From assembly GCA_964016885.1 (NCBI GenBank), contig OZ024742.1, forward strand, positions 253,022,001 to 253,086,000: DNA of 64,000 nt, written 5' to 3'. Under the pieces are notes generated by a model. The model was given only the letters and a program-made list of their open reading frames with translations. It made no database searches and was not told the origin of the DNA. Positions within the stretch are counted from its first letter, which is position 1; each line of letters opens with the position of its first letter. This DNA is from Eledone cirrhosa. Its lineage: Eukaryota. Shown here piece after piece: positions 1 through 64,000 of this stretch. The position numbers and the translations under genes were made by a program.

Positions 1-2510
1 AATTCTGTGACGCAAATAACCTAACTATCTGTAACACTAACTTCAAAAAACGAGACAATCACTTGATCACCTATAGATCGGGGGAACACGCAAGCCAGGT
101 AGATTATATCCTTACCAGGAGACGTGACAGAATGTCTGTTGTAAACACTAAATCCCTCCCCCATGATGAATGCACGTCTCAACATAGACTCATAATTAGC
201 GACCTCATAGTCAGGACGAGATGTATTTGACAACAGAAGAAGACTATCCTCAGGAGAAAAATATGGAAATTAAAGGACCCCACAGCCAGTCATAAATTTA
301 AAAGCATATTACTTGATGCTTTTGATAGTAAGGAATAGCAATTAGAGTCGTACAACATAGAGGAACAGTGGGAATTCCTGAAAGCTAACCTGCTGAAGGC
401 GACAGATGAAACCTGTGGCTGGAGCAGGCCTATAGGCAGGAGGAGAGTAACTTGGTGGTGGAACAGTAAGGTGGAGAGGTCAATCAAGGCCAAAAAGCAG
501 GCTTGGAAAGCATGGCGGGATGGGGGAAGTAGAGAAGACTATCAAGTGGCCAGGAGGGAAACTAGGAGACAAGTGTACTTCGCAAGAAGGGAAGCAGAGG
601 AAAGAAAGTTCAAGCATGTTCTACAACGTGAGGACCAAAAACGTGAGGTGTTCAGGATTGCTAGGCAATGTGTCAAGGAAAACAGTGATATTGTCGGGGA
701 GAAGTGTGTCCTACATGATGATGGTGTACTTGCCATCACTGACACTGATAAGAAGGTAGCTTGGAAGTGTCACTACGAAAGGCTACTAAATGAGGAGAAT
801 AATTGGGAGAAAGACAGTCTCCCCCACATCGACCCAATAGAGGGACCAGCAGTGCAAGTTGAAGGTAGTATAATAAGTAAGGCAATCAAAGACATGAAGA
901 CGGGCAAGGCGGTCGGGCCTTCGGAAATAGTTGCCGAAATGCCGAAAGCATCTGGAACGGTGGGACACACTATGGTCACCCGGATAGTAAACCAAGTCAT
1001 ACAGAATGGGGTCGTTCCGAAGGACTGGCGCAGAAGCATCATCATTAACTGCTACAAGGGTAAAGGTGATGCCCTAGATAGGGGAAACTATAGAGGCATT
1101 AAATTAATTGACCAGGTCATGAAGGTCACAGAAAAAGTAATAGCGCAACTAATCAGAGAGCGAATTGATCTAGACGAAATGCAGTTCGGGTTTGTGTCAG
1201 GTAAAAGTACAATAGACGCTCTTTTCATTGTACGACAACTACAGGAGAAGTACCTAGCTAAAAGTAAACCCCTATACTTAGCTTTTGTTGACTTGGAGAA
1301 AGCCTTTGACAGAGTACTTCGCTCGATTATCTGGTGGGCCCTTAGAAAACTAGGTGTTGATGAATGGCTTGTGAGAGCTATACAAGCCATGTATAAAGAA
1401 ACAGTCAGCAAGGTTAGAATTAACAACGAATATAGTGAAGAGTTTAGCGTAAAAGTTGGTGTTCATCAGGGCTCCGTCCTTAGCCCCCTACTATTTATTA
1501 TTGCCCTTCAGGCTATAACAGAGGAGTTCAAGACCGGCTGCCTATGGGAACTCCTATATGCAGATGATCTAACGCTCATAGCTGAATCAATGGCTGAACT
1601 AGAGAAGAAATTCCAAACATGGAAGCATGGCCTAGAATCAAAAGGCCTTAAAGTTAACTTGTCTAAGACTAAAGTTCTAGTTTGTAGGAAGGAAAATAGG
1701 GCACCGGTCCCATCTGGGAAATGGCCATGCTCAGTGTGTAGGAAAGGAGTAGGTAGAAACTCCATTTTATGTCCCAAATGCAAAGTATGGGTACATAAAA
1801 GATGTAGTGGGATCACAGGTAAGCTAACTAAGAATATAGATTTTATATGTGGCCGGTGCTTTGGTGCAATAAGTAGCAGCAAGTGCCCACAGAATACTAA
1901 CTCATTCCATTGCACAGATGGTTCTATAGAAATAGTGGACAGCTTCCGTTACCTGGGTGATAAAATCAGCAGTGGGGCAGGGTGCTCTGAAAGTACAGTA
2001 GCTAGAGTCAGAACGGGATGGAAAAAGTTCAGACAGCTTATACCACTATTGGCCGCTAAAGGGTTCTCTCTAAAAATGAAAGGCAGGCTGTATGATACCT
2101 GCATACGAACAGCAATGTTACATGGCAGTGAGACCTGGGCATTGTGTGCAGAGGATATACGCAGACTGGAGAGGAACGAAGCTTGCATGCCCCGCTGGAT
2201 GTGTAATAGTAATATACGTGAACAGCAAAGCATAAATGAACTAAGGGAGAAATTAGAAATAAGAGGGATCAGATGTTTACTCGAGAGAAGACTACGTTGT
2301 TATGGTCACGTGATGCGCATGAAAGACGACAGCTGTATAAAAAAGTGCAGGGCAATAAAAATAGACGGTAGCCACGGAGTAGGCAAACCCAGAAAAACCT
2401 GGGACGACTTGATAAATTCTGACCTCACACACTTACACCTCTCCAAGACAATGTCACTGGACCGAGATCTTTGGCGCTACACAGTAATAGAGAAGACCCG
2501 CCTTACCTAA
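1..2510 (+). pseudogene. APE-RT-PHD polyprotein of RTE copy A, interrupted by an in-frame TAG at 336-338
   Basis: ORF 471-2510 is in frame with upstream APE codons; gaa TAG caa here vs gaa gag cat in the 55-58 kb copy. Confidence 0.85.
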
Positions 2511-2905
2511 GTGCAAAGTGAAACCTACTACAGTCAGTAGGCACCTCTAACAAAATACACCCCCGTTCCACTACCCCCACCCTATCCACACCACCCCTTT
2601 CAATGTAAAGTTATGTTGGTACCACAACATCCAGCCTGAAACAAATGAGGTCGTGTAGGTGTCACGACAAAAAAAACACACAGTCCGCGCTGTAATGTGG
2701 CCGTGTAGGTAACACGGTAAAAACCTCCCAGTTCCACACTGTAAATGTGGTTGGTGTTAGGAAGGGCATCCAGCCGTAGAAAACCCGCCAGACAGTCCTA
2801 TGCGAGCGAGACAACCACTCTTGCCTCAAGTGGGAAAACTCCCGTCCAAACCCATGCGAGCGTGGAATATGGACGTTAAACGAAGATGATGATGATGATG
2901 ATGAT
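1..2905 (+). mobile_element. RTE-clade LINE (PHD-RTE family, copy A), 5' end outside the window
   Basis: End of APE domain (QVDYIL, SQHRL), RT motifs (FVDLEKAFD, GVHQGSVLSPLLF, YADD, FRYLG), RTE C-terminus (GKPRKTW), 3'UTR motif tggttggtgttaggaagggcatccagc and (GAT)n tail. Confidence 0.95.
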
Positions 2906-3590
2906 TTGTTTTCTCTACTAGCAAGGGTTGAATGGGTTGTCACAAGCTGTGTCAATATGCAAACAGAGTTATTGACCTAAGAAGGTTGTCATATTTTTGA
3001 CACAGCTGAAGAGTCCAGAAAATTGGTAGAATTGTTATGTTGTTGGATGTATTGCTTTGCAGTATTTGTTCCATCACTCTGCACTTAATTCAAATTCTGC
3101 TGAGGAAAACATTACCTTTCATCCTTTTGGGATATCAATAATAAAGTACCAGTCCAATACTAGGATTTATTTATCTCTGTGGAAGAAATCAGCTGTAGTC
3201 AAAGATAGAGAGTGTTGGGAGCTAGCAACCTGTGAAGTAATGTGTAAGTGTTTGTGTAATCCACAGACACCTTTAACATCATTCCCAAGCCAAATCAGTT
3301 TGATACAATATATGTCCATCCAGTAGGTTTCCACACAGTTTCTATCTACTTAATTTTCATTCATCTGACCCAAAGCTATAGTAAAGACACTTGTCCAAGA
3401 TGTAAGTCTTGAGACTATGGTAAAGATATTTGCCCTAGATACCATGTACAATGAACTAACTCTGAACCTCATGATTGCACATTGGGTTTCTTAATCTTTC
3501 AACCAGCTGTCTCCACATGTATCTTTAAACATACAACATCAACATTAAAAGTTAAAAATTTATTTGTGGTTTCACTTTCCTTATTTGCAG

Positions 3591-3770
3591 GACATTTTTG
3601 TGACTCTGTCCCAACTGGATAGCAATCTCTATTTTATGTGTAACATTGATGACTTCAAATTTCTGGCTGACATGATAGAACACGTCCCTCTATCTCTGAG
3701 GGTTCGTTATGTCTTTTGTTGTTCTCCAATTCCCAAAAAACAACCCTTTGTTTGCACGGGTTTTCTCAAG
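3591..3770 (+). CDS. SUPV3L1: SUV3 mitochondrial RNA helicase, internal exon ([60 protein letters not shown])
   Basis: ttgcag|GAC acceptor, AAG|gtttgt donor, 180 nt, phase 0/0; peptide matches the SUV3 C-terminal region as recalled (DDFKF..[15 protein letters not shown]..PI.KKQPFVC). Confidence 0.93.
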
Positions 3771-4718
3771 GTTTGTCAACTTTTTTCATACTTCTTCAAC
3801 TGAAAAATGAATAAAATTTTCTAATTTTCAGACAGGGGATAATTCTTTTGGATGGAATCAATTAAATTTTAGGGTTTAGGTTTTTTATCAACTTCATTAC
3901 TACAATGTAAATAAATTAACTATTTCATTATTGTATTTCTAATTAAATATGTACCAGTCTTCATCTTCATCATTTAATATTTGCTGTCCCTGCTAAGAAG
4001 GGAAGGAGAGGTCATCAACAGACCAAGTTGGTACTGAAGCAGAGCTACTGATTCTTCAGATGGACTGGAAGTCTGCATTTGGCTTATATACATTCCTGCG
4101 CTCTACTGAGAGTTGAGACGGGCTGGTGGTCTGCAACTCCCTTACATATGATCTCATGCTATACTAAGTGCACTTTATCATGACACCAACAGTAGGGAAA
4201 TTGTCATGTTTGTGACACAGCTGAACAGTCTTCTACTCATTGCTATTGGGACAGAGTTGGTTACCTGCAGGAGTGATCTCTGTGAGTTGGAATGACTGTT
4301 CCAGCATGTCTCCCTTGCCATCCTCTGAGGCAACATCTTCTCTATTCTGTCCCTAGGGATGACAAGGCAGATTAATCCTTAAATATGAGTGAAGTTGTTT
4401 GTGTCTAGAAGGTCAAATGAGAATCCAAGTGTAGACTTGATAGCGAAATTTAGATTGAAATTTTTATATCTGTACTAATGGACAGATTTTTGTGAAAATT
4501 TGCTGTAAACTTAAGTAAAAACTTTAATACTTAATGTATGCAGTCATGGTGCTGTTTTGTATATTTCAAGAATGTCTTGCTAATGTGGCTTCATATGGTA
4601 CATGGCATTAAAGGTTAGCCCCTCCCCTACTCAGAAACTCATCCACCATCCAAATAGTTAACATTCTTTTCAAAACCTACTTTATCAAGTTTAACTTATA
4701 TTTCTATTTATTTCACAG

Positions 4719-4867
4719 TTTGCTCGTCGCTTTAGTTCTAATGAACCATTGACATTTGACTGGCTTTGTAAACAAATTGATTGGCCATTTAAGCCACCAA
4801 ATCTTCTGTCTGACCTCGTACATCTTGAAGGAGTCTTTGATGTTCTTGATCTTTATCTGTGGCTTAG
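4719..4867 (+). CDS. SUPV3L1: SUV3 penultimate exon ([50 protein letters not shown])
   Basis: tttcacag|TTT acceptor, AG|gtgagt donor, 149 nt, phase 0/2; SUV3_C motif [13 protein letters not shown]; missed by the ORF track in this frame. Confidence 0.93.
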
Positions 4868-5009
4868 GTGAGTATAATATATTTCTTTATCCCAAGAATG
4901 TCAATGTCATCACTCATATTATTCTCCTTCAGTATTCTGTCCACTACAAGAGATAGTCCTCTTCAGTATACTGTCCACTCCAGGACATATTCATCTTCAG
5001 TATAATGTC

Positions 5010-6300
5010 CAAAGGAGGTACTGAAAATCTGGAGAAAAGGAGGAATAGTGCTTCTACCCAAGAAGGGTGACCTGGGAGGTACAGCAAATTATAGAAAAAT
5101 TACTTTGTCAGTAGTTGCTGCTAAAATCTACAACAGAATGCTATTAAACAGAATTAGACCACATCAAGACTCAGAATAAATCAAAATGGTTTCTGACGGA
5201 ATAGATCAACTGTCTCACACATTTTGACTCTGCAGAGGCTTCTAGAAGGTGTCAGATCAAAGAAATTGAAAGCTGTACTAACTTTCATTGAATTTAAAAT
5301 GGGTTTTGACTCCATCCACATAGGAAAGCTTATATCAGTCCTGGCTGCATATGGCATACCTAATTCCATAGTTTCTGCTATTAATGTACTCTACATAAAC
5401 ACGGAGACTCAAGTTCTCTCTCCTGATGGTGATACCAAGTTTTTTGATATCCTAGTGGGTGACACATTGGCACTATATCTTTTCATAATCGCTTGGACTA
5501 TGCTATGGGGGAAGCCAATATTAATGAACAAAATCTCGGTTTTACATTGACACAAAGGACAAGTAGCCGAAACCCATCAATTATTATGTGATACAGATTT
5601 TGCTGGTGACATAGCTCTTTTATTAAATACCATTGATCAAGGTCAAGAACCTCTTCATCAAGTGAATTCTCTGCTAGGAAAATGTGTCTATACATAAATA
5701 TTACTAAGAGTACATGCCACTAAATCAAGATGGAAATCTTGCCACATTGGATGGTGGAATACTGAATCAAGTTAATGATTTTCTATATTTGGGCAGCTGA
5801 ATGAGTTCATCAAAAAAGAACATTGATATTAGAATTTCAAAAGTCTGGGCTGCAGTGAACAAAATAGAAAGGATATGGGAGTCAGATCTACCTAAAAAAA
5901 GAAAAATATTCTTCAGAACATCTGTTGAATCAGTCAGTGTTGTATAGATCAGATGAAACTAGATGGTGCATACTCTAAAATGTTTAAGGTTGTACAAACA
6001 ACTGATATCAACATATTACAATTGAAAATTTATATGGAAACTTGCCTAAGACAACAAATAAAATTGCTCAAAGATGGTTACAATTTTGCAGAACATTGCT
6101 GGAGAAGTTAGCAGGAAGTTATACACAAGTTACTATTGTTGGAACCAACTCAGGAAAAACAGTACAGGAAGATCTTCTTGAACCTTCATTGATCAACTCT
6201 CTGTCGATACAAACGTCAGTAGGGTGCAGTTGCTAGCAGCAATGGAAAATCGTGAATTGTGGACTGACTTTGTCATGAATGTTTGACTGGTTGCAATGAT
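5010..6300 (+). mobile_element. Degenerate RTE-type LINE fragment in the last SUV3 intron
   Basis: Decayed RT motifs (PKKGDL..ANYR, FIEFKMGFDSI, AYGIP, GDTLALYLF, DFLYLG); resembles the 50-53 kb element. Confidence 0.8.
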
Positions 6301-6507
6301 GATCTGTGTTATATAGTGTGTCTATATGTAAATATGTTATATTTTGTATCTATATCTATGTATATGTTATACTGTGTAGCTGTTTATATATAAGTGTGTG
6401 TGTGTTATATATATATATGTTATATTGTGTATCTATATATATGTTATACTTTGTATATGCAATAAAATAAAATAAATAATAATACATTTTTTATTTTCCA
6501 ATTTCAG

Positions 6508-6988
6508 TTACCGTTTCCCAGACATGTTTCCTGATGTTGAACAAGTGCGATACATGCAACTCGAACTGGACTCCATCATTCAGGCTGGTGTCCTAAACAT
6601 CACCAACTTGTTGAAGTCCAGCAAGCAACACACGACTGGTGTGAACGTCATTGATGATGAGGACGACTTTGACATGCACAATCGGCTGAAAAGATCCCTG
6701 AAGACAACTCATATATCACAGACAGATGTCGAAGATTTGGAATCTTATTCCTCTGATTCCTTGGATGAGCAAGATAAAAGAATCACTAGTAGCAAAAAGA
6801 CTCTTACAGATTCTTACAGAAATGCTAGAAACCTGCAGAGTGTGGGTAGACTGGAGCCAGGCCAGGGTAAACTTACTTCATATTTGTTGAAAAAAGGTTT
6901 GTTGACACCCAAAGTCCTTCGCAAACTTCAAGAAGAATGGTCATTAGAAGTTGACTCTTATAAATATCATAAAAATAAGAAAAAATGA
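6508..6988 (+). CDS. SUPV3L1: SUV3 terminal exon (S-YRFPDMFPDVEQVRYMQLELDSIIQAGVLNIT...KNKKK*)
   Basis: atttcag|T completes the phase-2 AGT codon; YRFxDMFPD motif; joins ORF 6524-6988; stop TGA. Confidence 0.92.
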
Positions 6989-7030
6989 TTACAATTTAAA
7001 AAAAAACAGAAAAAACAATTATAGAACAAT

Positions 7031-7036
7031 AATAAA
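7031..7036 (+). promoter_or_regulatory. Candidate polyadenylation signal of SUV3 (alternative AATAAA at 7101-7106)
   Basis: AATAAA about 40 nt after the stop, followed by T-rich sequence. Confidence 0.45.
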
Positions 7037-7234
7037 ATCGATTTCTATTTTTAATTTATTTTCATTCCATTTGAAAAACATCTTTCTTTTTTGGAAGGCA
7101 AATAAATCTGGAGTGCCTTAATTATCTCCCCTTTTCAAGGGAGATAACACCTCTACTATTGCAATATTTGCGTTACTTTTTCTAGCCCTACTTCTTTGCC
7201 AGTAAAATCTTTCCTTAGATGTTCTAACCACACT

Positions 7235-7942
7235 CGAGGTGGTATCAAAAGGTTCCCAGACAAGTTATATTTAAAAATAAAACTGATATATTTACCTAAG
7301 TTTTAACATCATCGCCTTCGAAATAGTCACCTTATGCAGCGTTCCTGCCGCTTTTGGAATCTGGCCTGGAAGTCGTTTTCCATAAGTGACTTGAGGATCT
7401 TCTGCAATTCGCTCTGGATCTTGGCAATGGTGTTAAAACGACTAACTTTGAGCTGCATTTTCAGCTTGGAGAAAAGATAGAAGTCCGCAGGTACTAAATC
7501 TGGCGAATAGGGCGGGTGCGGAAGTGATACAATGTTGTTTTGGGCAAGAAACTCACGAGAGAGAAGAGCTCGGTGACAGGGTGCATTGAGCTACAACTTT
7601 TGAAGCACCCGTGCCACTCGAAACATTGCATATGACTCGGTGTCTCGTTGCCATAAGCTTGCCAAACCATACTCCATATCTCTGTAGCAGACTTCCCAAG
7701 TTGAATGCAAAATTCCATGTTGGCTCTTTGGTCCAACTTTCTTACCATGAAAAACCCACAGGCTAGAGCATACATGTGATCACAAAAACACAAATTTCAC
7801 AACTTGTGAAATCAACACAGTCATGTCACTCGGTACACTGGTGCATGAAGGTCACTGTTAGCTCTCGTGGTGTGTACAACTGTGTGTTGCTATCTGTTGG
7901 CACGCTACAGAACTAGTCTGGAAAGTTTTTGATAACACCTCG
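7235..7942 (-). mobile_element. Internally deleted mariner (Tc1/mariner) element
   Basis: TIRs cgaggtggtatcaaaaggttcccaga / tctggaaagtttttgataacacctcg followed by TA; HTH remnant QRANMEFCIQLGKSATE..AYG..CFEW; C-terminal GDYFEG on the minus strand. Confidence 0.88.
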
Positions 7943-8326
7943 TACCTGTACTATCAAAACTGTGATCTCGTGATGTGAAGAAGTACCAGCTCCACCTGGA
8001 GTGACTCCCTTATCTCAGGATCACGTACTCTATCGAGTAACGTTACTTCAAAGACCTTACGGAGGAACTCAATTTCGGCGGCTTGTTTTCGTAATCATAT
8101 TATTTCAGCTATTACCCAAGATTCATGACTGTAACTAAGGGGAGGTATGAACGCACAAAACAAATGTTAACCGTTGGTTCTATGATACAGAACTAATTGT
8201 TTTAAAAGGTTTACATTTTTTTTTAAATCTTCAATTATAATTTGGTGCAAAAACATTTGTTCTATTCCAAACATCAGCTTAATAACGAGAAAGTTTTATA
8301 ATGAAAATTTGATAATTTGCAAAATA

Positions 8327-9428
8327 TCATCATCATCGTTTAACGTCCATCTTCCATGCTTGCATGGGTTTGGACGGGAGTTTTCCCACTTGAGGCAAGA
8401 GTGGTTGTCTTGCTCGCATAGGACTGTCTGGCGGGTTTTCTACGGCTGGATGCCCTTCCTAACACCAACCACGTTTACAGTGTGGACTGGGAGGTTTTTA
8501 CCGTGTTACCTACACGGCCACATTACAGCGTGGACTGTGTGTTTTTTTGTCGTGACACCTACACGACCTCATTTGTTTCGGACTGGATGTTGTGGTACCA
8601 ACAAAACTTTACATTGAAAGGGGTCGGGGTAGTGGGACGGGGGTGTATTTTGTTAGCGGTGCCTACTGACTGTAGTAGGTTTCACTTTGTACTTAGCTAA
8701 GGCGGGTCTTCTGTATTACTGTGTAGCGCCAAAAATCTCGGTCCAGTGACATTGTCTTGGAGAGGTGTAAGTGTGTGAGGTCGGAATTTATCAAGTCGTC
8801 CCAGGTTTTTCTGGGTCTGCCTACTCCGTAGCTACCATCTATTTTTATTGCCCTGCACTTTTTTATACAGCTGTCGTCTTTCATGCACATCACGTGACCA
8901 TACCAACGTAGTCTTCTCTCGAGTAAACAACATCTGATCCCTCTTATTTCTAATTTTTCCCTTAATTCGTTTATGCTTTGCCGTTCATGTATATTACTAT
9001 TACACATCCAGCGGGGCATGCAAGCTTCGTTCCTCTCCAGTCTGCGTATATCCTCTGCACACAATGCCCAGGTCTCAATGCCATATAACATTTCTGTTCG
9101 TATGCAGGCATCATACAGCCTGCCTTTCATTTTTAGAGAGAACCCTTTAGCAGCTAATAGTGGTATAAGCTCTCTGAACTTTTTCCATCCAGTTCTGACT
9201 CTAGCTACTGTACTTTCAGAGCACCCTGCCCCACTGCTGATTTTGTCACCCAAGTAATGGAAGGTGTCCACTATTTCTATAGAACCATCTGTGCAATGGA
9301 ATGAGCTAGTATTCTGTGGGCACTTGCTGCTACTTATTGCACCAGAGCACCGGCCACATATAAAATCTATATTCTTAGTTAGCTTACCTGTGATCCCACT
9401 ACATCTTTTATGCACCCATACTTTGCAT
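8327..9428 (-). mobile_element. 5'-truncated PHD-RTE LINE copy
   Basis: ORF 8693-9436 near-identical to the copy A C-terminus; 3'UTR and (GAT)n tail at about 8327. Confidence 0.95.
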
Positions 9429-9471
9429 AATTTCAATAAATATATACTTTAGTAATCGGAACTATATATAA

Positions 9472-9653
9472 TAATTGTTTCTACTTTTGGCACAAGGCCA
9501 GAAATTAACCCAGCGCATTACTGGTAGTTTATTTTATCGACTCGTAAGGATCGCAAAGTTAACCTCGGCGGGATTTGAACTCAGAATGGCAAGGGCCGTA
9601 ACTCTATGCGTCAAATGGTGTCCGACCCTCTACCGATACTGCCAATCCACCGA
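9472..9653 (-). mobile_element. tRNA-derived SINE (Nin/Deu-like core)
   Basis: Reverse complement of ggtggattggcagtatcggtagag...ctgagttcaaatccc (B box)...gataaaat..taccagt; several copies in window. Confidence 0.85.
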
Positions 9654-10279
9654 AGGTTTCTAATTAGTTATACAAATATTAAACTTACTTTAAATCTTCT
9701 AATATATCTTTTCTTAAATAGCATGAATATTTACTATTTAATTTCTCTTTTTGTTTATTCAATATAATCTTCATCTTCGAAAACGTATTTCTGCAAAATG
9801 TCATTAAAAATTATATATCATTAAGAAAATTATGAGTTAATAATCAGTGAGGTAGCCTGAAAACTAAACTGTAGTTTAGCCACAAGTAATTTAAAATATG
9901 ACTTAAATCTAAGGAAGACAGGAGGAAATAATATTTTAGATCGATAAATGATATAAAGTGCTCTACTGGTGAACAAGCTCGATGCTTTGATGGGAAACAA
10001 CTCTTATCGTCAAGCAATATAATCTATAAAATAAAGGGAGATAATTACATTATTCAGAGTATTTTTTCCGGCAGATCTGCTGTTCCTATTCGAGTTCACA
10101 CCTAGCTACGGTCAATTTAATTTTCATCCTTTCGATAGTGATGAATAAGTTAACATTATAGGGCGGTCGACCGGTGGATTTTCTAGATTTTGGACGTAAA
10201 CCTTATCCGGACTCTTTGTGTTCTGTGGCCTACTGAAATGGTATACTTAATTTTAGCCCAATATAACAACGAAGAAAAA

Positions 10280-10575
10280 TAGTGGTTAATGTGTTCAGCA
10301 CTAGATCCTAAGGTCGTGAGTTTGATTTCTGGCATCCAGTTGTATCCGTGAACAAATCACTTTATTTCATGTTTCTACAACAAGCAAACATGAGTTGTAC
10401 CGATGATTAAAAGGACCAGCTTTTCACACATTACATCATGCTGAATCTCCCTGAGAACTACGTTAAAGGTACATATGTCTATGGAATGATCAGCTACGTT
10501 GATTTTACCAGCAGTCTGTTCCGTCGTTCAAACAGTTGGAACACTCATCATTAGAACTGAAGGAGGTTCAAAACA
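10280..10575 (+). mobile_element. Degenerate tRNA-headed SINE of a second family
   Basis: A/B-box-like tagtggttaat...ggtcgtgagtttgatttc head, followed by CA repeats. Confidence 0.5.
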
Positions 10576-10820
10576 CACACACACATTCGCACTGATACAC
10601 AGACTGACACAGAGACACAGGCACACACACACACACACACACGCACAGGCACAGATACACAGTCATAGATACACACACACCTGTTCTTTTACTGGATTCC
10701 TGCCATTAGACTGTGACAATGCTGAAGGTATTTTATCAATTATATCAATCCCAGTACTAACTTCTCCACATCTGGTGCTTATTTTAACGATTTTAAACAA
10801 ATATATATATATATATATAT

Positions 10821-11238
10821 AAAACAAAATTTGTTTTCGCTCTTAACATGTGGATACCTAAATGTATTCATGAGTGAATAATGATAATATTATTAATATT
10901 TGGTTTGTTTGCAAGCAAACAGCCTCATAAACACCATGTGTGTTTTCTAGAGGAACAACGTCATCATTTTGTTCCAGCAGTAGCTGAAAGAAAACAATCC
11001 ACAATTACTTCAGAGTTTTTGCTCCTCATCGAGATTGTGTATTCTCATCTCTGATACCTTCTGGAACTGCTGAGAATACATAGTATTCTCAAATGTATAC
11101 ATTGGCTGATTAGCCTCATTTGCATACCTAACGATTTTATGGCTGGCTTTGCTGAAAATTAAAAAACAAAATTTGTTTTCGCTCTTAACATGGTGGATTC
11201 CTAAATGTATTCATGAGTGAATAATAATATTATAATAA
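10821..11238 (-). repeat. ~342 bp unit bounded by ~75 bp direct repeats, containing a decayed hammerhead-like motif
   Basis: aaaacaaaatttgttttcgctcttaacatg..taaatgtattcatgagtgaataat at 10821 and 11163; hammerhead-like fold at 10994-11038 (-). Confidence 0.65.
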
Positions 11239-11282
11239 TATCGTTTTTGAATTTGTTTTGCGAGATTTCTTATCTGAAAACA

Positions 11283-12725
11283 GATATTGTTATACTTTGG
11301 GAGGGTCATGCTGCTAATAAAACCTAGTCACTGAGGAGGTCACAGAATGCGTGACGAAAGAGCTTTGACAATATATAAACAACCTTTCGGTTATTGAACA
11401 AACCAGCCAGCCAACTGGAAACTTATAATAAATTGAAGTGAAAACCAACAGGTTCATGTGTTTTTATTGCCTGCATGACCCCTCCCAAAGTATAACAATA
11501 TAATAATATCATAATCTTGGCTCCATCCTTGCACCCCAATAGTTGCCCTCCTCTCCCACATATCTGACACCAACCACACCCTCCGCTTCTCCGATCCTTC
11601 ATTTTTCCACTTGGCCCTCACTCTCCTTTTCACCATTGACATCAAACCTCTCTACATGATTGTTCCAGATGCTGAAGGCCTAAGTGCCCTCCAACACATC
11701 CTCAACCTTCACCCTTCCCCTCAACCCTCCACCTCCACCCTCACCAGCCTTGCTGAGCTGGTCCTCATCCTCAACTACTTTTCCTTCTTGGATGAGTCCT
11801 ACCAACAGATAACTGGCATGGAGATGGACATGGGCACCAGAATGGTCCCTATCTATGCCAACCTATTTGACATCTTTGTCTCCATTGACCCCTTCCCATC
11901 GTTCCCTCATCATCTCTACCTTCTTCAAACCCACCGACTCCCACTCTTACCATGATTTTACCTCATTCCACCCCACTCATACCAAACACTCCATCCCCTA
12001 CTCCCAATTTTTCTGTCTCTGCCACCTATGCTGTTGAACCCATGACTTTGAGGCTCAGGCCCATTACATGGCTAGATTCTTCCCTGGTCCATGCTGCCCT
12101 CACCAGTCCCTCACTCCACACCTCTGTCCTCCACCAACTGACTCCTATTCCCGCTTACCTACCTCACCTCCACCTTGCCTCTCCTGAGAAAAGTCGTCAG
12201 GCTCTTTCTCTACCTTTAGTTAGACCTGCTTCATCTCCACCATCATCCCCCTCCCAACACTCCTCTCCTTCAAGCATGCTCGTAACCTCCAAAATCTCCT
12301 TGTCTGCAGTTCCTTTCTTCAAACTCCTTTCCTGGATCCCACTTTTGCTCCCGACTTCATGCCACATATGTAATTTCGTCACCACCATCACCACCCTCTG
12401 TGGGCCCAATGGCCAATCTTTCCAATCCAGGGACTCCTTCCATTGCCTCTCCTCCAGCCTTGTCTATGGGGTCTGTTGTATGTTATGCAAGGCTGTCTAC
12501 ATTGGACAAACCAGTCGCTGATTAGTGGACATGTTCGCCAAACATCTCTGGGACATTCAGCTAGGCACCCAGTCTCCAGTCACCAGGTATCTCCACTCTT
12601 CTGGACACTTCACCCACCACCTCACTGCTTTCAACCTCGTTGCTTGCTCTGCAGCCTCTGACACACCTGAGAACAGAGCAGCAGATTATTTTCTCTCTCC
12701 AGACCTAAAGCGGAAACAACCTTAA
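11283..12725 (+). mobile_element. Penelope-like element remnant (RT + GIY-YIG) with adjacent inverted pLTR piece
   Basis: RT: LLFTIDIKPLY, LAELVLILNYFSF..YQQITG..MGTRM.P.YANLF, FFKPTDSHSY; GIY-YIG: SLVYGVCC.LC..YIGQT; inverted repeat 11285-11323 / 11460-11500. Confidence 0.85.
11327..11369 (+). ncRNA. Minimal type-I hammerhead ribozyme-like motif
   Basis: gtca-CTGAGGA-g-gtcac(agaatgc)gtgac-GAAA-gagc-TT-tgac. Confidence 0.6.
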
Positions 12726-13216
12726 CTCACCACCCCTCTTCCTTTAGCCTTTCTCATGAATCCCCACACCCATTCTTACACCAACACATGCACACTACTA
12801 CATCAACACACCCATAAACACCAACACAACTAATTAATCAACTACACCTATATGATCTCGATACATAATTAATCCCATTAATGGTACTAAGTAATTAACA
12901 GACCATTCTCATACCAACAACTAACCACTACTAATTAACTAACTCTTCTTACTATATTCACACCATGCTCCTTTACCACAAATACACACACATATACACA
13001 CACAGCTCCAATCCTATACCACCATTGTGCACCACACCCAGTCACCTCCTACCCCCTGACCTCTTCCTCATGTGGCAACTTCCTAAAATTGCCCAGCTCT
13101 AACCACCCATATATGACAGACCAGAACATTTATGTAACACTAGTCACAATCACACCAATAGAAACAAAAACTCACCAATATTTACTCACATGCATATGTA
13201 TATACAAATGTATATA

Positions 13217-14103
13217 AGAGGTAGTGTCAGAAAAGTTCCAGGACTTATGTCACAAAAGATTTATTTCAAACCCAAACTTCACACTAAGACTTTTCTCCTT
13301 CAAAGTAATCCCCCTGGAGTATGTAACTGTAATCTTAGCTCTCTGCAGCGATCAAACTTTTTTCTTCATAATTTTATATACATGTCCTCTGTTTCAGGTC
13401 GTCAAGCAATGAGCACAGAGCAACGAACAAACTTGAAGTTTCTGGTACGGTTGGGGAAAACTCCGTCAGAGATGAGACGATGTCACGCTCACGTGTTTTT
13501 GAGTGGTGCAAGAGGTTTAAAGAAGGATGCGAGAACGTGGAAGATGACCCCAGGAGCGGAAGGCCCTCAACAACCAGGACTGAGGTCAACGTTGAGCGCG
13601 TCAGGCAGATAGTGCGTAGCGATCGTCGGCTGACTGTTCGACTGATGGCAAATGAGCTGGGCATGAATCGGGACAGCATCTGGAAGATTCTCACTAAAGA
13701 TTTGGACATGCGGAATGTCTGCGCGAAGATGGTGCCAAAACTGCTGAACGATGACCAGAAGGGTCGACGCTTGCAAGTGTGCCAGGACATCCTCGAGCAT
13801 CTTGAAACCGAACCAGTCTTGCTAGGGACAGTCATCACCGGTGATGAGTCATGGATCTTCGAGTACGACCTAGAGGGGACCGGTTTTGAAGATGTGGACG
13901 ACATCAAAAAGGCTATGACGACGGAACTGCGGAGGATCCCGGAAGAATCCTTCCAGGAGTGCATGCAAGCGTGGCAGAAAAGGATGGAAAAGTGCATTAG
14001 ACTCCAGGGGGATTACTTTGAAGGAGAAAACTCTGAGTGTGAAGTTTGGCTTTGAAATAAATCTTTTGTGACATCAGTCCTGGAACTTTTCTGATACACC
14101 TCG
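13217..14103 (+). mobile_element. Internally deleted mariner with ~104 bp extended inverted ends, TA TSD
   Basis: EQRTNLKFLVRLGKTPSE, SRSRVFEW.KRFKEG..VEDDPRSGRP, VITGDESW fused directly to the C-terminal GDYFEG; IR 13217-13320 / 14001-14103. Confidence 0.93.
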
Positions 14104-14104
14104 T

Positions 14105-14800
14105 ATATATATATGTGCATGTATATGCTAGTGTATATAGGTGTGCCTGTTGAATCCATAGAAACATACATGTACATAGAGAAAACAACATAAATGATAT
14201 TCAACACACACATGCACATGCACACGTGCTCATACACAGATACACACACATATACCCATACATAAACATACATACGTACACATGTAAGTGTATACACATG
14301 CACACAAAAAAGCAAAAAATATTCACAGACACACACACATGTGTACACACACAAATACAAATACACACACTTGCACACACAAATACAAAAAAGCAACAGG
14401 CACACACACGTGTATATACATACACATACTCAAATATAAACATACACACTCTCACTCATATAAAAACATACACATATAGGCACGTTCACATTCATGCACA
14501 CATAAATGTGTACACACAAACACTACAAAAGCTCATAGACACAGACTCAAACATAAACATGTAGAAACACACACACACATACATAAACATACACACACAT
14601 ACACACACACCACACACTCATAAAAAAACATATATGCTTGTGCATGCACAAAAAAAAAAACTGTAAAAATTTCACAGACACATGTGGACACACGCATGCA
14701 CACTTCTATCAATGATACATCGAACACACACAGTGACAGAAACAGTAATGCACACCCATGAAATGCACTCCATCCACACACACATAACAACACCCATGAC
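14105..14800. repeat. Degenerate (CA)/(TA) low-complexity tract
   Basis: Dense cacac/tatac repeats that generate spurious HT/CV ORFs. Confidence 0.85.
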
Positions 14801-15399
14801 ACACCTGGACACTCTACTCACTCCTGAATGCCAGACTACTCCTCTACCACCCCCAGCCTTCTTAAAACTCATTTTTTTAAAAAAAACCCTGATGTTCCAA
14901 ACTTTTCTCTCTCTGTACACTCCATTTCCTCTAGAAGAACTTATGTTCGAAATGTCAAACTCTCTTCTACTTCTTCAGTAAGCGTGATACTAACAAAAAC
15001 TGTGTTTTTGCATCTCTGTGTTTGTCTTGTAATTTCTTGAACTATATATATATATAATCATTTCACATCCATTTTCCCTGCTAGCAAGTATTGGATATAT
15101 ATATATATATTTAAAAAATGGAAAAGAATGATTTCACTTTTAGTTCTAAACAATTTAATTTAATTTTATAGCATTATAATTTTACAATTTGGTTTTGTAG
15201 ACCTAATAAGTTCTTTGTTAACTTTGGTGGGGAGATTTTTAAAGATTCCTGGTCAACTTTCCTGGAGAACTTTCTCGCATTCGTCGGTGGTGACTGGCAA
15301 ACTGATCTCAGGTTGTGTTGTGATGTGTGACTCTATATATAAGAGATTTGTGCTGGTGCCATGACAAAAGTGCTCACTCAATCCTATAAAGGGGTCGTT

Positions 15400-16000
15400 T
15401 TGGTGATATGACAATAAACCACTTAGTCCACCCTATTAGTTGTTCATTTTGGTACCACGATAAAAAGCAAAAGCACCTAGCCCACATTGTAATGTGGTTG
15501 GTGTTAGGAAGGCCTTCTCACTGTAGAAACAAAGCCAAAATACAGATCTGTATGAGCAAAACATAATCATCTGACCTGACTTGTCTCATAATTTGACAAC
15601 CTGTCTAACCCATGCAAGTGTAGAGAATAGATATTAAATGTGGTTGATGATGATGATGTATCATTATCATCATCATTATTACCATCTAGCTTCTATTTTC
15701 CATGCAGTGGTTAGATGATGGTTTCTATGGTTAGATGCACTTCTTGAAACCAACCACATTACAGCATGGACTGGGTAACTTTTGTTGGAGTAACCAACAT
15801 GACCACCTTACTGTGTGAACTGGATGTCATTTTGGCATGTCACCAGCCCGACCACCATTACAGGGTAGACTGGGAGTTCTAATGTCATTTAACCTGTATG
15901 ACCACCTTACATGGTGGACCAGAGGCTTTTGTTGTGTCACCAGCATGACCACGTTACCAGGTGGACTAAGTGCTTATTGTCATTGCTGCAGTATTGTAGG
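15400..16000. mobile_element. Two old RTE 3'UTR-derived pieces, tail-to-tail (15400-15660 +; 15660-16000 -)
   Basis: tgtggttggtgttaggaagg...acccatgcaag...(gat)n, followed by (cat)n...ggttagatgcacttc and ~47 bp subrepeats. Confidence 0.65.
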
Positions 16001-16378
16001 AGAACATGTCCAACTTTCCATGCTTGTATGTATGGGTTGGACAGGAGAGGTGTATCAGTAAATGTGAAAGGTGGGGGTTGGGGAGGGTGTGGTGTGTGCC
16101 TGTATGATTGGGATTGGAGAGATAGGTCTATGATGGGGTAATAAGTTGGTGAAGGGGTGAGGGAGGAGTGTTAGGGCATGGGAGGTGTATGGAAAGTGGA
16201 TAGGAAAAGATTTGGTGCAGACTAGTGTCCACAAGATGTTTGCTTCACCTTATGCACCCAGTACTGCATATCGCTAGAGAGCTTGGTCCTGTGTCATCCC
16301 TTTTGAGAGGTTTAATTATGCAAGGTCAGCTTTTATCACTTCATCCCATACTTTCTTAGGTCTTCCTCTTACACACAT

Positions 16379-16778
16379 ATCATCATCATCGTTTAACGTC
16401 TATCTTCCATGCTAGCATGGGTTTTGATGGGAATTGTCCCACTTGAGGCAAGATTGGTCGTCTTGCTCGTATAGGACTGTCTGGCAGGTTTTCTACAGCT
16501 GGATGCCCTTCCTAACACAAACCATTTTTACAGTGTGGACTGGGAGGTTTTTACCGTGTTACATACACGGCCACATTACAGAGTGGACTGTGTGTTTTTT
16601 TGTCGTGACAGCTACACGACCTCATTTATTTAGGACTGGATGTTGTGGTACCAACATAACTTTACAGAGAAAGGGTGGTGTTGATGCGGGTGGGGGTGGG
16701 GGAGTTGGGGTAGTGGCATGGGGGTGTATATTTGATTAAGAGGTGCCTACTGACTGTAGGTTTCGCTTTGTACTTAGT
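16379..16778 (-). mobile_element. PHD-RTE 3'UTR-only copy
   Basis: Matches the reverse complement of 2505-2900; ends at a (TA)n run. Confidence 0.9.
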
Positions 16779-16799
16779 ATATATATATATATATATATA

Positions 16800-17267
16800 T
16801 CATAAAATATGTCTTTAGAATCACTAGATATAATATATACCAATTCCTCTCCCAATTAGTATAATTAACCATATAAAAAATCAATTAGACCAAGCTATAA
16901 GAATAAAGGCTCCTATGAAGAAATCTCCGACAAATAACCGAAAGCAGCCCCTTCGCGGTGGTTACAATAGAGTATTTATCTAACATTTCGACAGCATGTA
17001 AAAATCGACCAGATATACAGTCAACTAAACACAATTAGGTGTAAAATTGAACTTAGAAGAATTGCGTACATACCTAATTACCTCTACCATGGTTTCATCC
17101 GTATTTTAAGACATCCGATAACAGGGGATGTCCAGAGCTTCGTAATCATCAGGAGCGAGCTCAAAATAAGACATTTAATTTTCCAAAGTGATCGCGCCAA
17201 AAATACATTAAAAAATGGCTAAGAATCGTGATTCTAAATAGTGATTCTAAAGACATATTTTATGATA
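16800..17267 (-). mobile_element. PLE pLTR-like fragment with ~28 bp inverted repeat and a hammerhead motif
   Basis: cataaaatatgtctttagaatcacta / tagtgattctaaagacatattttatg; hammerhead motif at 17082-17155. Confidence 0.55.
17082..17155 (-). ncRNA. Minimal type-I hammerhead-like motif with long stem II
   Basis: ctc-CTGATGA-t..ggacatcc(9nt)ggatgtct..t-GAAA-C(CATG)G-TA-gag. Confidence 0.6.
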
Positions 17268-18096
17268 TATAGCTCTGATTATTTAATTTATTAATTTCTC
17301 ATTGAGCCACAACGTGACCAGTTGCAAAACACATATATATCTATGACTTTATATATATATGTAAATCTTTATATATATATATATACATTTATTTAGGTTT
17401 GTTGGTTCACCACTGAATAGAATTGGTTATTCCGTATGGTCAATCTCGATGTAATATTATGGAGAATACTCAACGTAATGCAGCTCACCCGTCTTCGTTT
17501 GTGTAGTTGGTGGTGCGAGTGCGGAGTTAATTATTATAATAAAATAACAGGAGGCTGGACAGGTGTAAATCCTTGAAAGGTTTATTATACTATGATCATT
17601 TCAATGACCAGGTTCCGTATGAACCCGGTGATATCATGAGGTATTCGAAATATAACAAAGGAATATAACAGATAAAATCCATGCGGCTGAAAATCATAGA
17701 CAAGAGGACGACCGACCATCTAGCATCTTCTACCTCAGTCGGTCCCCCTCAAGTGTTGGCTATTCAGTCTACTTATGACCATCTGGTGAGGAGGCGAAAG
17801 CTTATAATGTGCTACTACCTCCCCGTCAAAGAGAAAAAAGAAGAAAGAAGAAAAGTCAGCGTTAAGGTCATGCTACAATCAGGCTAGAAATTGCCGTGAA
17901 AAATGTTTTTCCAAAGAACCTATATCTTAACAGAGACATATATAGTAGGCGTCTGTATGGTATAATGTGTGAACAGAAATTTGGAACGTTAAACTTATGT
18001 TTAGAGTTATAGGATGAAATTAAAAAATTTAAAAAAGTTTAAAGTTTGATTTGCGAGATTTAGTTAAAGAATTTACAGAGAGAGTCTTTTATGAAA

Positions 18097-18715
18097 AAGG
18101 CTACGTTGGTATGGTCACGTGATGCGCATGAAAGACGACAGCTGTATAAAAAAGTGCAGGGCAATAAAGGTAGACGGTAGCCACGGAGTAGGCAGACCCA
18201 GAAAAACCTGGGACGACTTGATAAATTCCGACCTCACACACTTACACCTCTCCAAGACAATGTCACTGGACCGGGATCTTTGGCGGTACTCAGTAATAGA
18301 GAAGGCCCGCCTTACCTAAATACAAAGTGAAACCTACTACAGTCAGTAGGCACCTCTAACAAAATACACCCCCGTCCCACCACCCCCACCCCATCCACAC
18401 CGCCCCTTTCAATGTAAAGTTATGTTGGTGCCACAACATCCAGTCCGAAACAAATGAGGTCGTGTAGGTGTCACGACAAAAAAAACACAGTCCACGCTGT
18501 AATGTGGCCGTGTAGGTAACACGGTAAAAACCTCCCAGTCCCACACTGTAAATGTGGTTGGTGTTAGGAAGGGCATCCAGCTGTAGAAAACCCGCCAGAC
18601 AGTATACGCGAGCGAGACAACCACTCTTGCCTCAAGTGGGAAAACTCCCGTCCAAACCCATGCAAGCGTGGAATGTGGACGTTAAACGATGATGATGATG
18701 ATGATGATGATGATG
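18097..18715 (+). mobile_element. 5'-truncated PHD-RTE copy nested in the 2.1 kb element
   Basis: RLRWYGHVMRMK...KARLT*, 3'UTR, (GAT)n; absent from the inverted duplicate at 21211-21240. Confidence 0.95.
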
Positions 18716-20315
18716 TATTATAGAGATTCTCGATAAGTTTTCAGGGTAGGATATATAGTAAAGATTAAGCCCTTGTTTAGCAGTTAATAACACGCGACGA
18801 CTGCAGATCTCGGCTAGCCCTTCCTAACCACGTGTCAGCCATTCCGAGTGATATCGTCTAGCGAAAGAGATGGAAATTAATTTTTCCGAGTACTCCAGGA
18901 ATGTAACTGTCTTAGGCATCGGGTGTGTTAGTGGGAAGTCTGCCATCGTCATCAGTCCATTGCTATACCAAACGAATACTATTAATTCACACAGGAGGGG
19001 GATTTGTTTACGTGCCAGTAGAAGGAGGCATGATACAGCTAATAGTTATGATAAGGCCTAGGATTTAAAGGTACTATATAGCGGTCAAAACCGGCGGCGT
19101 GGCGGGCCCTGGGGCAAAGCAAGCCGCTCCGAGTAATTTCATTTACCGAAAGAAGGGGAAATTTATTTTTCCAAGCACTCAAGGAAGGCTTATCCACCTA
19201 AGGGCCTGGCGCGCAGCCAGGAAAGCGACCACATCAGTCGGATCATCGCGTGTAACCAAACGGTTATTATATATTCACATCCGTGATGTGAGGTTGAAAG
19301 TGGTAAAACCCGATGAAATGCGCAAATAGACTATATTTAAGTCCCCAGTTAGTCCGGGTTATAAGTAGTGTGGTTCTTTGGTGGGTAGGGGGAGATATAA
19401 GGGTACAGAGAGTAATATTCTAGCTAATGAGCACAATGATGAGTACATAATGAGAGTAAAGCGAGTAAAAACCTAAATAAAAGGAACAATAAGCAAAAAT
19501 ACATAAATAATTAAAAGCAGAATACAAAAATAAAAATACATTAATAAAAATACATTAATAAAAGTAAAAATACATAAATAAATAAAAGCAGAATACAAAG
19601 ATAAAAATACATTAATAAAAATACATTAATAAAAGTAAAAATACATAAATAAAACGCTGTCATAGCTAGGGTGGCGATGGAGTAAAACGGAAGTATATAA
19701 GAACATATCAGAGAAATCAAAACACAGGGGAAATAAAATATAGATCAAGTTGCAGTTAGATAATACAAGGTTATACATATAGATATAGAGGATGAAAGAG
19801 ATGGAATGGTATCAGGTGATACCTAGTGTATGTTCGAGTCTCAGAATTCAGTGTGAATCACAAAGGCTCTGAAGTATAGGGTAAAGAATTCAGTCAATAC
19901 AATACAGGTTATAGTATAATCCGTAGAATTTTGTCGAAGTCTGAGTATTCCCAACAGGGAAGCAGCATTGGACCAGGTGAGCTGTAGATAAAGCACAGAG
20001 CAGCCAAAATCCGAATGGTGAGTAGATCAGTCAGTCCCATGCTGGCGATAGCTGTACACTGGAGTCAGTGCCGCTGTTCATTACATCTGAAAGCGCTCAA
20101 TATTTCTGGAGCATTATTTATTTAGGTTTGTTGGTTCACCACTGGATAGAATTGGTAATTCCGTATGGTCAATCTCGATGTAATCTTATGGAGAGTACTC
20201 AATGTAATGTAGCTCACCCGTCTTCGTTTGTGTAGTTGGTGGTGCGAGTACGGAGTTAATTATTATAATAAAATAACAGGAAGCTGGACTGGTGTAAACC
20301 CTTGAAAGGTTTATT

Positions 20316-20373
20316 ATACTATGATCATTTCAATGACCGGGTTCCGTATGAACCCGGTGATATCATCAGGTAT
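20316..20373 (-). ncRNA. Minimal type-I hammerhead ribozyme (intact CUGAUGA core)
   Basis: atac-CTGATGA-tatc accgggttc(atacg)gaacccggt catt-GAAA-T(GATC)A-TA-gtat, followed by aataaa. Confidence 0.7.
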
Positions 20374-21690
20374 TCGAAATATAACAAAGGAATATAACAG
20401 ATAAAATCCATGGGGCCGAAAATTATAGACAAGAGGACGACCGACCATCTAGCATCTTCTACCTCAGTCGGTCGCCCTCAAGTGTTGGCTATTCGGTCTA
20501 CTTATGACCATCTGGTGAGGGGGCGAAAGCTTATAATGTGCTACTACCTCCCCGTCAAAGAGAAAAAAGAACCACACTACTTATAACCCGGACTAACTGG
20601 GGACTTAAATATAGTCTATTTGCGCATTTCATCGGGTTTTACCACTTTCAACCTCACATCACGGGTGTGAATATATAATAACCGTTTGGTTACACGCGAT
20701 GATCCGACTGATGTGGTGGCTTTCCCGGCTGCGCGCTCGGCCCTTAGGTGGATAAGCCTTCCTTGAGTGCTTGGAAAAATAAATTTTCCCTTCTTTCGGT
20801 AAATGAAATTACTCGGAGCGGCTTGCTTTGCCCCGGGGCCCACCACACCGCCGGTTTTGACCGCCATATAGTACCTTTAAATCCTAGGCCTTATCATAAC
20901 TATTAGCTGTATCATGCCTCCTTCTACTGGCACGTAAACAAATCCCCCTCCTCTGTGAATTAATAGTATTCGTTTGGTATAGCGATGGCCTGACGACGAT
21001 GGCAGACTTCCCGCTAGCACACCTAATTTACATTCCTGGAGTACTCGGAAAAATTAATTTCCATCTCTTTCACTAGACGATATCACTCGGAACGGCTGAC
21101 ACGTGGTTAGGAAGAGCTAGCCGGAATCTGCAGTCATCGCGTGTTATTGACTGCTAAACAAGGGTTTAATCTTTACTCTATATCCCACCCTGAAAACTTA
21201 TGGAGAATCTCTATAATACACTTAAACTTTTTCATAAAAGACTCTCTCTGTAAATTCTTTAACTAAATCTCGCAACGCAAAACTTAAACTTTAAAAAATT
21301 ATTTAAATTTCTTCCTATAACTCTAAACATAAGTTTAATGTTCCAATTTTCTGTTCACACATTATACCATACAGACGCCTACTATATATACCTCTGTTAA
21401 GATATAGGTTCTTTAGAAAAACATTTTTCGCGGCAATTTCTAGCCCGATTGTAGCATGACCTTAACGCTGACTTTTCTTCTTTCTTTCTTTCTTCTTTTT
21501 TCTCTTTGACGGGGAGGTAGTAGCGCATTATAAGCTTTCGCCCCCTCACCAGATGGTCATAAGTAGACTGAATAGCCAAAACTTGAAGGGGACCGACTGA
21601 GGTAGAAGATACTAGATGGTCGGTCGTCCCCTTGTCTATGATTTTCAGCCGCATGGATTTTATCTGTTATATTCCTTTGTTATATTTCGA

Positions 21691-21748
21691 ATACCTGAAG
21701 ATATCACCGGGTTCATACGGAACCTGGTCATTGAAATGATCATAGTAT
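21691..21748 (+). ncRNA. Minimal type-I hammerhead ribozyme (CUGAAGA core)
   Basis: Same fold as 20316-20373; the third copy at 17587-17644 (-) has a mutated CUCAUGA core. Confidence 0.7.
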
Positions 21749-21822
21749 AATAAACCTTTCAAGGATTTACACCAGTCCAGCGTCCTGTTATTTTATTATA
21801 ATTATATATATATATACATATA

Positions 21823-21866
<44 letters not shown>

Positions 21867-21911
21867 ATGGAATACTGTTAGCTTCTTGCTACAACAATTT
21901 CTATACTTTTC

Positions 21912-21964
<53 letters not shown>

Positions 21965-23261
21965 TACATATATATATATGTATATATATATATATTATGG
22001 ACTTCCACATAGTTTCTGTCTACCAAATTTCACTCATGAGATCTACTTTGCTTTTTTACTTCCTGTGGTTGATAAAATAAAGAATCATCCCTTAGATATG
22101 TTAAAAATCATTAGTCATGTCTTTTTATATTCTGAGTTCAAATTCAGGAGGGGCAGTCTACTTTATCTTTCAATCTGTTAAGATTAATTAAATAGATATT
22201 ATTTAACTCTTAACATCCTGTAAAGATTTGCTAGAAAATAAATACATAGAAACAAGTTTATAGTACTTTTACTAGTGGGCATATCTTTATGAAAATTTGT
22301 AATATGTAAGCAAAGACTAATATTTAATATGATGCAGTTGTAATGCTGTTTTGTACTTTTAACAAATGTCTTACTAATGTGGTTTTATGTGGTACACAAT
22401 GTTAAGTGTTAAAGTACTGGTGTTGATATAATCAATTATCAATTACACCTCTCATTAATAAATTTGAAGCCTCAAAGCTAATGCAAGAAACCTTTATTCA
22501 GCCGCATCCTTTTATGTTGTGAACAGTGTTCACCATTAGTTTTCATCGTCCAGGGATCAATAAAATAAGTGCAGATACCGCCAAAATTTAAAATCAATAG
22601 TTGTACATGTCTTCTATATTAAATGAAATCATAATCGATAACAAATCATCATCATTTTACATCTGTTTAGTCTTTTGCAACACTGCCTCCCTCAACATAT
22701 TGCATTCTTTCTTTCTGAGATCAGTTCTCACTAGCTCTGTCTAAGTTTTCTTTTGTCTCCTTTTTCTGTTTTACGTCTGTTCTTCCATGCTAGCATGGGT
22801 TAGACGGGTTGTCTTGTTGTGGGCAGTGTCTGGTCGGCTGACCTTGTCTTGCTCATACGGGAATTGATTCTGGCTTGATTTCTACAGCTGGATGACCTTC
22901 CTAACACCAACCTCATTTACAGTGATTGCTGGGTGCTTTTTTGATGGGGCACCTCCACGACCACTTTGCAGTGGAATGATAGGGACCTCAGTCCTATCAT
23001 CTCATTTCTACAGCTGAGTACTAATTCTATGACAAAACCGAGGAAACTATGTTTTAATAGGTTTTTCCATTGCTGATGATATCTGTTGGTCATGATGCCT
23101 TGTAGAAGGAGGTAGGTTTTGAAATCAGAACACACGGCGCAGTTCACTACCTCTAGATTGCAGGGAAAATAATTAAGGATGAAATAGGGTGGGAGAGGGA
23201 GCACAGTATGGGTGGGGGTGGGAACACTTCTTTTTTCTCTTTCTACTGGCATGGGTAAGAT

Positions 23262-23479
23262 CAGGCATGTCAAACTGAGGGTCCCCCGAGGACCACATGG
23301 GTCACATGTGTGTTGTCTGAGGGCCACACATGACAACTAATTGCACACATTACAACAAATTTTTTTATTTTGTATTAGGAAAATAAAACATGCTCGTGCT
23401 GTAAAAACCTTTGTGTGGGTGGCAGGTGTGCTTGTAAAGGGTTGCATGCTGCCCGTGGGTCACATGTTTCAGATGCCTG
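23262..23479. mobile_element. hAT (Charlie/Buster-type) MITE
   Basis: TIR caggcatgtcaaac / gtttcagatgcctg; 8-bp TSD ggtaagat / ggttagat (7/8 match). Confidence 0.75.
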
Positions 23480-23544
23480 GGTTAGATGAGGAAGATGATG
23501 GTGGTAGTGGGTGATGGGGTGAAGTATGCATAAGCCACTATGCC

Positions 23545-24420
23545 TAGCTTTTGTAGTTCAGGAAAAGACCTTTGACAGAATAGCATGATCTGTTATCTGG
23601 TGGTCTTTAAGGAAAGGTGGTGTAAATGAGTGATTCATGAGAGCAATGCAAGCCATGTATAGAGCAGCTATCAGTAAAGTGAGAGTAGGTAATGAATTTA
23701 GTGAGAAATTCAATGTGTTCATTGGTGTTTATCAAAGCTCAGCCCACATATCTCTCCTGTTTATTATATTTCTCGAGGTCATAACAGAGACTTTTAAAAT
23801 TGGCTGTCAGTGGGAACTCCTGTATACTGATGACCTGATTCTCATAGCTGATTCTAGGTAGAACTTGGGAAGAAATTCCTTTTGTGAATACAGAACTTAT
23901 AATTAAAATAACTCAAAGTAATCCTATCAAAGAGCAAAGTTTTAGTGAGTAGGAAAGAAAACAAGACTGATTCCATCAAAGAAGCGGTTGTACTCAAAAT
24001 GTAGAAAATGAGCTGGTAGGAACTCTATGGTGTACACAATGTGAGGTAAAGGTTCATTTCTCTCCAATCTCTGTACATCTTTAGCATTTACTGTCTATGT
24101 CTCACTGCTATGCAACATTACACATTTCAAGCAGGCATCATACAATCTACTCTTTGATCCTAGAGAAAATCCTTTTATTGTCAACAGGGTTAGTATCTCT
24201 CTGAACTTTTTCCAACCTGTTCTTATTCTAGCTATTATGCTCACAGAGCAGCAACATCCTCTCCTGCTTATAAGGTCACCTAAGTAACAGAAACTACCAA
24301 TTATTTCTAGGGTACTTTTCTGGGATTGGAAAAGGTCTATTTCACTGGTGTTCTTGCTACCCACTCTTCCTGTGCATCTGCCACATGCAAAGTCTATCTT
24401 TTCTGTTAGCCTGCTTACAA
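23545..24420. mobile_element. Old PHD-RTE relative with an internal inversion (23545-24045 +; 24050-24420 -)
   Basis: + strand: RAMQAMY..KVRV..WELLYTDDL..to the first half of the PHD; - strand continues RLTEKIDFACGRC..FCYLGD..HSSET. Confidence 0.8.
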
Positions 24421-24639
24421 TCTCATACATACACACATGATGGCTGCCCTCTCATTATTGAGTATAGCCCTCACACAACATCTTTAAAAAACATCTTATT
24501 GGTGCTGCTATCAAATATGACTTTTTAGCTTTGCCTATAATTGAATGTGTTTTGCACAGAATTGGCAAGTATGATAAAAATGTTGTTGGCATTAGCAGGC
24601 TGCAGTTGGTTATCATGTACTTTTGCATGTCATTTGAGC

Positions 24640-25452
24640 CCTCCTGCTAATCTGCACTCTTTTCCACATGCTTGACAGGTATGATAAGCAGCATCTCCAT
24701 GAGCAGTCTGGTAGTCAACCACTGGTCTCACTGTGTGACTGGGAAGATGACCTTTGAGTCGTTTTGCTGATGCAGAGCCTTGTGCAGACGTCACATGTCA
24801 GCTCCATAGGATCATCTTTGCTGTCTGGAAATGCAACAACACCACCTTTCCTGACATCCCTTTTCAGTTTCTCTTTTGTGATTCAAGATGCCTCAAAAGT
24901 AACTTCCCTTCATGTATTGTCTTTCTCTATTTGTTGCGGTCAGCAGCTTTGCTTTTCCATATATCACCAGAGATGTTAATGTCCTTCAAAGAGGCTTTTA
25001 ATGAATCTTTGTACCTCTTTTTTCGTTTATGTGGAGGTCATTTTCCTTTAATTAACTCTCCATAAAAAGAGTTGTTTTGGTAGCCTAGAATCATCCATCC
25101 TGGCAAGATCACCACTCAATTGGAATCTTTGTTTAAACTTGAAAGTTTCCAAAATCACAAATTCACTGATTTTGTCCCTCCAGTGAATGCCAAAGATCCA
25201 TCTAAGACACACTTGATGGAAACGTTCCATCTGTTTAAGATGGTGCTGATATGGGAACCAAGTTTTGCAGACATAAAGAAGAGAAGAGAGCACACATGCA
25301 TTGTACACCTTTACCTTTGTTTTCTTGCATGTTTTGCTGTCTCCAGAGATGCCTTTCCAGCTTTCCAAAAGCATCACTTGCTTTCTGAATCCTGTGTGGA
25401 ATTTCACAATCAAGATTGTTGTATCGATTGACAGTGATACCTAGGTAGACAA
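24640..25452 (-). mobile_element. Degenerate BovB-like RTE 3' fragment
   Basis: VYLGITV, RIQKASDAFGKL, KTKVKVYNACVLSSLLY..TW, RMDDSRLPKQL. Confidence 0.8.
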
Positions 25453-26117
25453 ACACACACACACACATATCATCATTTATTGTCCGCTTTCCTTACTATA
25501 TATATTATATATATTACGATAACCAGAGTTTGTTGAGACAAGCAATCGACTATGAACAATCAGACAGAAACACTCCGCGTAATGGGTACCATAAGGTATT
25601 ACATATATGGTGTCAGACGGAGTAACAATATTAAGAAAAGTAAGAGAGACCTTATTACACATTGAACGTGAGTTTATTCATTACATCATATTCTTTATGT
25701 ACATTTGAAAAGCACTAAAAGGTCGTTATGCAACAGTTATTCAATAAGTTGTTATCAGACAAGTGTTTAAATGTAAGTAAAACATTTTGTTTTTGTTTTT
25801 GATATACTCGCCATCGAAGAGATGTTTAGATTATTACAGTATCAGGTAAGCATATTGCAAACATTTCTTCCATATCAAGCATATCAAACCTATATATTAT
25901 AGTTATTATCTTCAGCATACGAGGGTTGCTACCAATGGTTTCTTACTGTGCATCTGCACATCCACATGCACAGTTTCCGTCCAAGAAAATTTAAACAAAG
26001 ATGGCTGACTCTATTAAGGTGAGATCTCATTAGGTGCAAGGGGGATAACCCTACGTTTTAATTATTTTTGTTGCTGTTTTTTTAATGCAAGAGGAATAAC
26101 TCTTGCTATTATTATAG

Positions 26118-39066: not shown

Positions 39067-41342
39067 AGTTCAAGCATGTTCTACAACGCGATGACCAAAA
39101 ACGTGAGGTGTTCAGGATTGCTAGGCAATGCGTCAAGGAAAACCGTGATATTGTCGGGGAGAAGTGTGTACTTAACGATGATGGCATACTTGCCATCACC
39201 GACACTGATAAGAAGGTAGCTTGGAAGTGTCACTATGAAAGGCTACTAAATGAGGAGAATAAATGGGAGAAAGACAGTCTCCCCCATATCGACCCAATAG
39301 AGGGACCAGCAGTGTTAGTCGAGGGGAGTATAATAAGTAAGGCAATCAAGGATATGAAGACGGGTAAGGCGGCTGGGCCTTCGGAAATAGTTGCTGAGAT
39401 GCTGAAGGCATCTGGCACGGTGGGACACACCATGGTCACCCGCATAGTTAACCAAGTCGTACAGAATGGGGTTGTTCCGAAGGACTGGCATAGCAGCATC
39501 ATCGTTAACTGTTATAAGGGTAAAGGAGACGCCCTAGATAGGAGTAACTATAGAGGCATTAAATTAATCGACCAGGTCATGAAGGTCACGGAAAAAGTAA
39601 TAGCGCAACTAATCAGAGAGAGAATTGACCTAGATGAAATGCAGTTCGGGTTTGTGTCAGGCAAAAGCACCACAGACGCTCTTTTCATAGTACGACAACT
39701 ACAGGAGAAGTACCTAGCTAAAGGTAAACCCCTCTACTTAGCTTTTGTCGACCTGGAGAAAGCCTTCAACAGAGTCCCCCGCTCCATTATCTGGTGGGCT
39801 CTTAGAAAACTAGGCGTTGACGAATGGCTTGTGAGGGCTATACAAGCCATGTATAAAGAAACAGTCAGCAAGGTTAGAATTAACAACGAATATAGTGAAG
39901 AGTTTAGCGTAAAAGTTGGCGTCCATCAGGGCTCTGTTCTCAGCCCCCTACTATTTATTATTGCCCTTCAGGCTATAACAGAGGAGTTCAAGACAGGCTG
40001 CCCATGGGAACTCCTATACGCAGACGACCTGACACTCATAGCGGAATCAATGGCCGAGCTAGAGAAGAAATTCCAAACATGGAAGCACGGCCTAGAGTCA
40101 AAAGGACTTAAAATTAACCTGGCTAAGACCAAAGTTCTAGTTTGTAGGAAAGAAAACAAGGCGGCGGTCCCTTCTGGGAAATGGTCGTGCTCGGTGTGTA
40201 GGAAAGGCGTAGGTAGAAACTCCATTTTATGTCCTAAATGCAAAGTATGGGTGCATAAAAGATGTAGTGGGATCACAGGTAAGCTAACTAAGAACATAGA
40301 TTTTACATGTGGCCGGTGTTCTGGTGCAATAAGTAGCAGCAAGTGCCCACAAAATACTAGCTCTTTCAATTGCGCAGAGGGTTCTATAGAAATAGTGGAC
40401 AGCTTCCGTTACCTGGGCGATAAAATCAGCAGTGGGGGAGGGTGCTCTGAAAGTACTGTAGCTAGAGTCAGAACTGGTTGGAAAAAGTTCAGAGAGCTTA
40501 TACCACTATTAGCTGCTAAAGGGTTCTCTCTAAAAATGAAAGGCAGGTTGTACGATGCCTGCATACGAACAGCAATGTTGCATGGTAGTGAGACTTGGGC
40601 ATTGTGTGCAGAGGATATACGCAGACTAGAGAGGAACGAAGCTTGCATGCTCCGCTGGATGTGTAACAGTAATATACGTGAACGGCAAAGCATAAACGAA
40701 CTAAGGAAAAATTTAGAGATAAGAGGGATCAGATGTTGTTTACTCGAGAGAAGGCTACGTTGGTATGGACACGTGATGCGCATGAAAGTCGATAGCTGTA
40801 TAACAAAGTGCAGGGCAATAAAGATAGACGGTAGCCACGGAATAGGCAGACCTAGAAAAACCTGGGATGAGCTGATAAACTCCGACCTCACACACTTACA
40901 CCTCTCCAAGACAATGTCACTGGACCGAGACCTTTGGCGGTACTCAGTAACAGAGAAGACCCGCCTTGCCAGTAGGCATCTCTAACAAAATACACCCCCG
41001 TCCCGCCACCACCCCCACCCCATCCACACCACCCCATTCTATGTAAAGTTATGTTGGTGCCGCGCCATCCAGGCCGAAACAAATGAGATCGTGTAGGTGT
41101 CACGACAAAAAAACACACAGTCCATGCTGTAATGTGGCCGTGTAGGCAACACGGTAAAAACCTCCCAGACCCACACTGTAAATGTGGTTGGTGTTAGGAA
41201 GGGCATCCAACTGTAGAAAACCTGCCAGACAGTCCTATGCGAGCAAGACAATCACTCTTGCCTCAAGTGGGACTACCCCCGTCCAAACCCATGCAACCGT
41301 GGAACACGGACGTTAAACGTTGATGATGATGATGATGATGAT
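39067..41342 (+). mobile_element. 5'-truncated PHD-RTE copy B with ~25 bp TSD
   Basis: Open RT ORF 39108-40985; (GAT)n tail; atagagagagagatgtatatatgta at 39031-39055 and 41341-41365. Confidence 0.96.
39108..40985 (+). CDS. Uninterrupted RT+PHD reading frame (no endonuclease; truncated)
   Basis: 625 aa ORF with all RT motifs including YADD; a deletion removes the normal stop (TRLASRHL end). Confidence 0.75.
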   Translation: MFRIARQCVKENRDIVGEKCVLNDDGILAITDTDKKVAWKCHYERLLNEENKWEKDSLPHIDPIEGPAVLVEGSIISKAIKDMKTGKAAGPSEIVAEMLKASGTVGHTMVTRIVNQVVQNGVVPKDWHSSIIVNCYKGKGDALDRSNYRGIKLIDQVMKVTEKVIAQLIRERIDLDEMQFGFVSGKSTTDALFIVRQLQEKYLAKGKPLYLAFVDLEKAFNRVPRSIIWWALRKLGVDEWLVRAIQAMYKETVSKVRINNEYSEEFSVKVGVHQGSVLSPLLFIIALQAITEEFKTGCPWELLYADDLTLIAESMAELEKKFQTWKHGLESKGLKINLAKTKVLVCRKENKAAVPSGKWSCSVCRKGVGRNSILCPKCKVWVHKRCSGITGKLTKNIDFTCGRCSGAISSSKCPQNTSSFNCAEGSIEIVDSFRYLGDKISSGGGCSESTVARVRTGWKKFRELIPLLAAKGFSLKMKGRLYDACIRTAMLHGSETWALCAEDIRRLERNEACMLRWMCNSNIRERQSINELRKNLEIRGIRCCLLERRLRWYGHVMRMKVDSCITKCRAIKIDGSHGIGRPRKTWDELINSDLTHLHLSKTMSLDRDLWRYSVTEKTRLASRHL

Positions 41343-41461
41343 AGAGAGAGAGATGTATATATGTACATGTATATAATACACAAACACACATATGTTTTTT
41401 CTTCCGTTTATTCCTCTTCTCACTCTCTCTCTTTCCAGGTCATCTTTTATCTCCCTTACTA

Positions 41462-41497
41462 TCTTCTGATGAAGGACTAGTGTCTGAAATATAAAGA
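41462..41497 (+). ncRNA. Minimal hammerhead-like motif in a short pLTR-like repeat
   Basis: tctt-CTGATGA-a-ggac(tagt)gtct-GAAA-ta-TA-aaga; relatives at about 14925, about 49700 and 53436. Confidence 0.55.
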
Positions 41498-41597
41498 CGC
41501 ATTTCCTACTACATCAAGTGTTAAACTAATATATTCATTCATTGTGCTGTGTTGTTTCCTTTGTTGTTTCCATTTTAATTTATATATATATATATAT

Positions 41598-42742
41598 TTT
41601 TATGTCCTAAATGCAAAGTATGGGTGCATAAAAGATGTAGTGGGATCACAGGTAAGCTAACTAAGAACATAGATTTTACATGTGGCCGGTGCTCTGGTGC
41701 AATAAGTAGCAGCAAGTGCCCACAAACTACTAGCTCTTTCAATTGCGCAGAGGGTTCTATAGAAATAGTGGACAGCTTCCGTTACCTGGGCGATAAAATC
41801 AGCAGTGGGGGAGGGTGCTCTGAAAGTACTGTAGCTAGAGTCAGAACTGGTTGGAAAAAGTTCAGAGAGCTTATACCACTATTAGCTGCTAAAGGGTTCT
41901 CACTAAAAATGAAAGGCAGGTTGTACGATGCCTGCATACGAACAGCAATGCTGCATGGCAGTGAGACCTGGGCATTGTGTGCAGAGGATATACGCAGACT
42001 AGAGAGGAACGAAGCTTGCATGCTCCGCTGGATGTGTAACAGTAATATACGTGAACGGCAAAGCATAAACGAACTAAGGAAAAAATTAGAGATAAGAGGG
42101 ATCAGATGTTGTTTACTCGAGAGAAGGCTACGTTGGTATGGACACGTGATGCGCATGAAAGTCGATAGCTGTATAACAAAGTGCAGGGCAATAAAGATAG
42201 ACGGTAGTCACGGAATAGGCAGACCTAGAAAAACCTGGGACGAGCTGATAAATTCCGACATCACACACTTACACCTCTCCAAGACAATGTCACTGGACCG
42301 AGACCTTTGGCGGTACTCAGTAACAGAGAAGACCCGCCTTACCTAAATATATAGTAAAACCTACTCCAGCCAGTAGGCATCTCTAACAAAATACACCCCG
42401 TCCCACCACCACCACCCCCACCCGATCCACACCACCCCGTTCTATGTAAAGTTATGTTGGTGCCGCGCCATCGAGGCCGAAACAAATGAGATCGTGTAGG
42501 TGTCACGACAAAAAAACACACAGTCCACGCTGTAATGTGGCCGTGTAGGCAACACGGTAAAAACCTCCCAGACCCACACTGTAAATGTGGTTGGTGTTAG
42601 GAAGGGCATCCAACTGTAGAAAACCTGCCAGACAGTCCTATGCGAGCAAGACAATCACTCTTGCCTCAAGTGGGACTACCCCCGTCCAAACCCATGCAAG
42701 CATGGAACACGGACGTTAAACGTTGATGATGATGATGATGAT
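41598..42742 (+). mobile_element. 5'-truncated PHD-RTE copy
   Basis: ORF 41624-42346; 3'UTR; (GAT)n; flanked by (TA)n on both sides. Confidence 0.96.
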
Positions 42743-43503
42743 ATATATATATATATATATATATTTATACTCTGCTATGTGTTGAATACCTTACTTACTG
42801 TGGTTACCCTTGATTGAACCTGGGATAAGCATATATATATATGCAAACATTATATATATATGTATATATATATCATCATCATCATCATCATCACCGTTTT
42901 ACGTCCGTTCTTCCACGCTAGCATGGGTTATATAAATATACATAACATATATAGGTGTGTTGAATGAAGAAAGCAAAAAGCAAGACAAGAGGTATAATTA
43001 TATGAAATAAAAACAGGTGTGTAATACAGAAAGGTAAATTAACCAGGTAAAAATATAGAGTGAAAATAAAAAGAAGTAATTTTCTATGAACACCTACACA
43101 AACATAATTATTACTGCTTTCAAAAGATATGACTTGAAATTACCTTTATTCTGTGGAATTGTAAGTTTTATGTGAACATTAAGTGTGTTTGTTCTTCCAC
43201 CCCCACCCCTTCCTATCTTAAGTTTGGTTTTATGATGTTTGATGAGATTTTTGGGGTGGCGGAGTGTTAATATTCGTTTTTTTTTTTTTACTTTTGTTTT
43301 GTTAATGATTACTTTAAAAGCTATATAATAAGTGAGGCAAAATATTTTCTAAACTAAACCTAAGAATATTTCCTTTGGTGAAAACCCCAATAACATTGAA
43401 AGATTTATATTATTATTCTTTTTATTGATTTTGTTTTTCTGAAGAAGAATTTCAGTAATAAGCTTTAAAAGCTCGTCATTTTAGAAGACAATATGTATGT
43501 AAG

Positions 43504-43537
<34 letters not shown>

Positions 43538-43551
43538 TGTATGTATGTATG

Positions 43552-43583
<32 letters not shown>

Positions 43584-43662
43584 GAAACATATAGATACAT
43601 ATATAAATATAAATACTCATATATATATATTTGTATATATGTATACACACACACACACACAC

Positions 43663-43695
<33 letters not shown>

Positions 43696-43866
43696 TATGT
43701 AGTATTAAGGATACTATTTATGGTTATGTATATACTAAAACTTTTTATAGTTATATATATTTTAAACCCTAAACAGTGAAAGACAGTAATTTATTACTTC
43801 CTTATTACCAGTAAGATAAATAGCTCAATGTAATAACATCAGTTGTTCTACAGAGCAGTTATATAG

Positions 43867-44388
43867 AAATCACATGAATCAAAGTTCTGTTCAAACCATT
43901 TATTAGCTTACAATTGTTTCGTCCAAACCGAGGTTTGGAGTCTTCGGAGCATTATTTAATGTTTGTATACATTCATGACCTCCTTTCCAACGCAAGAGAC
44001 ACACAGAAACATATGTATATATCGATGCACAGTGGGGTGACATTCATTATAATATTTTTGCATGGCAATTTAAATTCAAAAATTAAAATCATATTAAAAC
44101 AAAATTAAAGTTAAAATACAACATCGGCAGTTTACGAAGATAATGCAAGAGGATAGTTTGTTAGTCATTTGAAGTAGTTAGTGCATGCAATAGTTACACA
44201 TGGGGCATGCACGTGTGTCTTATTTATATAAGATTATTGTGCGGCAAGGTGTTATATGTCTCTTGTGTTGGAAAGGAGGTCATGTATGTAAACAATCATT
44301 GAAAAATTGCTCCGAAGACTCCAAACCTCGGTTTGGACGAAACAATTGTGAGCTAATAAATGGTTTGAACAGAACTTTGATTCATGTG

Positions 44389-44392
<4 letters not shown>
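43867..44392. mobile_element. Short element with ~135 bp inverted arms, each with a hammerhead-like motif (43906-43950 -, 44309-44353 +)
   Basis: gct-CCGAAGA-c tccaaac(ctcg)gtttgga c-GAAA-C(AATT)G-TA/TG-agc, followed by taataaa. Confidence 0.7.
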
Positions 44393-44478
<86 letters not shown>

Positions 44479-44479
<1 letters not shown>

Positions 44480-45518
44480 ATAAGTAGCAGCAAGTGCCCA
44501 CAAAATACTAGCTCTTTCAACTGCGCAGAGGGCTCTATAGAAATAGTGGACAGCTTCTGTTACCTGGGTGACAAAATCAGCAGTGGGGGAGGGTGCTCTG
44601 AAAGTACAGTAGCTAGAGTCAGAACTGGATGGAAAAAGTTCAGAGAGCTTACACCACTATTGGCCGCTAAAGGGTTCTCCCTAAAAATGAAAGGCAGGTT
44701 GTATGATGCCTGCATACGGACAGCAATGCTGCATGGCAGTGAGACCTGGGCATTGTGTGCAGAGGATATACACAGACTAGAGAGGAACAAAGCTTGCATG
44801 CTCCGCTGGATGTGTAATAGTAATATACGTGAACGGCAAAGCATAAACGAACTAAGGAAAAAATTAGAAATAAGAGGGATCAGATGTTGTTTACTCGAGA
44901 GAAGACTACGTTGGTATGGTCACGTGATGCGCATGAAAGTCGATAGCTGTATAACAAAGTGCAGGGCAATAAAGATAGACGGTAGCCACGGAATAGGCAG
45001 ACCTAGAAAAACCTGGGACGAGCTGATAAACTCCGACCTCACACACTTACACCTCTCCAAGACAATGTCACTGGACCGAGACCTTTGGCGCTACACAGTA
45101 ATACAGAAGACCCGCCTTACCTAAATACATAGTAAAACCTACTACAGTCAGTAGGCATCTCTAACAAAATACACCCCCGTCCCACCACCCCCACCCCATC
45201 CACACCGCCCCCTTCTATGTAAAGTTATGTTGGTGCCACACCATCCAGGCCGAAACAAATGAGGTCGTGTAGGTGTCACGACAAAAAAACACACAGTCCA
45301 TGCTGTAATGTGGCCGTGTAGGCAACACGGTAAAAACCTCCCAGACCCACACTGTAAATGTGGTTGGTGTTAGGAAGGGCATCCAACTGTAGAAAACCTG
45401 CCAGACAGTCCTATGCGAGCAAGACAATCACTCTTGCCTCAAGTGGGAAAACCCCCGTCCAAACCCATGCAAGCGTGGAACACGGACGTTAAACGTTGAT
45501 GATGATGATGATGATGAT
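44479..45518 (+). mobile_element. 5'-truncated PHD-RTE copy
   Basis: ORF 44546-45124; (GAT)n; flanked by (TA)n on both sides. Confidence 0.96.
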
Positions 45519-45886
45519 ATATATATATTTATATATACGTACATATTCTTACATGTATATGTTTGTTGTTGTAATTTAGTAAAAAAAACAATAATCAAAG
45601 TTAAGAATGTGTAATGTAATATAATAAACTGCCACTAATAAGGCCTTCGGCATCAGTAATATTTTCTAAAAACTCCTGAGATGAATAAAAATCAAAATAA
45701 CCATATTATCTATATATATATGAGTATTTGATATATTTTTATATATCATATATATATATATAAAGTAAGTACAAACACATGAGTTGGTATGTATATGGGT
45801 GTTGTGGGTTAGTGTATTAGTGTGTCATACAAACACACACACACATACATATATATATGTGTATATGTATATATATATATATATAC

Positions 45887-45918
<32 letters not shown>

Positions 45919-45920
<2 letters not shown>

Positions 45921-46983
45921 GGCGGCTGCCAACTCGTTTTCGAGTACGGCCACTACTTTATATCCATGTAGGAAAACCCCCTACCGATGCGCTAAACAAG
46001 TGTGACTTTTAGTCCAGCCAGCGACTTGAAAACTCTGGTACAAACACTACACCTGTGACAATTATTGACACATAGTGCTGGGCCCATGGGACCATGTGAC
46101 GACAAGTGCAGAGAGATCTCCAGATATAAAGCAATGCCTGTGCCGTGAAGCTTTTATAGTGAGCAAAGGCACTGCACAAAGCCAGTCCCACTCTCTTAAC
46201 CAAGATGATATTTACCAAAAAGAAGAACAAGTCAACATCATTGGATACCATCAGGGTTGCAGGTGTTATATCAGAGTTTTCCTTCTCCTAGAATTCTGCT
46301 TTGACAAAGGCTAAGGGGTCATCTCTCCCGGATATATATATATACATACATACATACACATATATATATATACATGATGGCTGCCAACTCGTTTTCGAGT
46401 ACCGCCACTACTTTATATCCATGTAGGAGAACCCCTACCGATGCGCTGAATGAGTGTGACTTTTTAGTCCAGCCAGCGACTCGAAAACTCTGGTACAGAC
46501 ACTACACCTGTGACAATTATTGACACATAGTGCTGGGCCCATGGTACCATGTAACGATAAGTGCAGAGAGATCTCTAGATATAAAGCAATGCCTGTGCCG
46601 TGAAGCATTTATAGTGAGTAAAGGAACTGCACAAAGCCAGTCCCACTCTCTTAACCAAGATGATATTTACCAAAAAGAATAACAAGTCAACATCATTGGA
46701 TACCATCACGGTTGCAGGTGTTATATCAGAGTTTTCCTTCTCCTAGAATTCTGCCTAGACAAAGGCTAAGGGATCATCTCTCCCGGTGATTTTGGATGGC
46801 CATTGACTCTTAAGAGCTCCTTTGCCCTTTGACAGGTTTTGTTTTTAGTCCTGCAGGATGTCCAAAGTCACCCTCCTCACCAAGAAACCTTGGTGGGGTT
46901 GCCAGTTTAGTCGCCAACGACCCGACCATGAGACAGGTTGTACTGGGATACATGTTACCAGTAGCACCAACTGGTGACCTGAC
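45919..46983 (-). repeat. Tandem duplication of a ~410 bp LINE-5'-like segment (45919-46330 / 46378-46786), continuing into an RTE-5'UTR-like piece
   Basis: ggctgccaactcgttttcgagtac...catctctcccgg occurs twice, separated by a TA/CA spacer. Confidence 0.8.
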
Positions 46984-47011
46984 ATATATATATATAAATA
47001 CATACATACAT

Positions 47012-47045
<34 letters not shown>

Positions 47046-47064
47046 GCATACATATATAATATTA

Positions 47065-47297
47065 ATAATTGTTTCTACTTTTGGCACAAGGCCAGCAATT
47101 AACCAGTGTATTACTGGTACTTTATTTTAATACTAATAATGATAACAATTGTTTCTACTTTTGGCACAAGATCAGCAATTTGAAAGGAAGAGGAAAGTCA
47201 ATTAAATTGACTTCCCTGCATTACGAGTACCTTATGTCATCAACCCCATAAAGATGAAAGGTAAAACTAACCTCGCTGGGATTTGAACTCAGAATGT
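47065..47297 (-). mobile_element. Partial, tandem tRNA-SINE pieces
   Basis: aattgtttctacttttggcacaag twice; gggatttgaactcagaa. Confidence 0.75.
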
Positions 47298-47913
47298 AAA
47301 TGAGATAAAAATGTATTTTTGAATTTGAGTAGACTGCATAGATTTAGTGGGGCAAAAGGGCTAAAGGGCTAAATTATTCATTATCCAGAGCAGCATGATT
47401 CCCAATGTGCCATCTGTATATTTTAGTTGCAGTCACAAGTGCACACCAATGATTATGTAAGCAATCTCGGACTGGTACATCATCTTTAGTTGGGATTTCT
47501 CCAATAATCTCAGGTCGACCTTGCCACCTAGAATACCACTCTCTCACTGTAGTAGTTGTTCTGTGTATGTGTATCATTGCATAACCTTAAGGAGGCGGTT
47601 GTTGTAGCATCATTGATGTGAAAATGCTAGGTGCTAATAAATAAATAAAATATTTATTCCAACCATTGAAGCTTTCTAATATTTCCTTCCATATACTGTA
47701 CCGATTACATTGTTATTTCTGTTTACATTTTACAGACATATATATATATATATATATCAATGCTTACATGGACCTCTTAAATTTGTTGGATTTTCAAATT
47801 GAATTTTCATTCTGAAACTGGATCTAGACCTGGAGTTTACCTGAACTTCCACCAGGAAATCTTTTCATATCACTGATATTTTCTTTGCGACATGCATTAT
47901 CTAAATATACCAA

Positions 47914-48103
47914 GGGCGGTGGATTGGCAGTATCGGTAGAGAGTCGGACGCCATGCTTTCCAGCATAGTTACGTCCCTTTACGGACTGAGTTCAAATCCC
48001 ACCGAGGTTAACTTTGCCTTTCATCCTTTCGGGGTCGATAAAATAAAGTACCAGTAATGTACTGGGTAATTGCTGACCTTGTGCCAAAAGTAGAAACAAT
48101 TAT
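47914..48103 (+). mobile_element. tRNA-derived SINE, well preserved
   Basis: ggcggtggattggcagtatcggtagagagtcggac...ctgagttcaaatccc...cctttcatcctttcggggtcgataaaat...agtagaaacaatt. Confidence 0.9.
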
Positions 48104-48139
48104 CTAAATATACCACAACTCCCAATCACTTTTCCTCCA

Positions 48140-49810
48140 CTATACTCTTCTTACTTCCACCTACTTCATCTAACTCATCTATTTCTGTCTCACCCCAGTA
48201 CCTTCATCATGCCCAATCTCAAATCTTTTCTTCGCCAGCTCCATTCCACTCTCAAACGCTTCCTCCAACCTCTCCCCCCCTATTTGCATTCGATCCTCTG
48301 AGCATCTCTCCAGCTTCATCTTCACCAAAACTAGATATAACAATCACATTACATTTTTAAGTCGCTGACTCTACCACCACCTCATTTCCCGAGGTTGCTG
48401 CCTCAAGTTTCACCCCACCACTCCCACCACTGAGCCCATCCTCATCCACTCCTCTTGCCAGCTCATGTGGGTGACTATCCGATCTACTCTCGCCCAAATC
48501 CGTTCTCTCAACCAAGATCTCTTCAACGCTTGCCTCCATCTCTTCTCCACTTGCCACCCCTCCTTGCCCAATCCCTCATCCAATTCATCCTTCACTTCAA
48601 TTGCCTCCTCTTGAATTTCCTCACTTCCATCAAAAACCACAAACTTCACTCACTCCGCTTCCGCCTGCCGTCATCACCGATACTCATTTCACCTCCTGCC
48701 CTAACTCTACTATTTCGTCACCTACCACCCCTTTCCTCTTCCAACCACTGAATTTGCACACGCTTTACATAATCACCTTAATCTCTCTGCCTCCGCCACT
48801 TTCACACCCTCACGCCTCTACATTGTTGTCACCATACCCCAGGACCTACCACTCTCCGATGCTGAGTGCTCCCACCTCGCCCGAGGTTTGCGTTTTATAC
48901 TAACATCATCGGCACAGATGGATGACTTTACTTGTCTCAGTTGCTGGCAATCACACTGGAAGCCAAGCTCTGGCTAGTTCAGCACCCTCAACTCTTTTGT
49001 GGACAATTTCCAATGTACTGTGAATAGGTTCCGTTTCCACCAGCATTCTTGTCGCTCTAACCTTACCTGAGTCGAGCTCTCCACTCTTCGCAACTCCATC
49101 ATAGGCCTCACGCACCAGGACTGAACAGAGTCTGATTTTCTGCCTTGGGTCCTCTTTCTCCCATGGACTCAACTCCCCTCCTCAAAATTTCTTTAATATT
49201 ACACATATACGTTCGTGCTTCCTTCTCTACCCTTTGCACCTGTCATCTTTAATATACACATATACGTTCGTGCTTACTTCTCTACCCTTTACCCTGTCAC
49301 GTTTACCCAGTTCGTTAGCACACACGTGCTTGTACATTCACCCCTAGATTCCTATGGCTCTCTTATGATCAGAAACATATACTCATACAGCTGATACAGA
49401 CCAACAAAATACACACGCACACCTCTACTTTTCCCTTCACAGATCTGTACACACACACACACACACACGTGCGCACACATTCACGTGCACACGTATAGCT
49501 CTATTTACAAAACGTTTTTTTTCCATTTCAGGTAGATGCGCTCCATCATCCACTTTTCTAAATAAATATATCATACACAAAACACCAGGAGCAACAGTTT
49601 TCCAAGAGATGGCAACATGTTAATTTTCTCTAAAAACATTTTTTTCGTTTCCACCTTGCAAGTCCCTTCAATCTTTCTAATTTCTCATTCTTTCTTCTAT
49701 TGAATGACTAGCGTCCGAAACATTAAGACCCTCTTCCAGCTATTTCAAGCGTTAAACTAATATATTCCTTCCATATACTGTGCCGATTGTATTTCTGTTT
49801 ACATTTTACA
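48140..49810 (+). mobile_element. Internally deleted Penelope-like element with pLTR-like direct repeat
   Basis: N-terminal TRYNNHITFLSR..LI..G and VVTIPQDLPLSDAE...GLRF; decayed GIY-YIG tail; repeat 47677-47735 vs 49758-49810; decayed hammerhead at about 49695-49728. Confidence 0.65.
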
Positions 49811-50075
49811 CACACACACGTATATAAATATAGAATAGAATTATAGTAGGAGAATAAACAAGCTAAATTCTTGTAAAAATATTTATTTGTTTACAATTGT
49901 TTCAGAGGACAAAATCACAATTCAATCCATAAGATTGAGACCTATCAACATATGAATCAATAGGCCCAGGTGATATTAAAATCGAACTATGGTCTGACCT
50001 CATATTCAGAACGTAAAATCAATTTTCAAAAATACATGTCACTTATGGAGGAAACTAGAAAAAACATGAAACATG

Positions 50076-50106
<31 letters not shown>

Positions 50107-50107
<1 letters not shown>

Positions 50108-53100
50108 GTGTCCTGGGTATGACATTAAACTACATCCAGTGGCAAGGCTCCAGTTCGGGAGTTCAGGAGCTGTGGGAAATGTGGAGTTACCCCTTAGTTG
50201 TCAAAACTCCCAGGTCTGCTCTGGCCCGGAGTAGTAGTACCTGCTAGGGCCCCATTTATGGGTTAAATGACTACCTTATTCAAATGGTGTTGGTAAGGTA
50301 TTGTCATCCATTGAAAAGAAATATGGAGAGTCTATCTAACAGCACTAGGGTTAGAGCCCCTAATTACACTGTCAAAGAGCAGTCTGGTCGTTATGACTCT
50401 GCTGGCTTAGAGCCACAGGGAGGGCCAGTCGATGATGGATCAGCTGTCTCTGAGACAAATATAAAGAATGCAGTTTTGTCCTGCAGAAGAGCCATCAAAA
50501 TGGGCACTTTGAATGTGAGGACTATTCGGACGCTGGAGAAGAGAGAGGAGTTGGGACATCTGTTCGAGGAGATTGGTATACAGATACTTGCGATCCAAGA
50601 ACACAGGATCCTACACGATGAGCCCATGAGGAGTGTGATGATTGGGAAGATGAGCCAGCTCATTACCACATAGGCAGTGAAGAACACAACAAATGCTGCA
50701 GTAGGAGGAGTGGGTTTTGTGTTCAGTGCAAAAACCAGTCTATTGGTGAGGGATTATAATACCTGTCTCCTCGTGAGTGTTGAGGAGGCCCTTCAATGGA
50801 AACCCAAGACTGACAGCCATCTCAGCCTATAGTCCAACCAAGGGAGACAGTGATGTGAGTGCAGAAGAGTTCCATGAGGAGGTGTGTAGAGCTGTCAACA
50901 CCACACAAGCACACAACATCCTGCTTGTTTTGGGGGACTTCATTGCACATCTGAGTAAGGAGATCAGTGAAGATCCTTGCTGGTACTTCCATAACAACAC
51001 CAACCGAAATGGAAGACTACTGAGAGACACTCTGCTGAAGGTGAACTTGATAGCGGCCAACCTAAGGTTTAGGAAGAATCCGGGGAAGATGTGGACCTAC
51101 ATCTCAGATATGCACCTGTCCAAGTCCCAGATTGACTTCATTCTGGTGAGGAAACAGTGGCGGAATAGTGTTCTGAACACAGAACCATACAACTATTTCA
51201 GTACACTGGGTAGTGACCACCGGCTTGTTATGAGTGAGGTCCAGGTGAGCTTAAAAAAGAGCAAGGCTCAGCCCCAGAGAGCAATCTATGACTGGGGAGC
51301 TTTCAAGGAAGATGATAAGCTACAGGAGAGGTTCACAGTAGAAGTGAGGAACAAGTTCAGTGCTCTGTGTGGAGAGACAGAGGAGAGAGAGATTAGATGG
51401 ACTGAGGAGAGTGTGACGAGGAGGTACGGCACTTCACCAATGCAGTGGCGGAAGCAAGTGAGATCCTGGTGCTGAGGAGAAAGAACAAAAGGAATCATGT
51501 CAGCTCTGCAGACCCAAATGTGTGTGCAGCCAGAGAACACCTGAAAGCTGCCAAGGTTCAATTCTATGCTGATCCTATGGAGGAGAGGATGGAGACTGTG
51601 GAGGTGATGAGGGAAGAACTCTTACACTGAGGCCAGAGAGGAGGCACTGATAGAGAAGATCAGAAGTGTGGAGAGAGCGGTTGATAGGTCTGGATGTAAG
51701 GAGAGCTGGATGATCATCAACGAGATTACAGGGAGGAAGAGAAGGTGTTTGAGTCAGATCCAGAGAACAGGGACCGAGGATAGGAAGAAGAAATGGCTAG
51801 ACCATTTTAGGACCCTACTAGGAGAGCCGCCCTCCACAGCCCAGAGCACTGGGGAGATAAGGCGGTTGTTTGAAGAACTGGATATTGAGACAGAGCCCTT
51901 CACCAGAGAGGAGCTTCAGAGAGCCAAGAAGAAGACCAAGGAGGGCAAGGCCCATGGAGAAGATGGAGTGGCATCAGAGGTGATGAAGAGGTGTGATTTT
52001 GATGATATCGTCCTGGGGTTCTGTAACCAGGCACTGGAGAAAGGAGTTTCCCCAAATCAGTGGAGGATCAGTAACATCGTCCTAGTGCCAAAGAAGGGAT
52101 CTAACACCAACAACTACAGGGGGATCTCACTGACGTCACTTGTGGCAAAGACCCTCAACAGGAGGATTCTTAACAGGATCCAGCCTGAGATGGAGAAGAA
52201 GCTCAGGGACAACTAGAACGGCTTCAGAGAGGGAAGATCAACCACCAGTCACATCCTGATGCTGAGGAGGATATTAGAGGGAGCTAGAGCAAAGTGCCTT
52301 CCTGCGGTCATGGTTTTCATTGACTTTAGGAAGGCCTTTGATTCTGTGGACTGTCATTGCCTGATGAAGATCTTACAGGCTTATGGAATCCCCAAGACGA
52401 TAGTGGACCTGATATCACTGCTCTACACCAACACCAAAGCCCAAGTCATTACACCTGATGGGATGACAGAGTTCTGGCTTTACTGTAGCACCGACCCAGA
52501 GCAGGAGAGTTAAGGCAAAAAAGATATTGGATGCTGAATTTGACGACGACATAGCTTTGGTGACAAATACAATGAAGGAGGCAGAGGATTTGATGCAGGA
52601 GGTTGAGACTGTGTCAATGAGTGTGGGGCTGAGAATGAATGAGACTAAAACAAAATATCTGGTAGAGAATGTTGAGAAGCCAGAGGGGATCACTAATGTA
52701 GGCGGGAAGCCACTAGAATTGGTTGAGGACTTCCTGTATTTGGGAGCAAAGATTGGGAATATGGAAGATGATGTGGTTGAGAGGAAGAGCAAAGCCTGGG
52801 CGGCATGCCACAGCTTGAGATGGTGTAAAAGTCAGACCTTCGTAAAGGCCTGAAAATCTGCCTCTTCATTGCTGTAGTGGAGTCTATGCTGCTGGACGGG
52901 TCTGAGACTTGGACACTGACCAAGAAACTGACTCAGATGGTGGATGGGTGCTACATGAGAATGCTGAGGATGGCTCTGAACATTAATCAGTATACCCTGA
53001 GGATGAAAAACTCAGAGCTGTATGGGAGCCTCCCAAAAGTCAGCTCAAAAGTGACACAGAGGAGACTGAGGTTAGCTGGACATGCTCACCGACATCCAGA

Positions 53101-53296
53101 GTTGACATTGCACTCAGTGCTCCTGTGGGAGCCTCTACATGGACACACTGGAAGAGGAAGACCAAGGTTAACGTATGTTGATGCCCTAAGGGCAGACACT
53201 GGTCTGTTGGAGATGCAGGACATGGCAACGATAATGAGGGACAGAGACCGCTGGAGAGAACTCGTCCATGGATCTCGGGAATTTTACCCGCCCTAG
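50107..53296 (+). mobile_element. Near full-length RTE-type LINE (third lineage), multiple stops and frameshifts
   Basis: MGTLNVRT, ILAIQEHR, ISAYSPT, LGDF, QIDFIL, SDHR; NYRGISL, FIDFRKAFDS, EFDDD, DFLYLG, GSETW, RLRLAGH, GRGRP. Confidence 0.92.
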
Positions 53297-53435
53297 AAAT
53301 ATATACACACCTTTTAAAACAAGATTATCTTACACAAAACGCTAGCATCAACTGTTTTCCTAGAGGTGGTGATGTGGATAGACCTGTTTATTATCTACAA
53401 AATTCTTTTCATTTTTTCTTTAACTTCTTATTCTA

Positions 53436-53472
53436 TTTTCTGACGAAGGACTAACGTCCGAAACGTTAAGAT
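53436..53472 (+). ncRNA. Minimal hammerhead-like motif
   Basis: tttt-CTGACGA-a-ggac(taac)gtcc-GAAA-cg-TT-aaga. Confidence 0.6.
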
Positions 53473-53783
53473 TCTTTTTGTAATATATCAAGTGTAAAAC
53501 TATTAATATATTTCTTCATTTTACTGTGTCGTTTGTTTTGTTATTTCTGTATGCCTTTTTTCAATAATATCACTTTGACGAATCAAAGAAAGGAAAAGAA
53601 AAAAAAAGAAAAACAAACCCTAAAATATATTTTCCGTGCTATTTCCAACTTCACCTTTTCTCTCTCTCTATGTATATATATATATATATATCTATATATC
53701 TATATATATGTATGTATGTATATATCTCTATATGTATCTAAATATATATACACATATGTATGTATATATATATATATATACAC

Positions 53784-53814
<31 letters not shown>

Positions 53815-53914
53815 CCCCTTCACCCTCCTGCTACTCCACGAGGGGCTGCGGTCAGCCACAATATCTCTCCCCCTTCCCCCCCTCTCTTTCTTCCCCTCTA
53901 TCTCTCTCTTAGCT

Positions 53915-53949
<35 letters not shown>

Positions 53950-55030
53950 AGATAAGTTCTCCTTCATGTTTATTCACTTTCGCCAATCCACCGCTGCTTC
54001 AATTATTTCTACTATGGTGTACTCATGTAAATCGTAAAGTACAAATTTTTCTCTATCCATTCCACGCTCAATTTCGTACATAGTCCAAACATCCAATCTC
54101 GCAAAATCCGAAATCTGTATTTTTTGTTATCTATTTAAGGTTTAAATACGGTGTTTTTGTCGTATTGAACAGAACAAATCTTGCAGTTTTGCTTTTTGTT
54201 AAATCGCTTGTTAAACATTCATAACCTTCCAGCTCATCAATTCATTAATTCTATCGTATTCTCCAATTCCTTAATTCTATCGTATCCCCCCCCCCCCCAA
54301 AAAAAATCCTTCCCATTCTTAATTCTATCGTATCGTCCAATTCCTTAATTCTATCGTATTCTCAAACAAAAAAACAAAATCCTTCCCATTCTACTTATAA
54401 ATTACTTTAAATATATATAGTATGCTACTTGAAAGTCAAAAATCCGCTCCACCCCTTCACCCTCCTGCTACTCCACGAGGGGCTGCGGTCAGCCACAATA
54501 TCTCTCCCCCTTCCCCCCTCTCTTTCTTCCCCTCTATCTCTCTCTTAGCTACACACACACACATATATATATATAAGATAAGTTCTCCTTCATGTTTATT
54601 CACTTTCGCCAATCCACCGCTGCTTCAATTATTTCTACTATGGTGTACTCATGTAAATCGTAAAGTACAAATTTTTCTCTATCCATTCCACGCTCAATTT
54701 CGTACATAGTCCAAACATCCAATCTCGCAAAATCCGAAATCTGTATTTTTTGTTATCTATTTAAGGTTTAAATACGGTGTTTTTGTCGTATTGAACAGAA
54801 CAAATCTTGCAGTTTTGCTTTTTGTTAAATCGCTTGTTAAACATTCATAACCTTCCAGCTAGCTACCCCACACCCCTCCCTCCCGCCCCCACACGCCACC
54901 ATACTTAATACGTGGACCAATCATAAGCCAGAGCCCCCCCCACGCATCACCATCATTATTATAAGCCAGAGCCCCCCACCCCCACGCATCACCATTATTA
55001 TTATTACGCGGACCAAATCATAAGCCAGAG
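53815..55030. repeat. Near-identical ~410 bp direct duplication (53815-54232 / 54451-54860) plus short tandem modules
   Basis: cccttcaccctcctgctactccacgagg...ccttccagct occurs twice; ttaattctatcgtat x4; cataagccagag module x3. Confidence 0.9.
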
Positions 55031-55052
55031 GCCTATACTATCGCTTGCCCGG

Positions 55053-58000
55053 TTGCCTTCGATATATGATGGATGGATGGATGGACGGACGGACTGCGGA
55101 ATCCTGGAGAGTGGAAGGGAGAGAAAAATCTGGACGCTCAGAGCGAAAATGCCAAAGTTAAAGTCAAATTCACCTCGTGGACGAGAATGCGAGCACTCCT
55201 CTTTGTTTCGTCCGCGGATGGCTAACATAACCCTTTCTCCTCCCGCCCCCCACCACCCCCACCCTCCAAACGCAACCCAAAACTTCAGAGTTGGTACCAT
55301 AAATGTAGGCACCCTAAAGGGTCGCGCTAACGAGGTTGTAGAAATGCTTGAACGTAAGGAGGTCGATGTTTGTTGTATTCAAGAGACCAGGTGGAGGGGT
55401 GGGTCTGCTAGATTCATTGAGGGTAAAAAACGATGTTATAAGCTTTTCTGGGTGGGAAACGACGATGGGCTGGGTGGAGTAGGAATCATGGTAGCAGAAA
55501 AGTGGGCAGATAAGATAATAGACGTAAATAGAGTGAACGACAGAATAATTAAAATAAGACTTGTCCTCAATAGAACTACGGTGACAGTAATATCTGCGTA
55601 CGCACCCCAATCCGGACTGCCCGGCACTATAAACAGATTCTATGAGACACTGTTGCTAACTACCTCCCAAATATCTGACAGTGACTATATAATTATTGCA
55701 GGCGACCTAAATGGTCACGTTGGACAACATTGTGACGGCTACGACGAAATCCATGGAGGCTATGGGTTTGGTACTAGAAATGAGGAAGGCTCCAGAATCC
55801 TGGAATACTGTGATGCAAATAACCTAACTATCTGTAACACTAACTTCAAAAAACGTGACAATCACCTGATCACCTATTGATCCGGGGAACACACAAGCCA
55901 GGTAGATTATATCCTTACCAGAAGACGTGACAGAGTGTCTGTTGTAAACACTAAATCCCTCCCCATGAAGAATGCACCTCCCAACATAGACTGATAATTA
56001 GCGACCTCATAGTCAGGACGAGACGTACTCGACAGCAGAAGAGGACTATCCTCAGGAGGAAAATATGGAAACTAAAGGACCCCACAGCCAGAAATAAATT
56101 TCAAAGCATATTACTTGATGCTTTCGACAGTAAGGAAGAGCATCTAGAATCGGACAATATAGAGGGACAGTGGAAATTTCTGAAAGCAAACCTGCTGTTG
56201 GCGACAGACGAAGTCTGTGGCTGGAGCAGGCCTGTAGGCAGGAGGAGAGTAACATGGTGGTGGAACAGTAGGGTGGAGGGGTCAATTAAGGCCAAAAAGC
56301 AGGCTTGGAAAGTATGGCGGGATGGGGGAAGTAGAGTAGACTATCAAGTGGCCAGGAGGGAAGCTAGGAGAGAAGTGTACTTAGCAAGAAGGGAAGCTGA
56401 GGAAAGAAAGTTCAAGCATGTTCTACAACGCGATGACCAAAAACGTGAGGTGTTCAGGATTGCCAGGCAATGCGTCAAGGAAAACCGTGATATTGTCGGG
56501 GAGAAGTGTGTACTTAACGATGATGGCATACTTGCCATCACCGACACTGATAAGAAGGTAGCTTGGAAGTGTCACTATGAAAGGCTACTAAATGAGGAGA
56601 ATAAATGGGAGAAAGACAGTCTCCCCCACATCGACCCAATAGAGGGACCAGCAGTGCAAGTTGAAGGTAGTATAATAAGTAAGGCAATCAAAGACATGAA
56701 GACGGGCAAGGCGGTCGGGCCTTCGGAAATAGTTGCCGAAATGCCGAAAGCATCTGGAACGGTGGGACACACTATGGTCACCCGGATAGTAAACCAAGTC
56801 ATACAGAATGGGGTCGTTCCGAAGGACTGGCGCAGAAGCAGCATCATTAACTGCTACAAGGGTAAAGGTGATGCCCTAGATAGGGGAAACTATAGAGGCA
56901 TTAAATTAATTGACCAGGTCATGAAGGTCACAGAAAAAGTAATAGCGCAACTAATCAGAGAGCGAATTGATCTAGACGAAATGCAGTTCGGGTTTGTGTC
57001 AGGTAAAAGTACAATAGACGCTCTTTTCATTGTACGACAACTACAGGAGAAGTACCTAACTAAAAGTAAACCCCTATACTTAGCTTTTGTTGACTTGGAG
57101 AAAGCCTTTGACAGAGTACTTCGCTCGATTATCTGGTGGGCCCTTAGAAAACTAGGTGTTGATGAATGGCTTGTGAGAGCTATACAAGCCATGTATAAAG
57201 AAACAGTCAGCAAGGTTAGAATTAACAACGAATATAGTGAAGAGTTTAGCGTAAAAGTTGGCGTCCATCAGGGCTCTGTTCTCAGCCCCCTACTATTTAT
57301 TATTGCCCTTCAGGCTATAACAGAGGAGTTCAAGACAGGCTGCCCATGGGAACTCCTATACGCAGACGACCTGACACTCATAGCGGAATCAATGGCCGAG
57401 CTAGAGAAGAAATTCCAAACATGGAAGCACGGCCTAGAGTCAAAAGGACTTAAAATTAACCTGGCTAAGACCAAAGTTCTAGTTTGTAGGAAAGAAAACA
57501 AGGCGGCGGTCCCTTCTGGGAAATGGTCGTGCTCGGTATGTAGGAAAGGCGTAGGTAGAAACTCCATCTTATGTCCTAAATGCAAAGTATGGGTGCATAA
57601 AAGATGTAGTGGGATCACAGGTAAGCTAACTAAGAACATAGACTTTACATGTGGCCGGTGTTCTGGTGCAATAAGTAGCAGCAAGTGCCCACAAAATACT
57701 AGCTCTTTCAATTGCGCAGAGGGTTCTATAGAAATAGTGGACAGCTTCCGTTACCTGGGCGATAAAATCAGCAGTGGGGGAGGGTTCTCTGAAAGTACTG
57801 TAGCTAGAGTCAGAACTGGTTGGAAAAAGTTCAGAGAGCTTATACCACTATTAGCTGCTAAAGGGTTCTCCCTAAAAATGAAAGGCAGGTTGTACGATGC
57901 CTGCATACGAACAGCAATGTTGCATGGTAGTGAGACCTGGGCATTGTGTGCAGAGGATATACGCAGACTAGAGAGGAACGAAGCTTGCATGCTCCGCTGG

Positions 58001-58686
58001 ATGTGTAACAGTAATATACATGAACGGCAAAGCATAAACGAACTAAGGAAAAAATTAGAGATAAGAGGGATCAGATGTTGTTTACTCGAGAGAAGGCTGC
58101 GTTGGTATGGACACGTGATGCGCATGAAAGTCGATAGCTGTATTACAAAGTGCAGGGCAATAAAGATAGACGGTAGCCACGGAATAGGCAGACCTAGAAA
58201 AACATGGGATGAGCTGATAAACTCCGACCTCACACACTTACACCTCTCCAAGACAATGTCACTGGACCGTGACCTTTGGCAGTACTCAGTAACAGAGAAG
58301 ACCCGCCTTGCCAGTAGGCATCTCTAACAAAATACACCCCGTCCCGCCACCACCCCCACCCCATCCACACCACCCCGTTCTATGTAAAGTTATGTTGGTG
58401 CCGCGCCATCCAGGCCGAAACAAATGAGATCGTGTAGGTGTCACGACAAAAAAACACACAGTCCATGCTGTAATGTGGCCGTGTAGGCAACACGGTAAAA
58501 ACCTCCCAGACCCACACTGTAAATGTGGTTGGTGTTAGGAAGGGCATCCAACTGTAGAAAACCTGCCAGACAGTCCTATGCGAGCAAGACAATCACTGTT
58601 GCCTCAAGTGGGACTACCCCCGTCCAAACCCATGCAGGCGTGGAACACGGACGTTAAACGTTGATGATGATGATGATGATGATGAT
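55053..58686 (+). mobile_element. Full-length PHD-RTE LINE (copy C); ORF from ATG 55149 broken by TGA at 55878 and a 1-nt deletion near 55962
   Basis: APE (VGTINVGTL, CCIQETRW, ISAYAPQ, AGDLNGHVG) + RT + PHD + 3'UTR + (GAT)n; 5' boundary approximate. Confidence 0.95.
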
Positions 58687-59029
58687 ATATATATATATAT
58701 GGGATAACAAGTTATCGTTTTAGGTAATCCAGTTAGACTCACCTGATCAATGAAACAATTGTTAATACTGTAAATAAAACCCTTTTTGTACAGCCGACCA
58801 TGTTATTCTTCACTCTTTCACTATATATATATAGGTGGATTCCTGATGTATATCAGGAGGAGACCACAGTTAAAAAAAGTAATCAATACGTTAGTAGAGT
58901 ATACGCATATTTATTTTATAGATATGACTTCTACAGGACTGGAACTGTTTCATTTGTAAGAAATTCTCAGGATGAAACAGTTCTAGTCATGCAGAAGTCA
59001 TTTTTATAATAAATAAAATAAATAAATCC

Positions 59030-59340
59030 TCGTCATCATCATCATTGTTTAATATCCACTTTTCAAGCTATCATAGGTTAGACGGGTTGTATTATTTCAG
59101 GCAAGTTGGGGGGTCTGGTGACCATATCCTGCTCATACAGAACTGTTTTTGGCTAGATTTCTACAGCTGGATGCCTTTCCTAATGCCAACCACATTTATA
59201 GTGTGTGCTGGGTGCTATTTTGCCATGACATCTACACAAACCCTTTACAGTGTGTGCTGGGCGCTGTTTTGCCGTGACATCTACATGACCACTTTACAGT
59301 GTGGACTGGGTGCTTTTTGTCATGATATCTACACAACAAT
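59030..59340 (-). mobile_element. RTE 3'UTR-derived non-autonomous copy with ~45 bp subrepeats
   Basis: (cat)n, tttctacagctggatgcc.tcctaatgccaacc, three units of ..tttacagtgtg..ctgg..gccatgacatctac. Confidence 0.75.
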
Positions 59341-59540
59341 ATATATATACATATATATAGACACACACACACACATATATATAAGCTGGTACATGAAGTA
59401 GAAGTATATAAAAGGCAAAGGACATTAAAAAAAAAAAATGAAGTAATGTTTTCTTTACCTATATATTTCAACATAATGTCTCAGCGTTAATACCCTCTTT
59501 TCCACTGCAAAACAAAATCAATCTACATGTTCTTCCTTAC

Positions 59541-59773
59541 CTGGTCCAAGTATTATAGAAGTCACTCTGATCCATATAATTCTGATCTATTGTTTATTTG
59601 TGGCTGATTAAAGCATCTTTCATTCTTACATTCCCCACATTCCTTTCCTGTAAAACAGATCAACTTATAATGTTTCCCTCTTGCGTGGGAAAAAGAACCC
59701 TGAAAATACGAATTGCTGGCATCCCACCAGAATTAAACATCTGGTGGATCCTACCATGGGAAGCGAAACACTC
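59541..59773 (-). other. Candidate spliced exon of an unidentified minus-strand transcript
   Basis: tttctctttcag| acceptor and CAG|gtaagg donor in unique sequence; no frame open end to end; possible start MDQSDFYNTWT. Confidence 0.3.
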
Positions 59774-59829
59774 CTGAAAGAGAAAACAGAGGGAGAACTG
59801 ATCTTTATGACTGCTGAAATTATTTTTTT

Positions 59830-60130
59830 ATGATAATGGTGATAACAACAATGATGATAGTAGAGATTGTGGTGGTGATGGTTGTAGTAGTGGTTGTGCT
59901 GGTGTTGATGGTGGTTGTGGTAGTTGTGGTCGTGGTGGTGTTGGTGATTGTGGTTGTCTTAGTGGTGGTGTTTGTGGTGGTGGTGGTGGTAGTGATTGTA
60001 GTGGTGGTAGTGGTTGTTGCGGTGTTAGTAATTATGGAGGTGGTGGTAGAGATGGTGACCATGGTGGTTGTTGTGGTGTTTGTGGTAGTGGTGATGGTGG
60101 TGGTAGTGGTGGTGGGCGGTTTCCTTGTGG
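59830..60130. repeat. (GTG/GTT/GTA)n degenerate trinucleotide repeat; a similar (GTT)n tract at 60735-60900
   Basis: Direct observation. Confidence 0.9.
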
Positions 60131-62117
60131 TAATCGTGTTGAAGGCAACGTTACACTGGTTACTTTACAAATTCTAGAGTAAATGAAAATGTGGACTTTC
60201 ATGATGATGATAATTATAATGATGGTGATGATGATAATTCTATTATCACATTTGTGGTTTTTATTATTATTATTATTTGTGTTGTATTTGTTACCTTTAT
60301 TCAGTTGCTGTTGTCATTGTCATTATCAGTGCAGAGTTTATTACAGACAGAGAGCTTGCTGTGTTGCTTTTTTTTTCTTTTTTTTTGTGGTTCCACTGAT
60401 AATGACATGCTTCATTATATCAGCACAAACCTGGAAACTACTGCCATCTTACTCTTAACATTACCATCTTTATAACACCAAAAATAACATCATCTTCAAC
60501 AACAACAACAGTGACAGCAGCATACTAATACACACCAACCTGAATATAATAGCGTCTTGATATCCTCAGAAAAGAATGACACTTTTATTGAAATGATGAA
60601 ATACAAACAAATTGAAAACCAAATAAGGAAGAGCTAGATTCTAATATTATATTGATAGAAATGTCTTCATTTATTGTTTAGTTCAGTCATTTTTTTTCCT
60701 TTTGTTTAATTTTCGTTACTATCTTTGGTTCCCTTTTGCTTGTTGCTGTTGCTGTTGTTGGCATATATGACATTGTTGTTGTTGTTGTTGTTATATATGA
60801 CATTGCTGTTGTTGTTGGTGGTGGTGATGATGGTGGTGTTAGCTATGATATTGTTGTTACTGTTTTTAATGTCCTTATTGTGTTGTTATTGTTATTGTTG
60901 CTTTCATTATTTTGCAGTGATGAAAAGTGAAATTCTTCTTAATCAAACATCTATTGTCTTCCTATTTGAATTTCAAACTGGCTTTCATTTCACTCCAAGA
61001 CATTAAATATTATCTTAGTTTAGAAATATTTGCCAAGACAATTGCAGCACCACAGTTTTTCTGCATACCTCAGGATATACAATTTTGCTCATGTAGCGTG
61101 ATTCTGGCAATTGAACAGTTGTCAATGAATAAATTTACAATATAAAAGAATGTTCTCCTCCTTTTCTCTTCATAATTGTTTGTTACTTCAGATTCAGTTT
61201 TATATTTATTGCATTCTTTGGAGGCAGAAAACAGATTTTTGATGTCTACATTTGTTCATATTTTGTATCTATTTGTATTAATTGTTTTCATTATTCTTTC
61301 ATAGATATTTTTGTAGTCCTACAGTGGATATTTTTATAATAGTTTTTTAGTTATATATACGATCCCCATGTCTCTGTATTCTGGATAAATATAATACTTA
61401 TGTCAGGTGATTTGGGAAATGTATTCTAAATGCATTCATTATTTTCTTGCTTTTCAACCCAGTCGTGTTGTCAGTTGAGAATATTAAACTTACTACTGGG
61501 ACAGATCTATCGATGCTTATAACTTTATTTTATTCATTTTGTCCTGTTTTAAGTATTAATCTTGTAATTTGTCTATAATATTCCTTCCTGACACTTTTCC
61601 TTTCATTTGTCTGTATTTTATTCTGTCTGGTTCATGAATTCCTTAGTATTTTCAAGTCTCAGTTCCTTTAATTAGTATAACGTCAGTAACATAATTAAAA
61701 TAGAAAAGGAAGGAAAAAATAAGTGGGAAAAAATTAGAGAGGACATATACACCCTTAAATATACAGCATTTCCCAGCAAAGTCTTGCTGTATCATTGCCC
61801 AGGAGAACAACCAACTGTATCCTCTACATCAGCCATTCCATTTCACAGAACTTCTTCCTCAAGCATGATGCCATTCTTTTAAATAGACAGAGGAAAATGG
61901 CAGTCTGGGGACTAAGAGTACAGGAGGTCTCAATGGTGAGCAGAACAAAAAGGAATCAGCCAGTGAATACATAAGTATTCTTAGTTTTCCTCCATTCAAG
62001 GTTCCGCCTGTACAATTTTCTAATCTTGAACCTTATATAGATCCCTCTAGTTAAATGTGTGTGTTATTTCAACAGTGTTTCTAGTAGTTGACTTCATATC
62101 ATTTATATACAAAAGAA

Positions 62118-62335
62118 GGGCGGTGGATTGGCAGTATCAGTAGAGAGTCAGACACCATGCTTTGCAGCATAGAGTTACGGTCTTTTACGGTCTGAGTTCA
62201 AATCCCACTGAGGTTAACTTGGCCTTTCATCCTTACGGGGTTGATCAAATAAAGCACCAGTAACGTACTGGGGTCGATTTAATCGACTTTTCCCTCCTCC
62301 CAAATTACTGACCTTGTGCTTATACTAGAAATCAT
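62118..62335 (+). mobile_element. tRNA-derived SINE
   Basis: Same family head and core. Confidence 0.88.
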
Positions 62336-63039
62336 TTATATACAAAAGATACTTGATTTGTCTACCCATCATGATTGTATCTGAGTCATGTCTTGTTTAA
62401 CAAATTAGTTAAATGAGTTAGAGTTAGGCAGAAAATGAGTGTCAAAAACAAATGAGAGGATAACCTTGTTCCTTAAATACTATAATGTAATTCCTTAGCT
62501 TGCCAGATAGCTCGCTTATGCACAATTATCTATTCATGTATCTACACACAGAGAGTGTATCAGCTTTATTTTAACACCTGAAAGAGTTACATCAAGCTGT
62601 TATACATCTCAGACAGATATAAAACAGGTTCAGCTCATTAGAATTCCACTATCCTTTAATTTTTCAGGTGCATGGATATGTGACTGAGTGGGAGGAGAAG
62701 TAATAGAATTGGTAGATTGTAGCAGTGGGTGTCTTGTGTATGTCTTGCTTTGAATGTATTACATGTGAGTACTATTTAGGTCTCTTCTCTCACATTTGCA
62801 GATGCTACTGTTGCTCTGCACACAAGCGTATCAATGTGAAACATAAGCTATCAAGTAGATAGGCTGTGACATTGTTAAAATTACAGTCTGGTGATTAGTT
62901 TGACTGTTTCTTTCTTTTATGACATTCCTTCTGGTGTAATATTTTGGATATGCTGTTTTCCAAGCAATCAGTGTTTTTCTTAATGATAGGCTAATTGATG
63001 ATAAATATGTTGTGAACAATAATAATAATAATTGTTTAT

Positions 63040-63231
63040 TATTTAGGCACAAGACCAACAATTTTGAGGCTGTGGAAGTCAATTAAATCAACCCCAGTGT
63101 ATTACTGGTACTTTATTTTATCGACTCCATAAGGATAAAAGACAAAACTAACCTCGACAGGATTTGAACTCAGAACATAAAGGGCTGTAACTATATGCTA
63201 CACGGCATGTTGTCCAACGCTTTACAGATAC

Positions 63232-63236
<5 letters not shown>
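63040..63236 (-). mobile_element. tRNA-derived SINE
   Basis: Same family, reverse complement. Confidence 0.85.
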
Positions 63237-63284
<48 letters not shown>

Positions 63285-63471
63285 GATAAATCTACCAAGA
63301 GTTTACGGTAGTGTCCAATCCGTATGAAGAACTCAATGTATTCCGGATATCATGGAAAGAAGAGATGTAATGAAAATCCACTTTCGGTGAAAGATAAACG
63401 GTATACAGAGTCAAGATAAAATATTAAATAAATAATGAACAAACAATTCCTTATATTAAACAAAAAAAGTT

Positions 63472-63622
63472 CACTATTTAACGATCGTTTCTAGGGTATA
63501 TATGTGTTATAATTGGTATGCATATTCAACAGATCTATGTACAAAATTATACAAAATTATACAAATTATCAAGATTAAATATACATACCTAACACATATA
63601 TACGCCGTCTTCAGAAATAATG
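63472..63622 (-). ncRNA. Type-I hammerhead-like motif with ~120 nt stem II
   Basis: cattattt-CTGAAGA-cggc gtatatatgtgtta...taacacatatatac ccta-GAAA-C(GATC)G-TT-aaatagtg. Confidence 0.65.
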
Positions 63623-64000
63623 AAGTATATTTATTGATAATAACAACAATTCAAAATATCAGTTCAAAATTGACCAATGAAAACACAAAGGGTTAAAAGC
63701 AGTTTGGTGTGTGTATATACATGTAAAATCCTTACACATATTTTACAATAATGTGTGTATAATTTGTATGCGCATACTAAAAAGATGGATGCAAACACAA
63801 AATTTCAAGGTTAATATCTCTGTAAGCTTAATGCGCTGATAAGATGCGCATTGATACTTATGGAGTCAAGCATATAAATATATTTTTTCATACTCACACA
63901 TATCAGTATAATCACACATACATGCGCGTATATGCATAAATATACACATAACCACGAACATACAAACACACACACTATGTATATATATATGTATACGTGT

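What the first reader, a model, noticed from the sequence alone, without database searches (positions are those of the whole stretch)
17385..21802. Non-coding ~2.1 kb hammerhead-delimited element: candidate giant retrozyme or non-autonomous PLE
Seen: hammerheads at 20316-20373 and 17587-17644 are in tandem on the minus strand, about 2.1 kb apart once the nested RTE is removed. A ~1.2 kb inverted copy with a third hammerhead is joined through aaagaa microhomology at about 20566-20571. The copies are highly similar (young), yet no RT or GIY-YIG remnant is visible. The only notable ORF is a 43-aa hydrophobic one (MGLTDLLTIRILAALCFIYSS..., minus strand, about 19915-20045). Known: partial-tandem plus inverted 5' pLTR is the PLE integration signature; described animal non-LTR retrozyme monomers are only a few hundred nt. 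Inference: a much larger passenger RNA, excisable by two ribozymes and possibly circular, mobilised in trans by PLE RT/GIY-YIG.
Basis: partly seen in the sequence, partly recalled or inferred. Interest (0 to 1): 0.75.

Follow-up and report, generated by a model that had tools for sequence, protein, structure and literature searches.

The report
Large protein-less Penelope passenger with hammerhead
This is one copy of a 2-3 kb jumping DNA family that carries no protein gene, has a predicted self-cutting RNA motif and has spread to thousands of TA-repeat sites, likely by borrowing the enzyme of Penelope-type retrotransposons; its copy ends suggest it is copied from RNA that is not cut at that motif, which weakens the proposed RNA-circle reading.

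Summary
The anatomy is confirmed: three minimal type I hammerhead motifs, a 2,121-nt unit, a 1,240-nt inverted arm joined at AAAGAA, and no coding remnant. The locus is one of thousands: 4,796 exact hits of a 25-nt hammerhead motif. At least four subfamilies have units of mostly 1.8-3.0 kb, and none of 87 bodies tested had its own Penelope ORF. Arms end at two fixed sites (about 60 and 204 nt past the predicted cut), mostly in (TA)n, and 27 of 29 inverted pairs have one of each. That is the Penelope integration signature. Of 56 mapped 5' ends, none lies within 10 nt of the cut and 45 run past it. In this copy the 3' and inverted arms share 4 changes absent from the 5' repeat, which does not fit one circular monomer. 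A circle is not excluded for the family; there are no RNA data. The partner was not found; a shared tail block points to Hydra-like elements. The 43-aa ORF is not conserved. The scan reported smaller (310-467 nt) families of similar design elsewhere in this genome. Verdict: new, large variant of a known kind.

The parts
17387..20571 (-). Main arm: 456-nt partial repeat (pseudo-LTR) followed by one full unit; ends at the long 3' end, 204 nt past the predicted cut
17387..17529 (-). Tail of about 143 nt between the short and the long 3' end; begins with the ACTCC...GAGTACT block
17587..17644 (-). 3' hammerhead motif with G5-to-C change (CUCAUGA); predicted inactive
   Evidence: essential G5 is recalled knowledge
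17704..17750 (-). GC-rich hairpin 114-160 nt upstream of the cut (3' copy)
   Evidence: position by homology with 20433-20479
18100..18713 (+). Nested 614-bp 3' fragment of a high-copy LINE with a (GAT)n tail; 6 target bases lost. 'RTE' label is recalled from the RLRWYGHV..GRPRKTW motif; Pfam gave no hit
18843..18901 (-). Second copy of a conserved internal motif of about 50 nt (predicted three-way junction, no compensatory pairs)
19122..19186 (-). First copy of the same internal motif
19491..19632 (.). 71-nt internal tandem duplication in this copy
19909..20040 (-). 43-codon ORF plus stop; kept in most subfamily A copies, frameshifted in subfamily B; probably incidental
20116..20571 (-). 5' partial repeat (pseudo-LTR), 96% identical to 17387-17842
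20316..20373 (-). Intact minimal type I hammerhead motif: 4-bp helix I, long helix II, palindromic AUGAUCAU helix III, AUA triplet
20433..20479 (-). GC-rich hairpin (z -3.5 for 20405-20480), two pairs with compensatory changes between subfamilies
20566..20571 (.). AAAGAA microhomology joining the two arms head to head
20566..21805 (+). Inverted 5'-truncated arm; lacks the nested insert; ends at the short 3' end, about 61 nt past the cut
21691..21748 (+). Third hammerhead motif (CUGAAGA), core intact
17340..17386 (.). (TA)n-rich left flank (target)
21806..21863 (.). (TA)n right flank (target)

Best explanation
The locus is one insertion of a large, dispersed family of ORF-less 2-3 kb elements that is likely copied in trans by the reverse transcriptase/GIY-YIG protein of a Hydra-clade Penelope-like element. 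Shown: thousands of copies, a closed non-coding unit, TA targets, two fixed 3' ends, head-to-head arms, and arms that run through the hammerhead site. Inferred: a longer-than-unit RNA with the hammerhead site uncut (or resealed) is bound near its tail; both strands of a (TA)n site are cut; one DNA end primes about 204 nt and the other about 60 nt downstream of the hammerhead cut; the two cDNAs stop at variable points and join by microhomology. Most stop after a few hundred bases; a minority pass one full unit and leave a partial tandem, as here. For this insertion the template most likely held two slightly different repeats (a linear tandem transcript, or a switch between two RNAs). The hammerhead is kept by selection across subfamilies and would need a dimer or a protein to cut; its cut does not mark the ends of the cDNA.
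For: Copy number: 4,796 exact hits of a 25-nt motif, control 0; 5,534 hits of a gapped core pattern. Position-ordered sample of 60 loci: 96 arms, 44 short ends, 50 long ends, 82 TA-flanked; 27 of 29 two-arm pairs have one long and one short end. Hammerhead-to-hammerhead period: 51 periods, median 2,238 nt, 47 between 1.8 and 3.0 kb. No coding relic: best Hydra-like profile score 2.5 bits in 55 units versus 3.4 in reversed controls, and no tblastn hit with three full PLE ORFs; 30 of 32 further bodies without a hit, the two hits lying in bodies with no closing hammerhead. Between subfamilies the hammerhead is 91% identical and the next 55 nt 88%, against 62-64% in flanking zones (18 pairs). 5' ends of upstream partial copies: 0 of 56 mapped (69 loci) within 10 nt of the cut, 45 upstream of it (0 of 55 within 5 nt). 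This copy: 4 derived sites shared by 3' and inverted arms only, 0 for the other two pairings. Tail block ACTCC..GAGTRCT found in this family and in two ORF-linked Hydra-like families, in 0 of 3 Neptune/Poseidon-like ones. Literature: partial tandem, inverted arm and one-sided tail define PLE insertions and Hydra targets (TA)n (PMC8557442); two internal RT start sites make the tail, and hammerhead cleavage was not needed in vitro (PMC11167929).
Against: No autonomous partner sharing DNA similarity was found among the Poseidon-, Neptune- and Hydra-like families sampled; the genome holds tens of thousands of unscored PLE candidates, so the search was far from complete. The tail block was defined after seeing the sequences and partly on a lead from another AI note, and 3 other Hydra-like families lack it. 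Across 18 three-arm loci there is no family-wide bias: all three share 15 derived sites, 3'+inverted 8 (4 from this locus), 5'+inverted 8 (5 from one locus, L308), 5'+3' 6, so both repeats are often copied from one sequence, as a circle or template jump would give. Gene conversion could explain this locus's 4 sites, 3 of which are at CpG. One of 40 loci holds about 2.7 units (L174). Most short arms are too short to assign to a coding or non-coding parent. No RNA evidence of any kind.
Confidence: 0.68

Rival explanations
1. Giant circular retrozyme: two hammerheads dimerise, cut out a 2-3 kb monomer, a host ligase closes it, and a PLE enzyme copies the circle for more than one round.
For: Palindromic helix III allows an 8-bp dimer duplex (-7.2 kcal/mol); hammerhead strongly conserved; seamless unit junction and read-through of the cut site also follow from a resealed circle; 15 derived sites shared by all three arms; one 2.7-unit tandem; model proposed in PMC4209133 and PMC7229834.
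Against: This insertion's arms split 4-0-0 in favour of two different template repeats; long tandem arrays typical of retrozymes were not seen (1 of 40 read-through loci with more than two hammerheads at unit spacing); monomer folds inactive and minimal PLE hammerheads cut poorly in vitro (PMC4209133); 3' core of this copy is mutated.
Confidence: 0.2
2. The hammerhead and tail are the ordinary end of an autonomous PLE not yet found, and the thousands of short arms are its truncated copies; the 2-kb units are a minor side branch.
For: Autonomous Hydra-like families here have 1-1.5 kb or longer UTRs and similar hammerheads; most arms stop within about 300 nt of the cut and cannot be assigned.
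Against: Every arm that could be followed upstream or downstream led into the non-coding body of subfamily A, B, C or D; a relaxed search of what follows the long end showed, among the first 100 rows, TA/host DNA or the family's own junction, and four odd ones inspected were deletions or nested inserts.
Confidence: 0.07
3. A DNA-level foldback or MITE-like transposon, or a host lncRNA/micropeptide gene.
For: Inverted arms flank the insertion; a 43-codon hydrophobic ORF is open in most subfamily A copies with omega about 0.7 (35 synonymous, 57 non-synonymous).
Against: Arms have variable 5' truncation and unequal fixed 3' ends, not terminal inverted repeats; each inversion joint tested is private; the ORF is frameshifted in subfamily B and has no Pfam hit above cut-off.
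Confidence: 0.04

Closest known systems
Non-autonomous Penelope-like elements (MRC1 and Chlamys-N4_cRei of Chlamydomonas; Craig et al. 2021 PMC8557442, passages; PMC9977147, passages; short non-autonomous Penelope in Heliconiini, PMC6685494, passages)
   Same: No ORF, pseudo-LTR partial tandems, strong 5' truncation, microsatellite target.
   Different: Animal, hammerhead-bearing, 2-3 kb, four diverged subfamilies; published cases generally resemble their autonomous partner at the 3' end, whereas no such partner was found here. Sizes of the Chlamys non-autonomous families were not found in what was read.
Metazoan non-LTR retrozymes (Cervera and de la Pena 2020 PMC7229834, passages and Discussion; Li, Clavereau and Pollet 2026, bioRxiv 10.64898/2026.07.22.740005, parts 1-3 of 5)
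   Same: Non-coding unit delimited by type I hammerheads, low GC, proposed PLE mobilisation.
   Different: Described consensus units are 51-972 bp (that survey capped the tandem period at 1000) or about 300 bp ('150 to >1000 nt' is mentioned once without an example); they form dimers to long arrays and several are shown circular. Here units are 2-3 kb, mostly at most 1.2-1.5 units long, with a minimal hammerhead and no circle shown.
Hydra clade of C-terminal-endonuclease PLEs, incl. Hydra-1_Obim (PMC8557442, section 11 and supplement passages)
   Same: (TA)n target, hammerhead near the 3' end, partial tandem and inverted arms; in this genome two ORF-linked Hydra-like families share the tail block and the two-end pattern.
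   Different: No ORF; tail about 143 nt against the 30-40 bp given for PLEs in general; no DNA similarity beyond the short block.
Poseidon element of Anolis studied in vitro (Frangieh et al. 2024 PMC11167929, parts 1-2 of 4)
   Same: Two internal priming sites downstream of the hammerhead, tail between them, uncut RNA as template.
   Different: Autonomous, other clade; tail short; shown biochemically there, only inferred from copy ends here.

Membership tests
Non-autonomous Penelope-like element | Dispersed high-copy family with 3'-anchored, 5'-truncated copies | tested here: met
Non-autonomous Penelope-like element | Partial tandem (pseudo-LTR) plus inverted 5'-truncated arm | tested here: met
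Non-autonomous Penelope-like element | Tail present at only one end of the insertion | tested here: met
   27 of 29 inverted pairs have one long and one short end; tail about 143 nt, longer than the published 30-40 bp
Non-autonomous Penelope-like element | No RT/GIY-YIG ORF or relic in the unit | tested here: met
   55 units and 32 bodies; hits only in separate or nested insertions
Non-autonomous Penelope-like element | 3'-end similarity to an autonomous partner in the same genome | tested here: inconclusive
   no BLAST similarity to the families sampled; short tail block shared with two ORF-linked Hydra-like families
Non-autonomous Penelope-like element | Mobilisation in trans by a PLE protein | not testable with these tools
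   needs an in vitro or cell assay
PLE minimal type I hammerhead | Core CUGANGA...GAAA...UH, 4-5 bp helix I, long helix II, palindromic helix III | tested here: met
   125 of 155 flank-anchored copies have all 12 core positions intact; description in PMC4209133
PLE minimal type I hammerhead | G10.1-C11.1 pair closing helix II | tested here: not met
   U.U (or an extra U and A-U) at that place in all copies
PLE minimal type I hammerhead | Self-cleavage | not testable with these tools
   monomer predicted to misfold
Metazoan non-LTR retrozyme | Tandem repeats of two or more complete hammerhead-bearing units | tested here: not met
   this locus has 1.2 units; 1 of 40 read-through loci had more than two units
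Metazoan non-LTR retrozyme | Monomer of about 50-1000 nt | tested here: not met
   median period 2,238 nt
Metazoan non-LTR retrozyme | Expressed as monomeric circular RNA | not testable with these tools
   no RNA holder listed
Hydra clade PLE (autonomous) | Single ORF with RT and C-terminal GIY-YIG | tested here: not met
Hydra clade PLE (autonomous) | (TA)n insertion preference | tested here: met
   82 of 96 arms TA-flanked

The most novel reading that the evidence does not exclude
A long-lived lineage of 2-3 kb protein-less RNA replicons, two to three times longer than any animal retrozyme consensus in the papers read, that is cut and resealed into circles by a dimeric or protein-assisted hammerhead and copied by a Hydra-type enzyme it recognises only through a short tail structure, with its own conserved internal RNA modules.
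Probability: 0.2. Interest if true: 0.7.

Novelty: new variant of a known kind. Interest (0 to 1): 0.45.

Why it matters
It extends hammerhead-bearing Penelope passengers in animals from a few hundred bases to 2-3 kb, a size that tandem-repeat surveys capped at 1 kb could not see. Thousands of copies give a natural read-out of Penelope transposition: two priming sites, one per target strand, and no stop at the ribozyme cut. This bears on two open questions, what PLE hammerheads are for and whether circles are the template, and gives a defined RNA (tail, hammerhead, hairpin) to test with a Hydra-type protein. It is not a new class of element.

Tried and rejected
Rfam searches of the window and of 17380-21810 found no hammerhead or other relevant family. 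Partner search: Poseidon-like (20 loci), Neptune-like (4 of 30 loci compared by BLAST), Hydra-like (5 of 30 loci; 30 loci; 20 further stretches) gave no similarity to the unit. PLE ORFs next to family copies in L018, L063, L104, L178, L196, L298 were inspected and are separate insertions, mostly split off by (TA)n; L189's long frame is a nested LINE fragment; the antisense hit in L305 was not inspected further. A by-eye likeness of the ORF region to Hydra N-termini was not supported by a profile search. No A-to-G excess on the sense strand in 18 subfamily A copies (74 A>G, 145 T>C). The internal 50-nt motif shows no compensatory pairs. RNA search: no RNA holder listed; the three runs laid are contigs of one sample of unrecorded kind and say nothing on expression. 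A bacterial promoter scan is irrelevant here. Rows dropped before counts: L182 had no outgroup; bodies without a closing hammerhead and L189 were left out; 13 of 69 loci were unmapped; L013 is a duplicate of this locus.
Full report
Observation. A scan of the whole window for type I hammerhead topology gave motifs at 20316-20373 (-), 17587-17644 (-) and 21691-21748 (+), plus one unrelated motif. All three have a 4-bp helix I, a long helix II and the palindrome AUGAUCAU as helix III, with AUA as cut triplet. The 17587-17644 copy reads CUCAUGA, a change of core G5 that is expected to abolish cutting (recalled knowledge). The minus-strand motifs are 2,729 nt apart; the 614-bp LINE fragment at 18100-18713 replaced 6 target bases, so the unit is 2,121 nt. 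The inverted arm (20566-21805) lacks that insert and joins through AAAGAA; the joint is found only here and in a 99.4-99.9% identical duplicate of the region about 375 kb away. Both outer ends lie in (TA)n.

Family. A 25-nt piece of the hammerhead has 4,796 exact hits in the 3.0-Gb genome, control 0; a gapped core pattern has 5,534. Twenty best hits to the 5' part all carried the same unit. To avoid that bias I fetched the first 60 loci in genome order from the 100 listed motif hits. They hold 96 arms: 44 end 45-66 nt past the predicted cut, 50 end 195-210 nt past it, 82 are flanked by TA repeats, and 27 of 29 two-arm inverted pairs have one long and one short end. This window shows the same: long end at 17387, short end at about 21805. 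Loci in which the long end runs on into the next unit were found with two junction patterns (177 hits; a looser one) and 40 plus 35 were fetched. They fall into at least four subfamilies, labelled A-D by eye. Of 51 hammerhead-to-hammerhead periods the median is 2,238 nt and 47 lie between 1.8 and 3.0 kb; some have 5' and 3' repeats 99-100% identical, so the family was active recently. Between subfamilies the hammerhead keeps 91% identity and the next 55 nt 88%, against 62-64% in neighbouring zones.

No coding capacity. A profile of 21 Hydra-like proteins scored at most 2.5 bits on 55 units, no more than on reversed controls, and three full-length PLE ORFs from this genome gave no tblastn hit. 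In 32 further bodies only two hit, both without a closing hammerhead; one was inspected and is a separate insertion after a TA run. The 43-aa ORF is open in most subfamily A copies with omega about 0.7, but frameshifted in subfamily B, so it is probably incidental.

Mechanism. Partial tandem, inverted 5'-truncated arm and a one-sided tail are the published PLE signature (PMC8557442, passages). In vitro, a Poseidon protein cuts both strands of AT-rich DNA, starts reverse transcription at two internal RNA sites that bound the tail, and does not need hammerhead cleavage (PMC11167929, parts 1-2). The one-long-one-short pairing here fits two primings on one RNA, one from each side of the break (inference). 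Both priming sites lie downstream of the hammerhead cut, so the template must be continuous across it. The 5' ends of upstream partial copies confirm this: 0 of 56 mapped lie within 10 nt of the cut, 45 lie upstream, up to 1 kb. A linear monomer cut at both ends is therefore not the template. Uncut tandem RNA, template jumps and a resealed circle all remain.

Circle or not. With one circular template all three repeats of an insertion start identical. In this window the 3' and inverted arms share 4 derived sites that the 5' repeat lacks, with none for the other pairings and 4 shared by all three. That favours a template with two different repeats, though 3 of the 4 are CpG sites and gene conversion is possible. 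Over 18 informative three-arm loci the counts are 15 shared by all, 8, 8 and 6 for the three pairings, i.e. no family-wide bias; repeats are often homogenised, which a circle or a jump would do. One of 40 loci has about 2.7 units. The intact motif folds best into an inactive form (-20.6 against -9.7 kcal/mol) and could pair as a dimer through its palindrome, as described for minimal PLE hammerheads with low activity (PMC4209133, parts 1-2). No RNA run was listed.

Partner. The genome holds young, intact Poseidon-, Neptune- and Hydra-like families (clade labels are by resemblance, the Hydra label checked by eye against Hydra-1_Obim in the supplement of PMC8557442). None sampled shares BLAST-level DNA similarity with the unit. 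Several other families have the same hammerhead build and two-end pattern, and two of them run continuously into a Hydra-like ORF. A block ACTCC..GAGTRCT just past the short end is in 8 of 15 tails tested: this family (3), those two ORF-linked families (3) and two families of unknown coding status; it is absent from 3 other Hydra-like, 3 Neptune/Poseidon-like and one further tail. The block was defined after the fact, following a lead from another AI note, so it is a pointer, not proof.

Comparison and novelty. Non-autonomous PLEs are known (PMC8557442; PMC9977147; PMC6685494; bioRxiv 2022.06.16.496473; passages), and animal retrozymes are argued to be PLE derivatives of 51-972 bp (bioRxiv 10.64898/2026.07.22.740005, parts 1-3 of 5; PMC7229834, passages and Discussion). 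Seven literature searches listed no hammerhead-bearing, ORF-less animal PLE family of 2-3 kb; subscription journals and repeat databases were not searchable. It works like a retrozyme-type PLE passenger, is best filed as a non-autonomous PLE, and fails two retrozyme features (size, tandem arrays). Earlier notes of this scan describe 310-467 nt families with the same two-arm design on other DNA of this genome; none matched this sequence. Verdict: new variant of a known kind, interest 0.45.

Noticed in passing
window 7674 to at least 25514; L328, L013, L329: A block of at least 17.8 kb is duplicated at 99.4-99.9% identity about 375 kb away on the same contig: recent segmental duplication or uncollapsed haplotype.
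   Followed up: partly
window 19122-19186 and 18843-18901 (-): Internal motif of about 50 nt, repeated one to three times per unit in all subfamilies (144 instances in fetched loci), folding as a three-way junction without compensatory pairs; absent from the autonomous PLE loci checked.
   Followed up: partly
window 20433-20479 (-); L059, L062, L064, L065, L078, L086, L091, L105: GC hairpin upstream of the hammerhead; many inversion joints of short copies appear to fall inside it, suggesting an RT stall or annealing site; not counted rigorously.
   Followed up: partly
L019, L022, L025, L086, L111, L207, L279, L306, L317: A group of related hammerhead families with a 6-nt palindrome, a C.C mismatch near the base of helix II in several, and homologous tails; at least one is linked to a Hydra-like ORF.
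   Followed up: partly
window 11327-11369 (+): Small unrelated hammerhead motif near a Neptune-like ORF remnant starting at about 11620.
   Followed up: no
L077, L174, L178, L189, L196, L326: The same short element (begins AATTGTTTCTAC) has inserted repeatedly at or near the unit junction of different copies, suggesting a target preference.
   Followed up: no
L273 (G000:C1:91471000-91480999): Tandem array of intact 784-aa Hydra-like ORFs with a 3.5-kb period and no hammerhead found by the simple scan.
   Followed up: no
window 13372-14055 (+): 227-aa frame resembling a mariner-type transposase fragment (label recalled).
   Followed up: no
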